Below are positions 1 through 64,000 of a stretch of 64,000 nucleotides of DNA, piece by piece. This stretch comes from Escherichia phage AV101. Location: sequence record OQ973471.1; one strand, written 5' to 3'. How positions within the stretch are numbered: the stretch's first letter is position 1; every line of letters starts with the position of its first letter. A program made the position numbers and the translations under genes. The notes beneath the pieces are model-generated. The model saw only the letters and a list, made by a program, of their open reading frames with translations, ran no database searches and was not told the origin of the DNA.

Positions 1-1102
1 CCCGCGCATTATAGAATATCACAAGACAACCTCCCTTGGTGCTTCTGAAGATGAAGTGTCGTGGTGTGCGGCGTTCGTGGGTTGGGTTATGATACAGGCT
101 GGATACACGTCTACACGCTCCGCTCTTGCCCGATCTTACCTTACATGGGGCACTCCACTGTCAGCACCACAATATGGCGCTATCGTAGTCTTCCGGCGTG
201 GTAACAACCCCACATTTGGACACGTAGCGTTTGTGCAGAAGTTCGATGCAAACTATGTCTGGTGTATTGGTGGCAACCAATCCGATTCAGTGAAGGTTAG
301 TCGTTTCAGACGTTCTTCGGTCTTGGGATATCGTTGGCCTGGTCCTGCTAACACAGCCACAGCCGCGCCTGCGCAGCAGAATGGTAAATGGTCAGAACCT
401 ATCCCAGATCGTACTCCAAAGGAACAACCGACTCCGGCTCCTACTGGGCGAGTACAGGATATTGACAACACTGGAGAAACCATGGTTCCGGCTGCGGGTG
501 GATCTAAATACCCGTACAATAACGTCATGGTGTCCCGAGCTGGGCATATTATGGAAGTGGATGACACCCCTGGCGGTGAACGTCTTCACTGGATGCATAA
601 GTCTGGGTCTTACAAGCAAATGTTGCCGGATGGTGATGTGGTCAACAAGTCCGTCAAAGACCACTATGACCTGACGATGTTCAACAAGCGTTATTATGTC
701 GGCGGGGACCACAACCTGACGGTCAAAGGAACTGAAGTTCAGCGCAAGACAGGTGAGGTCTATCATTTGCATTCCAACAATTACTCCAACGTGGTTGCGG
801 GCACAGCGCTGATGAAATTCAGTGACCTAGCGGAAATGCAAGCGCAGAATATTCTGCGCATTATCTGCGAGACTCTGGAGGTCGGTGGGACATTGAAGGT
901 TCCTAAGATTCTAACGACTGAGATCATCGCTGACAAACTGACGGTTGCTCAGACGATCAATGGTAACATTATATATGCCGAAGGTGCTGGTCGTGCTTCT
1001 TCTCTGTCAGGTGCAACCCCTGCATCCCCTACGGGTCCGGGTGAGATTGACATCAAGGCAGAATTAAAAGACAATGGTGGTAATTTCGGCACCAAAGAGT
1101 AA
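1..1102 (+). CDS. Tail/baseplate-associated peptidoglycan hydrolase, 5' end truncated by window (papain-like Cys/His CHAP/NlpC-P60-type domain; gp5-like role suggested by position upstream of gp25-like gene)
   Basis: Reading frame open from base 2 with no upstream stop; motif SWCAAFVGW ... GHVAFV typical of Cys/His PG hydrolases; immediately precedes gp25-like gene. Confidence 0.5.
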   Translation, partial: PRIIEYHKTTSLGASEDEVSWCAAFVGWVMIQAGYTSTRSALARSYLTWGTPLSAPQYGAIVVFRRGNNPTFGHVAFVQKFDANYVWCIGGNQSDSVKVSRFRRSSVLGYRWPGPANTATAAPAQQNGKWSEPIPDRTPKEQPTPAPTGRVQDIDNTGETMVPAAGGSKYPYNNVMVSRAGHIMEVDDTPGGERLHWMHKSGSYKQMLPDGDVVNKSVKDHYDLTMFNKRYYVGGDHNLTVKGTEVQRKTGEVYHLHSNNYSNVVAGTALMKFSDLAEMQAQNILRIICETLEVGGTLKVPKILTTEIIADKLTVAQTINGNIIYAEGAGRASSLSGATPASPTGPGEIDIKAELKDNGGNFGTKE

Positions 1103-1174
1103 GTTGGTATAAGTTTAGTGGCAGAGGGCAGCACGTCTCTCTGCTCCTTATAGGCATCCTGAGAGGATCGCGAA

Positions 1175-1555
1175 ATGAAAGAGTACAAAGATGTCGATCT
1201 GAAGTTCGGCATGCATCCGGTGACCAAAGATGTCACCATGAAATCAGGTGTATATGCTGTCTTACAATCCGTGCGGAATATCGTCATGTCTTCAGTCGGG
1301 GACTGGCCCACTTATCCTGGGATCGGCGCAGGGTTGTATAATCTCCTCGGAGAGAACACCACCCCAACGATTCAGGTAGATGTGAAGAACAAAGTAGAGG
1401 ACGCTATCGCCCTGTATGAACCCAGAGCAGAGGTAGAAGAAGTCACGGTGAGTCTGTCAGAGGATTACCATTCTCTGGGTGTGACCATCACATTCTATGT
1501 GGTCAACAATCCAGATCCAATAACAGACACCGTGTGGTTGAAAAGGACGAATTAG
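1175..1555 (+). CDS. gp25: Baseplate wedge protein, gp25/GPW family
   Basis: 126 aa; C-terminal pattern ALYEPRAEVEEVTV...ITFYVVNNPDPITD parallels T4 gp25 NYEPRIDKLAVNV...IRFSVIDNPDDIEQ. Confidence 0.8.
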   Translation: MKEYKDVDLKFGMHPVTKDVTMKSGVYAVLQSVRNIVMSSVGDWPTYPGIGAGLYNLLGENTTPTIQVDVKNKVEDAIALYEPRAEVEEVTVSLSEDYHSLGVTITFYVVNNPDPITDTVWLKRTN

Positions 1556-1902
1556 AGTTTCGTCCTGAATGCCGGAGCCACGACTAACATGAAGTGGCTC
1601 AATAACCTGAACATTTCTTTGCCGTTGAAGTAGTAGAGGATAATCATCGGCCTGACGTCAACCACTGATCCCTCCAGCTTCTTGTTCAACATAAATCTGG
1701 AACCGACACTGACCTTCCCGCGCTCTTCGTCTCCTGGTTTGTCGTAGACCACGCAACTGGTGGCATAACCGATCTGAGATCCATCCTCAGACCGCAAGGG
1801 CAGCATATGCCCTTCAGACATCAGATGATGCAGGTTTTGGTATAAACCTTTGTCTGGTATGGGGACTGCCAGCTGCATTCTCAACTCTTTGTAATCTTGC
1901 AT
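1552..1902 (-). CDS. Hypothetical protein
   Basis: 116 aa ORF, convergent 4-bp overlap with gp25 stop. Confidence 0.4.
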   Translation of the reverse strand: MQDYKELRMQLAVPIPDKGLYQNLHHLMSEGHMLPLRSEDGSQIGYATSCVVYDKPGDEERGKVSVGSRFMLNKKLEGSVVDVRPMIILYYFNGKEMFRLLSHFMLVVAPAFRTKL

Positions 1903-1907
1903 GAGGA

Positions 1908-2369
1908 CTACTCCGCCAGGGTGATCACAACCATATTTAAGACTGTGTCGATAGCTCGGCCTGTTTCCTCTTCATGGAGGGTTTCGGCGCGGAGGTGCAC
2001 GTCGGTGATGAAATTGTCGATGTGCATTGAAGTCAGATACGGGCGGTGTTGACTGACCGGGCGGTTGACCAGAACATAATTGCGCAATGTGTTGAAGTCC
2101 TGATGAGAGCACCCCGTTGTATCGATACGAAGGAAGCGTTCGTTGTGGCTTGTCTTCAACTCAGTCACCTTGCCGAGGTAGGCCAGAGGTCCATTGCGAC
2201 CGATACGGAACATGACATCAACAACAGACTTGAAGATTTCGCGTTCAATCAGTGCGGTGGGTGACCAGCAGATCTCTTCTTTGTCGTCGGCGTACAGGGT
2301 GTCGATCACCAGAGGAAGTTGAATGTAACCGAAGTTGTGCAGTGGGTTGGTGAGTACTTTGTTTGTCAT
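1908..2369 (-). CDS. Hypothetical protein (153 aa, start at internal ATG after conserved leader)
   Basis: Conserved AGGAACTATATC-ATG translation initiation region places start at 2369; preceded by terminator-promoter cassette. Confidence 0.45.
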   Translation of the reverse strand: MTNKVLTNPLHNFGYIQLPLVIDTLYADDKEEICWSPTALIEREIFKSVVDVMFRIGRNGPLAYLGKVTELKTSHNERFLRIDTTGCSHQDFNTLRNYVLVNRPVSQHRPYLTSMHIDNFITDVHLRAETLHEEETGRAIDTVLNMVVITLAE

Positions 2370-2467
2370 GATATAGTTCCTGCTTTCAATTTGTGGCGAA
2401 TGCCAATGAATTACTGGGAAGTATAGGGGAGGGCGTTTCAAAAGTAAAGCCCCTCATTGAGGGGCTT
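2370..2467 (-). promoter_or_regulatory. Terminator - early promoter - conserved leader cassette (PeSL-like)
   Basis: Hairpin AAAGCCCCTC-AATG-GAGGGGCTTT, then TTTACT-17nt-TATACT, then TTGAAAGCAGGAACTATATC-ATG. Confidence 0.5.
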
Positions 2468-2474
2468 TGACAGA

Positions 2475-2699
2475 TCAGCGTTTGAGGCTGGCGGCGAGTC
2501 CATTAACGTCGGTCACGGTCTGGTCAGCGAGGACGATTACAGGCATCGACACGCGCGGCTTACCCGTCAACTGCTGAAGTTCTTCCAGCCGGTAATCTTT
2601 GTCCAGCTTGAGGATCTTGTGCTCCAGCCCTTTCATTTTGCACAGATTTTCGGCTGTTACACACTGAGCGCAACCTTGTTTGGAATAGATCGTAATCAT
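2475..2699 (-). CDS. nrdH: Glutaredoxin/thioredoxin-like redoxin (NrdH/NrdC-like)
   Basis: 74 aa, CxxC active-site motif KQGCAQCV, directly downstream of nrdB. Confidence 0.7.
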   Translation of the reverse strand: MITIYSKQGCAQCVTAENLCKMKGLEHKILKLDKDYRLEELQQLTGKPRVSMPVIVLADQTVTDVNGLAASLKR

Positions 2700-2708
2700 T
2701 TCTCACCT

Positions 2709-3812
2709 TTAAGCGAATTTGAGGCCATCGGATACCGAACCAGTCAGTACACCCATTAGATAATCAGGAGCTTCCGCTTCCTGCAACGCGTACTGCATTG
2801 CCTTATTATCTAGCCAGTCATTAATCCATGGGACTGGGTTCTCCTTGCGAGGTTCACCGGGATATGGGTGCCCGATAGCGCCCATCCGGTGGGTTGCCAG
2901 CCAGTCTACCATCTGATGAAGGATCTTGGCGTTCAGCCCCAGGATGGAACCGTCTTTGAATAGGTAGTTCGCCCACTCCTTCTCTTGATGAACCACGTCC
3001 AGGAACATCTGGGTCATCTCACCACGCAGTTCCTCACGGATGATTGCAAAGTCGGGGTCCATACCAGGCAGGCGGTTTAGCAGCGTCTGGGTCAGGATCA
3101 GGTGATCCTGCTCATCACGGGCGATCTGTCGAATGATTTTGGCATTGCCTTCCATTTTCTTCTGGAACTGTGTGAATGCCCAAGAGCATGCAAAGGACAC
3201 GTAGAAGCGGATGCCTTCCAGTGTGTTGGCAGCAAACAGAGCACGCCAGAATGCGCGTTTGGCATTCATCAGATCTTCTCGGGTGAAGATGCGTCCGGCC
3301 ATACGCATGCCACTGTACTGTACCATGTCATCGTAGTACACACTGATCTGGTGAGCGCAGTCCACGATCTCTGCAACATCCAGTACGTGGTCAAACACGA
3401 TACCTGGATCGTTCACAGTGTTGCGCAAAATGTGGGTGTACGATAAAGAGTGAATGGCTTCTTGGCGCGTCCATTCAAGGACAGCAAACTGCATTTCAGG
3501 GGTAGACGCCCATGGACCAAACGCCTCGAACGGAGCCGCACCCTGGATAGAGTCCAGCATGGTCTGGCGCTTCAGGTTGCTGAAGTAGACATGTTTCTCT
3601 GCTTCGTTCAGAGTAGCGAAGTCTGCCTTGTCCTTGGTGATGTCCACCTCTTCAGGACGCCAGAACTGGCTGAGACCTTTCTCATACCACTTCTGTACGA
3701 ATGGCCAGGCCACGACATCGTAACGCTGGATGCTCACTGGGTCACCGAAGAACGGTAGACCAGTGTTGTCCGAGCTTGGGTCGAATACGGAGAATTGTTT
3801 CTGTTCGCTCAT
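2709..3812 (-). CDS. nrdB: Ribonucleotide reductase small (beta) subunit
   Basis: 367 aa, ferritin-like RNR R2 pattern, adjacent to nrdA. Confidence 0.9.
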   Translation of the reverse strand: MSEQKQFSVFDPSSDNTGLPFFGDPVSIQRYDVVAWPFVQKWYEKGLSQFWRPEEVDITKDKADFATLNEAEKHVYFSNLKRQTMLDSIQGAAPFEAFGPWASTPEMQFAVLEWTRQEAIHSLSYTHILRNTVNDPGIVFDHVLDVAEIVDCAHQISVYYDDMVQYSGMRMAGRIFTREDLMNAKRAFWRALFAANTLEGIRFYVSFACSWAFTQFQKKMEGNAKIIRQIARDEQDHLILTQTLLNRLPGMDPDFAIIREELRGEMTQMFLDVVHQEKEWANYLFKDGSILGLNAKILHQMVDWLATHRMGAIGHPYPGEPRKENPVPWINDWLDNKAMQYALQEAEAPDYLMGVLTGSVSDGLKFA

Positions 3813-3882
3813 GTTTCTTTCCTGATTAATAAGGGGTGATCTCTCACCCCTGATGATATAACGGTAGTAGGTTTAGACCAAT

Positions 3883-6165
3883 TTATACAACACAGCTGTC
3901 GCACTGAGTTTCCTCAGCCTGCTTCAGCTCTTCGTCTTCCTTGGCGTCCTTGTTTGTGTTGTAATATAGAGTCTTGCCACCCCACATATAGAACGACAGG
4001 ATATCCTGCATCATCTTGGCGCGAGGGATCTTGCTGTCAGGGTACTTCTCTGGGTCATACCACGTGTTGGTACTAATGGACTGGTCAACCCAGCGCTGGA
4101 TGACAGCAGCGGTCTTCAGGTACTCAATACAGTCCAGATCCCACTTGAGGTCATACATCGGTCCAAGGGTCTCAACGTCCGGGACGACCTGCTTATAAGT
4201 GCCGTCCTTGCTACCCTTGATGCTCACCAAGCCCTTCGGTGGCTCAATGCCGTTCGTTGCGTTGAGGACCTGTGAGGAGCTTTCGGTAGGGGCTACTGCC
4301 AGCAGGGTGGCGTTGCGGATACCATAGGTCTTCAGATTATCCTTCAACTCATCCCAATCCAGCCCATATGCCATCCCTTCCGGCTTCTTGCCATTTGGTA
4401 GGATATCAAGTGGAAGCGGCTGAAGGTCGGCGGTGACCTGCCCATTATTGTGGATGGTTCCGCGTTTACACGCCCCGAACTTCATAGCCAGACGGTTGGA
4501 TGCCTTGACCAGATAGAAGTGCAGGTGTGCCATCCACGCATCCAACATTTCAAGACCAGCTGGTGAGCCATAGCCCGTGAAGTTCTTGGCCAAGAAGTGA
4601 GCCACGTTCACGATACCAACACCCAGAGGACGATAGTCTTCAACAGCTTTACGAGCCTGAATCGCTGGATAGTCCTGATATTCCAACAGCATGTCCAGCG
4701 CAGACACCAACACGAACGCCACGTCTTCCATTTCGGTCGGGTCTTCGAATGCTGTCAGGTTGAAGGAAGCCAGGGTGCACAGAGCCACGCGCCCGTTTTC
4801 ATCGTTGTACTGCTCAAACTCACGGGTCGGCAGGGCGATTTCTAAACAAAGATTTGAAGAATAAATCGTGTCTAGGTTGAACGGGCTGTATTCATTCATG
4901 TGATCGACAAATGCGATGTAGATGCGGCCTGTGTCTGAACGCTGGTCTAACAGCATCTGGAACACCTCTTCTGCCTGCAACTTTTTAGCACGAACCAAAC
5001 CAGCATCAGCGGCCTTGATCATGTTCTCATACAGAGTACGGAACTTGTCAACGTCAGCGAAGTATGCTTCATACATTTCGCGGTTGTCTTTCGGGTCGAA
5101 CAGATACAGAGGCTGCTTGGCAACAAGGCGCTCAAACATCACGCGGTTGATCTGAATGCCATAGTCGATACGGCGTTCGCGGTTTTCTTCAGTACCACGG
5201 TTGTTCTTCAGAACAACGACGTCATCGAACTGGTAATGCCACAGAGGGATGTACGCTGTTGCTGCACCACCACGAATGCCGCCCTGAGAGCACGATTTGA
5301 GTGCCCCAGTGAGATACTTGATGAACGGGATCAGGCCTGTGTGAACCATCTCTCCGCCGCGAATAGGACTACCAATCCCACGGATTGCCCCGACGTCGAA
5401 GCCGATACCCGCACGTTTGGACACATAGTCAACGATGGTCTTGGCTGTTGCGTTGATAGAGTTCAGGGTGTCACCAGTTTTGATCAGAACACAAGAGCTG
5501 AACTGGCGGGTTGGTGTACGAACACCAGCCATGATAGGCGTTGGAAGACTGAACTTGCCTGTGCTGGCGTATTCATAGAACTTCTTGACCATATCCAGGC
5601 GGCTTTCTTTGTCCCAGTTGGAGAACAACGCCATGGCGATTGCCATGTACATGACCTGAGGAGTTTCGTAGAAGATCTTGCTATCCTTCTTGGAACGGTC
5701 ACGCAGCAGATACTTCTCTGTCAACTGGCCCATGGCCGCCCAGGTGAAGTTCTTGTCACGTTTGTGGTTGATGACATCGTTCAGCTCGTTGAACTCTTCA
5801 GTCGTGTAAAGGTCGAGGAACTCACGATCATACACGCGTTGCTTGATGTTCTTGACGAAGATATCCAGCAGGTGAGGTGGCTTGTACTGGCCATAGACAG
5901 CCTTGCGCAGATCATATGACTTCAGGCGAGCAGCCACATACTGGTAATTGGGTTTCTCTACGGAGATCAGTGAAGCCGCAGCCTGGATGAGGATATCCTG
6001 AATGCGATCTGTTCTCATGTTGTCGGTGAACTGAATCTTCGATGCAGCGATCACCTCTGACATTGATACGCCAACCAGTCCGTCACATGCGCGGTCTACG
6101 ACTTCGTGTGGTTTCTCAATATCAAAGGGGACAGAAGATCCGTCCCGCTTAATGACGTTAATCAT
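3883..6165 (-). CDS. nrdA: Ribonucleotide reductase large (alpha) subunit, class Ia with N-terminal ATP-cone
   Basis: 760 aa; N-terminal ATP-cone MINVIKRDGSSVPFDIEK, catalytic core motifs (NLCLEI, CTLAS). Confidence 0.9.
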   Translation of the reverse strand: MINVIKRDGSSVPFDIEKPHEVVDRACDGLVGVSMSEVIAASKIQFTDNMRTDRIQDILIQAAASLISVEKPNYQYVAARLKSYDLRKAVYGQYKPPHLLDIFVKNIKQRVYDREFLDLYTTEEFNELNDVINHKRDKNFTWAAMGQLTEKYLLRDRSKKDSKIFYETPQVMYMAIAMALFSNWDKESRLDMVKKFYEYASTGKFSLPTPIMAGVRTPTRQFSSCVLIKTGDTLNSINATAKTIVDYVSKRAGIGFDVGAIRGIGSPIRGGEMVHTGLIPFIKYLTGALKSCSQGGIRGGAATAYIPLWHYQFDDVVVLKNNRGTEENRERRIDYGIQINRVMFERLVAKQPLYLFDPKDNREMYEAYFADVDKFRTLYENMIKAADAGLVRAKKLQAEEVFQMLLDQRSDTGRIYIAFVDHMNEYSPFNLDTIYSSNLCLEIALPTREFEQYNDENGRVALCTLASFNLTAFEDPTEMEDVAFVLVSALDMLLEYQDYPAIQARKAVEDYRPLGVGIVNVAHFLAKNFTGYGSPAGLEMLDAWMAHLHFYLVKASNRLAMKFGACKRGTIHNNGQVTADLQPLPLDILPNGKKPEGMAYGLDWDELKDNLKTYGIRNATLLAVAPTESSSQVLNATNGIEPPKGLVSIKGSKDGTYKQVVPDVETLGPMYDLKWDLDCIEYLKTAAVIQRWVDQSISTNTWYDPEKYPDSKIPRAKMMQDILSFYMWGGKTLYYNTNKDAKEDEELKQAEETQCDSCVV

Positions 6166-6250
6166 AGCGATCCTCGGTTTGTGTTATAAGCAGGTTTTAT
6201 TATACGCCGCCCTCGTAGATTGAAGGCGGCGGGGAGTGTTGGTGAGTTAC

Positions 6251-7093
6251 TTAAATGTCGTACAGATCGTTGACTTCCAGCATCAGGCGGGTGAAGTCGC
6301 CGCGCCCGTTGCGGTCAGACTTGTCGAACTCGATGACACTGAACGGCTGAACCCATTCAGGGTACTCATCACCGACGCCAACACCATCGATCTTCAGGGT
6401 TCCGGCCTCCAGCTTGGCGTTGAAGTCGCGGAAGGAACTGACGTACTTTTCAAGGGCGCTGTCGCGCAGGCGCTTGTTGGACTGTTTGATGTCACCGTTG
6501 ACAAAGATGTAAGTCGAGTCGGATGCGCGGGTCAGTAGGTTCTTCAGCTGCTCCATATCACATTCCTGCGCTTCTTCAATGATCAGGAAGGTGTCGTCGA
6601 AGGTCATCCCCTTGATGGTCTCCAGATCCTGGATCTCAATGATCCGCTTCTCCCACAGATAGTTGAAGAAACCGTCGCTACCTGTGTCAGTCTTCAGCAC
6701 CTTCTTCAGCGTCTGAATCAGGGGCATCAGATATGGCATCAGCTTTTCGTATGTGTCGCCAGGGCGGAAGCCTGCAGTCTGGCCTGTTGGCAGCGGAGAG
6801 CGCGTGATGACGATCTTGCTGACCACTTTATCGATCAGGAGCTTGGCGGCGGCTGAGGCACCACAGTACGATTTACCTGTGCCTGCCGGACCGATTGCGA
6901 TGGTGAGGTTTTCTTCAAGAGCAGATTGATACGCGAGGTTCTGATTTTCTGAGAGGCCATTGAACGGAGCGATTCTGAAGTCACCTTTAGAGAACTTCAT
7001 CCAGTCATCTTCTTTCTGGATTGTCTCTTTCTTACGTGCTGACTTGGTCTTGCCCGCTGGCTTCTTACTTACAACTTTGGTGGCAGATTGCAT
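6251..7093 (-). CDS. phoH: PhoH-like ATPase
   Basis: 280 aa, Walker A GPAGTGKSY, PhoH family layout. Confidence 0.85.
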   Translation of the reverse strand: MQSATKVVSKKPAGKTKSARKKETIQKEDDWMKFSKGDFRIAPFNGLSENQNLAYQSALEENLTIAIGPAGTGKSYCGASAAAKLLIDKVVSKIVITRSPLPTGQTAGFRPGDTYEKLMPYLMPLIQTLKKVLKTDTGSDGFFNYLWEKRIIEIQDLETIKGMTFDDTFLIIEEAQECDMEQLKNLLTRASDSTYIFVNGDIKQSNKRLRDSALEKYVSSFRDFNAKLEAGTLKIDGVGVGDEYPEWVQPFSVIEFDKSDRNGRGDFTRLMLEVNDLYDI

Positions 7094-7195
7094 GGGAACC
7101 TTCCTATATCTCAGGGTGTCATCACCTCTAATTAAGGTGACAACCCCAGCATACCTGGGGATTGGATAAAGAAAAGGCCGTTTCCGGCCTTTGAG

Positions 7196-7990
7196 TTAAC
7201 TGAAACTCTTGTATGCTGCTGCGAGCTTCGCGTCGTACTGGTTCTTGGCATACGCCGGACCATTATAGCGCCGTGCAAACTCAGCCCAGTTCTTGTCCTT
7301 CAGAGCCTGCCAGAGCTTGGCGTCAGCCTTGATGAACTTCACGAATGCCATCAAATGAGCACGTTCTCCTGTCAGGAAGTCGTTGAACATCTCCTTGGCG
7401 TTGGCATATCCACAGACCTGGCAGTTGAATCCCATGATCTGGAAGAGACCGTAAGAGGCGCTCTCGTACGCACAATCCTCATCGATGTTGATCGCTGCAT
7501 GAAGTCGATCCAACTCCGCGTCGCCTCCCGTGTACCCGCCTGCGGAAGGACTGACCAACGTCGGGTACATATGTCCCATGGCATTCGCCCGAGCCTGTCC
7601 GAACTTCGCCATCAGCTTCTTATACATGATGTGGCGCTCAAACAATGTCTTGATCTTACCTGACTTGGTGAAGCCCGTGCCGCGCGACTCAACCTGATTC
7701 ACCGCCTTGACAGAGGCAAGGTCAACACCCAGATCATTAGCAGCATCAATCAGGTCTGACTCAGTTAGATGATCCTGATGGGCGTCTCCGGCGTTGCGAA
7801 TAGCATAGGAGGTCTTTGGACCCACGATACCATCAATGACAAGTCCCGCACCCGCCTGAACCGTCTTGACGGCGTTCTCTGTTGCCTTACCAAAGATACC
7901 ATCAGCGACGAGGGTGAAGCCGATTTTGTTGAGGCTATTCTGAAGTGCCTTCACTTCAGTGCCACGGTTGCCAAGTTTTAGAATGGCCAT
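7196..7990 (-). CDS. Modular endolysin: N-terminal peptidoglycan-binding domain plus muramidase/transglycosylase-like catalytic domain
   Basis: PG_binding_1-like repeats (DGIFGKATENAVKTVQ...GLVIDGIVGPKT); catalytic region with VESRGTGF and GLFQIMG motifs; GGAGG RBS 9 nt before ATG at 7990. Confidence 0.75.
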   Translation of the reverse strand: MAILKLGNRGTEVKALQNSLNKIGFTLVADGIFGKATENAVKTVQAGAGLVIDGIVGPKTSYAIRNAGDAHQDHLTESDLIDAANDLGVDLASVKAVNQVESRGTGFTKSGKIKTLFERHIMYKKLMAKFGQARANAMGHMYPTLVSPSAGGYTGGDAELDRLHAAINIDEDCAYESASYGLFQIMGFNCQVCGYANAKEMFNDFLTGERAHLMAFVKFIKADAKLWQALKDKNWAEFARRYNGPAYAKNQYDAKLAAAYKSFS

Positions 7991-8175
7991 AAGAAATACC
8001 TCCACAATGAATGCAGAGGTATTTAAAGTGAAAGTGAACTACTCGAGAAACTGAGGGAAAACTTTGTTCGGAATGTGGTCAGCAACCCAGAGAGCGCCTA
8101 AAGAGGATTGAATGGCTGCGATCTCCTCCCAAGACCTGATAGGGGGAGTTGTCTCCCCTATGTTACACGTCGGGA

Positions 8176-8664
8176 TTAGGCCAGTTTGCTCACCAGAGCT
8201 TCAACTGCGTCGGCGCTCAGTTTACCCATTTTGACGTATTGAGCTTTTGCTTCGCCGCCAACTGCTTTCACGATGTCGGTGTTGTCGTACCCCTTCTTAG
8301 GGAAGACCATCACAGAGAAGGAACCGTTGTTCAGCGGGTTCAGCTGGATGCGACCTTTACCGACTACGATGGTGCCGTAAGTTTCGGTGTTTGCTTCGAC
8401 AATGTGGATGTCGTGACCCAGGTTTTTCAGCATACCAACTTTGTCGGCAGTCTTAGCAACCACAGCTTTATCAACCACAACCTGCTCTACCAGGGTGAAG
8501 CCGTTAGTCGCTTTCACTTTACCGTTCAGCAGGTTCATGAAGGAAGTTTTGCCACCAGTGAAGCCAGCTGCCTGAGCGATGCGGAACATTTCAACTTTAG
8601 CAACTTCGGTGTTCAGTTCGAAAGAGATGGTGCCGTTGGTGATCAGAGTTTTGGTAGTAGCCAT
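8176..8664 (-). CDS. Hypothetical protein, probable strongly expressed early gene (162 aa, Lys/Val-rich)
   Basis: Preceded by terminator hairpin, sigma70-like promoter (TTTACT-17-TATTAT) and conserved leader/RBS. Confidence 0.45.
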   Translation of the reverse strand: MATTKTLITNGTISFELNTEVAKVEMFRIAQAAGFTGGKTSFMNLLNGKVKATNGFTLVEQVVVDKAVVAKTADKVGMLKNLGHDIHIVEANTETYGTIVVGKGRIQLNPLNNGSFSVMVFPKKGYDNTDIVKAVGGEAKAQYVKMGKLSADAVEALVSKLA

Positions 8665-8830
8665 GATGTAATTCCTCATAATGTAGTTGGTTCATTTCAC
8701 TTTTCATTCGGCGGTGTGTTACCGCCCTATGTGAACTATAATAGTGTATCATTATTGAAGAGTAAAGTCTTTTTCAATAAATTTTTAAATAATTTTGAAG
8801 TATTTTAAAAGGCCTCATTCGACGAGGCCT
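8665..8830 (-). promoter_or_regulatory. Terminator plus sigma70-like early promoter and structured leader
   Basis: Hairpin AGGCCTC..GAGGCCT with T-run; TTTACT-17nt-TATTAT; leader hairpin GGCGGT..ACCGCC. Confidence 0.45.
8811..8830 (-). terminator. Rho-independent terminator
   Basis: AGGCCTC-GTCGAAT-GAGGCCT followed by TTTTAAAAT. Confidence 0.55.
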
Positions 8831-8858
8831 GGAGGGAGGTGATGTGAAGTAAAAAGTT

Positions 8859-9065
8859 TTAGCTCGGGCGAAATCTTACAAACTCGCGAGCCAATTCGGC
8901 CTGCTCAGCACTGATAGGAACTCCATGGAAGTCCACCTGACCATTCTTCCAGCCGTGGATGAAACTCGGAGACTCTTCCCCAGATAAGACATACCCCTCA
9001 CGAGATTTCAAGTACCCCCGCAAGATCTCTCCGTCGTCCAGTTTGTTCAGTTCTTCTAACGTCAT
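8859..9065 (-). CDS. Hypothetical small protein
   Basis: 68 aa ORF, ATGA overlap with primase stop, followed by terminator hairpin. Confidence 0.3.
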   Translation of the reverse strand: MTLEELNKLDDGEILRGYLKSREGYVLSGEESPSFIHGWKNGQVDFHGVPISAEQAELAREFVRFRPS

Positions 9066-10120
9066 CGCACTTTCCTCAGTTCAGCGAATTGTAATGATGC
9101 GGCCATACCTTGGTAAACGTTCTTGGCGATCAGCTTCAGGAGGTCTTGTATGGACATGTTGCCCTTTGATGGCATGACCATGTCGTTGATATCCTTCCAA
9201 GGAACGTCTGGTGGGAACAGTACAACCTTGACACCTTTATCTATCATCTTCTGAATACCGTCACACACCTGCGGGTTCCGGTACTGATTATCAGGGATAT
9301 AAATGTCGCCCTTCACGCTCAGTAGATCAGCATCGGCCGATGCAAGACAGTTGGGTAGGAACAGGCTGTCAATCGGACCTTCCACAACCAGCTTGGTCTT
9401 GTGAATGTTCACCCGGTCTTCACCATACACCTTAGTGTCTTCATCCTTGGGCTTGACTGTTGCGTAGCGCAGTGTCGCACTCTTGTCGAATGCACGCCCC
9501 TGAACGATCTTCATGCGACCATCCTGAGTCCAGAACGGAATCACCAGCCGCTCATCGTCGGGGATCTTCAGCTGCTTCTCAGGGTTCGTTTCGAACTGGA
9601 GTAGATCCTGGCGGAAGTGCTGTGTGTAATACAGGAGGGTCAAAGTGCTCTCCGGCAGTCCACGCCACTGTACGTACTGTCGAGCCTTATGGTCAGGCGG
9701 TAATAGATCAAGCCGTAGCATATTGCCGAGGAGGCTCTCGTCGCGTTTCGCCGCCACTGAGCCAATACGGGCGGTCTGTGTTAGCTTTGGTAACGGCTTC
9801 AGGGAAGGAAGTGGTCTGCCCGACGTATCACCCAGCAGACGGAACTTCTCCATGTTGTACTCTGTTGAGAGGCGTTCGTCGAACTTCTTCAGCCAGAACT
9901 CAAATGACCAGCCATTCATCTGGTTGCAGTTATGGCACTTGAACCGGAAGCAGTCATGATCCCGATCATAGAAGAAGTATCCACGGCGCTTGTTAGCAGA
10001 CTTCGTGGAGTCACCGCACAGAGGGCAACGGAAGTTCGCAACAGAACCCACGCGCTCCCACTTGAACTTGTCAAGGCGGGGCGACAAGTTGTTGATAAAT
10101 TGCTCGTCAAGAAATTTCAT
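9062..10120 (-). CDS. gp61: DNA primase, T4 gp61-like
   Basis: 352 aa, N-terminal zinc ribbon CPLCGDS...CHNC, length close to T4 gp61. Confidence 0.75.
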   Translation of the reverse strand: MKFLDEQFINNLSPRLDKFKWERVGSVANFRCPLCGDSTKSANKRRGYFFYDRDHDCFRFKCHNCNQMNGWSFEFWLKKFDERLSTEYNMEKFRLLGDTSGRPLPSLKPLPKLTQTARIGSVAAKRDESLLGNMLRLDLLPPDHKARQYVQWRGLPESTLTLLYYTQHFRQDLLQFETNPEKQLKIPDDERLVIPFWTQDGRMKIVQGRAFDKSATLRYATVKPKDEDTKVYGEDRVNIHKTKLVVEGPIDSLFLPNCLASADADLLSVKGDIYIPDNQYRNPQVCDGIQKMIDKGVKVVLFPPDVPWKDINDMVMPSKGNMSIQDLLKLIAKNVYQGMAASLQFAELRKVR

Positions 10121-10391
10121 TTACCCACCCGGTACGGAAAAGGATAGATTTATACTCTTCCACCATGTCCTGGTCGTAATCAGTTTGACGGGAATACGAT
10201 TGGGCTTCAGCACAATCAGCGCCAAGTTCCACAGAAGCCATAGCGGCTTGCATGTTCAATTTATTTTTGTACTCAGAAACCATCCCATGTCTTTCCAAAT
10301 ATTCACTTGCCTGGATAAATCGTTTTTCTCTGGCGAACATTAGACCATAGTTGATTTCTGAAAACTCTCTGTTGTATGCTTTTAATGACAT
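10107..10391 (-). CDS. Hypothetical protein
   Basis: 94 aa ORF upstream of primase. Confidence 0.35.
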   Translation of the reverse strand: MSLKAYNREFSEINYGLMFAREKRFIQASEYLERHGMVSEYKNKLNMQAAMASVELGADCAEAQSYSRQTDYDQDMVEEYKSILFRTGWVNEIS

Positions 10392-10400
10392 AATGACCTC

Positions 10401-11012
10401 TTAAATCGCTGGTCTCTGGAACACTTCGGTCACAGTATAGTCTACACCACGACTTTGAGCTATACACAGTTGACGCCAAGCCCCATACAGGATATTCTGT
10501 TCCCCAGCCATGTTGCGCTCAAAGTGGGCGAAGCCGTCGAGGAGTTCCATGTAGCTGCGCATATGCCGGGTAATGGTTCTTCCTCTCTTGATCTGTTCAT
10601 CAAGGTACTTCTGATAATGCTCTGGTGATGACAATAAAGAGTACTTCATGTCTGGCACATGAACTGGCATCAGGGACTTGCGGGGTGTGAAATAGAACAG
10701 CCCCCACTTCGGCGGTAGGTCTTCAACCCTGATCACGTCCTGAGGGCAGACATAAAAGCGGTATGCGCCCATGCCCGTCGTCGGATCCATGCGATGAGGC
10801 TTCTTCTTGTCGGTAAGGAAATCAGAGCGAGACACCTTCACTTCCATCAGGATAGAGCAACCGCCGGAACGGAACCCGATGGCATCAGGTGATTCTTTGT
10901 TGTCAAACGAATTTGGCTCGATGAAGACAGCGCCGCAGTTCATGCGACCGCGCAGGTAGTTGGCCGCGATCTCACATCCTTCGCGGTGTGACGGGATAAA
11001 GATTTTGCTCAT
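10401..11012 (-). CDS. Putative PD-(D/E)xK nuclease (MmcB-like)
   Basis: D...EVKVSRSDF motif; AAGGAAAGGA RBS before ATG at 11012. Confidence 0.4.
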   Translation of the reverse strand: MSKIFIPSHREGCEIAANYLRGRMNCGAVFIEPNSFDNKESPDAIGFRSGGCSILMEVKVSRSDFLTDKKKPHRMDPTTGMGAYRFYVCPQDVIRVEDLPPKWGLFYFTPRKSLMPVHVPDMKYSLLSSPEHYQKYLDEQIKRGRTITRHMRSYMELLDGFAHFERNMAGEQNILYGAWRQLCIAQSRGVDYTVTEVFQRPAI

Positions 11013-11069
11013 TGTCCTTTCCTTTTGGTGAATAATGAGCAAAATTATATGCCTTTATTTCGTATTGAC

Positions 11070-11423
11070 TTACGACAGCTGCTTCAGTTTGTAGATCGTC
11101 TGATAGCACAGTGTCTTGATTTCATCAAGCGTGTTCTGAAGGTGGGAGTCACACTGCTTGTAGATGCCATCGACGTCTATCACCACACTGTTGACATAGG
11201 CAATTGGGTCTGGGTTGTAGAGCTTGATGTTCTCGAATGATGGAACATACTGACCACCCGCACCGATGTATGCTTCGGTAAACGTGTCCAGCAAGTCCTC
11301 TAGATCCCCGTAGAACTCCCCGAGTGCCTTGTGCTTGGCATAGGATGTTGTAACGAAGTGCAAGGCATGAGAGTGGGCTATAGCAAGCAGTCCACGGTTG
11401 ATGAAAATACTCGCATTGACCAT
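11070..11423 (-). CDS. Hypothetical protein
   Basis: 117 aa ORF with GAGGA RBS; upstream terminator hairpin. Confidence 0.4.
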   Translation of the reverse strand: MVNASIFINRGLLAIAHSHALHFVTTSYAKHKALGEFYGDLEDLLDTFTEAYIGAGGQYVPSFENIKLYNPDPIAYVNSVVIDVDGIYKQCDSHLQNTLDEIKTLCYQTIYKLKQLS

Positions 11424-11516
11424 GATGTTGTCCTCAGAAAAAGAAATCCCCCTGTATTTAGGGGGATCCAGTTACAGACCAAGTTCTTTCGTCGTGGCGT
11501 CGTCTAGTGCAACCTC

Positions 11517-12095
11517 CTAGACAGGCTTAACACCGAGGAACTTGGCAATGTCAGCAGCCAGGTTTTTACCCTTGCTGATGTCGTGTTCTTTACCGCCGAC
11601 AGTAACGATAACATACGGGTCATCTTCACCACCGAAGTTCACGGTGATCGCCTTGCCGATGCCAGGGATGCCAGGGATGCCAGAGTATTCGAACTCAGTA
11701 CGACCACTCTTGCGAGACTTGCCAGCACCCAGTGCTTTACCGATCATCTTGTCCATGTTCGCCAGTTCCTGAGCATAGGATTCGGTCACCTGGCCTTTGT
11801 CGGCAGACTTGCCAAAGAAGAATTCGAAGCCGTCATGGACAGCAACGACTTCCTGACCTTGGGAAATACCGTGAGTCTGGTCTGGGGTCAGCTTCACCTT
11901 GATGGTGTTGCCGTTGGTTAACTCCAGGTTGTAGACATCCGCCTGATTGTCAGGAGTGATCTGGGTCACGGTAGCGCCGGAACACCACTGGGTGCCGTCA
12001 GCTTGCTTGGTGATGGATACGGTCTTACCCTGGACACCAGCATGTGTCTGAGGTTTAGCGGCTTGTTCTTTAAAGTATTGAAGGAACGGTTTCAT
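11517..12095 (-). CDS. Hypothetical late protein (possible virion component) with GIPGIPGIG repeat
   Basis: 192 aa; T4-type late promoter TATAAATA 25-32 nt upstream of the ATG. Confidence 0.45.
   Translation of the reverse strand: MKPFLQYFKEQAAKPQTHAGVQGKTVSITKQADGTQWCSGATVTQITPDNQADVYNLELTNGNTIKVKLTPDQTHGISQGQEVVAVHDGFEFFFGKSADKGQVTESYAQELANMDKMIGKALGAGKSRKSGRTEFEYSGIPGIPGIGKAITVNFGGEDDPYVIVTVGGKEHDISKGKNLAADIAKFLGVKPV
11658..11683 (-). repeat. Short in-frame tandem repeat (3 x GATGCCAGG) encoding GIPGIPGI
   Basis: Direct 9-bp repeats inside CDS 11517-12095. Confidence 0.55.
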
Positions 12096-12119
12096 CTTGA
12101 ATCTCCTCGGGATTTCAGT

Positions 12120-12127
12120 TATTTATA
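12120..12127 (-). promoter_or_regulatory. T4-type late promoter TATAAATA (minus strand)
   Basis: Exact TATAAATA on minus strand 25 nt upstream of ATG 12095, directly after a terminator hairpin. Confidence 0.5.
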
Positions 12128-12144
12128 AGCCCCCGAAGGGGCTT
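12127..12144 (-). terminator. Hairpin terminator after the 906-aa gene, abutting a late promoter
   Basis: AAGCCCC-TTCG-GGGGCTT perfect stem. Confidence 0.5.
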
Positions 12145-12151
12145 TAGATGA

Positions 12152-14872
12152 TCAGATTTTAATCTGCATGTTGCCGCCCAGGGACTGCTCATACTCACTG
12201 TATGCGCTCTCCCCGTTGCTTGCAGCCCATTCGTCCGACTGCTGAGCACGAGCCAGAGTCATCAGGTTTGGTTCAGTCGGGTTGTATCCCTTGGACTTCG
12301 CATCCTGATACACGGTCTGCAGGTACTGGTTGGCACGGTCGATCTGCCCTTTGAACTCGCGGAAAGCCCCTTCGGTTGTGTTGCGGCGGAAGGTGATATC
12401 CCAATCGACGTTCAGGGTTTGCCCATCACGGCTTGCATAGATCTGCCAATCCAGGTCGCGACCTTTTGGAGCATTGTCGCGGATGGATCCGGCGTATGTC
12501 GCAAGGTCAACGCCAGTCTTCTTCGCAGTACTCGACTCTTTCTCCAGTCTCTCGGTTTCTTTGGACAGGATACCCAACATAAATTCATTAGTGCGGCGAT
12601 CCGCCATGTCGTACCCGCGCCAAAGGACTGAACCGTTGTCGTCAACAGAAATGTCGTCCAAGAATACTTGTTTCGGATTATGCGACGTGCTTTTCAGAGT
12701 TTGCATATTCCGAGATATCATTTCCATTTTAGAAGAAATTTCATCGATCACGGCCTGAACAATATCTTTCTTCAAAGTAAGTTCATATGTCTTCGGATTG
12801 TTCAGGGTACGACCTTTATTGGATACCATAGGCGTGATCGCCACTTTGCCTTTGTCGTAGTAATAGGTCACATTCGTGGTCAATACAGCACCATCATACT
12901 TCCCAGTTTTCGGGAAATTGACGCCAGACCAAGTGATGGACATACCGTTGACAGTCTCACCAAACACCATGGCGTTGCGTGGCATCTTCAGGGTTCCAGA
13001 GTTGACCAGATCAGCGCCTTGGGCATTCAGGTCGATAGAACCATAGATGGCCCCGGTAATACGATCTTTCAGCATCAGGGTCTTGTCGCCCTTCTCTGGG
13101 ATGATTTCCAGCGGGTGCTTGCCACGCGGAGGCTCTTTGATGAGTTCCAGCAGAGCAGTGTTCCCAGGCTTCACACGATTCAGGACAGCGTCGGACACTG
13201 TCAGAGTCCAGTTTGCGGTTTCCACATAACCCCAGCCCCGAGAACGGCGAATGGCTTTGATAGGATATGGAGCGCTTGTTGGCACTGCGCTAATTTCCCA
13301 TTTGCCAGTGTACTGGGTCTTGGCAACCTCAAAGATGGACGCAATTACCGCATTGGCGACGTCACGGGCGCTACCTTTGGCCACGTTCTCCTCTTCAGCA
13401 ATTTCGCTGAAAACTGAGTATTGAACGAAACCAGCGAGGACGTTTGTGAAGTTGACAACGATAACCAACCCGCCTGCCGTCGTGTAACGACCAGCGCCCA
13501 CGCGACGGATGTTTTCACCAGGAAGAATAGAAGTGTCCAGCCCAACGTTGGTATCAATGATACCCAGAACACGAGCGATGAAACCGCTGTCACGTAATTG
13601 ATCAACACTGGTTGCACTCTCGGTCGAATCCGATGCGGATTTAGACACTTTGTTCAACTTGATAGAGACAAGGGTTTCCCCGTTGACACCGATGATATCC
13701 CATTCAGTACCCTGCTCGTTCGAGGTGCGGGCAATCTTGCGCTTTGAATTGATGGCACCTTCGTAACGCCCGTTCTTGACCACAACAGAGGCAGTAGCAG
13801 CATCAGTAGCACTTGCTGCATTTGAAAAGTCTGGGTCAGAAATACTGATGTCGACGTCACCGTTTTGAGAACGCATGCGAACACCGTTTTTGAATCGTTC
13901 CACGTTTACTTCTCGAGCACCAAGTCGTTTGGCATCAATAACAGCAGTTCCAGAACCGATAATGTTGGCTGGGTTATTTCTGTCTGAACTGTTTTGAGAA
14001 CCTTTCCAAAATTTTGTGGACGCCGTGGTGAAATCATTCAGGATACTGATAGGGACTTGCGGTAATTTCAACTGACGAGCAATGAAATCAGCACTTTGCC
14101 CACGCACAGGTTTCTCATTCATGTATGCGCCAACATACACGCCCGGCTCATTGTAGTGGGGAGCGATATTTGCCGTGTTCATGCGGCCTCTCTCCTTACC
14201 AGCCCATAACAACATGGGCTGATCCCCGTTTGAAGTTAATTTCCATCCGTTGGAATTATCAACAGAAGATGACACACCCACATCCGGAGTATTGTTCTGA
14301 ACCGGAACGTCACCGACCTTGTCTGGATCATCCCAGGTGATACCCTGCATCTTCGGACCGTCGAATACCTGAGCCGGATCTTTACCCTTGCGGACCAGCC
14401 ACACATAACCACGGTCAGGGACAGGCGCGTAGGTCAGGTCCATGACATTCAGTTTCTGTTTCAGGCCGGACTGGCGGATGATCTTAGGAATCAGGGTCAT
14501 ACCGCGATCCAGCGCTTTCTTAGAGAAGTTGACAGCAAAGCCATCGATGGTCTTACCCAGAGGAGTCGCCATGAATTGTTTGGTCGCTTCGATCATGGAA
14601 GCGATAACGCGCATTGGGTTCTTGAAGCGAGCGATGGCGTCAGGATAGACGGAGCCGCGCTTCTGGCCGATGAAAACCTGACGAACACTCTTACCCAGCC
14701 CCTGAGGGGTATAGAACTGAATACGGTATTCCTTTTCATCTTCGTCGATGAAGGTGAAGAACACATCGCCTGCGTTCTTCTTGCCCATGGTCAGCTCATA
14801 CGGAGCGGAGTTGAACGCTTCGTCCAACTGATCTCTTTCCTGCATGAACTGGAGGAAACTTAGCTTTGACAT
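12152..14872 (-). CDS. Large hypothetical protein (906 aa), function unknown
   Basis: Long ORF; AGGAG RBS before ATG at 14872; no recognisable catalytic motif. Confidence 0.5.
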   Translation of the reverse strand: MSKLSFLQFMQERDQLDEAFNSAPYELTMGKKNAGDVFFTFIDEDEKEYRIQFYTPQGLGKSVRQVFIGQKRGSVYPDAIARFKNPMRVIASMIEATKQFMATPLGKTIDGFAVNFSKKALDRGMTLIPKIIRQSGLKQKLNVMDLTYAPVPDRGYVWLVRKGKDPAQVFDGPKMQGITWDDPDKVGDVPVQNNTPDVGVSSSVDNSNGWKLTSNGDQPMLLWAGKERGRMNTANIAPHYNEPGVYVGAYMNEKPVRGQSADFIARQLKLPQVPISILNDFTTASTKFWKGSQNSSDRNNPANIIGSGTAVIDAKRLGAREVNVERFKNGVRMRSQNGDVDISISDPDFSNAASATDAATASVVVKNGRYEGAINSKRKIARTSNEQGTEWDIIGVNGETLVSIKLNKVSKSASDSTESATSVDQLRDSGFIARVLGIIDTNVGLDTSILPGENIRRVGAGRYTTAGGLVIVVNFTNVLAGFVQYSVFSEIAEEENVAKGSARDVANAVIASIFEVAKTQYTGKWEISAVPTSAPYPIKAIRRSRGWGYVETANWTLTVSDAVLNRVKPGNTALLELIKEPPRGKHPLEIIPEKGDKTLMLKDRITGAIYGSIDLNAQGADLVNSGTLKMPRNAMVFGETVNGMSITWSGVNFPKTGKYDGAVLTTNVTYYYDKGKVAITPMVSNKGRTLNNPKTYELTLKKDIVQAVIDEISSKMEMISRNMQTLKSTSHNPKQVFLDDISVDDNGSVLWRGYDMADRRTNEFMLGILSKETERLEKESSTAKKTGVDLATYAGSIRDNAPKGRDLDWQIYASRDGQTLNVDWDITFRRNTTEGAFREFKGQIDRANQYLQTVYQDAKSKGYNPTEPNLMTLARAQQSDEWAASNGESAYSEYEQSLGGNMQIKI

Positions 14873-14947
14873 TTTATATCTCCTGATGGAATTATGACGG
14901 TTTCTTCTAATTAGCGAAACCAAAAGAGAGCCGAAGCTCCCCTTATC

Positions 14948-15283
14948 TTATTTTTGAACTTGGGCTACAGACATCGCCCAGAGCGGGAGGGTGTGGGGGT
15001 CCAGGGCTTCCAGTAGATATTCGACGCGCTCTGACATGATACCTTCAGGGAAGTTTACTTCTTCTGGTTCGTTGTTGGCCGTCCAACCCAAGGTCAGTCC
15101 TTCAGCGTGATGGATGATATAAACGAAGTCGCCCGATTCGTAGTCCTTTTCCATCAGGTCGAAGAAATGGAAGATTTCTTCGTCGGAGAAGTAGTAGATG
15201 CGAGGTACAGAGCCGTCAGCAAAGTGCTCAGCACCCTGGAAGGCAAACATGTCATCGGCAGTGAAGTTCTTGAGTTGTGTCAT
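14948..15283 (-). CDS. Hypothetical protein (111 aa)
   Basis: Start at conserved leader GCAGGAACTATATC-ATG; upstream promoter cassette. Confidence 0.45.
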   Translation of the reverse strand: MTQLKNFTADDMFAFQGAEHFADGSVPRIYYFSDEEIFHFFDLMEKDYESGDFVYIIHHAEGLTLGWTANNEPEEVNFPEGIMSERVEYLLEALDPHTLPLWAMSVAQVQK

Positions 15284-15378
15284 GATATAGTTCCTGCTTT
15301 TCAAGTTGGTGTCGTACTGCTTATGGAATGAAGTATAGGGAAGGATATTGAAGAAGTAAAGGGGCGTTTGCCCCTTTT
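15284..15378 (-). promoter_or_regulatory. Terminator - early promoter - conserved leader cassette (PeSL-like)
   Basis: Hairpin AAAGGGGC-AAAC-GCCCCTTT, TTTACT-17nt-TATACT, TTGAAAAGCAGGAACTATATC-ATG. Confidence 0.5.
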
Positions 15379-15389
15379 ATTGAATTATT

Positions 15390-16025
15390 TTACGGCGTTG
15401 TAACCACCGGGATATGAGACCGAATTCCAGCGATGATGTCCTTCAGCTGAGGCTTCCATCCATCCACCAAACGGGGTAGAGCGATAGCACCAGGCTGGAC
15501 CAAAATGATGTCGCTGCCTGTGATATTGTGCTGAGGGAACTGGGCAAGGTACTGCTCCATGGTGACACCCTCATCAATCAGAACCGCACCGACGTCAGAC
15601 GATGCGTAGGTCGCACCCAGACCGTCAACGCCCCATGCCAAGATACCCCAGTCAGGGATGTTGGCTTCAGATGTGATGGTGAATCCAAACACAGTGTTCA
15701 GGGAGGTGAAGGAATAGACATCGTGAGTTATGTCATACACCAGATACCCCTTGGCCAGCATATCGGCAAATATCGCGTCCGTATCGCCAGCAGCCGGAGT
15801 CGGTACAGTAAACAACAGCTCACCCTCAGGAGGAGCAGGATACGTGCCGAGGGCATAGAGGCACCACGCATCGATGCACTTCTTGATAAATGCCTCCGGT
15901 GCGACATAATCAGCAAGGCGAACCGTACCTGAGTACTCTGATACGATAATGCCTTCCTTCGCACCCTGTAGAGCAATGAAGACCAAGATATGTTCATATC
16001 CGGCCTGAGATGGAGTGATGTTCAT
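15390..16025 (-). CDS. Hypothetical protein (211 aa)
   Basis: TAATG stop-start overlap with upstream gene indicates coupled start at 16025. Confidence 0.45.
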   Translation of the reverse strand: MNITPSQAGYEHILVFIALQGAKEGIIVSEYSGTVRLADYVAPEAFIKKCIDAWCLYALGTYPAPPEGELLFTVPTPAAGDTDAIFADMLAKGYLVYDITHDVYSFTSLNTVFGFTITSEANIPDWGILAWGVDGLGATYASSDVGAVLIDEGVTMEQYLAQFPQHNITGSDIILVQPGAIALPRLVDGWKPQLKDIIAGIRSHIPVVTTP

Positions 16026-16639
16026 TATCTTGTCCTCTTCAGTTTCTCTATTGTGTGCCTGTTCATGGCGATCACCTGAGGATCTACCTCGGAGATGGTC
16101 CGGCCTTCGAAGGACACACATTTCTGAAGATATTTAGCTTTCTTCACGACGTCGGCAGCATAAGCGTTCGATGCAGGATTACGGGCGAAGCCAGCATTGT
16201 AAGAGGAGAGGGATTTGCGGATATTCTGATTGTGATAGGTCAGCCAGAACTGCATCTCATCGAGGGCGGCTTGCGCGGCATATTCTTGGTCGGTCAGCAA
16301 CTTTATGGCGACATTGGCATAGCACTTGCGATTCTTACAACCTTCGCGATCACCAACTGTCTTCACCTTGTTCTGAAAGGCTCCCATGTTGGCCGCCTTG
16401 AGGCCGTATCGCATTGACACTACATCTTCGCCAGCGCGGCTCTCACGCCAAGATATGGCGGCCAGAGTGTAGCCAAGATCTTGTGTCTTGCCCACGTGAT
16501 AGGCGGTTGCCATCGTATTAAGTTGTTGCTCAGAGAAATTATAAACACATTGACTTGTATTTTGGGAAGCGTGCACATTCCCGCTGGCAATGGTAAAGGT
16601 CACGGACAAGGCCATGGCCTTCAACGTTGTCATCGTCAT
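16025..16639 (-). CDS. Secreted lytic transglycosylase-like protein (SLT-like, signal peptide)
   Basis: N-terminal signal peptide; motifs WRESRAGED, GAFQ, YNAGF resembling the ES / GLMQ / AYNAG motifs of lytic transglycosylases. Confidence 0.45.
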   Translation of the reverse strand: MTMTTLKAMALSVTFTIASGNVHASQNTSQCVYNFSEQQLNTMATAYHVGKTQDLGYTLAAISWRESRAGEDVVSMRYGLKAANMGAFQNKVKTVGDREGCKNRKCYANVAIKLLTDQEYAAQAALDEMQFWLTYHNQNIRKSLSSYNAGFARNPASNAYAADVVKKAKYLQKCVSFEGRTISEVDPQVIAMNRHTIEKLKRTR

Positions 16640-16735
16640 GATGGCGTTCCTTATGTTTGTCGACTTGCAGCTCGATTGAGCCTCCTGACAGGGGTTAAAA
16701 GATAAAGGGCACGTGATATTTAGTGCCCTTCAGCC

Positions 16736-17020
16736 TCATTCGTAGATGAGGTGGTAGGATTCCTCGATGCACTCCAGCCAGCCGTAGACGAACTGTAGAG
16801 GGTCATCCCATGCCGTCTTGGTCGCGACGGTAAAGTTGCCGTCCAGGATCTGCATATCTTGGTACTTGTTGAAAGCGAGTACAGCATCAACCACAATCAG
16901 GCCACCCTGCTCAAGATAACGATTCGGAGTGACGGTCACTTGGTAATGAGGATTCCTGCGATTCCATATCTCCACAGCAATGTCACAGGATTCCTGAATT
17001 TCATCTTTGTTTTCTGACAT
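16736..17020 (-). CDS. Hypothetical protein
   Basis: 94 aa ORF. Confidence 0.4.
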   Translation of the reverse strand: MSENKDEIQESCDIAVEIWNRRNPHYQVTVTPNRYLEQGGLIVVDAVLAFNKYQDMQILDGNFTVATKTAWDDPLQFVYGWLECIEESYHLIYE

Positions 17021-17331
17021 ACGTTTGTCTCAGATGTTCGGTAAAGGATTTACCCAGCTTGCGGAATAGTTTAATACGACCAATGACTTTGACGTAAACA
17101 TCTCCGTGGCAGGGGCGCGGCTTACACCAGCACCCCAATACCTTCCCGTCAAGATCAAGGAGTTCATCCTCAGTGATATCCCCCTTCAATCAGGCGCACA
17201 TACAGGTCGTCCTCAAACAGTTCGATACAGACGCCTCGTCCATGGTCTTTGACCTCAAACGGGTTTCCCCATTTACCAGGCCGACCAATGTAAACGTCAT
17301 ATGGCTCCTTCTTGAAGTGGACGACTTTCAT
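17001..17331 (-). pseudogene. DUF4326-like gene interrupted by +1 frameshift in a G5 run
   Basis: N-terminal ORF 17170..17331 (MKVVHFKKEPYDVYIGRPGKWGNPF) and C-terminal ORF 17001..17189 (..GCWCKPRPCHGD..) join into one ~110 aa protein if one G of the run at 17180-17184 is removed. Confidence 0.5.
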
Positions 17332-17492
17332 TTCAGGATTTGACCTGCAAGTAGATAACAGAACCAGACAGAGAACCCGAGATACCCCAGTGCTTTCAGG
17401 TAGTTTTTCCTTTCGACTTCACGAGAAAACGCAACGATGTCAATGATGCATGCAAAGACCAGGATTGCGAGTTTAATTTGTTCGTAGTTCAT
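17328..17492 (-). CDS. Small two-helix membrane protein (54 aa), below ORF-track cutoff
   Basis: Hand translation MNYEQIKLAILVFACIIDIVAF...LGYLGFSVWFCYLLAG; stop overlaps start of downstream DUF4326 ORF. Confidence 0.35.
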   Translation of the reverse strand: MNYEQIKLAILVFACIIDIVAFSREVERKNYLKALGYLGFSVWFCYLLAGQILK

Positions 17493-17494
17493 GA

Positions 17495-19840
17495 TCAATC
17501 CTTCTTGATAACTTCAGTCAGGCCGTTTCGCAGGCCGTAGCGAATGTTGTGTTGGAAGTATTCCTGGAACTCCTGCTCACGCTGGCTGATGACAAACAGG
17601 TTGTTCCCACCGAACTTATGCTTCAACATCTCAACCGATTCCTGCACCCCGCGCTCGCTCATGTTCTCAAGGATCTCGTCCAACACGAACAGGTTACATT
17701 GTACAGACGCCTTGAGGTTAGCCACATCGCGCAGAGCTAATGTCACAGCCAGGTTCAGACGACTGCGCTGACCAGTAGACAGGGAGAAGATGCTCTGTCC
17801 TTTGCGGCCTGCTGCGCTCATGGTGATCTCAAAGGTATCGTCAACAACGATGTCCAAGAACATGTTGAGGGCTTCAAGATACTCGTTGATCTTGCTATTG
17901 AGGAATGGAAGATACAGGGCGATGATACGCGCCTTGGTCTGGTCATCTTTCAAGAAGAACAGCAGGTGCTGTAAGTCCTGGAGTTCCTGGTCGGCATCCT
18001 CGCGGCGCTGGTATAGATCCTCCAGTTCACCCTCCAACGCAGCGATAGAGTTCTCTAGGTCGGTGGTAGGTGTTGGCTGTACAGCCAGTTTACGCTCCAG
18101 ATCGGCAATAGACGCCACGAGAAGAGCACGACGGGCTTTCAGCTCGGCGATCTTATCATCGACGGCTTTAATCCCGCTGACGGCATTCTCTCGCTTCTGT
18201 TGCAGCGACGCAGTGATGTCTTCAAAACGAACGTTCAGCGCCTTGCGGATGTCAAGGATCTTCTGTTGACATTCACGGTTCAGGGAGTTGCATTCAATCG
18301 TGGCAGCGTCATGGAACCCCTGAATATCACGACGCAGCTGCTTGATGTTGTCAACGATTTCGTCGGCCTTCTTGCGCATTGCATCCAGTTCAGCATCCAA
18401 CACAGCAATGTCAGCAACCAGCTTGTCGTCCTGGGCTTTGTGGTCATCGATCAGGACATTGATATCGGCGGTAACTTTGTCCAGTTGATCTAACTTCGAC
18501 TGTAGTTCCTGGATCTGAGGATTGTACTCACTCTCAATCCGCGCCTTGGTGTCATCAGACACCAGTTGGGTACATGTTGGGCAAGTCCCCATGTCGTGGA
18601 AGCGCTTGATGGCCGACTGATGTCCATCCATTTCGGTCTGGAACTTGATGCGGAAGTTCTCACCCTGCTGGCGGCGCTGAATAGCAGCGTTCAGGGCGTC
18701 CAGGTTTGTGTTGCGCTCGGTGAGCAGGGTGTTCTTGCGTTCGGCCACTGTAAAGGCGCGGTCACGCAAGACCTGAAGATCATGCTCCGCAGTAGACACT
18801 TCGATGCGCTCATAATCATCGGCCTTTTCCTGAGCGACATCCTTCACCGCCTGGATCTTGGCATCAAAGTCTTTCTTGACAGCCTCGATTTCCACCATGG
18901 ATTCATCATGCAGGCGGCTTTCTACCGTCTTCATTTCCTGGCTGGCTTCGAACTCAACCGCAGTGAGGCGGGTGCGCTCTTCGTTCTGGGCGGCGATGTC
19001 AGCATCCAAGGAATTCAGGGCTTCCTGTTGCTGTACAAGGATATCGGCCGATTGCTGTTGGATCAGGGCGTTGGATTGCTCGATCTGCTGAAGCTGCGTC
19101 TTCTTGTTGGTGTGGTCAACAACCTTCAACGCACATTCATTCGCGATCGTGTCCAGCTTTTCGTTCGCTTTCTTGATGGATGCCTTGACATCTTCGTTCA
19201 TCAGGCTGAAGAAGCCCAAGTCCCAGATAGTCTCCACCATGGCGCGGCGGTCGGCTGTGTACATCTCCGTGAACGGAATGAACTTCTCTTTGCCCAGCAC
19301 CAGAGAGTTCTCAAACATCTTCTGGTCCACGCCGATGAGGTTCACGATGTACTTGTTCATGTCGGCTTTGGCTGCTTCGTTATCGATCTGCAACCACTTG
19401 CCGTCCACCATCTGGTAGACTTCAACAAAGTCAGGTTTAATACCACGGCGAACCTTCCATTCGTTACCACGGCAGGCAAACTCCACCTCACCCACACATT
19501 CCTTGCGGCTTTGTGAGTTTACCAGGCCTGCCTTCTTCTCCTTCTTACTGTACGTGTCGTTGTACAGTACGAAAAACAGCAGCCATACCAGCATCGTGGA
19601 TTTACCCGCGCCGTTGTCATCAGACGTAACAAGGGTGGCCGGGTTGCGCTGATAATCAATCTCCATGAACTGATTGCCGATGGAGCGGAAGTTCTTGGCG
19701 CGGCCTTTGCGGAAGGTCAGTTTGTGTGTAACAACGTTACGCACTTCAAATGGGACTTCAACCTCGACCGGGGCGTCGGCTTCCTTCAAAAGATTACCAA
19801 ATTTGGTCAAGATATCTGTGCTCTGAGTCATGTTATGCAT
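17495..19840 (-). CDS. gp46: Recombination endonuclease subunit, Rad50/SbcC-like (T4 gp46)
   Basis: 781 aa; Walker A DDNGAGKST, long coiled coil, zinc hook CPTC, follows gp47. Confidence 0.85.
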   Translation of the reverse strand: MHNMTQSTDILTKFGNLLKEADAPVEVEVPFEVRNVVTHKLTFRKGRAKNFRSIGNQFMEIDYQRNPATLVTSDDNGAGKSTMLVWLLFFVLYNDTYSKKEKKAGLVNSQSRKECVGEVEFACRGNEWKVRRGIKPDFVEVYQMVDGKWLQIDNEAAKADMNKYIVNLIGVDQKMFENSLVLGKEKFIPFTEMYTADRRAMVETIWDLGFFSLMNEDVKASIKKANEKLDTIANECALKVVDHTNKKTQLQQIEQSNALIQQQSADILVQQQEALNSLDADIAAQNEERTRLTAVEFEASQEMKTVESRLHDESMVEIEAVKKDFDAKIQAVKDVAQEKADDYERIEVSTAEHDLQVLRDRAFTVAERKNTLLTERNTNLDALNAAIQRRQQGENFRIKFQTEMDGHQSAIKRFHDMGTCPTCTQLVSDDTKARIESEYNPQIQELQSKLDQLDKVTADINVLIDDHKAQDDKLVADIAVLDAELDAMRKKADEIVDNIKQLRRDIQGFHDAATIECNSLNRECQQKILDIRKALNVRFEDITASLQQKRENAVSGIKAVDDKIAELKARRALLVASIADLERKLAVQPTPTTDLENSIAALEGELEDLYQRREDADQELQDLQHLLFFLKDDQTKARIIALYLPFLNSKINEYLEALNMFLDIVVDDTFEITMSAAGRKGQSIFSLSTGQRSRLNLAVTLALRDVANLKASVQCNLFVLDEILENMSERGVQESVEMLKHKFGGNNLFVISQREQEFQEYFQHNIRYGLRNGLTEVIKKD

Positions 19841-20948
19841 CCAGTTTGTTCAGGCGTTGTTGGGCAGCATTATAGAAGTGCTCTGCTAGTTTACAGACGT
19901 TGTCGGGGCGCTGAATGTTGTTCCCTGCGCGGATATCCTTCTTCAGGACTTCCACCGCATCGGTCGCCACCATCTCTTCGGTGACCTCAACCTTCTCGGC
20001 AGCAACAGTAATCGTCCGGTCGATGAAGTTGTAGTCAATACACTTGCATCGCTTCATCGCATCACAGAACTTTTCATAATGCTTAGCATTGTCACGGTTC
20101 TGTACAATAACCTTAACAATTTGCCCTTCAATACCCAAGCCTGTGTTCAGCCATTCCGGGTCGATCCAATTACCTTCTTCATCAGAGGACAACTTGGTGT
20201 AATCATATTCCACATAGCGGAACAGCGTCTGGTGCTCGGCGTTCGGGATAAAGATCTCACCACCACGCATGTCGTCTACATAGAAACCACGATTGGTGCC
20301 GTCTTTGTAGTCTTCCCAGTTCAGGTGATATGGAGTCCCAATATATTGAATGTTACCTTCCATCGAACGGGTATGGAAATGCCCCGTGTCGACCCTGGTA
20401 AACTTGGAAAGCAGAGCAACGTCGATCTGACCGTGATCACAAGTAGAAGACTGGTACATTTTGAACCCCGCCAGCTCCAGATGCGCAAAACAGTACTCGG
20501 CGTCTGTATCTTGTATCGCTTTAATAGACGCATCATAGTTCTCCTTGTTGATCCAAGGCAGCAGCAGAGTCTTGACACCCTCGATCATCACTTCGGTCGG
20601 TTCGCTGTAATAGCAGTACACATCCGGGTCGAGTTCGTTCAGGTAGGATGGCCAGTTGATGCGGTTGGACTCTTCCAGGGTGATGTCATGGTTGCCCACG
20701 ATGCCATTCCACTTGATACCAGCCGCTTTCAACGCAGGGGTGAGTTCATCCTTCAGCCAGTCTTTGTCGCGCCCGTACATGAATTTGCGGACATCAAACG
20801 TATCACCGAACTGCCAGACCTCTTTGATATCAGAGTCGGCAAGTTCAGGAATGAAATAATTGATGAGATAGTTCTTGATGAAGTCGCGAACGTATCGAGA
20901 ACCATTACGGCTCCCGATATGCAGATCACCAATTTTAGCAATCGCCAT
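19833..20948 (-). CDS. gp47: Recombination nuclease subunit, Mre11/SbcD-like (T4 gp47)
   Basis: 371 aa; calcineurin-like phosphoesterase motifs (GDLHIG, GDTFD, GNHD, GHFH). Confidence 0.85.
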   Translation of the reverse strand: MAIAKIGDLHIGSRNGSRYVRDFIKNYLINYFIPELADSDIKEVWQFGDTFDVRKFMYGRDKDWLKDELTPALKAAGIKWNGIVGNHDITLEESNRINWPSYLNELDPDVYCYYSEPTEVMIEGVKTLLLPWINKENYDASIKAIQDTDAEYCFAHLELAGFKMYQSSTCDHGQIDVALLSKFTRVDTGHFHTRSMEGNIQYIGTPYHLNWEDYKDGTNRGFYVDDMRGGEIFIPNAEHQTLFRYVEYDYTKLSSDEEGNWIDPEWLNTGLGIEGQIVKVIVQNRDNAKHYEKFCDAMKRCKCIDYNFIDRTITVAAEKVEVTEEMVATDAVEVLKKDIRAGNNIQRPDNVCKLAEHFYNAAQQRLNKLDA

Positions 20949-21726
20949 TATTCTGTTTCTCCCGTTCTTCTAATCTTTGTTTGAGGGCTTCCCAATCTGG
21001 TTCCATCGCACAGATATCATCTTCCAGATTGAATTGGGTTTTGCCGAAGTCTTGATCTGAATTGTCTTCGGCCTGCGCTGTTACCGTATTCTTAGCCTGC
21101 GCCATGTATTGAAGTATGCCTTTCGCAATCTTTTTATTCGATTCTGCGAGACGAGCTGCCTCCACCTTCTCTCGCTCCTTCTGCCTTTGAGCGTCCTTTT
21201 TGTTCTCAAAGTTGCCGATACGTTCACGGAAGTCCATGCCAATTCCTGTAGCATCAACAAAGACCTCTTGTTGGAAGTCGGGATCGTCTGCCAGGCCTGC
21301 GAACCCACCCGCCTCTTCAAATGAGCGCAATTTAATGTACGTGTGCTCTTCTTCGATATTCAGTTTACGAGCGAATGATCGATCAGCACACATGGTCACC
21401 CAAGAGAAGAAGTTGATCTTCCCTTTCTTTCCAATGTGTTCGACGTCAAATGTGTGGAGGTAGCGCAAGATGTTGACTATTGCTTCAGAGACCATGTCTT
21501 CACGGAAGGGATAGTCGCGATAGTTGTAGCGGGTGCTCATCTTGGTGATGATGCGCTGGACCTGTAGAGCAACATAGTTGGGGATCTTTGGAAGCCTGGT
21601 GCCTTCAGCCAGAGCCTTCTTACGAGCAGGGATCCAATCACGAAGGATACTGATGACACGCTCGTTATCTTCGTCTGTGAAATATTTGACGACATTCTCC
21701 CCTCTGTCCACGAAGTTCATTCCCAT
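20935..21726 (-). CDS. gp55: Late-transcription sigma factor, T4 gp55-like
   Basis: Pattern RYNYRDY...EDMVSEAIVNILRYLHTFD parallels T4 gp55 RFNFSGY...EMIADGIEASIKGLHNFD; TATAAATA late promoters present in window. Confidence 0.6.
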   Translation of the reverse strand: MGMNFVDRGENVVKYFTDEDNERVISILRDWIPARKKALAEGTRLPKIPNYVALQVQRIITKMSTRYNYRDYPFREDMVSEAIVNILRYLHTFDVEHIGKKGKINFFSWVTMCADRSFARKLNIEEEHTYIKLRSFEEAGGFAGLADDPDFQQEVFVDATGIGMDFRERIGNFENKKDAQRQKEREKVEAARLAESNKKIAKGILQYMAQAKNTVTAQAEDNSDQDFGKTQFNLEDDICAMEPDWEALKQRLEEREKQNNGDC

Positions 21727-21737
21727 TATGAAATCCC

Positions 21738-22265
21738 TCAGATACCGATAAATTCATCAAAAGATCCAACAACCTTCTTCACCGAGATCTTGTCATTCTC
21801 AATCAGGAAGTTGCTGTCGTTTTTGGCTGCTGTGGCCCAGTCATCGGCAAGTTCGTTGCCTTCGTGCCCCGCATGACCCTTAACCCATTTTAGTTCAACA
21901 TCACAAATTGAACAAACGAGATCATAGATTCTGAACAGATCTTTGATGAGTTCAACGTTCTTTTCTGGGAAACCCTGATACTCCCACTTCGCTCGCCATT
22001 CGGTGACGCTCTTGATAGCATATTGGCTGTCAGACCAAATTGTTGCCTTTGGTATTCTGCGCTCACCCTTTCCTGAGAATGCCCACAGTAGCTTCAATGC
22101 GTTGGTCACACCCAACAACTCGGCGATATTGTTAGTGGACGGGGGAGGTAGATGACCGAAGAACACCTTCCATTGCATACCCGTTATTGGCCTGATGACA
22201 AATGCCCATCCTGCGGCCTGGTTGGTCTTCGGGTTAGAACCCCCGTCAGAATAAATTTCTATCAT
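21738..22265 (-). CDS. rnhA: Ribonuclease HI
   Basis: IYSDGGS, DSQY, WVKGHAGHEGNELAD motifs; start at internal ATG 22265. Confidence 0.85.
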   Translation of the reverse strand: MIEIYSDGGSNPKTNQAAGWAFVIRPITGMQWKVFFGHLPPPSTNNIAELLGVTNALKLLWAFSGKGERRIPKATIWSDSQYAIKSVTEWRAKWEYQGFPEKNVELIKDLFRIYDLVCSICDVELKWVKGHAGHEGNELADDWATAAKNDSNFLIENDKISVKKVVGSFDEFIGI

Positions 22266-22267
22266 GA

Positions 22268-22275
22268 TATAAATA
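22268..22275 (+). promoter_or_regulatory. T4-type late promoter TATAAATA
   Basis: Exact TATAAATA 36 nt upstream of ATG 22311. Confidence 0.5.
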
Positions 22276-22310
22276 TCCCAAACTGGTTTTATAGAAAGAG
22301 GAATGAAACT

Positions 22311-23078
22311 ATGGCACCCCGCGCATATCGTTTCAGTCTCACCGCCCCGCAGATTGAGCAATTGCTCCTCTCTATCTATGATGCTATCAAGTCAGAAGAT
22401 ATCATCTATGATTATGCTGCAGGTGGGACTGCTGGACAAGTCGCAGCAGCTTCTGCTGTCAAGAACATGTGGTTGAAGCTCAACGAGATGGTGACAGGCC
22501 AAGGTCTCAAAGATGCCATCAACGATGCAGAAGACAGCAACGTGTTCACCGACTATTATAAGTCTTTACTGGATCGCGAAGGTTGGAAATTTATTGGATC
22601 TCCAGCAGATGAACTTCAGCGAGGCGACATCGATACCTCGAACTTCAAAGGTGGTGAGGTCATTCTACTTCAGAAGAACGCTTCGGGCAACCCAGAATTC
22701 CAATACTGGAAGCGAACCCCTGTTGCTGGGGGTGATCCTACCTTTGCATGGGCTTCGGTCTATGAAGGGAACTCCAATGATTCCAGCATAGAGATTCCCG
22801 TGGTTGGCACCAGCGTACTCAAGGACATCCCCAAGGCACTCTTCCATATGATCGAGTTCAGAGTGCATGTCTACGATGAGACACTGGGTCATTGGCAAGA
22901 CACCGACGGGAAGGTAGGGTATCGTGGCGAGGATCTGATCTACAGTGTCTACAACCATATTCAGACCAAACCTCTCGCCACCATTGACTTCAGCCAAGAT
23001 ACGGACAATATGACGGTTTCTGTGACGTCGTTGGAACCGAATGTCAAGTGCCATCTGTCCTTCGTTGCGGGTTACTAA
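22311..23078 (+). CDS. Hypothetical late protein (255 aa) on plus strand
   Basis: TATAAATA at 22268-22275 and AGGA RBS upstream of ATG at 22311. Confidence 0.5.
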   Translation: MAPRAYRFSLTAPQIEQLLLSIYDAIKSEDIIYDYAAGGTAGQVAAASAVKNMWLKLNEMVTGQGLKDAINDAEDSNVFTDYYKSLLDREGWKFIGSPADELQRGDIDTSNFKGGEVILLQKNASGNPEFQYWKRTPVAGGDPTFAWASVYEGNSNDSSIEIPVVGTSVLKDIPKALFHMIEFRVHVYDETLGHWQDTDGKVGYRGEDLIYSVYNHIQTKPLATIDFSQDTDNMTVSVTSLEPNVKCHLSFVAGY

Positions 23079-24793
23079 ACCTCAAACACGGCATCAGTGA
23101 ACCAAGCGGGGAAGAACTCTGGGTTGCGCATCATCAGTGATTCGAAAGAAGAATCAAGGATGTACGTCGCAGCCCAGTCATTCACGCCCCTGACCGAACG
23201 CCCACACATCTGAACGATACGCAGTACCGCCATCCTGAAGTACGCCGATGGGTCCACACTGTTGACGTGGGCCACCAGAGGATCACCAAGGTAATCGTAT
23301 GGCACCTTGATCAAGATCTGAAATCGACTATAATCGCCTTTGAAGTCATACCCCTCTTCCATGGCCGGACTGGCGATGACACAAGGTGTCTTCGTCCTGA
23401 ACGCGTGTTCCATGATGTCCATCAGAGCCTTACGAGTACGAGGAACGTGAATCATATTCCGGTACTTACTGAACTTTTGTAGAGCCAGGGCGCGGTCATA
23501 ACTGACTGTGTGAATGATGCCAGACTGCCCAGGGTGGAATGCGATGATTTCATCCACGTATTCAGCCAGCTTCTTCATCTCGTAGTCACCCATGTTCGCC
23601 GTCATCTTCATGATGGGCATGTAGTTGACTTTCCGGTTCTCAATCGGGATAGGGTTGCCGATCTGAATCTTGTGGTACTCACCCTCGCGGATACCCAGTG
23701 ACCTGGCGTACGAGTCAATCCCACAAATGGTCGCCGACATGTGGACGTGGTAGTCACCCTTGCGGAAAAGACCGAACTGGGATACATCAGAGGCGATGAC
23801 AGGCTTGAACTGAATCATACCCTTGTCCTTCTCCTGTACGATGAAAGTGCTGGCGTTGGTCTGCCCCATGATACCACAGTAGTCGCTGAGGTTGTGAAGA
23901 GTATCAATAATATCAGACAGCTTCATCACCTGGGCTTCAGTCAGGCGCTCGTCTTCTACCAGTTCCTCAAGAGTTTCCAGCAGAGATTCAACCTTGCCGT
24001 GTAGTTCATCAAATATCGCATGCATCTCACCAGACAGGGAATACAGCTTGCCCAATTCATAGTTCTCTGTGCGGATGATGATATCCTTGATGGTCTCCAC
24101 GATAGGCACTCCCTCGGGGATCGTAAGCAGCCCTTCCACAGCCTTTGTGCTGTATTCCATGATAGTATGCTCTAGGAGCGTAGAGGGCATTTTATGACAC
24201 TCGTCAAGGATCAGCATATCGGCGCGGTTTTCCGGCTTCATACAGATCGTCGTGCACATCTCCACCATCATGGCGGCGTTGGTGCAGCGCAGGGAGGAGA
24301 CGTCGGTCCACTGTCGACGCGCCTGAACATATGGGCAACGATTCTTACTACAGTGGCCATCACGGCATGCCATACGACACTGAATGGCGTTGTAGTATAG
24401 GTCGGGACTGATGTGGCAACGATAGTTCTTCTTGCCCTTCAGGATGTCTATCGCCACGGCTTTCTCTGCTGCATACTGATCCTGTAAACCTTTGGTCGGC
24501 GTCGTGATAGACGTGCGAAACTGACCATACGGGTTGTGCTCAAGAACCAAATGGCGAAGCACGTTATGGATGGTAGTGCCGATGAGGGATTTACCCACAC
24601 CAGTCGGAGCCTCGATGATCACGTGTTTGAATTTCTTATTCACAAGGGCATCAATGGCTTCAACGATGCACTCCATCTGGCCGGGGTTGGCGGTGTCATA
24701 CGGGAAGAACTCAGTGGCAAGAGACTTGATGCGGTCTATGCTGACTGGTCCGACGCCGCCAAGCGCCTTGGTATATTGGTTGAATGCTGTCAC
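23075..24793 (-). CDS. ATP-dependent helicase, DinG/Rad3(XPD)-like with Fe-S cysteine cluster
   Basis: 572 aa; Walker A APTGVGKS, DEAH box LILDECH, four-Cys cluster in helicase domain 1. Confidence 0.65.
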   Translation of the reverse strand: MTAFNQYTKALGGVGPVSIDRIKSLATEFFPYDTANPGQMECIVEAIDALVNKKFKHVIIEAPTGVGKSLIGTTIHNVLRHLVLEHNPYGQFRTSITTPTKGLQDQYAAEKAVAIDILKGKKNYRCHISPDLYYNAIQCRMACRDGHCSKNRCPYVQARRQWTDVSSLRCTNAAMMVEMCTTICMKPENRADMLILDECHKMPSTLLEHTIMEYSTKAVEGLLTIPEGVPIVETIKDIIIRTENYELGKLYSLSGEMHAIFDELHGKVESLLETLEELVEDERLTEAQVMKLSDIIDTLHNLSDYCGIMGQTNASTFIVQEKDKGMIQFKPVIASDVSQFGLFRKGDYHVHMSATICGIDSYARSLGIREGEYHKIQIGNPIPIENRKVNYMPIMKMTANMGDYEMKKLAEYVDEIIAFHPGQSGIIHTVSYDRALALQKFSKYRNMIHVPRTRKALMDIMEHAFRTKTPCVIASPAMEEGYDFKGDYSRFQILIKVPYDYLGDPLVAHVNSVDPSAYFRMAVLRIVQMCGRSVRGVNDWAATYILDSSFESLMMRNPEFFPAWFTDAVFEV

Positions 24794-24922
24794 TTTCTTC
24801 CTCCTATGGGATTCGCCTATAGTTTACCCGATCCCCAAGAACGAAAAAGCCGGAGTACAATGCTCCGGCTTTCTCTTTTGCCATGCCCTGTATTGCAGAG
24901 TCTGGCCGCGCGTCAGATAGAA

Positions 24923-25201
24923 TTACTTGCCGTTGGCAGCGTTCTTCAGACCTTCGCCCACTTTGAATTTCACAACGTTTTTCGCCGCGATCTGAATGGT
25001 CTGGCCGTTCAGAGGGTTGCGGCCTTCACGCGCTTCTTGGTGTTTCACTTCGAACGCACCGAAGCCGACCAGCTGTACAGATGCGCCTGCAGCAACTGCA
25101 GTTTTAACACCGTCGATAAAGGATGCCACTACTTTCTCCGCTTCGCCTTTGGTGATATTCTGGGTCGAAGCAATGTGGGCAACAAATTCAGTACGATTCA
25201 T
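24923..25201 (-). CDS. HU/IHF-family histone-like DNA-binding protein
   Basis: 92 aa; GFGAFEVKHQEAREGRNPLNGQTIQIAAKNVVKFK matches HU arm motif. Confidence 0.85.
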   Translation of the reverse strand: MNRTEFVAHIASTQNITKGEAEKVVASFIDGVKTAVAAGASVQLVGFGAFEVKHQEAREGRNPLNGQTIQIAAKNVVKFKVGEGLKNAANGK

Positions 25202-25326
25202 CTGGATTTCTCCGTTGGGTTAATGTTTACTTTCATGTTCACTACAAGAGGGCTACAGTTTAACTAACAAATTTTATTGAATAAAGCGGAATTAATAGCC
25301 TTTCACCACGATTACAGTCTTTGTGC

Positions 25327-25767
25327 TCATATTTGCTCCGTTTGTTTCTCAACGCCCAGTGCGGCGGCATAGATACCACGAGCCATGCGATCATCACAAA
25401 ATCCATGCGTGAATAATCCAGCAATGGCATCAAGGCGTTCCTGTGTTGGTGTGACAGGCACAGACGCCGTTTGAACTTCAGTCTTTTCGGTGCCTTCCGG
25501 TTTCATCAAGACCTCCATTTCTTGACGGCTAACAATAATGGTTTCTACCTTATCTTCATCGATCAACATTTCGTTCAGAAGATCGTATCCCAACACTTGT
25601 GTATCGCCGATATATGTTTTCGCGTTCAGTTCTGCTTCGATACTTAACACCCTCTGAGCTGTAAGGCCACCAGAGGAGAACGGTACTGGATAGAAGGCGG
25701 AACGCACTTGGGCACACCCATTTACGCTGTAACGAACCAGCAAGACATCACACCATACGCCAGCCAT
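25327..25767 (-). CDS. Hypothetical protein
   Basis: 146 aa ORF. Confidence 0.4.
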   Translation of the reverse strand: MAGVWCDVLLVRYSVNGCAQVRSAFYPVPFSSGGLTAQRVLSIEAELNAKTYIGDTQVLGYDLLNEMLIDEDKVETIIVSRQEMEVLMKPEGTEKTEVQTASVPVTPTQERLDAIAGLFTHGFCDDRMARGIYAAALGVEKQTEQI

Positions 25768-25768
25768 A

Positions 25769-26431
25769 TTACACCTCCACCGCGTGAGACTTCAGGAGTT
25801 CATCAATCTCTTTCTGTCCCATGTATGAGAACGGGGTGCGCTGGTAGAACGCCCAGAGTACTAACTGGACAACAGCACGGGAACGGGTTTCGGCCGTCAT
25901 CACCAGGCCACTGAAATGAGGAGACTCAGCTGTCCATTGTATCTCTTCGCCCAGGTCTTGATTACAGGTCACCGAGATGCGGAACTTGTTGCACAGATTG
26001 TCGACTTCTTTGTACGCATCGGTAGACACACGAAGTTGTTCCGCATGCACCCACGGAGTTGTGATGATTCTTTCACCCATCACTTTATCAGAGATAAACC
26101 AATCAATACATTCGGTAAACTCACTAAAATGGTCGATACGATAAATGCAGTCTCCCCCTTCCATAGAACGCATGGCATGATAGCGAGCGTCAATTTCGTT
26201 GTTATGCATAGCGTTGAAGTCGATGAACACGCGACGCGCCAGCACAACATCTTCTGGTTGAAGTGCCAGGAAATCGTTCAGGCGGCTATAATGGAGGACA
26301 TTGGAACCGTCGTGGCCACGTGTGCAATATGCGTAATGGCTACCGATACGGGCGTGGGCAATATAAGACAACGGGGCGAAGAATAATCCGTCAGGATCAG
26401 GACCGACGATAATAGAATAAAGTTTTTCCAT
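25769..26431 (-). CDS. Hypothetical protein (220 aa)
   Basis: Start set by conserved leader/RBS. Confidence 0.4.
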   Translation of the reverse strand: MEKLYSIIVGPDPDGLFFAPLSYIAHARIGSHYAYCTRGHDGSNVLHYSRLNDFLALQPEDVVLARRVFIDFNAMHNNEIDARYHAMRSMEGGDCIYRIDHFSEFTECIDWFISDKVMGERIITTPWVHAEQLRVSTDAYKEVDNLCNKFRISVTCNQDLGEEIQWTAESPHFSGLVMTAETRSRAVVQLVLWAFYQRTPFSYMGQKEIDELLKSHAVEV

Positions 26432-26487
26432 GATATAGTCTCTCAAATGAAAGGGTAGCTTTATGATAAGCCGCCCGAGGTTATTGA

Positions 26488-27357
26488 TTATTGGAAATCG
26501 CCAACATACATGTTCAGCTTGTCATCCCAATTCAGAACAACACGGATCGTTCCGGTATCTTCTGGGAAGGTCAGTTTGTCACACATGGCGCGATTAACAT
26601 AAGTCCCGCTCTGGTTGACGTTGTAGTCCTTGCCTTGCATGATACCAAAACGCTTGAAGTCGCGAGTGACCATCATGTTCAACGTGGTCCACGGAATGAT
26701 GTCACGCAAGGCTTTGCACAGGATGATCTTGCCATCCGACCTGAACGACACAAACAGCTCGTTGGCGACACGACGGCGAGTAGGCGGTTCAAGTTCACGC
26801 AGGGAAATGAATTGTGAATTCTTTACCTTTTCTGCCAGCGCCTGTACTTCTGCTGGATCCGGCTTGAACGGCTCCACTGAAGAGTCAGACTTCATCACAA
26901 CGTCACCCTTGCGCTTCTCAACCAATTGCTCCACAGCCTTTTGACTCACGGGAGGGAGGTATTTGGACTTAGGAACAACCGCTGGCTTGATGACAGGGCT
27001 TGCATCTGGTTTCGCCTTTGGAGTACTCCGTGCCGCACGCAGCTTTTCCTGGGCTTGTAGAATGCGCTCTTGACGAGAAAGCGGAGCCTTTGGGGTGATC
27101 TTCGTACTGAAGTCAGAAACGCCGACCCAGTCACCCTGGTCATTACGCTTGGCTACCAGAGTCAGTTTGTGGATGATACCCTGAAGTTTGCTCTCACGCA
27201 AGTTGTCAGCATACCAGAACTTCGCGCCCATCTCGAACTTCTCGGCGAAGATCACGCGAGCGTCTTCGTGTACCAACATAACTTTGGCTGCGTTGGGGGC
27301 AAAAGCCTTATTCTTTTCGATAATCGCCGCAGCGATTGTTTTGGTCAGGAGCATCAC
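26488..27357 (-). CDS. Hypothetical protein (289 aa)
   Basis: ORF with Lys/Pro-rich central linker. Confidence 0.4.
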   Translation of the reverse strand: MMLLTKTIAAAIIEKNKAFAPNAAKVMLVHEDARVIFAEKFEMGAKFWYADNLRESKLQGIIHKLTLVAKRNDQGDWVGVSDFSTKITPKAPLSRQERILQAQEKLRAARSTPKAKPDASPVIKPAVVPKSKYLPPVSQKAVEQLVEKRKGDVVMKSDSSVEPFKPDPAEVQALAEKVKNSQFISLRELEPPTRRRVANELFVSFRSDGKIILCKALRDIIPWTTLNMMVTRDFKRFGIMQGKDYNVNQSGTYVNRAMCDKLTFPEDTGTIRVVLNWDDKLNMYVGDFQ

Positions 27358-27393
27358 AGTGTATTCCTTCAGTTCACAATGTAGGGCTAAATT

Positions 27394-27723
27394 TTAACCC
27401 GAAACTTTATTTTGAAATCCGACAAAGTCCTGGGCAATCCCCCGGCAATACATCAGGTCTTTCTTCGTTTGTGGACTGTTGTCAGCCGCAGTCAGCATCA
27501 TGGGAAGATCCAGCGCATTCTCTATCTGATCAACACTGAACAGATCAAGGCGCTTCAGCTCTCCCTCAAAGTCAGACAGGAGGATAGATGTGTCTTTGTC
27601 ATCTGGGTGGAACTGCTGATACGTCTCCATCCATGCCACACATGTGTTCAGTTTGGACGGTGGCGCAGCGTTTACACACCCGGCTATCAGTACCAACAAG
27701 AGCAGGATTTTACATTTCATCAC
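27394..27723 (-). CDS. Putative lipoprotein (109 aa)
   Basis: Signal peptide with lipobox LIAGC; 4-bp overlap with upstream exported-protein gene. Confidence 0.5.
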   Translation of the reverse strand: MMKCKILLLLVLIAGCVNAAPPSKLNTCVAWMETYQQFHPDDKDTSILLSDFEGELKRLDLFSVDQIENALDLPMMLTAADNSPQTKKDLMYCRGIAQDFVGFQNKVSG

Positions 27724-28406
27724 TCGTTCTCCTTCATCATATTGTCGCAGTCAACACGAGTCTGCTGGAGTTCGCGCGACATGCGAGGATCATCAAGGTT
27801 CACGCTCAGATTCGTGGACAGGTCTTTCAGACCGTTCTGAACCCTGTCTTCAAAGTAATAATCGTTCTCAACCAACCAGGCTCTGAGACCGAGAGCGCGA
27901 GTGCGCCATTCCTTCTTCAGGACGCGATCAGAGGTCTGCGTAGCGCTGTATTCGAATACTTTGATGCACTGGTTGCCATCGTTGATGAGGTTCAGGTGAC
28001 GGCGGCCTATCTGCACACCCTTCTGTAATGCCGGAGAAGGGAGCGAACGGCACTGTCTTACGGTCATTCGGCCTTGGGTGCCCATACGCCCAGTCATGAT
28101 TAAATCGCCAGCCTCCATGCCTCCACGGTTAAATTCGTCGTCATTGAGGTAGCCCTTGAGGTTATAGGCTCCCTGTTTGTAACGGTTGAACTCAATTCCG
28201 GCATTGACGACAGCGGTGAAGACGTTGCCTGTGTTCCAGAGTTCAGCGAAGTTCTCTATGGAACCGGACTTGTCGATGGCAACCGCCTGGGAGAACCCAG
28301 CACAATAGGAAAGGTCGGACCACAGTTTATCACCTGTGGAGTTCAGCTTGGCAGCGGCGGGTAATGCCAGACCAGCCAGCACAACCCCGAGGATTAAACG
28401 TTTCAT
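27720..28406 (-). CDS. Exported/periplasmic protein (228 aa) with N-terminal signal peptide or signal anchor
   Basis: MKRLILGVVLAGLALPAAA N-terminus; AAGGAG RBS. Confidence 0.5.
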   Translation of the reverse strand: MKRLILGVVLAGLALPAAAKLNSTGDKLWSDLSYCAGFSQAVAIDKSGSIENFAELWNTGNVFTAVVNAGIEFNRYKQGAYNLKGYLNDDEFNRGGMEAGDLIMTGRMGTQGRMTVRQCRSLPSPALQKGVQIGRRHLNLINDGNQCIKVFEYSATQTSDRVLKKEWRTRALGLRAWLVENDYYFEDRVQNGLKDLSTNLSVNLDDPRMSRELQQTRVDCDNMMKENE

Positions 28407-28485
28407 GGTGATTCTCCTTATTTCATTGGATGAAATGATAGGCGGCTCACCATGTTGAGTAAAGGGATTCAATAAACTATCGTAT

Positions 28486-28935
28486 TCAGAAACGGGTATC
28501 GCTGACCGTTCTGTATCGCACACCCTGAAACTGTTTAGCGAGTTTAACAAATTCCATCGCTGGCAAATCAACTTTGTAGACCTTCATGCGCTGTTTGCCG
28601 TCCATGTTCAACGCAGCGACAAATCGGTGAGAACCGTCAACAACGTAATTGTCAGAAGATACCCAAACTCGACCCATAGGTTTCTTATTTCTGATCTGCT
28701 TCATAATCTTCCAGACCTTCATTTTATTGATTTCGTTCTGGGTAAGACGAAGTATTTTGATGGGCACTTGCACAGCATCTATGGACACGCCGTTGTCTTC
28801 AAGATATTTGTGAAAATCTTCTTGTTTGTCGGCATCGATTTGTGGCATAGAAGAACGCGAAAGCCCGAGGTTCCCAACAGGAATCCTCAGGCCGTTAATG
28901 ATGTTCAACCAGTCAATAAAAGATGTAAGGAACAT
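28486..28935 (-). CDS. Hypothetical protein
   Basis: 149 aa ORF. Confidence 0.4.
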   Translation of the reverse strand: MFLTSFIDWLNIINGLRIPVGNLGLSRSSMPQIDADKQEDFHKYLEDNGVSIDAVQVPIKILRLTQNEINKMKVWKIMKQIRNKKPMGRVWVSSDNYVVDGSHRFVAALNMDGKQRMKVYKVDLPAMEFVKLAKQFQGVRYRTVSDTRF

Positions 28936-28967
28936 GACACACCTCGGGATATAGGGTTATCCCTTAG

Positions 28968-29159
28968 TTAGCGCATCCATCGATCCTTTCTCTCTTTCTC
29001 CTTGCGTTCGCGACGTTTCTGGTCGGATCGGAATAACCAATAGAAGAAGTTCCCACCCAAGATGAAAACCACCGCGATTATTACTAGGACACCCTTCACA
29101 ATTTCCCAAACCAATTCTTTATCCAAATTATACCTCGTCTTCTTCAGGTCCACCGTCAA
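28968..29159 (-). CDS. Small single-TM membrane protein with highly charged C-terminus (holin-like topology)
   Basis: 63 aa; hydrophobic stretch VLVIIAVVFILGGNFFYWLF followed by KRRERKEKERKDR. Confidence 0.4.
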   Translation of the reverse strand: MTVDLKKTRYNLDKELVWEIVKGVLVIIAVVFILGGNFFYWLFRSDQKRRERKEKERKDRWMR

Positions 29160-29415
29160 TCAGGATACGAGCGGTGTCGAAAGTTTCCCCGCCCGTGTTC
29201 AGCAGCTTAGTCAGATCGTCAAGATATCGAACCGTGCCAAGATCAGATGACCGCGATATAAACTCCAGCATACCATACAACGCTGTTTGGAATCGGCTGT
29301 TATCGATATCGTTCTTTATTACCATCAGGCGCAAGATGTTCTCTGACTGAGTATGGCCAACACACGCCTTGTCTCTGATCATCTCCTTGATAGAACTTCT
29401 CTCTGATGGTGTCAT
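29128..29415 (-). CDS. Hypothetical protein
   Basis: 95 aa ORF. Confidence 0.35.
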   Translation of the reverse strand: MTPSERSSIKEMIRDKACVGHTQSENILRLMVIKNDIDNSRFQTALYGMLEFISRSSDLGTVRYLDDLTKLLNTGGETFDTARILIDGGPEEDEV

Positions 29416-29786
29416 AACGTACCCCCGACAGAGATCAAGAACTCTTCTTGCATGGTCTTGACCGGGTGGTGGTTGCGGGTTTCGATCATGAAGCCCCAGC
29501 CGCCGTCGGCGACGTTGCCAAAGGTCTTGACGCCAAAGGACTTCGTCCCGTTGGAGCAGGAATAGATGTCCAGGACGTATGGGCTACCCTGATTGTCGAT
29601 CCCACGATTCACGTCGTCTGATACGCAGCGCTCAATCATCTTCCCGTTCTTATACAGAACGAGGTCTTGGCCATACGCCTTGAAAGCATAAACACCGTTG
29701 GTAGACACTCCGGTGATGACAGGAGGGGCGGAAACAGCAGCAAAGGAAGCGCCTAGCAGGGCAACAGCGAGGATTAACTTTTTCAT
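29412..29786 (-). CDS. Exported protein (124 aa) with signal peptide
   Basis: MKKLILAVALLGASFAAVSA signal peptide; conserved hairpin and leader upstream. Confidence 0.5.
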   Translation of the reverse strand: MKKLILAVALLGASFAAVSAPPVITGVSTNGVYAFKAYGQDLVLYKNGKMIERCVSDDVNRGIDNQGSPYVLDIYSCSNGTKSFGVKTFGNVADGGWGFMIETRNHHPVKTMQEEFLISVGGTL

Positions 29787-29810
29787 GATATAGTCTCTTG
29801 GTTTCAAATG

Positions 29811-29832
29811 GGCGGGGTAATCATACCCCGCC
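29811..29832 (-). repeat. Conserved leader hairpin, copy 1
   Basis: GGCGGGGTA-TGAT-TACCCCGCC immediately upstream of RBS. Confidence 0.6.
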
Positions 29833-29838
29833 GTGGGT

Positions 29839-30345
29839 TTATAGAGTAACAAGTGATACGGTAAAAACCATCGTCCCGTCTGTTGCCATTTTTCTTGAAA
29901 CTGGTATGACGCGAGGCTGGCAGAATATCCATTCTTTCTCCATGGACGCCAAGTCCAGCATATCCATTTCTGATTCATCGCCTTTGTTCACAAATTTTTC
30001 TAGAGAACCATAGACATTAAGCCCCTCCGGGAGTCTGTTTCGATGTTTGTAACAAATGCGGGCAACAGCTTTGGTTCCGTACGATTTAGAAAATTTTTTG
30101 GCCACATGCTTCAGTTCACTGAAGCTAAGACAAGAGTCCCATGTCTGGAACATGTCGCCTCGTTCAAACATTATCTCTAAACGCGCAACGTCCTCTTTAG
30201 GCAACCCACGATAAAGTGTGGTCGTCTGTGGTTCGCGCAATTCTTGCACCAGATCGCGGACGGCAGGGGAAACAGTACCGGGGCGCATGATGTGGGACTT
30301 ATCATGGACGAGGTAAAATAAATCTTGAATTTGTTGATCGGTCAT
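29839..30345 (-). CDS. Hypothetical protein (168 aa)
   Basis: Start at conserved leader; hairpin upstream. Confidence 0.45.
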   Translation of the reverse strand: MTDQQIQDLFYLVHDKSHIMRPGTVSPAVRDLVQELREPQTTTLYRGLPKEDVARLEIMFERGDMFQTWDSCLSFSELKHVAKKFSKSYGTKAVARICYKHRNRLPEGLNVYGSLEKFVNKGDESEMDMLDLASMEKEWIFCQPRVIPVSRKMATDGTMVFTVSLVTL

Positions 30346-30369
30346 GGTATAGTTCCTGCATTTCAAATA

Positions 30370-30391
30370 GACGGGGTAATCATACCCCGCC
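30370..30391 (-). repeat. Conserved leader hairpin, copy 2
   Basis: Same 20-nt core CGGGGTAATCATACCCCGCC about 560 bp from copy 1. Confidence 0.6.
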
Positions 30392-30404
30392 CAAAGTTAT
30401 AGAA

Positions 30405-30644
30405 TTAACTGATGTGCTTCAGAAGAGCGAAGAGGATCGCGGCCTTGGCCTTTACCTTTCCCACGATGCCTGTCTCGACATCAACTTCTTCAGCAACCCA
30501 CTCTTTTCCCTTCTTGCTGATGATAACGTCACGGCGCTGTGCGTAGACTTCTTTGGTCGCATACACACGGCGGAACCCTTTAGCGCGGAGCAATCCCCAA
30601 TTGCGATCAATTTCTACTGAGGTTTCTACCATTTTGTTCTTCAT
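30405..30644 (-). CDS. Hypothetical protein
   Basis: 79 aa ORF. Confidence 0.4.
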   Translation of the reverse strand: MKNKMVETSVEIDRNWGLLRAKGFRRVYATKEVYAQRRDVIISKKGKEWVAEEVDVETGIVGKVKAKAAILFALLKHIS

Positions 30645-30766
30645 GTTATAATCTTACCTTTCAACCCGGTGAACCCATCGTTCGCCAGTTATTGAATAAT
30701 AGGACATTCCTTAGAGGAAGTAAACCCCTAAAAGTAAAAATCCCCAACGTTTGTTGGGGACTTCTG

Positions 30767-31090
30767 TTATTTGCGCAGGGCAACCACGAGTTCAGAGAGT
30801 TCACCCATGGTCGGGTCATCGCCTTTACTACCTAGCCACCCGTCGTCGATTTCGACCTGAAACTCTTCTTCGAGGTCCATTACAATTTCGATAGCGTCCA
30901 GTTCATCACCGCCGAGGTCTTTCTTGGTACGGAGGCCAGCCAGCTTGTCCAGGGCGTCCTCGTTCTGAGATGCCACGTCGTCCAGCAATTTGCGCTTGTC
31001 ATCGTCACGCCACAGATCCATATTCAGATTGTCGGTGGCGTACTGAGCCAGATGACGCATGACTTCAACATATGTTGGTTTACTGCTCAT
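30767..31090 (-). CDS. Acyl-carrier-protein-like acidic protein with Ser-to-Glu substitution at the phosphopantetheine site
   Basis: KKDLGGDELDAIEIVMDLEEEFQVEIDD aligns with E. coli ACP [27 protein letters not shown]; the DSL serine is E here. Confidence 0.55.
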   Translation of the reverse strand: MSSKPTYVEVMRHLAQYATDNLNMDLWRDDDKRKLLDDVASQNEDALDKLAGLRTKKDLGGDELDAIEIVMDLEEEFQVEIDDGWLGSKGDDPTMGELSELVVALRK

Positions 31091-31132
31091 GCTACTTCTC
31101 CCAAAGAAAGGCGGGTTGCCCCGCCCGTTGGA

Positions 31133-33376
31133 TTAGATTTTGATTTCTTTCTCTGTCAGTTCGGCAGTGACCTTGTACTTCACGCCATCCACTTCAACTT
31201 CCATGGTGGACTCTTCCAGGTCGAGGTCGGTGAACCAGCCGTGGCCAGCAACGATACCATACACCACTTTAGACAGTGTCTTGTTCAGGGCACGGACTTC
31301 GGTGATGGCCGCCTTGGCAGCAGCGTCGATCCAGTTTTCGATCAGCTGTTTCTGTAAGGCTTCAGGCACGGCAGTGATCATAGGAGACTTCACGAATGCT
31401 TCGTACTCTTTCAGAGCATTGGCGATGAACAAGTCACCAGCATTGAGTTTCTTGTTCTCGGCAATCTTCTTCTGTACCGCTGCGATAGACGGTAGAGATG
31501 AAGCGCCAGCGATCTTCACGTTCAGCTCACGGCTCATGTAGAAGTCGGTAGACTCTTTGGTCTCAGTCTTCGGTGAGAAGCCGTAATCGCGGATGCCGTA
31601 GGAGGACAGGAACTCGGCCGCCTCAGCGCCGTACTGTACTGCCAGGCCTTTGGCGTTACCCTTACCAACCAGGGCGTCTCGATAGAACTTCAGCACCTTC
31701 TGCTTGCCTTTCAGGGCTTCCAGACGGACATTATCCGCAAAGAACTGAGCAGCACTGATGTTCTTGACCATGGCGCGGTTGACCAGCGGTACGCTTTCCA
31801 GGTTCAGGACAAACACTTCCGGACCACCAAACACGTGGACGCCCATTTCGATCAGCTTTTGTACAACTTCGATATCAGCCTTGAACGGCAGAGTCTTCAC
31901 GTTAATGATACCGTCTTTGACGATGGTGTAGTTGCGCCACTGGAAGGTGTCCAGTTCTTCAGGTAGACCAAACTTCTTCTGTGCGAATTCAGGCACAGCC
32001 ACAGTACCGTGTTGAATTGTACGCACACTGATGTTCGGGCGCTCGGAGTTATAGACCAAATCACTGATTGGCACAACACCCAGATCGTTGGTAGGTTCGA
32101 ACGTCGGGTTCCACTCTTCGTGTTCTGCCAGCTTGAGAGCCAGGGCTTTACGCTCTTCTTTGGACTGAGCATTCGCGATCTGTTCTGCCAGCTTGTCTTC
32201 GGTGTCGTCGGTTTTCTGCACAGTACCGCGCCCGATACTCTTATAGGAGAACATCGGATGCTTGGTAGCAACAGGCACACCAGCTTCAGCCAGGTACGTC
32301 AGCACATCAACGACGGTCGTCGCATCTTCAGCCGGAACCAGGTCATAGTCAATACCGTCAACACCGCGCAGCTGGTCGTCAACGATGGCCTGGGTCAGAT
32401 CGTTCTTGATGTTGGAATAGTCCTGCTTGGTGAAGCAGTTGCTGTACTGTTTGATGAAGCGGACGTCGCCCGTCTTCTTCAGCGCAGCCCAAACCAGATC
32501 TGCGTCCATAGTGTGTACACCGTAGAACGCCAGCACGTATGCCGCCTGGATGTCCGTCAGGCTATCCATCTGGTCGATCATGTTAGGGTTTACAACCCAC
32601 AGCTTGGTGACGCTCTCAGGGATGCTCACATAGCCGACCGGGTGAGAGTCATCGTCCTGTACTGCCAGCACGGTTGCCACACCGTTTTCGACGTAGATGG
32701 CATGGGTGTAGATGACTGGGACATCAACAACCACCTTCGGCACTGAAGACTTCAGTACGTTTTCCAGCTCGGTCTGATATTCGGTCTGGCCTTCGGCAAA
32801 CACGTGAGTCGCGCCAGAGCGCTCGGACATCAGAGCCAGCAGTTCGCGGTTACAGTGCCAGCCGTATTCGATAAATGTAATGTTATCGAAAGCAAATGGC
32901 AGGGTCTCAGCAACCAGTAGAATTTCGTTGGTACGCCAGCAGTTGTCATACCCGTCAGTCATAAATGCCAGGTTGTTGACGTAGCCAGGTTTCTTCAGGT
33001 CACGCGCAGTATCCATCGCCAGTTTCAATGGCTCAACGAAACCAGTACAGCCGGATGGTTGCAGGAAACGGTCGATCAGTTTGTTCAGCTCGCTCAGGTC
33101 AGACGCAGCACTAACCTGGCGGCCAGCGAACACAGTACCAAAGTCGCCTTTGGAGGAGAAATACAGAACGCTCACAGTGTCTTCCGGCTTCACCAGGGAT
33201 GGCAGGTTCTCCTTCAGGTGCTTGCGGACTTCAGGGAGCGCACGGTACATAGAGCCGGAAATGTCTACAACGATTACATGGTTGGACGGAGCAGCAGTCG
33301 CAACCGCATTCTTAAATTCTAATGATTCAATCATTGTTCTCTTCGCCTTGTGCGTAAGGGTTAAGTTCAGACTCAT
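31133..33376 (-). CDS. von Willebrand factor A (vWA) domain protein (about 730-747 aa)
   Basis: N-terminal MIDAS motif VIVVDISGSM; start could be the internal ATG at 33334. Confidence 0.6.
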   Translation of the reverse strand: MSLNLTLTHKAKRTMIESLEFKNAVATAAPSNHVIVVDISGSMYRALPEVRKHLKENLPSLVKPEDTVSVLYFSSKGDFGTVFAGRQVSAASDLSELNKLIDRFLQPSGCTGFVEPLKLAMDTARDLKKPGYVNNLAFMTDGYDNCWRTNEILLVAETLPFAFDNITFIEYGWHCNRELLALMSERSGATHVFAEGQTEYQTELENVLKSSVPKVVVDVPVIYTHAIYVENGVATVLAVQDDDSHPVGYVSIPESVTKLWVVNPNMIDQMDSLTDIQAAYVLAFYGVHTMDADLVWAALKKTGDVRFIKQYSNCFTKQDYSNIKNDLTQAIVDDQLRGVDGIDYDLVPAEDATTVVDVLTYLAEAGVPVATKHPMFSYKSIGRGTVQKTDDTEDKLAEQIANAQSKEERKALALKLAEHEEWNPTFEPTNDLGVVPISDLVYNSERPNISVRTIQHGTVAVPEFAQKKFGLPEELDTFQWRNYTIVKDGIINVKTLPFKADIEVVQKLIEMGVHVFGGPEVFVLNLESVPLVNRAMVKNISAAQFFADNVRLEALKGKQKVLKFYRDALVGKGNAKGLAVQYGAEAAEFLSSYGIRDYGFSPKTETKESTDFYMSRELNVKIAGASSLPSIAAVQKKIAENKKLNAGDLFIANALKEYEAFVKSPMITAVPEALQKQLIENWIDAAAKAAITEVRALNKTLSKVVYGIVAGHGWFTDLDLEESTMEVEVDGVKYKVTAELTEKEIKI

Positions 33377-33644
33377 CAGCGGCTTCGATGCGCGTCTTTA
33401 CAGAGTCCAGCATATTGTTGATAAACTCACGAGACTGCTCCAGCTGAGCCAAGAGCACATCCTTTGGAGCATAGTTCTGAATGCAAGCCGGAATACTTTC
33501 AGACGTCGCCTTCAGGTCGGTAAAACATTCTTTCAGTATCATTTGATCTCACTTAACAGAGACGACGCCCTGTTGGGATTTAATAGCGGTCTTCACAGAC
33601 ATCAGGTTTCCCTCAAAACAGGGGAGTCTCCTCCCCTTCGGTTA

Positions 33645-35309
33645 TCAGATTTGTGAGGCCAGTTCTGTCACCAGAGGAGCGGCACGGACACGCGCATCTT
33701 CCAGCGTTTGGGTGTTGAAGAACTCGCCATCACGATACACCAGCTGGTGCTGGTTGTCGGCGTCTTGCACCTGATCAAAGGTGATACCGTCAACCAACAC
33801 TAGTTTACCCTGAGAGTCTTTAATGACTTTAAGGAAACCACGCGCAGACTTTTTAGTCCCGCCTTTATCGGTCTTCGGCTCTTTGAAGATCTCACGGAAT
33901 TCACCGTTCACTTTACCAGCCGTGGCTTTCACTGCTGTGCCAGTACTGTCACGGGTGTTCATCTGGTAGGTGTAGGAACCGATACCGAACACCACGTTGA
34001 TGGAAGCGAAGTTCCGGTCAGCCAGACGGCTAAAGATCTGGTCTTCACGCGACAGGGTGATAGAATCACCGTAGATCAGGCCGATGTGCTCATCCAACAG
34101 GAAGTGCCCAGTTTCAGTCTGGGTGCCACCAAAGATCTCCCACAGGCGCTGGATAGAGCCGACCGCTTCTGAACGGCTGATGATATTACGGTCATCTGCC
34201 ATCAGAGAGTTGATCGTGCCTTCGCCTGTGATCAGGTGATAGGTGTTCGTCTCTTCGATGTGGATGACTTCGGTGCTGCTGGACACGCCGCTGATGTTCA
34301 GCGTAGCGCGGTCTTTGAACCCCTCGATACGGTAGCCGCCGACGATGTGCACAGGGTCACCAGAGTCAGGGCGGATCACGACTTTACCATTGCGCGCCAT
34401 GATAATGTCTTTCAGGCGAGGCAGATAGTCGTCGATGACCTGCCAGTAATCCCACGCATCAGACACGATGCTGACGATGCCATCAGGATACACGTCCTGC
34501 ACCAGGCGGCGGAAGGTTTCGAATTCGCCATCCTTCGTGCCCATACACATCACGGCGTGTTCGGTAGCCGCAACAGAACCAGCAACGACATAATCTTCGT
34601 CGATGTCTGCGCCATAATACTCTTCTACGAAGTCCAGGGCAGGGTTGGTGTCGGTGCCTTTGAAGAACACCAGATGACCGGAACCGGAAGACGCGGCGTC
34701 ATGCCACCCGCTCATACCACGGAAGGAGAAGTCGTGGCCTTGGTAGTCGATGAACCAATGGTCCGGTGATACTCCCGTAGCGAGGGCAGCTTTCACCATC
34801 AGTGCCTTGTAATGCAGAGCGATGGTGGCGTTCGTCATCGGCTTCCAGATCTCAGAGCTGAACACAGTCTCCAGATAGTTGGTCAGCCAGTAGAACTCCG
34901 GCAGGGTATTGAACATCACATACACCGGAACACCATACGGACACATGGTGCCTTCAGGCAGCGCACGGACTTCGATAGGCAGGTAGCCGAGGTCATGCAG
35001 GGCTTCAATATGCTCTGTGCCGACGCGGCCTGGACCCAGGACTTTGTTCATGCGACGGGCATACTTCTTCAGCACCTTGGTCTTCGGGCGCTGGAAGAAT
35101 GCTTCGTCAAACAGTTCGTGGAACCAGGTCATGAAGCCCTGGATACCCCAGACCACCACGCCGTTCTTCGGCAGGTGAGAGTTGAAAAGTTTGTTAGAGC
35201 GCGGAGTTCCGTTGGAGAACACCAGCTCACTGCCTTCAGGGAACTGATAGATGTGCCCCGATTTGTAGAAGTCGATCGCATGGATTGGGTCTAAGTGGCG
35301 CATGCTCAT
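33645..35309 (-). CDS. nadV: Nicotinamide phosphoribosyltransferase (NAMPT/NadV)-family enzyme; possibly a nicotinamide ADP-ribose transferase of an NAD+ reconstitution pathway
   Basis: 554 aa; N-terminal DFYKSGH motif and overall NAMPT-like layout; 4-bp overlap with Prs-like gene. Confidence 0.8.
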   Translation of the reverse strand: MSMRHLDPIHAIDFYKSGHIYQFPEGSELVFSNGTPRSNKLFNSHLPKNGVVVWGIQGFMTWFHELFDEAFFQRPKTKVLKKYARRMNKVLGPGRVGTEHIEALHDLGYLPIEVRALPEGTMCPYGVPVYVMFNTLPEFYWLTNYLETVFSSEIWKPMTNATIALHYKALMVKAALATGVSPDHWFIDYQGHDFSFRGMSGWHDAASSGSGHLVFFKGTDTNPALDFVEEYYGADIDEDYVVAGSVAATEHAVMCMGTKDGEFETFRRLVQDVYPDGIVSIVSDAWDYWQVIDDYLPRLKDIIMARNGKVVIRPDSGDPVHIVGGYRIEGFKDRATLNISGVSSSTEVIHIEETNTYHLITGEGTINSLMADDRNIISRSEAVGSIQRLWEIFGGTQTETGHFLLDEHIGLIYGDSITLSREDQIFSRLADRNFASINVVFGIGSYTYQMNTRDSTGTAVKATAGKVNGEFREIFKEPKTDKGGTKKSARGFLKVIKDSQGKLVLVDGITFDQVQDADNQHQLVYRDGEFFNTQTLEDARVRAAPLVTELASQI

Positions 35310-36160
35310 TTTACACGTCCTGTATTTTCAGTTTTGAAAGGAAGCCCGTCGGCGGTGATGTTCTCCCACCAGACAGTGTCGGCATACACAGCATCATAGA
35401 TCCCGTCGAAAACAGAGAGACCTTTGCTGAAGATGCCATGGGTAACGAAGAGCGTCATGTGCTTAGGCTTGTGCTTCTGAAGCTCTTTGCCTAACTCAAC
35501 GAACGTGCGCCCACCGTCGCAGATATCATCGACCACCACCAGATAGCGGTCTTTGATCAGTTCAGGGTTTGTAACACTCACCCCAATGATCTCACCAGTC
35601 TTGGTATCGCGGTTCTTATGGCCGTAGACAACAGGAACACCGTCCAACGATAGGCTGAGGGCTTCGGTCTTCTTAGTCGCGCCGCCGTCAGGAGCTACCA
35701 ACACAGCGTTGTTCCCACGGATGAACCAGCCCAGATACTGACGCACGATGTAATCTTGCGGGACAACATGAACGTTGTTGATCAGAGAAGACACAACATG
35801 GCTGTGAGGATCTTTGATTACCACGCGGTCAAAGTTCATGCTATTGATGAATTCAGCCGCCCACTTCACAGACAGAGGCTCACCGAAGTCACAATGGCGG
35901 TCCTGGCGAGCATACGGGAAGTAAGGGATATACGCATGGAATGTCGTCAGACGGTCCACGTTACTCAGACCACGAACGGCGTTTACCAGAAGCGCCAGCT
36001 CAATGAAGTCGGCTGATGATTTGATGTGAGCATCAATCACCACGTTCTGAACGTGGCCGATAGGGATACCAGACTTTTGGATCTTGATATGTTCCTCACC
36101 ACCTGGGAAGGTGAAGTGTTTGTAGAACACATCTTGGTCGTTCAATTTCAAACGAAACAT
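35306..36160 (-). CDS. prs: Ribose-phosphate pyrophosphokinase (Prs)-family enzyme; possibly an ADP-ribose pyrophosphokinase
   Basis: 284 aa; YFPYARQDR, DGGATKKT and VVVDDICDGGRT motifs of the Prs/PRTase fold. Confidence 0.8.
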   Translation of the reverse strand: MFRLKLNDQDVFYKHFTFPGGEEHIKIQKSGIPIGHVQNVVIDAHIKSSADFIELALLVNAVRGLSNVDRLTTFHAYIPYFPYARQDRHCDFGEPLSVKWAAEFINSMNFDRVVIKDPHSHVVSSLINNVHVVPQDYIVRQYLGWFIRGNNAVLVAPDGGATKKTEALSLSLDGVPVVYGHKNRDTKTGEIIGVSVTNPELIKDRYLVVVDDICDGGRTFVELGKELQKHKPKHMTLFVTHGIFSKGLSVFDGIYDAVYADTVWWENITADGLPFKTENTGRVK

Positions 36161-36268
36161 AATGCAGCCTCATGGTGTATTGTACAGCCGTATTATACTG
36201 TGACGCACAAATTGAAACGCCCAGCAAATTCACTGGACGTTATTGATATTGAAAAGGTTTTGACAAAC

Positions 36269-36505
36269 TCAGGATTTGGAGGAAGCACCCTTCCATGTCT
36301 GACGTTTGTAGTGGGAAGCCATGGCCATCGACCCGGCGTATTGCGTTTCACCCCTGACTACCACAGCCACAACCAGCTTATGTCGCAACAGGAAGTCCAG
36401 ACCTGACTTAGACGGGATATCGCCAATGCTCAGTGGACCACGATTGTACAGGGCATACATGGTGTCAAGCGCCGCCCCGGTAAAAATAATCTCTTTAGAC
36501 ATGGT
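36269..36505 (-). CDS. Hypothetical protein (78 aa)
   Basis: Internal-start ORF beginning MSKEI. Confidence 0.35.
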   Translation of the reverse strand, partial: TMSKEIIFTGAALDTMYALYNRGPLSIGDIPSKSGLDFLLRHKLVVAVVVRGETQYAGSMAMASHYKRQTWKGASSKS

Positions 36506-36509
36506 GGTC

Positions 36510-36815
36510 TCACTTAAACGAGTCAACGGTGGATGTAAGAATTTCGGGGGTGGGTTTGGCGTCTTGTGGTTCACGGAAACCCACCTTTGCGATGCGGTCC
36601 AAGACATTGTACACTTCGCGCGGAAGGGTGTCTACGACCGTGTCCGACATGAACACCACGTCTTCTTGGATGGCGTTGTATTCAGCCAGTTTAGCCAGTT
36701 CTGATTCTACCAGGGACTTCAGCTTTTGCAATGGGTCGTTGCAATAGTTGAGACGGTTGCAGTTAGTGAGCGCCTGAGTTAGATTCTCAAACGCTTCTTG
36801 TATTTCCTTTGACAT
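36510..36815 (-). CDS. Hypothetical protein (101 aa)
   Basis: Internal-start ORF beginning MSKEI. Confidence 0.35.
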   Translation of the reverse strand: MSKEIQEAFENLTQALTNCNRLNYCNDPLQKLKSLVESELAKLAEYNAIQEDVVFMSDTVVDTLPREVYNVLDRIAKVGFREPQDAKPTPEILTSTVDSFK

Positions 36816-37197
36816 TGATATGTGCCTCGTATTGTTGACAGACAACAACTACTTTACGGCACATGTCGATATCGAACAAGCCAATATGACACTCACGCTT
36901 CTTTATCCCCAGCTTATGCGCCAGCCAACTGTAAGCGTCGCTCCTGCTCCTCTCTCCGCTTTTCCACAATGGGTCAAACGATCTATGGGCTTCCTGCTTA
37001 GCAGCACGGAGAGCGGCATTCGCCATCCTTCCCAGAGGTTGTCTGCCGTCGCCATGGGCATGGCAACCGACACGGGCATCACATGGAGTGCACACCCAGA
37101 ACTTCAGATTGCGGAGGTCAGGGCGATGAGGGTAGAGAACATCACCACCGACGAATTCGGCTGGGAGGCCACAGTAATCACATATAACAGGTTTCAT
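36787..37197 (-). CDS. Cys4 zinc-ribbon protein
   Basis: CDYC ... CTPC motifs; terminator hairpin immediately upstream. Confidence 0.4.
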   Translation of the reverse strand: MKPVICDYCGLPAEFVGGDVLYPHRPDLRNLKFWVCTPCDARVGCHAHGDGRQPLGRMANAALRAAKQEAHRSFDPLWKSGERSRSDAYSWLAHKLGIKKRECHIGLFDIDMCRKVVVVCQQYEAHINVKGNTRSV

Positions 37198-37214
37198 ATT
37201 CTTTGTCCAAAAGA

Positions 37215-37236
37215 AACCCCGCACATGGCGGGGTTG
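37215..37236 (-). terminator. Rho-independent terminator
   Basis: AACCCCGC-CATGT-GCGGGGTT followed by TCTTTTGG. Confidence 0.55.
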
Positions 37237-37257
37237 CTCAGGCTGAGGTCAGACAGA

Positions 37258-37629
37258 TTATTTCAGGAGTGCTTCCAGTTCTTCAACAGATTTGCTTTCC
37301 AGCTCTTGCTGTTTCTTACGCTGGATCAGCTCCAGGATAACCTGGTTGTTCGCCTTACGCTCTGCCGCTTCTCTGCTGTCGTCACGTTCTTTCAGCTTAA
37401 CGCCGATGATGTGCTTGACAACGTCGAAGCGCAGCTGCAGTTCGGAGTCAACGTTGCTTTTGGTACCAATGAAATCTTCTTCATCGGTTTCTGCTGCTTT
37501 CACCTGACGGCTCAGACCTTTCGCCATTTCGTTCAGGGCAGTCAGGCTCAGGTCCCAGACCTGCTCAATAGACAGCAGACCTTTGTTAGACTCGAAGCGC
37601 AGTTTCATACGGGTTGCTTTATCAAACAT
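37258..37629 (-). CDS. Hypothetical protein
   Basis: 123 aa, charged helical sequence. Confidence 0.4.
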   Translation of the reverse strand: MFDKATRMKLRFESNKGLLSIEQVWDLSLTALNEMAKGLSRQVKAAETDEEDFIGTKSNVDSELQLRFDVVKHIIGVKLKERDDSREAAERKANNQVILELIQRKKQQELESKSVEELEALLK

Positions 37630-37673
37630 TTTACTATCCTCAATGATGAATGGGTTACAATTTCAAATCAGGT

Positions 37674-39692
37674 TTAGAACACAACTTTCACAGTGCGGTT
37701 GAACGAACCGCTCACCTTCACGAACACGTGGTTGCGTTGGGTGGTAGAGAAGCCCAGACCGGACAGCTGCTCAGTGCTTGGCTGTACTTTAATCTTACCA
37801 CCTAACATTTCAAAAACCTTGCGGTGTTTATCAAGTTCCGGCTTCAGATATTCGTTATAGAAACCACGGGTGCCGACAGGGTTAGCACAACCTTCCAGGA
37901 TGAAGAACACGTGCTTGTTGCCAGTCTGCTCGCCGTCCCAATGGTTTGGTGAGTTCAGAACCAGCTGTACCTTCTGGAAGACGGAGGTCTTGATGCCCCA
38001 GATTTCCTGAGAGCGAGCGTCGTCTTTCAGGGTAGAACGGATGTCTACCACTTGTCCAGCGCGGACATCAATCACAACAGCCAGAGTGCGATCTTTGTGC
38101 TTCAGGCCAGGATGCGAAAAACGCTTGGTCTGGCCTTTGTATTCAACTTCGATTTCGAAGCCCATATCACAGGTTTCACGCTGGCTGAAGTTAGTGACAT
38201 AGAACTCGTACAGACCATCACGCAGCTTGCGTTCATCGCTGAAGAAGATGTTCTCCACCGGACGGCGGTTTGGATCAATGCCGTCCATACCGTTCATGTC
38301 GATGTCTAGAGTTGCGCCAGTTGTCGAACGACGGTTGTGATAATACACGTGGTTGTGAAGAGGATCGTTCAGGCTCAGATCCAGGTCGTCGTTGTTATGC
38401 CAAGCCAGTGACACACGGAGGAAGCTGTCGACATTGCCGCCTGCGGTCTTCACGCGCTCTTTGATGGAGTCGGCCACTTCGCCATTGTACGACCAGCTGA
38501 AGCCGTTGTTCCACTTGAACAGGTTAGGAGCGCCTGCGGTGGCCGGAGCGATCAGGGACATCAGGTTGCCAATGTGAGAGTTTTCGACCAGCACTTCCAG
38601 GGAATGCGCCTTTGGCAACACGTTGGTCAGGAAGTCGTCGATCGTGATCTCTTCAACCTTGTCCAGGGACTTGGTCGGAGTCTTCACTTCAGACGCCAGC
38701 TGAGCAAACGGGTCCATCTTCTTCTGAGCTGCTAGGTCGGCGAACAGAACGTTGTTGATGGTCAGATCGTCATACACGGCATAACGGCGACCCAGTGAAT
38801 CAGTCAGACCCAGCGCTTCGACTTCTTTCTGCGCGTTTTCAATCATCGACTTCGTGACCAGCGCGGTTGGGCGCTTGTAGTTCGTCGGAGCGACTTTGGC
38901 TTCAAAGGACTTCACGGCGGTTTCCAGATCCCGACCTTCATTGAGGTCTACCAGCAGAGAGCCAATCACGGTATTACGAATGCCGTGAGGGGTATGACCG
39001 TTTGCACGGTAGCCAGTGCGCCAAGCCCACAGAGCGCGTTTCTCTTCTGCAGTTTGTTCGTACAGGGTCTTGTTCACCACGAACGCCTGCACTGCCGCTT
39101 TGTGCTCTTCACCGCGATACAGAGAATTCTGGTCAATCAATTCAAGAACGATTTCAGCCGATTCCAGAGACAGTTCACGCAGGCCGCGCTCAAACACTTC
39201 AATCGCCTGGCGGATTTCACCCTTCTTAGAAGCGATGGTATCTGCCCGCAGAACATAGCTGCTCAGCAGGTCGGTGTGGAAGTGGTTGTAGGTGCGGACA
39301 ATACCGTCTTTCATTTCGTGATTCGACCCAACACCAACTTTCTTGGTGTCGTTGAAGTACACATCGACGATTGCGTGCTGCTTAACATATGCTGACAGCG
39401 CCGCAGCGACAACGTCGTATTCGTTACCCAGCTGAATGTTATCCCAGATAGAGATCACGTTCAGGTCGGAGTCGATGGTGACCACACCGCCGATATTACG
39501 GATGAATTGTTTACAGCAGGTACAGTCGTGTTCGGTACGCTCACGATAAAGCGGGTTAGTGCCAGCAGGGAAAGAAGACAGATACAGATCCCACAGAGCA
39601 TCTTTATCGATGTTGGTCATGAACAGACCAGTTGCTGACATGGCCAGCACATTATTGTTTACGGCTACTGCGAAGGGCTTAAATTCTGACAT
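37674..39692 (-). CDS. Large hypothetical early protein (672 aa)
   Basis: Long ORF preceded by a hairpin and the conserved leader; no family recognised. Confidence 0.5.
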   Translation of the reverse strand: MSEFKPFAVAVNNNVLAMSATGLFMTNIDKDALWDLYLSSFPAGTNPLYRERTEHDCTCCKQFIRNIGGVVTIDSDLNVISIWDNIQLGNEYDVVAAALSAYVKQHAIVDVYFNDTKKVGVGSNHEMKDGIVRTYNHFHTDLLSSYVLRADTIASKKGEIRQAIEVFERGLRELSLESAEIVLELIDQNSLYRGEEHKAAVQAFVVNKTLYEQTAEEKRALWAWRTGYRANGHTPHGIRNTVIGSLLVDLNEGRDLETAVKSFEAKVAPTNYKRPTALVTKSMIENAQKEVEALGLTDSLGRRYAVYDDLTINNVLFADLAAQKKMDPFAQLASEVKTPTKSLDKVEEITIDDFLTNVLPKAHSLEVLVENSHIGNLMSLIAPATAGAPNLFKWNNGFSWSYNGEVADSIKERVKTAGGNVDSFLRVSLAWHNNDDLDLSLNDPLHNHVYYHNRRSTTGATLDIDMNGMDGIDPNRRPVENIFFSDERKLRDGLYEFYVTNFSQRETCDMGFEIEVEYKGQTKRFSHPGLKHKDRTLAVVIDVRAGQVVDIRSTLKDDARSQEIWGIKTSVFQKVQLVLNSPNHWDGEQTGNKHVFFILEGCANPVGTRGFYNEYLKPELDKHRKVFEMLGGKIKVQPSTEQLSGLGFSTTQRNHVFVKVSGSFNRTVKVVF

Positions 39693-39811
39693 GATGTAGT
39701 CTTCCTGTTTCAGTTCAAATGTGCGCCCCGTTTGCCAGGGCGCTTCGTTTAAGTGAGGTCAATAATACGTTGAAAAAAGTTATTGAAGAATGAAGTAAAG
39801 GGAATCTTTAT
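39693..39811 (-). promoter_or_regulatory. AT-rich upstream region, stem-loop and conserved leader upstream of the 672-aa gene (no clean -35/-10 promoter)
   Basis: TTTACTTCATTCTTCAATAAC block, hairpin GCGCCC..GGGCGC, leader GAAACAGGAAGACTACATC-ATG; -35/-10 spacing does not fit. Confidence 0.4.
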
Positions 39812-40036
39812 TCAGACGATCTTACCACCGTCACAAGGCCGAGTATCACCGGAGTTGTATGCCAGCATCCCCTGCATCAACAAACGTCTTGGCCCAGAAA
39901 CTGATTTCTGTTTCCTCAACGTACTGCAGAACCGAGTAGTGCCTGGGTAAGGAGTGTACACGAGACGACCTTGCATACGAGCTTCCAGTAGGAATTCATC
40001 TGTGGCTTTGCGTAACTTGAATAATTTCCAGCTCAT
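39812..40036 (-). CDS. Hypothetical small protein downstream of HNH endonuclease
   Basis: 74 aa, ATGA overlap with HNH gene stop. Confidence 0.3.
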   Translation of the reverse strand: MSWKLFKLRKATDEFLLEARMQGRLVYTPYPGTTRFCSTLRKQKSVSGPRRLLMQGMLAYNSGDTRPCDGGKIV

Positions 40037-40962
40037 TTTTCACCCTTGTATCTTTTTAACCATTTGACGCATTTTAATGGTTCCCACCCTTTATTGAAAC
40101 GTTCGATAATGCTGTTTGTCGCATTAAAAGCCTTCAAATCCTTTGTTCCGTACACATGCATGAGGGCTTCCGCTCTTTTCATCGTCTTCAAAGATTGCAT
40201 AAGCAAATCAGCTTTTGACCAATACACATCATTTTCGGGGTTCCATTTCGCTTTCTCCCAAGGCAACTTCACTAACATACCTTTCTGGGCGTTTTCTTTC
40301 TGTTTGGCTCGTTGTTCCGGTGTGAAAGAATTGGTTAAGTCCTTCCCATAATTGGGATTGAGTTTCCCGAGTTTTGCTTGTCTAGAACGCTCCGAAAATT
40401 GCTTCAAATCTGTATTGGCGCGACGCCGCTCTAAAACCTGCCTTTTATATTCAGGGTCAGAAGCCATTCTTTCATGGATTTTCATCAATCCTTTGGTAAT
40501 TTTCTTGACTTGCTCTGGAGTTCTCTTATATCCATATTGGGGGTTATTCTTTCCTCTCCTTCCGTACATTGGGTTGTCTTTACCCACAAACCGAGAAACC
40601 CCTTTCCATTGTAAAGATAGTTGTTCGCTGAATTTAATTCTGAAACTTTCATATAAATGAGAATTAAACCGAATCCCCGATTTATTTCTTCTTCCCCCCT
40701 TTCTCATAGCCACCACAGCATACACCATTCTCGTGTTTGGGAAAGCCAATGCCAAGCACAAATGCACAAGATAATGTTGCCTGCCTGTTAATCGAACCAA
40801 ATTGTTCTTATCTTTAAAATATTCAGGGAACATGCTCTTGGGAAGGATGTGGTGTAATTCAGTGTAGTCACCATCAGAATATTTGAAAGATTGAACCATC
40901 CTCAAATACTTCTTGATGAAATGCGGTTTACCGCCTTTAGAAACCAACAATTCATAAAACAT
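40033..40962 (-). CDS. HNH homing endonuclease with NUMOD-like repeats
   Basis: ELHHILPKS...NLVRLTGRQHYLVH HNH motif; basic Lys/Arg-rich repeats; AT-rich relative to neighbours; RBS in hairpin. Confidence 0.75.
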   Translation of the reverse strand: MFYELLVSKGGKPHFIKKYLRMVQSFKYSDGDYTELHHILPKSMFPEYFKDKNNLVRLTGRQHYLVHLCLALAFPNTRMVYAVVAMRKGGRRNKSGIRFNSHLYESFRIKFSEQLSLQWKGVSRFVGKDNPMYGRRGKNNPQYGYKRTPEQVKKITKGLMKIHERMASDPEYKRQVLERRRANTDLKQFSERSRQAKLGKLNPNYGKDLTNSFTPEQRAKQKENAQKGMLVKLPWEKAKWNPENDVYWSKADLLMQSLKTMKRAEALMHVYGTKDLKAFNATNSIIERFNKGWEPLKCVKWLKRYKGEK

Positions 40963-40993
40963 AACAGGAACTCCAAAAATGAAAGTTCCTGTT
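40963..40993 (-). promoter_or_regulatory. Stem-loop partly sequestering the RBS of the HNH endonuclease gene
   Basis: AACAGGAACT-loop-AGTTCCTGTT 10-bp stem with GGAG at loop/stem junction, directly 5' of ATG 40962. Confidence 0.5.
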
Positions 40994-41023
40994 ATAATAT
41001 ACTTTGTTAACTCACAAAGTAAG

Positions 41024-42223
41024 TTACTTTTTAAATAAATTTAGCAGGTTTTTAGAACCAGATGTCGTCGCTTTAGGTTGTCCTTCCCCATCGTAACCAA
41101 CCTTCCCGCGCGGTTTTTTGCCTTGGTTGACGGCTTCTACACAACGGGTATATTTCGACAATTCACAAAAGTGGTTCTCTAATTGTTGAACATTCATACA
41201 CTGATCCCAAGGCTCTTCGGCCGACCAAAATTCTTCCCTGTTATACCCAAGAGGACCATAAACTGCGTCCTGATTATCCCGTAGCCAGAAGATGCATTCT
41301 TCGTGGGTCATACCGTCTTTGTTCAGGAACATCAGGTCGATGCCTGCGCGACAGCCTGGTCCAGCAACCGTGAAGTGGTTCTCGCTGAAAGGATATCCAG
41401 GAATGTACGTGAAATCAACCCAGATCTGATAGGCCAGGAATGGACCAAGCCCTTCGATGTCGTCATACATGCGCTGGTATACTTCCAGAGGAGTACCAAG
41501 GCGCAGCAAGTCATGGAAATAGTTTGGATACTTGTTGACGAATGCCTTCAGAGAACGGATAACACGCATCGGCATGTATGGTTCCCATCCCTCGATGGTA
41601 TATTCACCAGGATTCTCTTCGACCAGCTTTTTGGCGACCTTGTAGTCCATCTCGTCCACAATACCCTGGCCAACGCGATACACTTTCACCATCATCCCAC
41701 CGAAGCACTGCTCCTTGTGGTTGACAACCATCTCAGGGAAAGCCAGGCATTGCTTCAGGCCGCCCGTGTTGAAGGCATTGGTGAATACCTTACCACCGTC
41801 GGCCTCGAACTTCTGAAGTCGTTCGCGGGTTGCATCGAGGTTGATCTCGGCGAATTCTTTGATCGTCATCGCGCCGCCGATAGCCTGGATTGGATCCCAG
41901 AGGTTGAACATGCGGAACATCACGCAGTTGAACATCTTGTCGGCCATACCCAGAGCATCGTTGTTGACGATGTTGTTGATCAGGTTGAGAGACTGTCTGT
42001 CGTGCTCTCTCCGGACGTTACAGAATTTAACCTGGCGTAGTATGGGATTATCAGTCCAAGGAGCAGGAAGGCGCTGGACGTCCTTCTTGACGTGGATCTG
42101 ATAACGATCGCGCATCCATTCGTAAGACAGGCTGGTATGGGTCGGACTGAGAACCGGTTTGGCCGACTTTATCTTTTCTTCACGGACACCGCAGTACGGG
42201 ACGTCCAGGGCTTTATCTTTCAT
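41024..42223 (-). CDS. Hypothetical protein (399 aa), possible nucleotide/DNA-metabolism enzyme
   Basis: Long ORF between HNH gene and MazG-like gene; no motif recognised. Confidence 0.45.
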   Translation of the reverse strand: MKDKALDVPYCGVREEKIKSAKPVLSPTHTSLSYEWMRDRYQIHVKKDVQRLPAPWTDNPILRQVKFCNVRREHDRQSLNLINNIVNNDALGMADKMFNCVMFRMFNLWDPIQAIGGAMTIKEFAEINLDATRERLQKFEADGGKVFTNAFNTGGLKQCLAFPEMVVNHKEQCFGGMMVKVYRVGQGIVDEMDYKVAKKLVEENPGEYTIEGWEPYMPMRVIRSLKAFVNKYPNYFHDLLRLGTPLEVYQRMYDDIEGLGPFLAYQIWVDFTYIPGYPFSENHFTVAGPGCRAGIDLMFLNKDGMTHEECIFWLRDNQDAVYGPLGYNREEFWSAEEPWDQCMNVQQLENHFCELSKYTRCVEAVNQGKKPRGKVGYDGEGQPKATTSGSKNLLNLFKK

Positions 42224-42291
42224 GGTATCCTCTTAGAATACGAAAACAGAGGCCATTATAGCCTCTGTTGTTTAGTGAATAACCGTATATC

Positions 42292-43164
42292 TTAATCGAT
42301 ACGGGTCAGTTGGGTGATAGATGATTGCACTGGGCTGGCCACATAGATACGGACGTTGGCTTTCCATTCACCCCAGATCAACGGCAGAGTTGGGAAGTTG
42401 TCTTCATTGAAAACAAACACGGGAATGTAGCTCTCGACTGTTTCGCCAGAGAACGCCTGAAAGCCCATCTTGGTGTATCCCATGATCTCGTCAATAAAAT
42501 CGAACGGAGCGAAGGCAACACCAGCGTGTTCGTTAGAACCGAGCTGGCCTGGAATGGCCGTGCCCGTCAGAATGATTTCGGTGATCTGGCGCTTAGGCTC
42601 GGTGGTCAACATATCAGAGAAGTCAGGCTCTTTGAAGGTTGCCATGTTCTTCAGGAACTTGCCAGCCGGGTACTCTTTGCCGTCGACAGTGATGGTGTCC
42701 ACCACTTTGATGCACGCCTGAGGGAATTCCCCTTCGATGCGTAGACTTTCGCGTGGGAATCCTTTGTTATAGTAATACTCCAGCGCTGGAACAACTTCAC
42801 CTTCATTGCGAACGAACTTGCTCATGTTAGAGGCATACACGCGTTGTAGGCATTCGTCACCGTCGAAACCAGCAATATGAGCCACACCGTCGTTGACAGT
42901 GGTGATGTCGCCCTGGGCATCCATGATCTGGCGCATAATGTCTTTGATGTCGACAACAACGGGTTCTTTCAGGACTCGCGGAGATGCAGTGAACTCAATT
43001 TTCACCTCGTGGTCGAAATACACCGCTTCCAGCAGTTCACGGGTTTCTTCCAGCACCAGTTTCGCCTGATTGCGGATCTTACCAAAGTCAGGCGATGTGA
43101 CGTCGCCCTTTGCATTACCGAAAGCCAGATTCAGATTCACGTTCTTAGAAAATGTAGTTGTCAT
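42292..43164 (-). CDS. Hypothetical protein with possible MazG-like NTP pyrophosphohydrolase N-terminal domain
   Basis: LEETRELLEA ... AQGDITTV ... DECLQRV pattern resembling MazG/dCTPase fold; weak. Confidence 0.35.
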   Translation of the reverse strand: MTTTFSKNVNLNLAFGNAKGDVTSPDFGKIRNQAKLVLEETRELLEAVYFDHEVKIEFTASPRVLKEPVVVDIKDIMRQIMDAQGDITTVNDGVAHIAGFDGDECLQRVYASNMSKFVRNEGEVVPALEYYYNKGFPRESLRIEGEFPQACIKVVDTITVDGKEYPAGKFLKNMATFKEPDFSDMLTTEPKRQITEIILTGTAIPGQLGSNEHAGVAFAPFDFIDEIMGYTKMGFQAFSGETVESYIPVFVFNEDNFPTLPLIWGEWKANVRIYVASPVQSSITQLTRID

Positions 43165-43180
43165 GATTTAGCGACTCCAG

Positions 43181-43645
43181 TTATTCGCTTTTTGCCTTCG
43201 TAGGCCGGATGATGTATTTTGGAACCAGCTTCCATTCAGGAACCTGATCGTGTTTAACCACTTTAATGCGAGACATATCGGCTGCTTCGGTGACCTGCTC
43301 AGGATGAATGACCTTCACCATGTTCCACTGCTCCAGCAGCTTGATGATTCGGTTCATCCTCAGGACATCTTCGCGGTTAAATCCGTTGTAATGCCCGTCC
43401 AGCATAAATAGATGCTTAAAGTGGACGATATAATACTTGCCGCACTTATGAAGAATATGGCAAGTTTGATACAGAGTATTCGGCTCTTGGCGCGTGTTTA
43501 CCCCAATTCGACTCAGTGTTTCCTTGATCCCCAGGAATATACCTGGCCGATCTTGGTTCAATTGAACTTCAACCATACAATCAACGATGCTGGCCTCATC
43601 GTTGACTGCTGAAATATTCAATATGTCTAGCGTATTACGCGCCAT
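43181..43645 (-). CDS. regA: Translational repressor RegA
   Basis: KETLSRIGV...LYQTCHILHKCGKYYIVHFK...EWKLVPKYIIR matches T4 RegA. Confidence 0.8.
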   Translation of the reverse strand: MARNTLDILNISAVNDEASIVDCMVEVQLNQDRPGIFLGIKETLSRIGVNTRQEPNTLYQTCHILHKCGKYYIVHFKHLFMLDGHYNGFNREDVLRMNRIIKLLEQWNMVKVIHPEQVTEAADMSRIKVVKHDQVPEWKLVPKYIIRPTKAKSE

Positions 43646-43674
43646 GACTCATTCCCCTTTTACAATAGTTTGAA

Positions 43675-44097
43675 CTACTTAGCCTTGCGCGGTTTCGCTT
43701 TGGCGTTCAGCTCAGTGCGTCTCATCTTCTCGCGTATCTCGGCCAGGACTTCCTTCGGCAAGAAACGGACGTACTCCGATGCCTTCTCCATGCTGATGTA
43801 GAAGTACTCTGAGAGTAACTTCACGTCAGGATCAATCGGACCTTTCTTAGACCATTTGTCGTAGCGTTTCCGAGCCGGAATGGTGTAAAAGGCATATGAC
43901 CATTGCATCCATGGAGTGATAGCATGTAGCTTATTCATCTGTTGCGCAGCCACTAGAGTGTCTTTGCTCTGAGCTAAACCACGCCGCGTCATAAACGGGT
44001 CGAATCCTTTCAACACTTCTGGGTCATCAGACCGCAAAAGGTTTTCTTTGCTGCTGTTCAGAGCAGACAGGTAATCGAACAATCCAAGGGCGGCCAT
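43675..44097 (-). CDS. gp62: Clamp-loader small subunit (T4 gp62-like)
   Basis: PARKRYDKWSK resembles T4 gp62 PRGKRYGKWAK; position between gp44 and regA. Confidence 0.6.
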   Translation of the reverse strand: MAALGLFDYLSALNSSKENLLRSDDPEVLKGFDPFMTRRGLAQSKDTLVAAQQMNKLHAITPWMQWSYAFYTIPARKRYDKWSKKGPIDPDVKLLSEYFYISMEKASEYVRFLPKEVLAEIREKMRRTELNAKAKPRKAK

Positions 44098-44101
44098 AAT
44101 A

Positions 44102-45091
44102 TCACTTCCACTTGATGTTGAGCATGACATTGGTCAGGAAAAACACAGCATGCAGCCAGACATCGCCGACTTGACGGTGTTCAATCTGAGACTGACCACA
44201 TACGCATACTAGATCAGGGATAGACTCATTCTGAACCAACATTTGCTTCTCTTTATCCTGTGGTACACAGAACTGGAAGAAGCGGGAATAGAAGTCTTCA
44301 GTGATATAGTTCTGGTTGTCGGTCACCCACTGCTTCATCCCAGCCCAGTCATTATCCTTCAACATATTCACCAACATGCCCATATCGGCCGATTTTAACA
44401 CAGCCAGTGCACGTTCGTCGATCTTGCCGTAAGTGGTGACGTTATCCTGTAGAACACCCATGATGCGGCGGTTATCAGGGAAATGGCGCTTGACAATAGC
44501 AGCCAACACAGGAGGGTCATACTCAACACCTTCGCAGCGAAGGATTTCAGCACAGCGGCGCATGAACTGAAGTTTGACCTCATCAGCCTCGGTCTCATTC
44601 CAGATAAAGTCGATTTCACGGCAACGAGAGCGCAGAGGTTCGTTCACACGTTGCTTGGCGTTGGTGGTCAAGATGAATGAACAGTTCTTGGAGACCTTCT
44701 CCACAATACCCTTCAGCGACTCCTGTGCCGCCATAGACAGACGCTCTACTTCGTCGAGGATAACGACTTTGCGGCCACCGAATACGCTCACACCAGTAGA
44801 GTACTGAATCACGCGGTCACGGATAACGTCGATGCTGTTGTCCAGGGATGCGTTGATCATCAGTGGTTGCTTACAACCGATTTCATTACACACGGCCAGG
44901 GCGGAGGTAGTCTTGCCAGTACCAGGCTGAGGAGAGTAGAACAGCATAGACGGGATGTTGCCGTTGCCGCTGGTGATGTAGCCATGGATTTTAGCGCGGA
45001 CGTCTTGAGGGATGATAATCTCGTCCAGGTTGTCAGGGCGGTACTTGTTTTCCCATGCGTACTGGTCGGAAACGATAGTGATATTAGACAT
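44102..45091 (-). CDS. gp44: Clamp-loader large subunit, AAA+ ATPase (T4 gp44-like)
   Basis: Walker A PQPGTGKTT, DEVERL box, sensor motifs. Confidence 0.8.
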   Translation of the reverse strand: MSNITIVSDQYAWENKYRPDNLDEIIIPQDVRAKIHGYITSGNGNIPSMLFYSPQPGTGKTTSALAVCNEIGCKQPLMINASLDNSIDVIRDRVIQYSTGVSVFGGRKVVILDEVERLSMAAQESLKGIVEKVSKNCSFILTTNAKQRVNEPLRSRCREIDFIWNETEADEVKLQFMRRCAEILRCEGVEYDPPVLAAIVKRHFPDNRRIMGVLQDNVTTYGKIDERALAVLKSADMGMLVNMLKDNDWAGMKQWVTDNQNYITEDFYSRFFQFCVPQDKEKQMLVQNESIPDLVCVCGQSQIEHRQVGDVWLHAVFFLTNVMLNIKWK

Positions 45092-45173
45092 TTTCAGCCT
45101 CGTGTAGAAGAATCATTTCAAATAGGCGGGGAACGCCCCCGCCCACACATTATAGCATCAGGCTGGAGATTGA

Positions 45174-45842
45174 TTACTCAATCTGTGCGCCGACGAAGTA
45201 ATTGATCGTCGCGTCGGATGATTGGAAGTTCACCATTTGTAGATCAGCACATGCACGCAGAGTGTAGTTGCCTTCGATCATTTTCAGGTTGGCAACATCC
45301 AGTGGCATTACGAAGTCCGGCAGCGCGGTTTCGCCCAGCTCAACAGTGTAGTTGTTGGAGTTGTCCAGGGTAGTGGTGGTTGCAACCAGGCGAGTTTTGC
45401 CACCCTGAGCAACCAGGCGCACAGTCTTGTGTCCGAGGGTAGAACAGGCGCGGGTCAGTTCTTTCATCTTCTCTGGAGTGATGATCGCTTCAAAGTCGAC
45501 AGACGGCAGTTCAATAGTATCAGCCGGGACAACCGTGAGTTCTTTAGCAGAACGCCAGAATTGCAGCTGAGAACTTTCGCCTTTCAACAGGATGTAGTCC
45601 TGATGGAATTCGGCTTTGGCACCTTTGAAGGAAGGTAGGCGCTGGATGGCCAGAAGTTTGGTCAGGTCCAGAATCGGGAACTCAAACGGGAAGTCTTCTT
45701 CGATCTGCGCCACGGCGATCACAGTAGAAGAATCATTAATACTGCGCAGCATCTTGCCCGGTGTCAGAACGATAGATGGGTTGATGGTCTCAAAGTTGGC
45801 CAGCAACTGAAGTGTACGTTCGGAGAGAGTGATCTCTTGCAT
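45174..45842 (-). CDS. gp45: Sliding clamp (T4 gp45-like)
   Basis: 222 aa; N-terminus LLANFETINPSI resembles T4 gp45 LLKNFATINSGI; upstream of gp44. Confidence 0.75.
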   Translation of the reverse strand: MQEITLSERTLQLLANFETINPSIVLTPGKMLRSINDSSTVIAVAQIEEDFPFEFPILDLTKLLAIQRLPSFKGAKAEFHQDYILLKGESSQLQFWRSAKELTVVPADTIELPSVDFEAIITPEKMKELTRACSTLGHKTVRLVAQGGKTRLVATTTTLDNSNNYTVELGETALPDFVMPLDVANLKMIEGNYTLRACADLQMVNFQSSDATINYFVGAQIE

Positions 45843-46184
45843 TTGTATGTATCCTCAAAATATAGTGGGGGTTCAAGTCATGTTTGACGCAATCTAGTAT
45901 CGCTGTGTTTTGCTTATAGAACAAGTGGCAAATTGCGCTACGCGTTATTAATAAATGCCTTCGGCATTTATGGACTTTATTAAAGATAATAATCTTTATT
46001 AATCCTATTCGCTTCGCTCATAAAACAAATACTCGTTGTTCGCTAACGCTCACAACTCGTATAATACCACGCCATTGTTCAACAAGAAAGCAGTTTTTAT
46101 TCAACAGCAAAAATAATTTATTTGGTCTAAACATGCACGCGAAATAATATGTATGTCATGTTAACCAACACACGAGAGTAATAT
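45843..46184. promoter_or_regulatory. AT-rich divergent intergenic region with direct and inverted repeats
   Basis: 342 bp between divergent gp45 and plus-strand ORF; TTGTTC-18nt-TATAAT on plus strand; CTTTATTAA direct repeats 20 bp apart; AAATGCC-TTCG-GCATTT hairpin. Confidence 0.4.
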
Positions 46185-46556
46185 ATGAAACAGTTCGTAG
46201 GATTATACGCAGTCGGGTGTAGTAAGCCAGACGCCAACCTCACCACAGATCAATTTACCACAGGCACCCCAGTTTATCTGACACAACTGGCGTCAGACAA
46301 GAACTTACCATCGGAGCCGCGATTTGTCCCTATGGGGTTGATGACAGGTCTGAAAGTTGGTCTGTATGTCGGTGTGGTGACGTTTGAAAATGGCGTCGAA
46401 GCGAAAGTTCTGCCATTCAAATTGGGCAGCGAAGAAATGCTGAAGGATACGATCAGTGAACACCTGAACGCACAATGTCTGGCTTCCCTGGACAAATTGT
46501 TCGGTGTAGTAACTGATGAAGGCGAGGCCACCCCCGCCTATGTGAATCAAGATTAA
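46185..46556 (+). CDS. Hypothetical protein (123 aa) on plus strand
   Basis: ORF downstream of AT-rich divergent intergenic region. Confidence 0.45.
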   Translation: MKQFVGLYAVGCSKPDANLTTDQFTTGTPVYLTQLASDKNLPSEPRFVPMGLMTGLKVGLYVGVVTFENGVEAKVLPFKLGSEEMLKDTISEHLNAQCLASLDKLFGVVTDEGEATPAYVNQD

Positions 46557-48061
46557 TCGTGATTACCCAGCGCCACCTTCATGAATTCCACAGGGTGGCG
46601 CTCTGCCAGGTAAAACTTGTAACGCTCGTGAGAGTGCCTAAGAGCGTGGTTCGTGCTGGCGTTGTACGATGCATCATCCACTAAGTCCCATATCCACGCG
46701 ACGTCCTTAGAGGAGTGCTGACGCATCAGACGACCCAATGTCTGTATGACGCGGATATATGACTTGCTCGGGTGTGCCAGTACAAGGTGGTGTAGCTTCT
46801 TGATCGACACTCCCTGCTGCATTGTCCCGTATGATGCCAACAGGGTGATGTCCTCTCCATCCTCCATCGCTTTCTGTATGCGGCGGCGGTCTTCGATCTT
46901 CACTTCCCCGTTGATGACAAACACGTTGGGCTTGACTGCGCTCAGCATATCATACACGACCATCATGTGACCATCAATACGTTCGAACATGATGGCCACG
47001 TTTCCTTTCAGATTCAGTGCCATCTTGGCGATCAGTTCGTTGCGGGACTGGTGTGTGATAAGGTATTCTATTTCCTTGGAATAATCCCCGTCCAGACCAA
47101 CAGCATCCGCCGGAGTGTGCTTCAGCTGAATCATCTTCACTTTGATGTCAGTGGCGTACCCGAGATTGATAAGATCGCGAGCCGTGATGATCTTATGGTA
47201 CGCCCCGAAGTGAGCCACCACCTGAAGCCCGGCAACTTTGGTATTCGCCAGCGTACCTGTAACCCCCAGGCGCTGGTCGGCATAGATGCAGTTGTTTAGG
47301 ATGTAAGACAGTTTATCAGACTTGGAGGTGTGCACTTCGTCCACCACGACATCACCGAACTGGTGGAACCATTCCTTCGGCTGGTCTTGAATGCCTTGCC
47401 ATGTGCTGATGACGATTGGTTTGCTGATCTCCTTTGTCGCGCCCTCAAAAATCAGTTGGGTGTTAACAACGGGCTTCCAATCACTGCCATGCGCATACTC
47501 TTCGAAGTTGTCGTACAGCTGAGTGACTAGGTGGATTGACGGCACCACGATAAGCGTCTTCAGAGGACTTTCGAGAGCTTCTCTGCGCCGCCTGTAGTAC
47601 CGCGCCATGACATACAGAATAAAGGACTTACCGGCACTCGTAGCCAGTTCACAGACGCATCTGGTTTGACGCATAGCCTTGGCAATGGTGTCGTACTGGT
47701 AGTCACGAGTCTCGGCATCGATATATTCGTGATTTTCGGTGCGGATCTTTGGATGCAGACTGTCGATGAAGTCACGGATTTCTTCATCTGGGATGTCCTG
47801 AATGTACTTCAGTGCCGGATCCAGTTCAATGGTGTATCCGTTGTTCTTACAGAACTTAAATACCTCAAACAGCAGACCGATATCGATTAGACCAGATGAC
47901 TTGGTAAATAGGCGGACAACCCCGTCCCATTTAGAGAAGGGGTTGGGAACGAAGTTCGGGTCTTCGAATTTGAAGTAGTCATTAAGTTCTTCCCTGATAG
48001 AAAGATCTGCGATACAACGCATGCGGACTTCGTTAACCTTAACAATCTGAATGTCTGCCAT
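46553..48061 (-). CDS. uvsW: UvsW-like SF2 DNA helicase
   Basis: Walker A TSAGKS, DEVH box, QTLGRLMR motif; GGGAG RBS before ATG at 48061. Confidence 0.85.
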   Translation of the reverse strand: MADIQIVKVNEVRMRCIADLSIREELNDYFKFEDPNFVPNPFSKWDGVVRLFTKSSGLIDIGLLFEVFKFCKNNGYTIELDPALKYIQDIPDEEIRDFIDSLHPKIRTENHEYIDAETRDYQYDTIAKAMRQTRCVCELATSAGKSFILYVMARYYRRRREALESPLKTLIVVPSIHLVTQLYDNFEEYAHGSDWKPVVNTQLIFEGATKEISKPIVISTWQGIQDQPKEWFHQFGDVVVDEVHTSKSDKLSYILNNCIYADQRLGVTGTLANTKVAGLQVVAHFGAYHKIITARDLINLGYATDIKVKMIQLKHTPADAVGLDGDYSKEIEYLITHQSRNELIAKMALNLKGNVAIMFERIDGHMMVVYDMLSAVKPNVFVINGEVKIEDRRRIQKAMEDGEDITLLASYGTMQQGVSIKKLHHLVLAHPSKSYIRVIQTLGRLMRQHSSKDVAWIWDLVDDASYNASTNHALRHSHERYKFYLAERHPVEFMKVALGNHD

Positions 48062-48089
48062 ACAAAATCTCCCAAGGATTATGGGGTAT

Positions 48090-48836
48090 TTAGTGATCCG
48101 GCCAGACTCCATTTTGTTCTTTGTCCATGCGATGATACAGACGAACACGCTCAAACATCTTAGTCAGAATGTCATCACGGTTGAACTCAATGACGGTTGG
48201 TAGAGGGGAAGACTCGTTGGCGATCACGTTGATGAGGCGGGTGATCTTGACGCCGAACATCTGCTGGAACATGACCGAATATAAACACAGCTGGATACTG
48301 TAATCCTCGATCATGCCCCGCGTCTTCATGGTGTTTGATGTCTTGAAGTCGATGACAGCAGGTTTACCCTCATAAACCCCGATAAGGTCTACACGACCTG
48401 CAAGACCAAGCACCTCGCTATATAATGGGATCTCCTGAGCATAGATCTTTGTCATCTTGTTCAGGTAAGGGAACAGCTGCTTGAACATGAACATGTATTC
48501 GCCAGCCGCTTCCAACACTTCTTTCATTGGGCGGTTCTTTAGATACAGTTCACACGCAAGGTGCAGCTTCTCCCCTCGGTCAGCACAGCGCATGGTCTCA
48601 AGATCAGCGGCCTCTGCGCCCAGCTTCTTCCTCCAAGACTCAAGCCATTCATGATCTCCAGTGCGTCCCAGCATAGTCGTGACGGATGTCAGTTTAACAC
48701 CAGACGGTGAAACGTAATGACGACCATTCTCCGTCGTAACACACTCCAGTTCCTTATGAGGAAGTTCGTATTGCTGGAATGTGTAATGACGGTTTTCGAA
48801 GTCATTCAGCTTGCGTAGATCCTGGAGAGATGCCAT
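48090..48836 (-). CDS. Putative PD-(D/E)xK (RecB/Cas4-like) nuclease
   Basis: GRVDLIGVYEGKPAVIDFKTS and QLCLY motifs. Confidence 0.45.
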   Translation of the reverse strand: MASLQDLRKLNDFENRHYTFQQYELPHKELECVTTENGRHYVSPSGVKLTSVTTMLGRTGDHEWLESWRKKLGAEAADLETMRCADRGEKLHLACELYLKNRPMKEVLEAAGEYMFMFKQLFPYLNKMTKIYAQEIPLYSEVLGLAGRVDLIGVYEGKPAVIDFKTSNTMKTRGMIEDYSIQLCLYSVMFQQMFGVKITRLINVIANESSPLPTVIEFNRDDILTKMFERVRLYHRMDKEQNGVWPDH

Positions 48837-48851
48837 TATGTGCGATCCTCG

Positions 48852-49304
48852 TTATACACCATCAATATATTTTCTCCACTCAATAGCATTTTTCACTTCG
48901 TATCCCAGTTTGTTCAGGCGATCCAAACAAGTCTCTATGAACTTGACTTTTGCTTTTTGTTCTTGTAACAGAACAGACAACTCCACATAGTCATCGTCTG
49001 CTTTGACCCATGTATCTAGGTCAGACTTCAGGGGGCGAACCTTCAGGGGGCGATCTGCGTAGATGTTAGGGGGTAACTCCCCTGCATAGTAGCGGCGCAG
49101 ATAGAGATCGATTTGGCGGAAGCGCCCGTTGAGAAATTCAAGATAACGTCCCTCGCGCAGATAATGCCGCTGTACAGCCATCCAAGAGCGCCCGATTTTC
49201 AGTGAGATCTGGTCAAGGTTCATGTCTTCTGGGTCCACTGTGATCAGCGGCTCCAGTTCGTTCATGATGTCCTCGGTAGCCATTGTCTGTAGTTGTTCTT
49301 TCAT
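48852..49304 (-). CDS. uvsY: UvsY-like recombination mediator
   Basis: 150 aa; RRYYAGE...KVRPLKSDLD...DYVELSVLL pattern resembles T4 UvsY; next to uvsW as in T4. Confidence 0.55.
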   Translation of the reverse strand: MKEQLQTMATEDIMNELEPLITVDPEDMNLDQISLKIGRSWMAVQRHYLREGRYLEFLNGRFRQIDLYLRRYYAGELPPNIYADRPLKVRPLKSDLDTWVKADDDYVELSVLLQEQKAKVKFIETCLDRLNKLGYEVKNAIEWRKYIDGV

Positions 49305-49334
49305 AAAATATCCCAGCTTGTCAATGTCATAGAA

Positions 49335-50120
49335 TTATACCGCATTTCGTGGATTAGAATCAATCGCCTTCCCACCAGATAGTGGAACCAGCTGTTGGAA
49401 CTTGAAGGTCACTGTCGTCACCAGCTGAGGTACAGCCGCGTCTACGTCCACCAGTACGTTGTCCAAAGCAGTCGGGCGGGCTTCCTCCAGCACGAGAGTG
49501 AGGCCAATCGGTCGGTTGAGGTTATCCAGCAATTCAATGGTAATGTCCTTGCTGACAGGCAAATCCTTGCCGACGTTGCTGGTAATCCATTGGTGGATCT
49601 GTAACCATGATTTCCAGTCCTCGTCTATAACGAAAGTAAATACGACGGGATCATAGGTTAAACGCTCTGAAGGTATAGAAACCAACACGTCACCAGGAGA
49701 CGGACCATCGATGCCTTCGGAGTACACCCCTGGTATACTGAAGTCGTGGATGTTACGGGTTAGGAGTACAAGGTCTCCGATAGTCAGACGCCACTTATCG
49801 GACGCCGCGAAATTAGGGTTTTCGTTCTTGAATTGTACGTTGGACATAATAGCACCTTTGCTGTGGAGATATTTTGTGACCCTGATGCGCGGGATCAGTA
49901 GATTGTTGTTGGCATGCTCGATGCTCTTGTTTACGAGCTGTCGCATCTTTGTCACGCCAATAATTTCTGTTTCCGAACTCTGGAACCCAGAAGTGCGCAC
50001 TGTACCTGTGACGTTGTCGGCCAGCGTTCCCACTTGTAACAAGGGTATGCTGGACATCATCGTGCAAGAGTTCCAGCCCTTCCAGAAGCTCGTACCTTTA
50101 GGTTGCTTTGATGAGAACAT
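49335..50120 (-). CDS. Hypothetical protein, possibly structural; start uncertain (ATG 50120, 50060 or 49847)
   Basis: ORF open to 50150; good RBS before ATG 50120 and before ATG 49847. Confidence 0.4.
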   Translation of the reverse strand: MFSSKQPKGTSFWKGWNSCTMMSSIPLLQVGTLADNVTGTVRTSGFQSSETEIIGVTKMRQLVNKSIEHANNNLLIPRIRVTKYLHSKGAIMSNVQFKNENPNFAASDKWRLTIGDLVLLTRNIHDFSIPGVYSEGIDGPSPGDVLVSIPSERLTYDPVVFTFVIDEDWKSWLQIHQWITSNVGKDLPVSKDITIELLDNLNRPIGLTLVLEEARPTALDNVLVDVDAAVPQLVTTVTFKFQQLVPLSGGKAIDSNPRNAV

Positions 50121-50526
50121 GAGCACCCTCAAGCCATACTGGAAGACCACAATTCCTCTCCTGCGGCATGGCGATGAAGGGAAGATTCCATACCTATCAG
50201 CAAGTATTTATTACTCTCAGAATAACAGCATCATTATCACTTTTAATCCATCATTCCATGCCAAGCTGAAGCAACACATGGTTGGGCGACTGGATACAAC
50301 ATCAGATATAATCGTGACGTTCAAGATCATGAATGACTCAGATAAACCAGTACGAATCGCAACTCAGGGTGTGTTCGTTAACAACGACGCGGTTGGAAAT
50401 GGGATGAGTATCTTTGAAGTTAACCCAGGGGGAACGATCTTGATCAGACTGAGTAATGTGGGTGTGAACTCCCTGCTGTTGGATGGCATCGAACCAGTGG
50501 GAGTTCTTCCGGCGCGGGAGCACTGA

Positions 50527-51297
50527 TTACTTCAGCGCGTTCTTCAGATTATCGGAACCAATGCTGTTGATGACACCTCCGGCGCAGATATCTTTCGCCC
50601 ACTCTGATATCACGTTGGCAAAAGAGAAGTTAAGACACTTACCAACCATGTCTTGGATATGGGCTAACTCTGCTGCAATACCGTTCGTGATGTCCTGAGC
50701 AATAGAGGCTACTGATGCGACAGCAGTGTCGATGGCCTGAGTAACTTCAGCAGCCAGTGCCCGAATAGCATCAAGACCAGCACTGACACCCTGAGCTACC
50801 AACTCAGCCAGCTCATTCATCTTGTTTGTGATAGTTGTGAGAACACTTTGCATGGTGTTGATCCACTGTTTGCCGAGGTTCTGAATAACCCCAAATGCAT
50901 TATTGATCAGATCACAGTTGTTCGGTTCTCGACCTATAGACTTCAGGGCGGACTTATATGACACAGATGTACCGATGCGGGAATATGCCTCGTTCACTGA
51001 CTGGTAGCCATAGTTGTTCAAAGTAGTGATGCTGTCGTTGGCTGAGTTAAACATTGCTGTAGATTCGTTGAGTTTGGCTGTAGTCAACCCACCTGCCGTC
51101 AGCGCTTCCTGAATCTGCGTATTTCCGGTGTTAGCCAGTGACGCTGTAGTCGCCTTACCACTGGTGATTAACCCCTGCGAGGCGCTGCTGAGGGACGGGA
51201 GAGGATTGGTAAAGGCGTTGCCCTGCGATAGGGCGTCATAGATCTGTGCGTTCATAAGAAAATACCCCCATGGATGATGGGGGTATTTAGGGATCAT
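50527..51297 (-). CDS. Hypothetical Ser/Thr/Ala-rich protein (256 aa), possible late/structural protein
   Basis: ATGA overlap with a small upstream membrane ORF suggests coupled start at 51297. Confidence 0.4.
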   Translation of the reverse strand: MIPKYPHHPWGYFLMNAQIYDALSQGNAFTNPLPSLSSASQGLITSGKATTASLANTGNTQIQEALTAGGLTTAKLNESTAMFNSANDSITTLNNYGYQSVNEAYSRIGTSVSYKSALKSIGREPNNCDLINNAFGVIQNLGKQWINTMQSVLTTITNKMNELAELVAQGVSAGLDAIRALAAEVTQAIDTAVASVASIAQDITNGIAAELAHIQDMVGKCLNFSFANVISEWAKDICAGGVINSIGSDNLKNALK

Positions 51298-51464
51298 GGT
51301 AGTTTGTAAACGAAGTTGGACCAGAACTTACGAACAAACTTCTTGACATAAACCATTCGGTTGGCGTATTCCCCATCCTTCAGGTCATTGTAGGTCTCGA
51401 TCCCTACCGCGCCCAAGAAGTACGCCGTGAAGATATAGCAGAACAGATTGATGACGACAAACAT
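51294..51464 (-). CDS. Small membrane protein (56 aa), below ORF-track cutoff
   Basis: Hand translation MFVVINLFCYIFTAYFLGAVGI...; GGAG RBS; stop overlaps downstream start. Confidence 0.3.
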   Translation of the reverse strand: MFVVINLFCYIFTAYFLGAVGIETYNDLKDGEYANRMVYVKKFVRKFWSNFVYKLP

Positions 51465-51505
51465 GATGTATCTCCGCTGTGTGTACTCAAATTATTTATG
51501 ATATG

Positions 51506-51928
51506 TTACAAAAGGCGCTTGGTCTTCGGCTTACCCATTAGAGTGATATCCACAGGGAGGCCAGCTTTCTTGCAACGGTTGATCATGTCCAGGGTGCCAG
51601 TGGACGAACCATCCCACATCGCAATCGGATACACTTCCAGCTTGGTCTGCCTGACGAGATCCAATGCCTTGTCTAACATGTCCTGATTGCGTTTGTTGCC
51701 CATCCCTTTCCCATACTTTTCATAATAGCTCGGAGGTATTGGCATAGGAGTGATATGAACATAATTGATTTCAGCCCAATCACGGCAAATCGTGTCGACA
51801 CCCGTGGCCTCACCCTCAATCAGTGTATAGACCTCACGAGGATCCAAGAGTTCGTCCAGCTTGGCGAATACCTTATCCCGCTCGGTGATTGAGCGGGAAC
51901 CCGTAATGAGAACGATATACTTCTTCAT
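51506..51928 (-). CDS. Rossmann-fold SLOG/DprA-like protein (DUF2493-like)
   Basis: IVLITGSRS...IEGEATGVD...MWDGSSTGT pattern. Confidence 0.4.
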   Translation of the reverse strand: MKKYIVLITGSRSITERDKVFAKLDELLDPREVYTLIEGEATGVDTICRDWAEINYVHITPMPIPPSYYEKYGKGMGNKRNQDMLDKALDLVRQTKLEVYPIAMWDGSSTGTLDMINRCKKAGLPVDITLMGKPKTKRLL

Positions 51929-51933
51929 AGAAC

Positions 51934-52278
51934 TCACAGCGCCCCAAGATTGCCGATTACGTACAGGGAGCACAGAGGAGTGCCTGACGAACGCGGTTCG
52001 ATCGTCATCCCGCTCAGGCGGATCAGTTCCAGTAAGCCGTCAGTGGTCCGATACGCGCGTGTCGAACCGTTCGGTCGATATAGCTCCAGCTCAGTTCGCC
52101 CTTCCTTTATTGCATTGCGAATGCGAGTGAACACGCTGTGGTCGCCGAACTTCTGTTTCAGAATATCCAGTTTGGTGGTCAGGCGGCGCGTTTTGCGTGG
52201 CTTGCGCTCACTCGGCTTTTCGAATTTGACGATGTGGGGGATCTCCACGGATTTGTTCAGTTTGGTGTCTGCTGCCAT
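51934..52278 (-). CDS. Hypothetical basic protein
   Basis: 114 aa ORF. Confidence 0.35.
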   Translation of the reverse strand: MAADTKLNKSVEIPHIVKFEKPSERKPRKTRRLTTKLDILKQKFGDHSVFTRIRNAIKEGRTELELYRPNGSTRAYRTTDGLLELIRLSGMTIEPRSSGTPLCSLYVIGNLGAL

Positions 52279-52347
52279 GGTAAAGTCCTCTATTTGTAGG
52301 GGATAGGGTATGCGGTTAACATACCCTGTTCAAAGGTTTAGAACAAA

Positions 52348-52677
52348 TCACAGATCCTGACACTGATCGCAGTATTCATCGTATGTGAAGGACTCATCAC
52401 ACAGGCCGTCCACGATCATAGCCGCTTTTGCTTCAGAGAAGATCGCGAGAGTGATATCATTGTCATCCAAGTCTTGACGGATGAACGGTTCATCTTCAGG
52501 GCGATTGAAGAAGACTTCAGCAGGTTCGATATAGAACTCCGCTTCAAGATCTTTGCGGGTTTGATGGCCAGTGATTCCCATCACCCACTGGCGCATTTCA
52601 GAGATGGTTTCCAGCTGCGGGTTGCTCAGCACGTTGGTTTTGGTTGCGTCGAATGCTACAAAGCCTTTAAAAGTCAT
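52348..52677 (-). CDS. Hypothetical acidic protein (109 aa)
   Basis: Preceded by a promoter cassette nearly identical to the one at 15284-15378. Confidence 0.4.
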   Translation of the reverse strand: MTFKGFVAFDATKTNVLSNPQLETISEMRQWVMGITGHQTRKDLEAEFYIEPAEVFFNRPEDEPFIRQDLDDNDITLAIFSEAKAAMIVDGLCDESFTYDEYCDQCQDL

Positions 52678-52760
52678 GATATATTTCCTTCATTTCAGAG
52701 TCAGTGTTGTGCTGCTTATGGAATGAAGTATACGGGGTTTATTGAAGAAGTAAACCCCGT
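52678..52760 (-). promoter_or_regulatory. Early promoter - stem-loop - conserved leader cassette, near-identical copy of 15284-15378
   Basis: Shares TTTACTTCTTCAATA and TATACTTCATTCCATAAGCAG with the 15284-15378 cassette. Confidence 0.5.
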
Positions 52761-52778
52761 ATTCAACTTTTATTGAAT

Positions 52779-53015
52779 TTATTTAAAACGGTCAGGAAGG
52801 GTGTCGTGAACCTCGGCGCTCAGCACCAGAAACTTACCATCCGTCGTTGGGAAGCAATAGTCTTTCTTGATGTGACGCAAATGTTCAGCTACAGCTGCCA
52901 CGCAGTCATCTGTCACGTCAGTCTTCTCACCAACCCACATGCTGGTTTTGGTGTTCAACCTGCCCTGGAATATAGTACCAGTGAGAGGACTTGTGCCGAT
53001 CTTTTTGATAATCAT
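52779..53015 (-). CDS. Hypothetical protein
   Basis: 78 aa ORF followed by terminator hairpin. Confidence 0.35.
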   Translation of the reverse strand: MIIKKIGTSPLTGTIFQGRLNTKTSMWVGEKTDVTDDCVAAVAEHLRHIKKDYCFPTTDGKFLVLSAEVHDTLPDRFK

Positions 53016-53023
53016 GTTTGACC

Positions 53024-53467
53024 TCAGTTGTTAATGCGGAACAGTTGTGGATAACCACCTGGATGCCCTTCTCCGGTCACGAAGACCTCGTACCGGGCAC
53101 CTTTAACCAAACCGGGCAAATTGCCTGAGTCGAGTAGATATCGGATTTTATCCATAGTACCCATCCAGGACTTAGCAGGTTCAGCTTCAGCCTCTCCACG
53201 ATTGAGGACGAGTTCACCTTCAGAATAATACTTCCCGCTGTCCTTCATGTAGTACAGCTTGATATGGATATACTGAGGGGATGGGACCAAACGCCAGCCG
53301 TCATCAATCAGATCCTGGCGATCATTATCCAGGGACTGGTAATCGATCTCACCAGACGCCAGACCATAGCTGCGCATGTAGCGGAACTTCTCAACACGGT
53401 CTTTCACGTCAGAGATGAAGAACTCCTTCGTGGCTGGACTGATGAAAATGTATTTCTCTTTTGACAT
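53024..53467 (-). CDS. Hypothetical protein (147 aa)
   Basis: Start at conserved leader. Confidence 0.4.
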   Translation of the reverse strand: MSKEKYIFISPATKEFFISDVKDRVEKFRYMRSYGLASGEIDYQSLDNDRQDLIDDGWRLVPSPQYIHIKLYYMKDSGKYYSEGELVLNRGEAEAEPAKSWMGTMDKIRYLLDSGNLPGLVKGARYEVFVTGEGHPGGYPQLFRINN

Positions 53468-53484
53468 GATATAGTTCCTTCCTT

Positions 53485-53808
53485 TCAAAGAATGATGTGT
53501 TCGTCGATATCGGACTGCGTTGCAATCTCCCAGCGGACGATGTTCTCGGTTGTGATGAAATCACGGTTCAGGTGAGAGGCTGGTACATACACCATCGTAT
53601 TGACCATGAAGTAGCGCTGCTCATTGTTCCAGGAGTCAACATAAGCCTCAATAAGGCACACTTCGATCACTTCGCCTTTCGGATTCTTCACAGTCTTTTT
53701 CAGATACATGACACAGCCCTCGGTAGTAGACGGGGCAATAATACCTCTCACCCCGTTATTGAAATGTTCTTTTAGTTCAAGACATATTTGATCAGTCCAC
53801 AATTCCAA
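53485..53808 (-). CDS. Hypothetical protein
   Basis: 107 aa ORF. Confidence 0.4.
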   Translation of the reverse strand: MELWTDQICLELKEHFNNGVRGIIAPSTTEGCVMYLKKTVKNPKGEVIEVCLIEAYVDSWNNEQRYFMVNTMVYVPASHLNRDFITTENIVRWEIATQSDIDEHIIL

Positions 53809-55244
53809 ATCCTGACCAGCCCGGCTTCGGTTGCTAACTGGCTTTCTGTTTTGCCTTCTACGTCATACCCCATGCGAGCAAATGAACCTTTTCTGAAACC
53901 GAATTTGTGCTCACGCATAAATGTGCCAGGCTTGTGATATTTGTAGTCTGGCTTCTGTACTTCCTCTTCTACGAATCCGTGGGATAGGTAAATGTTGGAC
54001 AACCTGCTTGCAACACACCTATCCCCAAAGGAATAGATTTTGGTGTCGGCAAATTTTCTTCTGAAGTGTGAAAGAAGTTTACTGAATGCCCCGTGGCAAT
54101 CATTAGAGGCAAATCTGACTAATTCCAGGCCATCTTTCCTTTTAGTGAATAGCATCACGGCTTGTATGACCCCACTCTTGTCAATTAACGATAAATGGTG
54201 GGTAGAAGAAACGGAACCTTGTATGTGGTGGTTGTCTAAAAACTCCCTCAAGCCGCTTATATTCCCCCAAACGACTTTGTGTTGGCGAGCATATGACGCA
54301 GGCGTTTTAATGCCAAGTTTAGCTTTCAGAAGAGATTTGACCACTTCCTGTTTCTCAACCCATTCATCTTCCCAGATGTGAATCAACTGGATACCCTGAG
54401 ATTCACATATTTCAGTCTTTTCCAGGTGATAATGTTTCTCTTTAAAAACTTCTGAATGCCAGTACAGGCCATTAAATTCAATCGCCAATTTGTGTTCAGG
54501 GCAATAGATATCCAGTTGTTTACCGGATAATATACTGTAATCAGAAACAGTGTTTACAACTCCCATTGAGGTGAGAAACTCGGATATTTCCTTTTCATAA
54601 GAAGATTTCTTGTTCCTGATAGAACCATTGCTGAACAACGCACGTTTTAGTATGTTCGAGTTTTTCATAGGGTTGTCAACACCATAACGTTCTTGTAACG
54701 TTGCCAACGCCTTCTCCCTCACACCAGGTAATTGTAGTGTGGAGCAGCTTCCGTATTTGGATATATTCGAAGTCTCTATGACTTTCCGACCAATCCCACC
54801 TTTACACATAGAAACCTGATAACATTCTTCAGAACAATATGTTCTGTAATCTTTATTATTGATGTAAAAGTTGGTTTCCTTGGAACACACCGGGCATATT
54901 TTCACGGCTCTATTGTACAGCCAAGCTGTGACTTTACAAGCCAAATCTTGTAGGGTGTTGTGGGTATTGGCGAACACTAAAAGGTCTACATTGATGTGCT
55001 TCATAAGCAGTTCAGATTTGCATTTTTGGATATCCAATTTGTTGTTCTTGGTAAACATATATTTGTAGAAAAATTGGCGATATGATTCCTCGTCAGATAA
55101 TTCATTCACTGCTTCAAGGAAACCTTCCGGGAGGTTCTTTAGGGTGTTCGATGCGAAGGTCTTGCAAGCATCTGAACAAAATTTCTTATCTTTCCTGGAT
55201 GCTTTGAACTGTTCATGGCAGACACTACAGATTACCTGATACAT
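53772..55244 (-). CDS. Putative free-standing endonuclease: N-terminal zinc ribbons plus C-terminal Vsr/PD-(D/E)xK-like nuclease domain
   Basis: CSVC...CSDAC and CPVC...CSEEC ribbons; LAIEFNGLYWHSE ... IHIWEDEW nuclease-like motif; GGAGGAG RBS; own promoter after gp23 terminator. Confidence 0.5.
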   Translation of the reverse strand: MYQVICSVCHEQFKASRKDKKFCSDACKTFASNTLKNLPEGFLEAVNELSDEESYRQFFYKYMFTKNNKLDIQKCKSELLMKHINVDLLVFANTHNTLQDLACKVTAWLYNRAVKICPVCSKETNFYINNKDYRTYCSEECYQVSMCKGGIGRKVIETSNISKYGSCSTLQLPGVREKALATLQERYGVDNPMKNSNILKRALFSNGSIRNKKSSYEKEISEFLTSMGVVNTVSDYSILSGKQLDIYCPEHKLAIEFNGLYWHSEVFKEKHYHLEKTEICESQGIQLIHIWEDEWVEKQEVVKSLLKAKLGIKTPASYARQHKVVWGNISGLREFLDNHHIQGSVSSTHHLSLIDKSGVIQAVMLFTKRKDGLELVRFASNDCHGAFSKLLSHFRRKFADTKIYSFGDRCVASRLSNIYLSHGFVEEEVQKPDYKYHKPGTFMREHKFGFRKGSFARMGYDVEGKTESQLATEAGLVRIWNCGLIKYVLN

Positions 55245-55300
55245 AATTATTCTCCTCCATATGGTATCTAGTATAACCTGTTCGATAATATGAACAAATA

Positions 55301-55322
55301 AAAACCCCGCCGAAGCGGGGTT
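55301..55322 (-). terminator. Rho-independent terminator downstream of major capsid gene
   Basis: AAACCCCGC-TTCG-GCGGGGTTT followed by TTTTATTTGTT on minus strand. Confidence 0.7.
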
Positions 55323-55348
55323 TGTCAGGGTTAAGGACAACTGTTCTA

Positions 55349-56683
55349 TTAGAACAGGCCTTTGATCAGCCCTTTACGGAAGTACACGTTGGTGTCCTTG
55401 GCGATACCATCCGCAGTCACATAGACCTGTGGATCCTGGTTCGCTGGGATCTGAACGAATGGGTTAGCACAAATCCCGTAGCGGGTCTTGAACGCCATAC
55501 GTGGTGCGAAGGTGGTTTCACCCTGGGTGCGGTACATTTCCAGCGGCACGTATGGCGCGAAGAAGATACCAGCATCCAGTGCGGTTGCACCTTTGTATGC
55601 CAGGGTGATGTATTCTGCTACTGCATACGGGTCGATGTAGACACGCATACCGTTAGACAGCACACCAGCGAAGGTCTGGCCAGTCGGATCAATCGCCAGC
55701 TTGGTGTTTTCCTGCAGAGCCGGAGCATAATCCAGCATGCCGGACATCGCCAGAGCGGATGCTACGTTCGGGGAGCACAGAACACGGTTGCCTTTACCAC
55801 GACGGGTGTCAACACCGATGCCGTTCGCTTCAACTTCCAGCATGAAAGTCATGTACTTCCATTTTTCCAGCGCCCAACGACCGGAGATGTCAGTGGAGAT
55901 GTCTACGATACCGTTGGTGCCGAATTTTTTGAAGCGTACTGCGCTGAAGTTCATGGTGCGGATAAACTCACGGTTCATCTCTGCCTGAATTTCAGTTACC
56001 ATCACGTCGGACAGGATGCTGTCAACGTCTTCGCCGTGGATCGCCATCATGTCCTGGCGCAGTTCGTGGCTGTAGTCAGCGTACAGGCCGCGAGACTTCG
56101 CAGTCACGGTTGCTTTCTGAACGGTGATACCGACACGTGCCCATGGGTTGGTGGTGGTGCCCAGCAGTTCAGCGTCGGAAGTTGACATGCCTTTACCGAT
56201 GGTGGTGGTAGCAGCGCCGGAACCTTCGATCTCAGTCTGGGTAAAGCCAGATGGGTCGCCAGCCTGAGCAGTGTCGTCACCAGAGTAGCCAGAATCAGCT
56301 TCCTGCATGAACAGTTCTTTACGGGAATGTTGGGTGTTGGAGCCGCCGTCTGAAATGCCCTGGCGAGCACGCAGAGCAAAGATCTGACCGTCAGGACCAG
56401 ACAGCGGCTGAACGCCGAAGAAGTCCATCGCGATGTTGACCGGAGCCAGACGTTTGGCCATGTCGATCAGGACTGGCTGCCATTTGCCCACAGAGGCGTT
56501 CACGGAGCCAGGAGCGTCGGATTCGCCCAGGTTTTTGGCGTTCCACTCAGCCTGGTTTTGCAGCAGACGGACGGCAACGTTTTCGGCAGAAAGCGGCTGG
56601 ATGCTTTCAGATTCTTTCTGAAGAACTGGCAGCCACTGCTCGCGCATTTGTTCGGTAACAAGTTTCTTAGCCATGATGGTCAT
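55349..56683 (-). CDS. gp23: Major capsid protein (T4 gp23-like)
   Basis: FGVQPLSGPDGQIFALRA, DNPWARVG, FAGVLSNGMRVYIDPYA, DAGIFFAPYV, FKTRYGI match T4 gp23 blocks. Confidence 0.9.
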   Translation of the reverse strand: MTIMAKKLVTEQMREQWLPVLQKESESIQPLSAENVAVRLLQNQAEWNAKNLGESDAPGSVNASVGKWQPVLIDMAKRLAPVNIAMDFFGVQPLSGPDGQIFALRARQGISDGGSNTQHSRKELFMQEADSGYSGDDTAQAGDPSGFTQTEIEGSGAATTTIGKGMSTSDAELLGTTTNPWARVGITVQKATVTAKSRGLYADYSHELRQDMMAIHGEDVDSILSDVMVTEIQAEMNREFIRTMNFSAVRFKKFGTNGIVDISTDISGRWALEKWKYMTFMLEVEANGIGVDTRRGKGNRVLCSPNVASALAMSGMLDYAPALQENTKLAIDPTGQTFAGVLSNGMRVYIDPYAVAEYITLAYKGATALDAGIFFAPYVPLEMYRTQGETTFAPRMAFKTRYGICANPFVQIPANQDPQVYVTADGIAKDTNVYFRKGLIKGLF

Positions 56684-56765
56684 TCCTTACATTGATATTC
56701 AGTTAAGTTGAAATTACTTAGTAGTTCAAAATCAAGCCCCCTTTCGAGGGCTGTGGCTGCTAAAA

Positions 56766-57617
56766 TTAGCCGTTGATGCCGAAGCGACGATTATAGTCGG
56801 CCAACTGACGCTTGATAGATTCTTTCAGCTCTTTGTCTGTTTCATCTTCATCGTCATCTTCATCGCCTTCTTTCTTAGGCTTTTTGCCTTCGGCTTTAAC
56901 ATCTTTGTTGTCGTCATCGCCGTCTTTACCGCCGACTTTGTCCTGGAAGTCATCGTCATCGTCATCGCCTTCTTTCTTCACGGACTTACCTTCTACCAGG
57001 TTGCGGAAGGTGTGTACGCGGGAAGCGAATTCGCTTTCGGTGGTGAACTGCACAGCTTCCAGCAGATTGACAACCGTTGCTTTCTTGGTGTCGACCATAC
57101 CTTCACAGATACGGGCGATCACAGAGTCACGCAGAGTCGCATTCGCGGCTTCTTTGATTTGACGGTTTTCGCTTTCGGCAATCGCAGCACGTCGTTCTGC
57201 TTCGGTCAGGCGGGCAGTCAGCGCAGCGATCTGGCCGTTTTCGTCGGTGGCAAAGTTGATACCAGCTTCTTTCAGAACACCAGTCAGGCCAGTCAGCAGA
57301 TTTTCAGCCGCTTCACGTTTGATCTGAGCATCGATTGCAGGAGCGTTCTTGTTAGCCCACTCTTCTACAACAGCATTCAGGAAGCCATCGACTTTCGTCG
57401 CGATTTCCATCAAGTGAGACTCTTTCAGCTGAGCAATCTCAGCCTGATGAGCTTCAACCAGACGCAGGCGCTCAATGTTGGCAGCGTTTTCGGTTTCTTG
57501 AATAGCGGTCAGGCGAGCGGCTTCTACTTTAGATTCCAGCAGACCAGACACTTTATCCAGGAAGTCGGTGCTGAGGCCGTTAACGCCCTCAAACAGTTTT
57601 TGCAATTCAGGTTTCAT
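56766..57617 (-). CDS. gp22: Prohead core scaffold protein (T4 gp22-like)
   Basis: 283 aa helical, acidic C-terminal tail; between gp21 and gp23. Confidence 0.75.
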   Translation of the reverse strand: MKPELQKLFEGVNGLSTDFLDKVSGLLESKVEAARLTAIQETENAANIERLRLVEAHQAEIAQLKESHLMEIATKVDGFLNAVVEEWANKNAPAIDAQIKREAAENLLTGLTGVLKEAGINFATDENGQIAALTARLTEAERRAAIAESENRQIKEAANATLRDSVIARICEGMVDTKKATVVNLLEAVQFTTESEFASRVHTFRNLVEGKSVKKEGDDDDDDFQDKVGGKDGDDDNKDVKAEGKKPKKEGDEDDDEDETDKELKESIKRQLADYNRRFGING

Positions 57618-57662
57618 GATTGTTTCCTTCTGAACGATTTTCAGTATTTAGTGAGGCTGAAT

Positions 57663-58331
57663 TCAGCCCAGATGTTTCAATGCGATATCGAGGCGGCGCA
57701 GGAAGTCGTCTTCTAACTGAATATTGGTTTTCACCAATGAATCGACCACATGCCCCTTAATGTCCTTAGGAACCCAAATTCCTGAAGATTCATCAAGCTG
57801 CCATTCCACAGATTCGCTCACAGCCTTTACATAACAAACTTGTCCAGAAGGACGGTCGACTGCATCAACAGCAGTGAGCATAAAGCCGGGTTGAACGTCA
57901 TCATAGCCGTTCACTGACTTGGTCTCACCAAGGCCACGTGTAGACACGGCCAGGTTGAAGTCTGCTTCAGCCAGAGCACGAATGATCTGACCTTTCGGTG
58001 TATTCAGGATCCGCGCTCGACCGATAGCGTTGGTGCCTTCCCAGCGCAAAGATTCGGTTTTGAGTGCAGCGTGTTCGATATCGGGGAAAGGATAATCCGG
58101 ATGCTTGAGTTCACCGATTGCACGACGATCCTGGATATACTCTTTGTCGTATGCTTCGACAGCAGGGATACCCACCTTTTGGAGATCGTAGTTGCGACCA
58201 TTACGGTTCACCTGGTTACACATCACGAATGGACCTTCGATGTACATGGCTTTGCCGCCAGTAGCCGTGGCCGCTTCACCAATCTGAAGGTCTTTCCCTA
58301 TCGCAGTGATCTCACGCAACAGTTTCATCAT
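57663..58331 (-). CDS. gp21: Prohead core protease (T4 gp21-like)
   Basis: MYIEGPFVM, GELKHP, IGRARI, VSTRGLG match T4 gp21 blocks. Confidence 0.85.
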   Translation of the reverse strand: MMKLLREITAIGKDLQIGEAATATGGKAMYIEGPFVMCNQVNRNGRNYDLQKVGIPAVEAYDKEYIQDRRAIGELKHPDYPFPDIEHAALKTESLRWEGTNAIGRARILNTPKGQIIRALAEADFNLAVSTRGLGETKSVNGYDDVQPGFMLTAVDAVDRPSGQVCYVKAVSESVEWQLDESSGIWVPKDIKGHVVDSLVKTNIQLEDDFLRRLDIALKHLG

Positions 58332-58338
58332 TCGCTCC

Positions 58339-58644
58339 TTAACTCAGTCCCATCATACGACGGAACTTCATTGCTTTTTTCTTACGACGCTCGATTTTGC
58401 GCTGGTATCCCATACCCATGCGTTTCTTGGCTCGGATCGCCTTGCGGTTGCCCAGCTTGCGAGTACGGCGCTCACTGGCGACCATCACCTCACAACGGGA
58501 ACCATCCGCAGACAGTTTGAAACCAGGAGCACACTGCAGACGGCGACGGCGTTTGCCTTTTGCGTTCACCTTGTCAATGACTTTCTGCTCATCCATGCGG
58601 GAAGCCAGGAAATCAGCGAACGTTGCAACTTCTTCGATTTCCAT
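58339..58644 (-). CDS. gp68: Prohead core protein (gp68-like by position), highly basic
   Basis: 101 aa Arg/Lys-rich; located between gp67-like and gp21. Confidence 0.5.
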   Translation of the reverse strand: MEIEEVATFADFLASRMDEQKVIDKVNAKGKRRRRLQCAPGFKLSADGSRCEVMVASERRTRKLGNRKAIRAKKRMGMGYQRKIERRKKKAMKFRRMMGLS

Positions 58645-58656
58645 GATACATTCCTC

Positions 58657-58827
58657 TTACTGGTCGTCGCCGAAAGGACCCATGTCTTGGCTCAGGGAGT
58701 TCAAGACATATTCAGTGCCCTGCTGGACCAGTTCTTGGGCGCGAGCGGACAGTTCCATTTCGCATTCAGCAGCAGCGGCATCAGTATCACCAGCGATGAT
58801 TGCTTTTACCAGATCGATAGCGGCCAT
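58657..58827 (-). CDS. gp67: Prohead core protein (gp67-like by position), acidic
   Basis: Small acidic ORF directly after portal gene; GAGGA RBS favours ATG at 58827. Confidence 0.45.
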   Translation of the reverse strand: MAAIDLVKAIIAGDTDAAAAECEMELSARAQELVQQGTEYVLNSLSQDMGPFGDDQ

Positions 58828-58864
58828 GTTCATATCCTCTAAATGTTTTCTATACTTAGTCGAA

Positions 58865-60559
58865 TTATTCTTCACCACCAGGAGGGTTAGTCGCTGGGAT
58901 GACGTTAGGTCTGAATTTCAGTGGACTGACTTCCCCGCTGCCGAAGCCGCCGGACTCATCTGCCTGCACTTCAGGGTATTTGCCTTCTTTCTTCTCTTTC
59001 TCGATCTTCTCTTGCTGGTCTTTGATGTCTTCATCGGACATACGCAGCAAATTGCGTTGAGCAAAATCGATAGAGAAGAGAGTGCCGATATATGGTTCGA
59101 TCTGACCGAGAGCCGCCATACGCTGTGACAAGATTTCGTTCTCTTGTTGTTCACGGATGAAGCTGTCAGAAGTGAATTCGAACTTGACGAACGGCTTGAT
59201 CTTCTCATTCCAGTCAGCCTGATCTGTAATGCCTTTCAATATCAGCTGACGGCGCAGAAGTTCCAGGAAGATACCAGAAGAATAACGACGGCGCAGGCTC
59301 GCACAGAACTTGTTGAAGCGCAATTCTTCCTGTGTGATTTCAGCAAGATTGGAACCACCGATGTTGATGGAACCTTCCTCTTGCAAGCGGCTCTTAGGGA
59401 TCATCAGAGCCTCGTAGAGCTTCTCGCGGAAGTACACCACATGATCCATTTGACCCAGTTGATCGCCACCGCCTACGTTGGAGATCTCGGTTGCGTTCTG
59501 CCCTTCGCGACGTGGTAGCCAGTAGTCCTCAGCGATACCCATCAAATGAGTGTTACCAGCCACCTTACCAGTGGTGCGATCATACGCCAGACGGTTCTTG
59601 AATTTGCCCATCATGGCTTGCATGTATTCTTCGGCCGACTTCTTACCCAGCGTACCCACGTCGAGATAGAACGCTCGCTTCTCAGGAGCACGTGTGATCG
59701 CATAGATCACCGTTGCATCTTCAGTTGTAACAAGGTTGTTCAGGGGACGGATAGCTGGGTTCAGCAGGCTTGGTACAACCCCATTCGCCAGAGGCTCTTC
59801 ACCACTGTCCAGATACACTATGCTCTCATCATCAAACACCAGCTCTTGCTGTGACGGTTGGAAGTTCTGAGACGTTCCGGACTGGCCAGTGAATTGGTTG
59901 CGGTTGTAGTTCGGGTTGTAGTAGTATTGAAGTTTTACGTCATTGATGACTTCGATACCGTCGCGCATCGCCTTTTGAACGATGTACACTGGGCGGATAC
60001 AGCGTGAGTCCATCATGATGAGTTTGGCGATACCCGCTTTCTTGTTCTTCGGGTCCACTACAACGTGGAATGCCTGACGGCCTTCAATATACCATTTGCG
60101 GATCTTCTGATACGCCGTGTTGTCAAAGTCAAGGAGATGCATGATCTCTTTGAATGCGTCAGTGATCTTCTCTTTGACTTCGTTTGTGATGCCATCTACC
60201 TTTTCCAGGTTGATGGTTACAGGAGTCTCTTCCTCTTCACAGGTGACGATGTCGTTGACAATGATATCCACAGCCTTACGAATCTCAGGCTGCTGAGCCA
60301 TAGACTGGTACTCTTCGACCAGCTGTTTGACGTTGAGCAACTCATTCTCAACACCAACGAAATTGAATGTGTTCGCGCCGCCCTGGAGGATGATGGAACC
60401 ATCCTGAGAATCGTCCAGCGCAACAACAGTCGCTTTTGAAAGCAACTTCTCTTCTTGGTTCGTGACCATCTTGTCGGTATCAATCGGCGCTTCTACTTTG
60501 CCGCCTCTGCCGAACAAGCCGAAGAACCCATTTCCGAATGCACCATTACCGAATGCCAT
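58865..60559 (-). CDS. gp20: Portal vertex protein (T4 gp20-like)
   Basis: 564 aa; size and position between gp19 and gp67/68/21. Confidence 0.85.
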   Translation of the reverse strand: MAFGNGAFGNGFFGLFGRGGKVEAPIDTDKMVTNQEEKLLSKATVVALDDSQDGSIILQGGANTFNFVGVENELLNVKQLVEEYQSMAQQPEIRKAVDIIVNDIVTCEEEETPVTINLEKVDGITNEVKEKITDAFKEIMHLLDFDNTAYQKIRKWYIEGRQAFHVVVDPKNKKAGIAKLIMMDSRCIRPVYIVQKAMRDGIEVINDVKLQYYYNPNYNRNQFTGQSGTSQNFQPSQQELVFDDESIVYLDSGEEPLANGVVPSLLNPAIRPLNNLVTTEDATVIYAITRAPEKRAFYLDVGTLGKKSAEEYMQAMMGKFKNRLAYDRTTGKVAGNTHLMGIAEDYWLPRREGQNATEISNVGGGDQLGQMDHVVYFREKLYEALMIPKSRLQEEGSINIGGSNLAEITQEELRFNKFCASLRRRYSSGIFLELLRRQLILKGITDQADWNEKIKPFVKFEFTSDSFIREQQENEILSQRMAALGQIEPYIGTLFSIDFAQRNLLRMSDEDIKDQQEKIEKEKKEGKYPEVQADESGGFGSGEVSPLKFRPNVIPATNPPGGEE

Positions 60560-60591
60560 GATTAAGTCCTCAACATTTTCTTGTAATTAGT

Positions 60592-60613
60592 GAGGGGGAA
60601 TAAGATCCCCCAG
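60592..60613 (-). terminator. Hairpin terminator between gp19 and gp20
   Basis: GGGGGA-TCTTAT-TCCCCC stem-loop. Confidence 0.45.
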
Positions 60614-60624
60614 CACTGAGGACA

Positions 60625-61158
60625 TTAGAGAGACTTGTCTGAGATGGCCTGGAAGTAACGCAGGTCAACAGTGAACTGAGTATAAGAGTCCATTGCAGAC
60701 ATGTCCAGTTCCAGCTGACCGAGGTTCTGAGGCCAGGTGCCCTGAAGGGTCCAGGTCTTGGTGACGTTGTCATTCGCATCCAGTAGTTCCATGATTACAT
60801 CACGGAAATAATCATCTGGGTTAGCAGACGCACGGTTGTTGTTGCTGCCGTTGATATACTGCTGCCAGACTTCGAATGCGTTGTACGGGGCGTTGTCCAC
60901 AACGTTGATAAACGTTACAGGCAGAGCCTCGAAGCGGCGGTCACCTGGGAATGGAAGTTCACGGCCACCCCATGGGACAAGTATTTCCCCGAGCTGGCCT
61001 GTTGGGGTATTTGTGGTAACCGCCAACAGCGAAACATCACGGATAGTATCGCTTCCAGCCACGAAGGAAGGGAAGTTAACAGTCACACGCCAACGGTGTT
61101 GGCGCTGAACGCCACCCCCGCGTGACATAGCTGCTCTGAATTCATTAACTGTAGCCAT
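60625..61158 (-). CDS. gp19: Tail tube protein (T4 gp19-like)
   Basis: 177 aa; C-terminus QLELDMSAMDSYTQFTVDLRYFQ resembles T4 gp19 QLDWDSNNEIQTFEVTLALDYWE. Confidence 0.8.
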   Translation of the reverse strand: MATVNEFRAAMSRGGGVQRQHRWRVTVNFPSFVAGSDTIRDVSLLAVTTNTPTGQLGEILVPWGGRELPFPGDRRFEALPVTFINVVDNAPYNAFEVWQQYINGSNNNRASANPDDYFRDVIMELLDANDNVTKTWTLQGTWPQNLGQLELDMSAMDSYTQFTVDLRYFQAISDKSL

Positions 61159-61178
61159 TATAGATTCTCCAGAAAGAG

Positions 61179-61877
61179 TTACACAATTCTAATTAGCTGC
61201 CAACCCGTCGTATTCAAACGCTCTGCGGTCGCAGTTTTCCTATGATACACAGACGGTGGTGGAACTGGAATACCCTTGTCGATGTAATCATAGAGTGCTG
61301 AATATTTAAGTCCCAACCTCTCCACATATTCACGACAGTTCCCGTGGATTTCGTGTTCTTCGCCGGAAGGAGATACCAATTTGAATCGCTTGGCATTGGA
61401 GTTCTTGGATCCGGTTCTTGCTTTGGCGAATTCAGACAGGCTCTTTGAGAAAGAACGCTTGACCCCGACCTTGCAGTGTATTATCTCTCCTGTCGACCAT
61501 CTAGGGTCATCACAGTCTACGAGGCCGATACGCTCTCCGGTCGATGCATCAATAGCGCCGGTCTTGCCAGTGAATGTTGCACCATCACCGCCCCAAGTTT
61601 TGTTGTACCCTTTCTGAGTTGACATGTGGGTGCCATGCTGCTTGATCAGGATGATCTCTAATTCTTTAAGATCTTTTATGGACTTGGTCTGGGCAATCAC
61701 TTGGAACGAGAATGATTCTTCACCGTGCTTGCGAATAGCTTGATGGATACCGTAGTCGGAACCATTTCGAGCGCTGTTACAATGTTCCCACCACCTATGG
61801 CTTGGGTCTCTTGTGGTGATACCGATATACGCTTTCCGATTGGCGAGATTTGCAATTTTATAAACACTTCCGATCAT
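61179..61877 (-). CDS. GIY-YIG homing endonuclease (Seg-like)
   Basis: VYKIANLANRKAYIGITTRDPSHRWWEH GIY-YIG motif; inserted between gp18 terminator and gp19. Confidence 0.75.
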   Translation of the reverse strand: MIGSVYKIANLANRKAYIGITTRDPSHRWWEHCNSARNGSDYGIHQAIRKHGEESFSFQVIAQTKSIKDLKELEIILIKQHGTHMSTQKGYNKTWGGDGATFTGKTGAIDASTGERIGLVDCDDPRWSTGEIIHCKVGVKRSFSKSLSEFAKARTGSKNSNAKRFKLVSPSGEEHEIHGNCREYVERLGLKYSALYDYIDKGIPVPPPSVYHRKTATAERLNTTGWQLIRIV

Positions 61878-61928
61878 TTCGATGCTCTCTTAACAAAAAC
61901 GATCTATTTTAACCTGTAGAGATCATTG

Positions 61929-61951
61929 AAATGCCCTCCGAAGAGGGCATT
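61929..61951 (-). terminator. Rho-independent terminator downstream of tail sheath gene
   Basis: AATGCCCTC-TTCG-GAGGGCATT perfect 9-bp stem with TTCG loop. Confidence 0.6.
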
Positions 61952-61960
61952 GTGTCATAT

Positions 61961-63856
61961 TTAAGACGCCGCGACGATACCACCGCCAGATTCGATCTCG
62001 GAGAACTCCATGTCTGGTCGAACGGAAGCAAAATCCAAAAATATCCAATTTATTGAGTATTCCGGCTTGAGCCAGATACCCGCGACCATGGTGTTGGCTG
62101 CGATAACATCAGCGGTGTTGTTGTCCTCGTCACACTTCACCATCCCGTCATAGATCGCGCCCATGTTGGCCAACTGGCGGATATATGGGCGGACAGCGTT
62201 GCTGAACAACCCACGAGTGAATGCATCGTTGTTCTCACCAAGGTAGTATTTGGCGATGGCTGCGATGTTCTGCTCTGCCATAATGAACAGACCACGAACG
62301 TTGATGCGGTCGAACGCAGATGGGCGGGTCAGGCCAGTCTTGTCGCCGTACAACACGATGCCTTCGTTGGAGAAGGTGACGATGCTGTTGATCTGGTTGC
62401 GATACAGCACAGCACGCTCATCAGAAGACGCAGACCACGCCATTCGATTATAGTTGTTGTATTTACCACGGTTGTGGAACGCCGGAGATTTGTAGATACC
62501 CGCGATTTCAATGCTTCGCGCCCAAACACCTGCGGTGCCGCCACAAGCCGGAATCCAACGCATTTTGTCGTTGTACTTGTCGTACACATACGCCCAGTTG
62601 TCATCCATGAAGAAGTAGGAGGAGTCGCGAACAAGGCTTTCACGCCAGGCCACAACATCATCCATCTCACGGCCACGGTTTCCGACGACCGTATCGCGAA
62701 GAGGAGACACGAAGGACACTGTGTCTTTACGCTCAGTGGACAGGTCGATCAGTGCCTGCTGCTCAATCAGTTCTTCACAGAAACCGAACACTGGCTTGGC
62801 ATCATACGCTTCGGCGTTGTTCAGTGCCTGGATAGCCGCAACACGGTTCCCAGTGTAATCGTCTACACCACCTTCGAGTTCAATGACACCAGCAGCCAGG
62901 GTAGTGGCGAAGGTGTACACCCAATTTGAGGTGCCGTTGATCACGTCTTTGAAGTACGCATTGGATCCATCAGATTTCTTAGAACCCTGAGCGGTCTGCA
63001 CCAGTTCATACTTCTCGATGATCGTACCGGAAGCACCAACAGTGGTGACGGCAGCGGTAGCAGTCAGACCATTCGCGTCTGGAACAATCGCAGTCGCAGC
63101 CTGAGGACCGATTGCTTTGTGAGTGACGGTGACGGTGTTGGACTTCACGACAACAGAAGAATACACGTCAGACAGGGACGTCAGCGCGGTTCCGATCTTT
63201 GTCGCCAGAGTCGCCGGGGTGTCAGCGTCAGTGTACGCCACGGCTTCACCAGCAACAGAGATGGAACCAGCAGCGGTGGCAGTACCGGATACAGAGATAC
63301 GATCAACCTGACTAACAGCGCCAGAAGAGTCGGTGATGCGACCTACTTTGTCAACGATGGCGATATGGTACTCGCCATCCTGCGGAGCATATGCGAAGTT
63401 GTTACGGAATTCCCAGGTCGGGAACAGCGCAGCGTCACAGATGTTCACAGCAATGTCGTTACCCAGAGAGCCAGCATAGCGGCCTGTCCAGGTAATAGAC
63501 GCAGATGGAGACGCAGTTTCGAAGTCTAGTTTGTTGCGGATAAGGATTGCAGTCTGACCTTTGGTTACAGCGTTGCGTGCCGCCGGACCGACCACACGGG
63601 TCACCCATGCAACAGAGCTGTAAGACAGGAAGTCGGCAATCACCAAGAAGTCGGTCGCAGTTGCATCGTTTGGCTTGAAGAATTTCTTCACCAGACCAGT
63701 TTCACCACCAGTGACCAACACAGGGAGTTCTGCCTCACCCCATTGGAATTTGCCGACAGTCGCACCCTGAACAACAACGGATGGAGACGTCTGAAGCGTG
63801 GCATCACGCTCAGTCCACTGTACGGACGGCGCAACGCTGAAGCTTTGAGTTGCCAT
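61961..63856 (-). CDS. gp18: Tail sheath protein (T4 gp18-like)
   Basis: 631 aa from ATG 63856; N-terminal KFQWGE motif as in T4 gp18; upstream of gp19. Confidence 0.85.
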   Translation of the reverse strand: MATQSFSVAPSVQWTERDATLQTSPSVVVQGATVGKFQWGEAELPVLVTGGETGLVKKFFKPNDATATDFLVIADFLSYSSVAWVTRVVGPAARNAVTKGQTAILIRNKLDFETASPSASITWTGRYAGSLGNDIAVNICDAALFPTWEFRNNFAYAPQDGEYHIAIVDKVGRITDSSGAVSQVDRISVSGTATAAGSISVAGEAVAYTDADTPATLATKIGTALTSLSDVYSSVVVKSNTVTVTHKAIGPQAATAIVPDANGLTATAAVTTVGASGTIIEKYELVQTAQGSKKSDGSNAYFKDVINGTSNWVYTFATTLAAGVIELEGGVDDYTGNRVAAIQALNNAEAYDAKPVFGFCEELIEQQALIDLSTERKDTVSFVSPLRDTVVGNRGREMDDVVAWRESLVRDSSYFFMDDNWAYVYDKYNDKMRWIPACGGTAGVWARSIEIAGIYKSPAFHNRGKYNNYNRMAWSASSDERAVLYRNQINSIVTFSNEGIVLYGDKTGLTRPSAFDRINVRGLFIMAEQNIAAIAKYYLGENNDAFTRGLFSNAVRPYIRQLANMGAIYDGMVKCDEDNNTADVIAANTMVAGIWLKPEYSINWIFLDFASVRPDMEFSEIESGGGIVAAS

Positions 63857-63908
63857 AATCTTATTCCTTCTCTGTAGAGTTTCGCTCAATTTGAAAGATA
63901 TTTAGTGA

Positions 63909-64000
63909 TCACCGTCTCAGCCATTCTTCCATAGACATACCAGAGCGTTCATCATAAACCTGAATTCCACCGAACCCTGGGATGTTCTCCACAGAGTGAG
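63909..64000 (-). CDS. 3' end of upstream gene, probably terminase large subunit (gp17-like) by synteny; truncated by window
   Basis: Open frame running into window end with stop at 63909-63911; T4 order 17-18-19-20. Confidence 0.3.
   Translation of the reverse strand, partial: HSVENIPGFGGIQVYDERSGMSMEEWLRR

Follow-up and report, generated by a model that had tools for sequence, protein, structure and literature searches.

On the T4 map, gene 43, which encodes the DNA polymerase, is adjacent to regA. The window analysed here, a 64-kb stretch of DNA from Escherichia phage AV101, shares the 45-44-62-regA block of the T4 order 45-44-62-regA-43, and the next two open reading frames (ORFs), both on the minus strand, encode proteins of 290 and 399 residues. 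A first-pass annotation had taken these ORFs for unassigned genes occupying the polymerase slot, which raises the questions of what the two proteins do and where the polymerase is encoded. The best explanation overall, and in our view a highly likely one, is a conserved ViI-like pair that consists of a candidate modification enzyme of family PF18723 (the 399-aa protein) and an NTP pyrophosphohydrolase (NTP-PPase; the 290-aa protein), with the polymerase encoded elsewhere.

Layout of the locus

Both ORFs are real and have exactly the coordinates given in the first-pass annotation, downstream of 45-44-62-regA genes whose identity was confirmed by Pfam (Table 1). For the gp62-like gene, a later start is annotated in relatives, giving a product of 141 aa. 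The gene for the 290-aa protein starts 16 nt past the stop codon of regA and has its own Shine-Dalgarno sequence, GGAG; because of this short gap and the separate ribosome-binding sequence, we infer that it is probably co-transcribed with regA. After the stem-loop in the spacer between the two genes come a weak T-tail, the Shine-Dalgarno sequence AAGAGGA and then the ATG of the 399-aa gene; the stem-loop is possibly an attenuator or an RNA-stability element. Sites resembling sigma-70 promoters were no more frequent in the region than in shuffled sequence, and therefore no promoters are claimed. The homing endonuclease gene beyond the pair is missing in several close relatives; a 15-bp hairpin (40960-40996) contains its start codon.

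Table 1 Features of the regA-proximal region, in the direction of the minus strand
Feature	Coordinates	Strand	Evidence or remark
gp45-like sliding clamp	45174..45842	-	Pfam gp45-slide_C; sliding-clamp annotation in RPN242, SJ3, ViI
gp44-like clamp-loader AAA+ subunit	44102..45091	-	Pfam AAA + Gp44_lid
gp62-like clamp-loader A subunit	43675..44130	-	Pfam Phage_clamp_A, E 1.7e-10
regA translational repressor	43181..43645	-	Pfam PF01818, E 2.1e-34
290-aa NTP pyrophosphohydrolase gene	42292..43164	-	phrog_2144 MazG-like pyrophosphatase, E 8e-132
DR2231/MazG-type all-alpha NTP-PPase domain, residues 1-190 of the 290-aa protein	42595..43164	-	
C-terminal domain, residues 191-290 of the 290-aa protein	42295..42594	-	Fast-evolving, predicted beta-rich
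Stem-loop, 11 bp	42245..42269	-	Within the 68-nt spacer between the 290-aa and 399-aa genes
399-aa PF18723 protein (HMUDK_hel, formerly aGPT-Pplase1)	41024..42223	-	ViI gp160 ortholog
Helix-hairpin-helix-like motif, residues 255-273 of the 399-aa protein	41405..41461	-	DIEGLGPFLAYQIWVDFTY
Predicted active-site helix, residues 349-357 of the 399-aa protein	41153..41179	-	ENHFCELSK
HNH/NUMOD3 homing endonuclease	40033..40962	-	Variable neighbour outside the pair

Family placement and location of the polymerase gene

The source is a ViI-like phage (Ackermannviridae, Agtrevirus-type). The DNA of the region is 95% identical to that of Escherichia phage RPN242 (Aglimvirinae), and nearly all of the 279 phage records that match the region are named after enterobacterial hosts. 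The order of regA, MazG-like gene and gp160-like gene is also found in ViI, SJ3 and RPN242. Both ORFs are conserved in Ackermannviridae, where they follow the 45-44-62-regA replication operon in a layout that is standard for the family and no local oddity.

Neither ORF matched a polymerase family in Pfam, and no DNA polymerase was found among the large ORFs of the window using Pfam and PHROGs or among the annotations in the matching stretches of RPN242 and ViI, in agreement with the first-pass annotation, which had recognised no polymerase motifs in either ORF and no polymerase in the window. In ViI, the polymerase, Vi01_190, is encoded at 145128-148124 and regA at 89605-90069, ~57 kb apart; in ViI-like genomes, the DNA polymerase gene is located elsewhere. 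Whereas gene 43 adjoins regA in T4, in Ackermannviridae it does not, and the slot holds the NTP-PPase and PF18723 genes. The notion that the pair has taken over the polymerase slot does not stand, as the arrangement is family-wide and nothing has been displaced. The position beside regA is the one argument for supposing that the two proteins replace the polymerase or form a divergent one. We rejected this supposition, which has practically no chance of being correct, on the basis of the confidently non-polymerase Pfam families and predicted folds of both proteins and of the normal polymerase encoded elsewhere in the ViI genome.

Both genes are already known and catalogued, neither with a proven reaction. 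The term "unassigned" suits the 399-aa gene, which is mostly recorded as "hypothetical protein", even if some sources label it "5-hmdU DNA kinase helical domain-containing protein" or "aGPT-Pplase clade 1" and the SW16-7 paper lists the ortholog as aGPT-Pplase1 (PMC10458263). It does not suit the 290-aa gene, whose public labels are MazG-like pyrophosphatase or NTP pyrophosphohydrolase.

The 290-aa protein contains an NTP pyrophosphohydrolase domain

Residues 1-190 of the 290-aa protein, which is 59% identical to ViI Vi01_131c and identical over 100% of positions to a recorded Escherichia phage AV101 protein, form a DR2231/MazG-type NTP pyrophosphohydrolase domain with intact acidic metal-binding motifs (E39-E40-x-x-E43 and D82-x-x-x-D86). 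The protein alone gave no Pfam match even at E <= 1. Among 45 homologs, 28 matched PRA-PH and 15 matched MazG, and the family profile matched DR2231 with an E-value of 3.9e-9; together with the phrog_2144 match, these results bear out the MazG-like N-terminal domain that had been noted as a possibility. E40, E43, D82 and D86 are invariant across the 45 sequences, as are K169 and K172 in the family, and the protein has the fold and the four-helix core of the all-alpha NTP pyrophosphohydrolases.

DR2231 of Deinococcus radiodurans (PDB 2yeu and others) and Exig_1061 (3nl9) are MazG-like enzymes of this all-alpha type. Both lack three elements of the 290-aa protein: an insert of ~25 residues (about residues 49-72), a beta-hairpin extension with the motif GKxYPxGKFLK, and the 100-residue C-terminal domain. 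Searching phage records with the last 105 residues alone, we found the C-terminal domain in 272 records, always at the C-terminal end of the product of this same Ackermannviridae gene, with 31-38% identity to the Kuttervirus copies. It is absent from the 187-aa versions of Serratia phages and from N4-like homologs, and its model has pLDDT values of 42-74. As the domain is found only in the same gene and its model is of low confidence, we assign no function to it.

The 290-aa-type gene abuts regA in Ackermannviridae and lies one ORF from regA in a phiW-14-like phage. Homologs of the N-terminal domain with ~50% identity are present in N4-like phages, for which we know of no hmU-based DNA. The 290-aa protein would cleave at least one (d)NTP to its monophosphate and PPi, thereby shaping the pool for replication based on 5-hmdUTP. 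A more specific proposal is that it serves as the dTTPase/dUTPase of the pathway, clearing dTTP to leave 5-hmdUTP alone for incorporation and supplying the dUMP hydroxymethylase with dUMP made from dUTP. This would be consistent with its closest solved relative by sequence, DR2231, a dUTP-specific MazG-like enzyme, and with the retention of the gene beside or near regA in two lineages that use 5-hmdUTP, the Ackermannviridae and the phiW-14-like phages. Furthermore, a dTTPase activity is documented in phiW-14 infection (cited in PMC13458397).

The only characterised enzyme of this kind, gp18 of Acinetobacter phage SH-Ab 15599, is a bifunctional dTTPase/dUTPase (PMC13458397). It also belongs to the all-alpha NTP-PPase superfamily, comes from an Ackermannviridae phage with hmU-derived DNA and has the kind of nucleotide-pool role that the first-pass annotation had in mind, but it bears no detectable similarity to the 290-aa family. 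In gp18, a member of the dUTPase_2 family, a dNMP-kinase-like domain is fused on, and its ViI counterpart is orf00063 and not the Vi01_131c-type gene. The 290-aa protein had no Pfam match to dUTPase_2 (PF08761), and hhalign of its family against 15599 gp18 and ViI orf00063 returned a probability of ~0.1%. In view of this lack of detectable similarity, we rejected the 290-aa protein as a homolog of the 15599 dTTPase/dUTPase; relatedness to the two other NTP-PPase-like genes of ViI was not detected either. The dUTPase_2 gene that ViI carries beside dnk, the hydroxymethylase and kinase gp67 further argues against the dTTPase/dUTPase role, as do the homologs in N4-like phages, and we regard this role as rather improbable. 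These genomes carry three all-alpha NTP-PPase genes, of which the 290-aa gene is one; knowledge of its substrate would help to define how dTTP and dUTP are cleared from the pool.

An ortholog of ViI gp160

Over its full length, the 399-aa protein shares 81% identity with its ortholog ViI gp160 (Vi01_130c, YP_004327501), and it matches PF18723 over residues 30-365 with 267 bits against a cutoff of 25 (Pfam, E 2.6e-79). Lee et al. 2018 gave ViI gp160 the label "aG/PT-PPlase1". The modelled structure adopts a helix-hairpin-helix (HhH) DNA-glycosylase-like fold, as predicted earlier for PF18723 by Iyer et al. 2013 and Lee et al. 2018. The profile and structure searches that the first-pass annotation had proposed for both proteins led to PF18723 with a glycosylase-like fold in one case and to the DR2231/MazG-type domain in the other; its suggestion of nucleotide-pool or DNA-modification enzymes is supported by the orthology to gp160 and by the pyrophosphohydrolase domain.

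Within PF18723, residues F262, Y265 and D270 of the HhH-like motif are invariant, as are E349, C353, E354 and K357, with N350 nearly so. The conservation check extended to the distant members PaMx11 gp50 and the C-terminus of SP10 gp186, and the residues that are invariant even at this ~23% identity include E349, C353, E354, K357, R72, D75 and D270. A conventional base-excision DNA glycosylase, removing for example U, T or 5-hmU from the DNA of the host or the phage, is a very improbable identity for the protein: Pfam gave no HhH-GPD match, the family-wide invariant residues appear to fit a transferase Cys/metal site rather than the Asp/Lys of a glycosylase, and an enzyme excising 5-hmU or T would attack the phage's own DNA.

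Similarity to amino-acid:DNA transferases

Comparison of the PF18723 and ADDT profiles with hhalign gave a score of 34.3, while the controls scored 16.9 (reversed alignment), 15.7 (unrelated alignment) and at most 22.7 (30 block shuffles). The score lies above that of every control, and the 399-aa protein appears to be a remote homolog of the amino-acid:DNA transferases (PF18724, ADDT/Pplase2); the homology is weak, with an HHalign probability of 21%. The alignment, one of profiles and not of superposed structures, pairs E349/N350/C353 of the 399-aa protein with E243/T244/C247 of PaMx11 gp46, the metal ligands and catalytic cysteine of that enzyme (PMC11472151), and places the DIEGLGPFLAYQIWVDFTY motif on the FGPWIGFKVADMVD motif of gp46. 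The PF18724 profile did not match the 399-aa protein at E <= 0.01 (Pfam), and direct sequence searches linked its family neither to ViI gp247 nor to a chain in the PDB, PUGT included. The co-substrate/phosphate pocket residues of gp46 are not conserved in the 399-aa family. A MAFFT alignment of gp46 and gp247 alone misaligned the catalytic motif and was dropped as a search query.

Because the equivalents of the two metal ligands and the catalytic cysteine of gp46 appear to be kept, the 399-aa protein is probably an active enzyme, which judging from these residues would be cysteine-dependent and act on 5-phosphomethyl-dU in DNA. This is opposed by the dispensability of gp160 for the formation of 5-NeOmdU in vitro (PMC8989533). 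The same observation would suit a non-enzymatic helical protein that partners the 5-hmdU DNA kinases, binding DNA or targeting them, and sets the phosphorylated sites and therefore the ~40% modification level. HhH is a DNA-binding fold, the Pfam name "kinase helical domain" is in keeping with such a partner, and so are the fusion of PF18723 to a kinase in SP10 gp186 and the position of its gene immediately after the kinase gene in PaMx11 (gp49/gp50) and next to a P-loop protein in IME392. However, the SP10 kinase domain is active alone (PMC8989533), and in ViI-like phages the PF18723 gene adjoins neither kinase gene. Moreover, the invariance of these polar residues at 23% identity and the retention of a Cys and metal ligands that align with the catalytic site of a homologous enzyme would be unexpected in a pure adaptor, which we consider decidedly unlikely.

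Possible role in thymidine hypermodification

In relatives of this phage, ~40% of T is replaced by 5-NeOmdU (PMC5889632), and therefore the LC-MS analysis of virion DNA proposed in the first-pass annotation has in effect been done on relatives. The genes for dUMP hydroxymethylase, 5-hmdU DNA kinase(s) and ADDT lie outside this window; ViI, a relative, has them. Of the five lysates that together were enough to rebuild 5-NeOmdU, one contained ViI gp160 (PMC5889632). Purified kinase, gp247 and gp226 also carried out each step in the absence of gp160, and it is gp247, not gp160, that transfers the amino acid/amine to 5-PmdU in ViI (PMC8989533).

PF18723 is present in every characterised group that turns hmU-DNA into T and hypermodified T (phiW-14 gp72, M6 gp55, PaMx11 gp50, SP10 gp186C and 15599 Orf49), and it is the most widespread family of thymidine-hypermodification clusters still without an assigned reaction. 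A reaction of these phages described as "still unknown" is the conversion of 5-hmdU to thymidine (PMC5889632), a question already raised by the classical studies of phiW-14 and SP10. With 5-PmdU and borohydride, Pplase2 yields thymidine (PMC8989533).

Assuming an active enzyme, the 399-aa protein would flip a 5-substituted deoxyuridine out of duplex DNA, the likeliest substrate being the 5-phosphomethyl-dU made by phage 5-hmdU DNA kinases. Cys353 would add to C6, the phosphate would leave and an exocyclic methylene would form at C5, to be resolved by a partner other than serine. Our preferred guess, a speculative one, is that this methylene is reduced to thymidine, which would account for the ~60% of T positions that are canonical T. 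PF18723 proteins, ViI gp160 and its 399-aa ortholog among them, would in that case be a post-replicative "DNA thymine synthase" that converts 5-hmdU, as 5-phosphomethyl-dU, to thymidine through an ADDT-like Michael addition of Cys to C6 and reduction of the exocyclic methylene. If true, this would explain why PF18723 accompanies a dUMP hydroxymethylase in every phage group with T and hypermodified T. Against it, the 399-aa protein has no evident redox-cofactor domain to supply the hydride. SP10 is also without a detectable ADDT (PMC5889632 Table 3), with no Bacillus phage match in our ADDT search, and there the glutamyl transferase may be the PF18723 domain itself. To tell a reductase from a transferase, SP10 gp185 and the uncharacterised IME392 cluster proteins were searched for an ADDT-like or cofactor domain, and none was found. 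Taken as a whole, we consider a thymine synthase quite unlikely.

The production of alpha-glutamyl-T in SP10 with PF18723 only is at the same time an argument for a second group-transferase, the idea behind "aGPT-Pplase clade 1". Such an enzyme would couple 5-PmdU with another nucleophile, or work in different sequence contexts, and give a minor or redundant modification and not thymidine. It would share the predicted catalytic apparatus of ADDT, and in pelagiphages and Microbacterium phages PF18723 lies near a thymidylate-synthase homolog, and neither the annotation of the stretch analysed nor the paper names an ADDT. ViI and its relatives, however, show a single extra nucleoside by LC-MS, explained by gp247 and gp226 (PMC5889632, PMC8989533), and a second adduct is not reported; a second transferase is possible, if somewhat doubtful. 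The predicted site formed by C353, E349 and N350 provides a concrete, testable handle on PF18723 function.

Comparison with known systems

ViI gp160 shares with the 399-aa protein both its family and its position after regA and a MazG-like gene; at 407 aa it is slightly longer, and other than the divergent last ~30 residues there is no substantive difference. The amino-acid/diamine:DNA transferases PaMx11 gp46/PUGT (PDB 8z2m), ViI gp247, M6 gp51 and 15599 DADT form a separate family, PF18724 (formerly aGPT-Pplase2), and are ~100 residues shorter. D175 of PaMx11 gp46 aligns with Gly in the 399-aa protein, and the pocket residues K261/D262 fall in a deletion. In phage 15599, the slot after regA holds an ADDT gene instead. 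Finally, the SP10 gp186 C-terminal domain, PaMx11 gp50, M6 gp55, phiW-14 gp72 and 15599 Orf49, all PF18723 members ~22-25% identical to the 399-aa protein, have the same invariant residues; their genes are fused to or located near a kinase or dUMP hydroxymethylase gene, whereas the gene described here belongs to the replication operon beside regA.

Gene order around regA

ORF calling revealed a compact array on the minus strand between 41 and 46 kb of the window. Two ORFs encoding proteins of 290 and 399 aa lie past regA, at exactly the positions reported in the first-pass annotation. The start of the 290-aa gene, which has a GGAG of its own, lies 16 nt past the regA stop, and the 399-aa gene follows after a 68-nt spacer that harbours an 11-bp stem-loop. 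This stem-loop (AACAGAGGC-TATAAT-GGCCTCTGTT, with a weak T-tail) is located immediately 5' of the Shine-Dalgarno sequence of the 399-aa gene and may serve as an attenuator or RNA-stability element.

Further downstream, a 15-bp hairpin terminates in the ATG of the homing endonuclease gene and thereby probably sequesters the ribosome-binding region along with the start codon. RPN242, phiD3 and SJ3 carry this gene, whereas ZQ1, A221, PC3 and others, for which the match starts ~190 nt inside the query, apparently lack it.

Features of the AV101 window and related loci (L005, L011, L012 and L014 are stretches of other phages, each with its own coordinates)
Feature	Source	Position	Strand	Assignment
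923-aa ORF	AV101	12152-14923	-	PHROG 3867
Nicotinamide/nicotinate phosphoribosyltransferase	AV101	33645-35309	-	
Ribose-phosphate pyrophosphokinase	AV101	35306-36160	-	
672-aa conserved protein	AV101	37674-39692	-	PHROG 1735
HNH/NUMOD3 homing endonuclease	AV101	40033-40962	-	Pfam and PHROG; downstream of 399-aa gene
15-bp hairpin	AV101	40960-40996	-	
399-aa ORF	AV101	41024-42223	-	After 290-aa ORF
11-bp stem-loop	AV101	42245-42269	-	
290-aa ORF	AV101	42292-43164	-	Next after RegA
RegA	AV101	43181-43645	-	Pfam PF01818, E 2e-34
gp62-type clamp-loader A subunit	AV101	43675-44130	-	Pfam
gp44 clamp loader	AV101	44102-45091	-	Pfam
gp45 clamp	AV101	45174-45842	-	Pfam
gp67 (Vi01_061c)	ViI, L005	28203-28865		PF18748, E 3e-116
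regA	ViI	89605-90069		
DNA polymerase (Vi01_190)	ViI	145128-148124		
Thymidine-modification cluster (putative)	IME392, L011	799-9495		
regA-Pplase2/ADDT and Orf49 loci	15599, L012	3922-5251 and 8961-9926		Orf49: PF18723, E 6e-40
regA region	Cygsa01, L014	359-4483		

Elsewhere in the window, a 4-nt overlap joins the phosphoribosyltransferase and pyrophosphokinase genes. The pair, which serves NAD+ salvage, is reported to vary across Agtrevirus phages and has been tied to countering NAD+-depleting defence systems (PMC11721090). The 923-aa ORF had no Pfam match and matched its PHROG (787 positions, function not annotated) in two stretches; as the ViI ortholog has 799 aa, it may carry a ~120-aa insertion. 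The 672-aa protein, with no Pfam match and no annotated function, is encoded by one ORF here and by two CDS in ViI (Vi01_128c and Vi01_129c).

The 290-aa protein

The data support the suggestion that both genes encode enzymes of the nucleotide pool or of DNA modification. The 290-aa protein is confidently predicted to be an NTP pyrophosphohydrolase. A search of 1.8 billion representative proteins returned 250 relatives; apart from the three closest, coverage among the matches listed is limited to approximately residues 1-190. E40, E43, D82, D86, G93, K169 and K172 are invariant in a 45-sequence alignment, and this N-terminal domain also occurs in N4-like Schitoviridae at ~50% identity. Among the phage records searched, the last ~100 residues are confined to the same Ackermannviridae gene. 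They are fast-diverging (31-38% identity to the Kuttervirus copies), give a poor structure model and are missing from the 187-aa Serratia phage versions.

The sole characterised dTTPase/dUTPase of the hmU pathway is gp18 of phage SH-Ab 15599 (PMC13458397), whose ViI counterpart is orf00063. gp18 is a dUTPase_2-family protein, and comparison found no detectable similarity between it and the 290-aa protein. This exclusion from the known dTTPase/dUTPase family, judged from sequence, is new here.

Identity and predicted active site of the 399-aa protein

The 399-aa protein matches Pfam PF18723 (HMUDK_hel, E 2.6e-79) and PHROG 2396, a family without annotated function, and is 81% identical to ViI Vi01_130c. 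The ViI record labels Vi01_130c as orf00160, and since Lee et al. use "gp" numbers that match the orf numbers, Vi01_130c is gp160. This protein was listed as "aG/PT-PPlase1", a gp247 paralog with a predicted DNA-glycosylase fold, and was among five lysates that together sufficed for 5-NeOmdU synthesis (Lee et al. 2018, PMC5889632). Later work described gp67 and gp243 as kinases, gp247 as the serine:DNA transferase and gp226 as a PLP decarboxylase, and assigned gp160 no role (Lee et al. 2021, PMC8989533). The SW16-7 genome paper entered the ortholog as aGPT-Pplase1, a name also used by some GenBank records. The gene is already known, as a putative enzyme, and the modified base proposed for a search has been demonstrated in relatives.

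The 5-hmdU DNA kinase gp67 is labelled "terminase small subunit" in RefSeq and GenBank. The same label overlaps PF18723-query matches in a small number of records of Klebsiella and Pseudomonas phages (H62, H147 and H177), and looks like a propagated mis-annotation.

Pfam assigns PaMx11 gp46 (PUGT) and ViI gp247 to PF18724 (ADDT), and gp160, PaMx11 gp50, the C-terminal half of SP10 gp186, an IME392 protein, Microbacterium phage gene 56 and 15599 Orf49 to PF18723. Profile-profile alignment of 28 PF18723 with 36 ADDT sequences scored 34.3 over 127 collinear columns, with far lower scores for the controls (reversed alignment, 16.9; unrelated alignment, 15.7; 30 block shuffles, at most 22.7). The alignment places GLGPFLAYQ..VD opposite FGPWIGFKVADMVD and NVQQLENHFCELSKY opposite NIQEVETILCKWKSH.

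In PUGT, C247 attacks C6 of the flipped base as the nucleophile, and the metal held by E243 and T244 contacts O4 of the same base (PMC11472151). E349 and C353 of the 399-aa protein are the aligned counterparts of residues of this metal/nucleophile site. Conservation of E349, C353, E354 and K357 is complete, and that of N350 almost so, also with members of ~23% identity in the set. In contrast, gp46 D175 corresponds to a glycine in PF18723, and the K261/D262 pocket to a deletion. From these kept and lost positions we infer that PF18723 proteins would be active enzymes sharing the base flipping and Cys/metal activation of 5-substituted uracil with ADDT, and that their second substrate would differ. 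This predicted active-site conservation between PF18723 and a solved amino-acid:DNA transferase is new here.

Candidate reaction

PF18723 occurs in every characterised lineage in which hmU-DNA is converted to T together with a hypermodified T (phiW-14 gp72, M6 gp55, PaMx11 gp50, SP10 gp186C, nACB2 and 15599), usually near a kinase or dUMP hydroxymethylase gene; in pelagiphages it is paired with a thymidylate-synthase homolog (PMC9599517). The route from 5-hmdU to thymidine was stated as unknown by Lee et al. 2018 (PMC5889632), and the 2026 dapT paper proposes no enzyme for it, although dT makes up 77% of T positions in its phage. 5-PmdU treated with Pplase2 and borohydride yields thymidine (PMC8989533), so the chemistry requires just a hydride or equivalent reductant. 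Conversion of 5-PmdU to thymidine is the most attractive specific role for PF18723, albeit in itself an improbable one. A second transferase activity ranks next and is favoured in SP10, where ADDT is not detectable; a non-catalytic role as a kinase adaptor ranks third.

Acinetobacter phage SH-Ab 15599 has a clear PF18723 member in Orf49, whose gene directly precedes that of the dUMP hydroxymethylase; Orf49 is missing from the pathway enzymes of the 2026 paper on this phage. The putative thymidine-modification cluster of Escherichia phage vB_EcoM_IME392 has an unusual content: PF18723 is accompanied by a BCCT-family transporter, a PIG-L-type deacetylase, a P-loop protein, a thymidylate-synthase homolog, an HD 5'-deoxynucleotidase and two uncharacterised proteins. 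Pfam gave no match to ADDT in this cluster, which hints at another modification chemistry.

Comparison with T4 and related phages

Escherichia phage vB_EcoM-RPN242 (Ackermannviridae, Aglimvirinae) shares 95% identity with the region, for which 279 matching phage records were found, nearly all with enterobacterial host names (Salmonella, Klebsiella, Escherichia, Dickeya and others). For the 290-aa protein, a match at 100% identity was found in Escherichia phage AV101. Neither gene is new: both are conserved in the Ackermannviridae and had been catalogued in databases and papers.

In T4, gene 43 comes after regA, whereas in ViI-like phages the polymerase gene lies elsewhere. Pfam and PHROG searches found no polymerase among the large ORFs of the window, as first noted. 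However, the two genes do not stand in its place: SJ3, RPN242 and the type phage ViI all carry the same pair after regA, and the ViI polymerase gene lies ~57 kb from regA, near the genes of kinase gp243 and transferase gp247. The departure from T4 is therefore a family-wide trait and not a local replacement.

SH-Ab 15599, likewise of the Ackermannviridae, has the characterised Pplase2/ADDT gene directly after regA. In the phiW-14-like Pseudomonas phage Cygsa01, 45-44-62-regA is followed by one opposite-strand ORF and a 176-aa homolog of the N-terminal domain of the 290-aa protein, so the linkage of regA to an NTP pyrophosphohydrolase gene reaches past the Ackermannviridae. Thus, in phages with 5-hmdUTP-built DNA, the slot near regA is repeatedly filled by nucleotide or DNA-modification genes.

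Follow-up and report, generated by a model that had tools for sequence, protein, structure and literature searches.

The window analysed here, a stretch of 64,000 nucleotides from Escherichia phage AV101 (sequence record OQ973471.1), carries on its minus strand a major capsid protein gene followed by its terminator, a gene for a 490-residue protein with signals of its own, and a small conserved gene. The features of the locus, in the order in which they occur on that strand, are the following:

55349..56683 (-), major capsid protein gene (gp23-like), an open reading frame annotated as major capsid protein in relatives
55333..55362 (-), extended imperfect hairpin spanning the capsid stop codon and the ~4 codons before it, as judged from folding; its apex is a palindrome at 55341-55357
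55297..55323 (-), intrinsic terminator of the capsid transcript, a stem-loop (55302-55323) and a T-run
55270..55297 (-), putative sigma-70-type promoter of the endonuclease cassette (TTGTTC, 16 nt, TATACT), with hexamers and spacing conserved in orthologs
55252..55258 (-), ribosome-binding site GGAGGAG, recognised by sequence, 7 nt ahead of the ATG
53772..55244 (-), Hef-like free-standing homing endonuclease gene, 490 aa, ortholog of F-LimVII
54630..55229 (-), N-terminal module of its product, residues ~6-205, from sub-threshold Pfam matches, cysteine conservation and an AlphaFold model
54315..54611 (-), Vsr/I-Bth0305I-type nuclease domain, residues ~212-310
53775..54302 (-), C-terminal Mom-like GNAT-fold domain, residues ~315-490
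53710..53765 (-), conserved intergenic stretch that contains a stem-loop (ACGGGG...CCCCGT); it delimits the cassette on the right and precedes the next gene
53485..53709 (-), conserved small gene downstream, 74 aa, equivalent to Ag3 orf00181, outside the cassette

The endonuclease frame opens with an ATG at 55244 and closes with a TAA at 53774-53772, and annotated orthologs are 490-491 aa long. A mechanical list of open reading frames also holds a 522-aa version with a TTG start; this start was rejected, because the longer frame opens inside the palindrome and runs through the terminator. The strong ribosome-binding site, the 490-aa frame and the terminator behind gp23 had all been recognised in a first-pass annotation of the sequence, and all are confirmed here. 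The terminator has a 9-bp G+C stem, AAACCCCGC-TTCG-GCGGGGTTT at 55323-55302, followed by a T-run; it is conserved at every Ackermannviridae locus examined and is annotated as a terminator in Dickeya phage LIMEstone1. The possible promoter proposed in the same annotation stands in part: the hexamers TTGTTC (55297-55292) and TATACT (55275-55270) and the 16-nt spacer are present, and in orthologous cassettes both blocks and their spacing are conserved around a spacer of variable sequence, but the hexamers fit the consensus at only three of six (a poor -35) and five of six positions, which is below the threshold of a consensus scan and explains why the scan does not report them. TATACT is also the -10 of an early promoter annotated in LIMEstone1, and we regard the element as a candidate promoter of the cassette. 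On the capsid side, annotations in relatives begin four codons later (440 aa); at the other end, homology to phages without the endonuclease gene resumes at 53710..53765, and the 74-aa product encoded beyond this element matches no Pfam family.

The 490-aa protein, for which AlphaFold returns a confident model, is predicted to consist of three modules: zinc ribbons with helical repeats come first, then a nuclease of the Vsr/I-Bth0305I type, and last a GNAT domain resembling Mom. The N-terminal module (pLDDT >85) contains two CxxC...CxxxC zinc ribbons (nt 55164-55229 and 54822-54896), formed by C6/C9/C23/C27 and C117/C120/C137/C141, and helical DUF7487-like repeats (nt 54630-54779). Its Pfam matches, to YacG and DUF7487, are both sub-threshold; the first two cysteines of each ribbon, as well as C23/C27, are conserved in homologs wherever the segment exists, and the module presumably binds DNA. 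The first-pass annotation had described two Cys4 ribbons and a nuclease-like C-terminal domain. The ribbons, the nuclease fold and the motifs (LAIEFNGLYWHSE and IHIWEDEW) hold, but the nuclease domain is central (~212-310) and is followed by a further domain of 175 aa. That annotation had also made its reading depend on a nuclease fold, and the modelled domain does superpose on the catalytic domain of I-Bth0305I and on Vsr. The conserved residues E217, D245, N258 and H263 match the EDxHD motif positions E170, D196, N208 and H213 of I-Bth0305I. The fifth position (Asp222 in I-Bth0305I, Asp97 in Vsr) falls on the invariant H273 if the sequences are aligned by eye without gaps, but on the non-conserved E275 in the HMMER alignment, so that the last Asp of EDxHD is not demonstrably present.

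The protein is nevertheless set apart from the named members of this superfamily. Its scores against Vsr models are below the curated thresholds (PF03852, 18.3 bits against a cut-off of 27; TIGR00632, 19.6 bits against 97.85), as are all its Pfam and NCBIfam scores, which distinguishes it from both Vsr and DUF559/NGO0050-type proteins; unlike Vsr, it belongs to a mobile phage cassette and not to mismatch repair, and inspection of the nuclease domain by eye revealed no Vsr-type zinc site. I-Bth0305I, the EDxHD prototype (PDB 3R3P), is intron-encoded and carries its nuclease at the C-terminus, behind a NUMOD/HTH region. The window gene is free-standing, and the NUMOD/HTH layout was not found in its product, in which the central nuclease is preceded by the zinc ribbons and DUF7487-like repeats and followed by the Mom-like domain, and in which His may replace the Asp at the fifth motif position. 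The window protein and the EDxHD enzymes are thus of the same superfamily but of different architecture. All three modules are under purifying selection, with dN/dS ratios of 0.075-0.095 (about 0.09 for the gene overall).

The C-terminal third, overlooked in the first-pass annotation, is a GNAT-fold domain related to Mom of phage Mu, a tRNA-dependent adenine-modifying GNAT (PDB 8BV8). H340, R377, D408 and Y419, the counterparts of H58, R111, D149 and Y159 of Mom, do not vary among 49 homologs; these four Mom residues, together with S124, are reported to be essential or important in that enzyme (PMC13219725). Depending on the alignment, Mom S124 corresponds to S388 (in 31 of the 49) or H384, and Mom R151, also counted among the residues required for activity, to R409 (in 42 of the 49) or C410. 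Direct comparison of an HMM of the domain with Mu Mom gives a very weak score (3.9 bits), hhalign a marginal one (E 0.002, probability 13%), and the C-terminal 180 aa of the window protein do not match the Pfam Mom family (PF25680) at E <= 10; 11 of the 49 homologs do so at E <= 0.01 (best 5.4e-8). The link to Mom therefore comes from the fold, the Pfam matches of the homologs and the conservation of residues. Among the top structural matches of the AlphaFold model is a "putative homing endonuclease" of phage PA5oct. Conservation of the Mom-type residues, in a domain with a dN/dS of 0.086, suggests that it does more than bind DNA.

Several comparisons place the gene among the Hef-like homing endonucleases. 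Its product falls in PHROG 3339, "homing endonuclease", with an E-value of 2.3e-155, and is 87% identical in amino acid sequence, over the full length, to F-LimVII of LIMEstone1, which was listed in 2012 as a free-standing Hef-like endonuclease (PMC3296691). In near-identical Escherichia phages the gene is already annotated as a homing endonuclease. Hef-type enzymes are assigned to the Vsr-like EDxHD family (PMC3239194), and Hef of phage U5 is described as cleaving nrdB (PMC2988022); U5 Hef is also the only member of the group for which selective cutting of the gene-free allele and super-Mendelian inheritance are reported. In tblastn searches, matches to proteins named "Hef-like homing endonuclease" span 95-98% of the 285-aa module formed by the nuclease and C-terminal domains, and this module occurs in 415 phage records (1014 copies). 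It is shared, at 28-40% identity, with phage proteins annotated as Hef-like. The Hef-like group includes U5 Hef and copies in Acj9, in the Campylobacter CP30A group and in PA5oct; the N-terminal modules vary between members. Within the window the protein has no paralog (tblastn, best E 1.7). F-LimVII is also encoded at the equivalent position, immediately behind the capsid terminator, but LIMEstone1 has ORF136 downstream, where the window has an orf181-like gene, and the dS between the two endonuclease genes (0.81) is far above that of the adjacent capsid genes (0.30). The same niche, directly after gene 23, is held in T4 by segD, which is of the GIY-YIG type and has an unrelated catalytic fold. 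By homology, then, the gene is an already known kind of Hef-like homing endonuclease gene, in a ViI-like (Ackermannviridae) phage.

The distribution of the gene agrees with this assignment. An ortholog of at least 90% identity is present in 24 records, whereas the capsid 3' end (at least 80% nucleotide identity) is found in about 282, and the whole 4-kb locus is covered in only 23 of 287 matching phage records; universal conservation of the gene at this locus, which would have told against the earlier reading, is not what is found. The boundaries of the cassette relative to phages Ag3 and P46FS4, which have three small ORFs there instead, are sharp (~55300 and ~53765): the slot starts right after the capsid terminator and ends just past the endonuclease stop codon. 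In other phages the slot is filled by a 52%-identical paralog or, in some Ackermannviridae, by a SegE-like GIY-YIG gene. At 40.8% the endonuclease gene is lower in G+C than the capsid gene (55%) and the window as a whole (49.7%). The locus has a mosaic identity profile, and dS for the endonuclease gene differs from that of the capsid gene in both directions (0.024 against 0.094 for L027, the closest gene-carrying relative; 0.179 against 0.352 for a second locus, L010; 0.807 against 0.299 for LIMEstone1). The endonuclease gene is thus patchy, with a history distinct from, and independent of, that of its neighbours. As in other Hef-like genes, a free-standing gene lies between conserved genes and is polymorphic for presence or absence among close relatives, and together with the PHROG match, the similarity to F-LimVII and the superposition of the nuclease domain this bears out the suggestion that the window encodes another homing endonuclease.

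Overall, the locus is very probably best explained as a Hef-like free-standing homing endonuclease gene with a Vsr/"EDxHD" nuclease, next to a separate hairpin in the capsid mRNA (see below). The homing function is transferred by analogy from U5 Hef and I-Bth0305I. The cassette would be transcribed from its own promoter, since the terminator should keep late transcription of the capsid gene from reaching it. In a mixed infection the enzyme would cut the genome of a related phage without the cassette somewhere around the capsid 3' end and the intergenic region downstream, and recombinational repair would copy the cassette, with flanking markers, into the cut genome; target recognition would come from the N-terminal module and possibly also from the Mom-like domain. 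The capsid gene is likely to be a conserved neighbour exploited by the endonuclease gene. As background, Ackermannviridae DNA carries hypermodified thymidine.

This simple homing model leaves the conserved Mom-type residues unexplained, and it is here that the strongest rival arises. The protein could be, instead of or besides a homing element, a single-chain weapon resembling a restriction-modification system, in which the Mom-like domain modifies adenines of the phage's own DNA and the nuclease attacks unmodified DNA of the host or of a superinfecting phage. Iyer et al. reportedly suggested a restriction-modification-like role for nuclease-Mom fusions of jumbo phages. In such phages, Mom domains are fused to restriction-endonuclease-fold domains, with five "momylating enzymes" in PA5oct (PMC7824862), and the structural match to a PA5oct protein, the four invariant Mom-type residues, the serine equivalent to S124 in 31 of 49 homologs and the low dN/dS of the domain all fit this reading. 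We consider it unlikely. We know of no Hef-like protein with a known modification activity.

The first-pass annotation had also drawn attention to a perfect 17-bp palindrome at the gp23 stop codon, and had proposed it as a possible recognition site. The palindrome is indeed perfect, although the coordinates given for it were one base off (it occupies 55341-55357 and not 55340-55356). On the gene strand it reads CTGTTCTA-A-TAGAACAG (8+1+8, 55357-55341) and it includes the capsid stop codon, TAA, at 55351-55349. A 7-nt-seed repeat search reported no inverted repeats in the region, despite the terminator and the palindrome, and palindromes were counted with a script. Perfect palindromes with arms of at least 8 and a loop of at most 5 number 23 in the window, nested matches included and most of them resembling terminator stems, against about 6 expected under a first-order Markov model of the window; the pairing at the capsid stop codon ranks only seventh among 77 ORF ends. 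The 17-mer alone is therefore not improbable, and its significance comes from comparison with relatives.

That comparison points to RNA. About ten different compensated sequence solutions of the hairpin occur across Ackermannviridae, some with G.U pairs on the sense strand (CUGUUC/GGACAG at locus L012), and the hairpin is retained by related phages with or without the endonuclease gene. RNAalifold predicted no pairs from a MAFFT alignment of 17 stop-codon regions; differences in loop length misalign the 3' arms, so an alignment-free arm-swap test was used instead. In this test, which ignores kinship, own arms pair at -8.3 kcal/mol and swapped arms at -5.1 kcal/mol, and none of 5000 permutations was as good. 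No Rfam family was found at its gathering score, and all weak matches rest on the terminator. By inspection of the sequence, T4 gene 23 has no comparable stop-codon hairpin, which is thus not general to T4-like phages. On this comparative evidence, compensatory changes have preserved the hairpin in every one of the Ackermannviridae examined, and the palindrome is best read as its apex, a part of the 3' end of the capsid mRNA that is separate from the endonuclease cassette. The hairpin and the adjacent terminator most likely act on 3'-end formation or stability of the transcript.

A 17-bp site recognised or cleaved by a dimeric endonuclease would be in keeping with the pseudo-palindromic target described for I-Bth0305I (PMC3239194) and with the position of the palindrome, about 45 bp from the left boundary of the cassette. 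Moreover, the sequence between the capsid stop codon and the terminator differs, among the loci examined, according to whether the slot holds an endonuclease gene, so that the true target may lie near the capsid stop codon or terminator. The palindrome itself, however, is unbroken in the carrier genome, which would make it a self-target of the enzyme; Klebsiella phage cp21 has exactly this 17-mer but neither the gene nor the cassette; in L027, with a 98.8%-identical ortholog, the inner pair is broken (TCG for TAG); and the palindrome that precedes the orthologs of LIMEstone1 and L010 is a different one, TTGTTTTAAT-A-ATTAAAACAA. As the stems are kept through compensatory and G.U changes, pairing in RNA rather than a sequence read by a protein appears to be conserved, and the proposal of a recognition site is very improbable. 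A shared operator built from TGTTC/GAACA half-sites in the palindrome, the promoter spacer and the gene (54830-54846) was also considered and rejected: the hexamers are not enriched in the region, the repeat in the spacer is not retained in LIMEstone1 or L010, and that at 54830-54846 is coding sequence missing from the paralog. The least probable reading, a decaying or domesticated remnant devoid of present nuclease activity beside a chance palindrome, draws on the frequent degeneration of free-standing endonuclease genes and on the palindrome count and rank given above, but the frame is as long as its orthologs and shows no truncation, each of the three domains has a dN/dS of about 0.09, the catalytic residues E217, D245, N258 and H263 are intact and the hairpin is kept across genera through its different sequence solutions.

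As a homing endonuclease gene the locus brings nothing new, its ortholog having been named in 2012 and the gene being annotated in near-identical phages; the slot after the capsid terminator nonetheless illustrates clearly how endonuclease genes of several classes compete in nature for a single site. The combination of a Vsr-like nuclease with a Mom-like GNAT domain stands under two conflicting readings in the literature, as a "Hef-like homing endonuclease" and as a "nuclease-Mom restriction-modification fusion", and the choice between them is directly testable because the Mom-type residues are strictly conserved. As a speculation that we think has the odds against it, the Mom-like domain of Hef-like endonucleases might be catalytically active, making the protein a cut-and-protect element in one polypeptide; adenines at or near its own target might be marked in the carrier genome, conferring self-immunity, and unmarked alleles of co-infecting phages cleaved; and, as an independent second reading held just as tentatively, the capsid stop-codon hairpin might be an undescribed, family-wide cis-acting RNA element of Ackermannviridae. 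If true, the former would unite the two views of one family of proteins. The hairpin has outlived repeated replacement of the cassette and many codon changes, which suggests a selected role in the expression of the most abundant protein of the virion.

The 4 kb around the gene match 287 phage records, all of them ViI-like myoviruses (Ackermannviridae), the nearest, at ~95% nucleotide identity, being Escherichia phages YX22, vB_EcoM-ZQ1, RPN242 and LHE287. On the minus strand, the genes run from prohead protease through scaffold and major capsid protein to the endonuclease gene. The reading frame and strong ribosome-binding site of the first-pass annotation were found as described, and the hexamers of its proposed promoter are present at the 16-nt spacing, but the -35 is poor. 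The features of the cassette are as follows:

55323-55302: intrinsic terminator of the textbook type, 9-bp G+C hairpin and T-run; annotated as a terminator in LIMEstone1
55297-55292 and 55275-55270, minus strand: putative promoter, TTGTTC and TATACT, 16 nt between
7 nt 5' of the endonuclease ATG, minus strand: ribosome-binding site GGAGGAG
ATG 55244 to stop 53772-53774, minus strand: endonuclease ORF, 490 aa
53735-53760, minus strand: conserved intergenic stem-loop ACGGGGtgagaggtattattGCCCCGT, right cassette boundary

The -35 fits the consensus at only 3/6 positions, and the site was therefore missed by a consensus scan. Orthologous cassettes keep both hexamer blocks and their spacing, with a variable spacer sequence, and TATACT recurs as the -10 of an early promoter annotated in LIMEstone1. 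The hexamers are a plausible, if unproven, promoter.

The 490-aa protein matches PHROG 3339, 'homing endonuclease' (E = 2.3e-155), and has 1934 database homologs, including an unannotated metagenomic cluster (98% identity), F-LimVII of Dickeya phage LIMEstone1 (87%) and the paralogs F-LimIII and F-LimX. The LIMEstone1 genome has 14 endonuclease genes, of which F-LimVII (ORF137) was listed as a 'Hef-like' homing endonuclease of the free-standing type (PMC3296691), and in GenBank the gene is annotated in near-identical phages as a (putative) homing endonuclease. Among solved structures, the closest by sequence is the I-Bth0305I catalytic domain (3r3p; E = 1.3e-3), whose authors placed Hef-type enzymes within the same Vsr-like 'EDxHD' family (PMC3239194). 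The earlier suggestion of another homing endonuclease is supported by family membership, anatomy and population pattern, while activity is inferred.

The AlphaFold model (input, 49 homologs; mean pLDDT 91.7) is confident, with a single disordered linker at residues 206-211. Both expected Cys4 ribbons are there (C6/C9/C23/C27 and C117/C120/C137/C141), as are the nuclease motifs, but the latter sit in the central domain and not, as first proposed, in the C-terminal one. E217, D245, N258 and H263 match E170, D196, N208 and H213 of I-Bth0305I by sequence alignment, and D245, E256, H263, H273, K276 and D293 are invariant across the 49 homologs. In an ungapped by-eye helix alignment, the fifth motif position, Asp in both I-Bth0305I (D222) and Vsr (D97), falls on H273 in the 490-aa protein, so that 'Vsr-like' suits the family better than a strict 'EDxHD' label.

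The C-terminal domain (residues ~315-490) has a GNAT fold; GNAT acetyltransferases top both PDB searches, and the nearest named viral model is a Mom protein (E = 4.6e-8). Mom of phage Mu is an adenine-modifying GNAT. Profile searches with Pfam PF25680 'Mom' matched 11 of the 49 homologs and gave no match to the window protein. In two independent alignments to Mu Mom, the invariant H340, R377, D408 and Y419 are the equivalents of H58, R111, D149 and Y159, and S124 or R151 of Mom aligns with S388 or R409, depending on the alignment; the Mom residues so matched are reported to be essential or important for its activity (PMC13219725). The nuclease plus Mom-like module is present at as many as 12 sites in a single Campylobacter phage genome (e.g. 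F358, PC14) and in five copies in PA5oct-like Pseudomonas jumbo phages; in Vibrio phages of the K447 type and Caulobacter phage Cr30, a copy lies ~1-1.5 kb or less from the major head gene.

The GC content of the gene is 40.8%, that of the capsid gene 55%. Checking relatives for its presence showed it to be patchy: only 23 of the 287 records span the locus and 24 hold an ortholog of the module at 90% identity or more, as against ~282 with the capsid 3' end (at least 80% nucleotide identity). Homology with Shigella phage Ag3 and Salmonella phage P46FS4, in which three uncharacterized small ORFs lie between the cassette boundaries, ends just past the terminator T-run (~55300) and restarts at ~53765, just beyond the endonuclease stop, at the intergenic stem-loop. 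Compared with the adjacent capsid gene, the endonuclease gene has a discordant dS, lower in two comparisons and higher in a third (0.024 vs 0.094 for L027, the closest relative with the gene; 0.179 vs 0.352 for L010; 0.807 vs 0.299 for LIMEstone1), and the identity profile along the locus is mosaic. All three modules have dN/dS values of 0.075-0.095, which argues that selection preserves the entire protein.

At the 30-odd loci examined, one of the following occupies the slot: the 490-aa gene, a paralog of 52% identity (fGh-Ecl02), a SegE-like GIY-YIG gene (279-284 aa; Pfam E = 5.5e-5, slightly under threshold), a 215-aa gene beginning MNQPYVYKIESKDG, GIY-YIG-like by eye and with an N-terminus resembling that of the SegE-like gene, or small ORFs only. 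Hef-like genes of two lineages are among these occupants, and in T4 segD lies directly 3' of gene 23, the equivalent place. The slot after the capsid terminator (window 55297-55323 and downstream) is an endonuclease-gene hot spot across the Ackermannviridae (L003, L007, L011, L017, L018, L021-L023, L026, L029 and L031). In fGh-Ecl02, ~40 bp of the boundary stem-loop are duplicated around an extra small ORF (~4788-4828 and ~5049-5089, capsid-strand orientation), which suggests that the stem-loop is a recombination junction for cassette exchange. It is reminiscent of the promoter-stem-loop cassettes described in T4-type phages.

The palindrome over the capsid stop codon (55349-55351) is perfect (8+1+8), as first noted, but lies one position further on, at 55341-55357. 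Taken alone it is unremarkable: several comparable palindromes per window are expected by chance from a palindrome count against a model, and pairing of the capsid stop region ranks 7/77 among the ORF ends of the window. A hairpin that takes in the last capsid codons and has the stop codon at or close to its loop is found at every Ackermannviridae locus examined, ~10-25 nt before the conserved terminator, whatever lies beyond it. Its arms are CTGTTCTA/TAGAACAG in both the window and cp21, a phage without the endonuclease gene, TTGTTTTAAT/ATTAAAACAA in LIMEstone1-type loci, CCTGTA/TACAGG in Serratia phage phiMAM1 and CUGUUC/GGACAG, with one G.U pair, in several Klebsiella phages. Stem sequences thus vary between phages with compensation, and the outer stems follow the upstream codons (AAGG/CCTT, AAGTCG/CGACTT, ATCAAA/TTTGAT). 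Coding arms paired with their own downstream arms average -8.3 kcal/mol vs -5.1 when swapped between phages, with 0/5000 permutations as good, a statistic that ignores kinship. An Rfam search of the hairpin returned no covering family. Its retention through compensating stems, whatever follows the terminator, indicates a conserved feature of the capsid gene 3' end, not tied to the endonuclease, that most likely acts in RNA.

The proposal that the palindrome is a recognition site is not supported by these comparisons, as it is broken in L027, a carrier, and intact in the non-carrier cp21. The actual target may lie nearby, because the stop-to-terminator spacer (55324-55348 of the window and its counterparts in L001-L031) is not the same in loci with an endonuclease gene in the slot as in loci lacking one. 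All sampled loci with a GIY-YIG gene, F-LimVII orthologs (LIMEstone1, L010) or the Hef-like paralog (L003) have CTTAC in the spacer, and their final capsid codon is often TTT; CTTAC is absent from sampled loci without an endonuclease gene, and the window and L027 have CCTTAAC in its place. Immune alleles or co-conversion tracts are possible explanations of the motif, which might also indicate where the enzyme cuts.

Two other palindromes were seen in the window. CAGAACA-ATA-TGTTCTG (54830-54846), which has the half-site of the capsid-stop palindrome, inverted, lies within the stretch encoding the second zinc ribbon, is kept in orthologs and missing from the paralog, and is probably chance plus coding constraint. 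The strongest perfect palindrome, AAATACCCCCAT-GGATG-ATGGGGGTATTT (51260-51288; 12-bp arms), falls where the minus-strand ORFs 50527-51297 and 51294-51464 meet and overlaps the beginning of the 256-aa ORF.

The first-pass observation is thus confirmed with minor corrections, and is of low interest because the gene had been described and annotated before; only the Mom-like domain and the stop-codon hairpin merit follow-up. Nuclease-Mom fusions in jumbo phages were read by Iyer et al. as restriction-modification-like (PMC7824862), and the same proteins are named Hef-like homing endonucleases by annotators; the tension between these two readings is the most interesting point about the protein, though not a new one.
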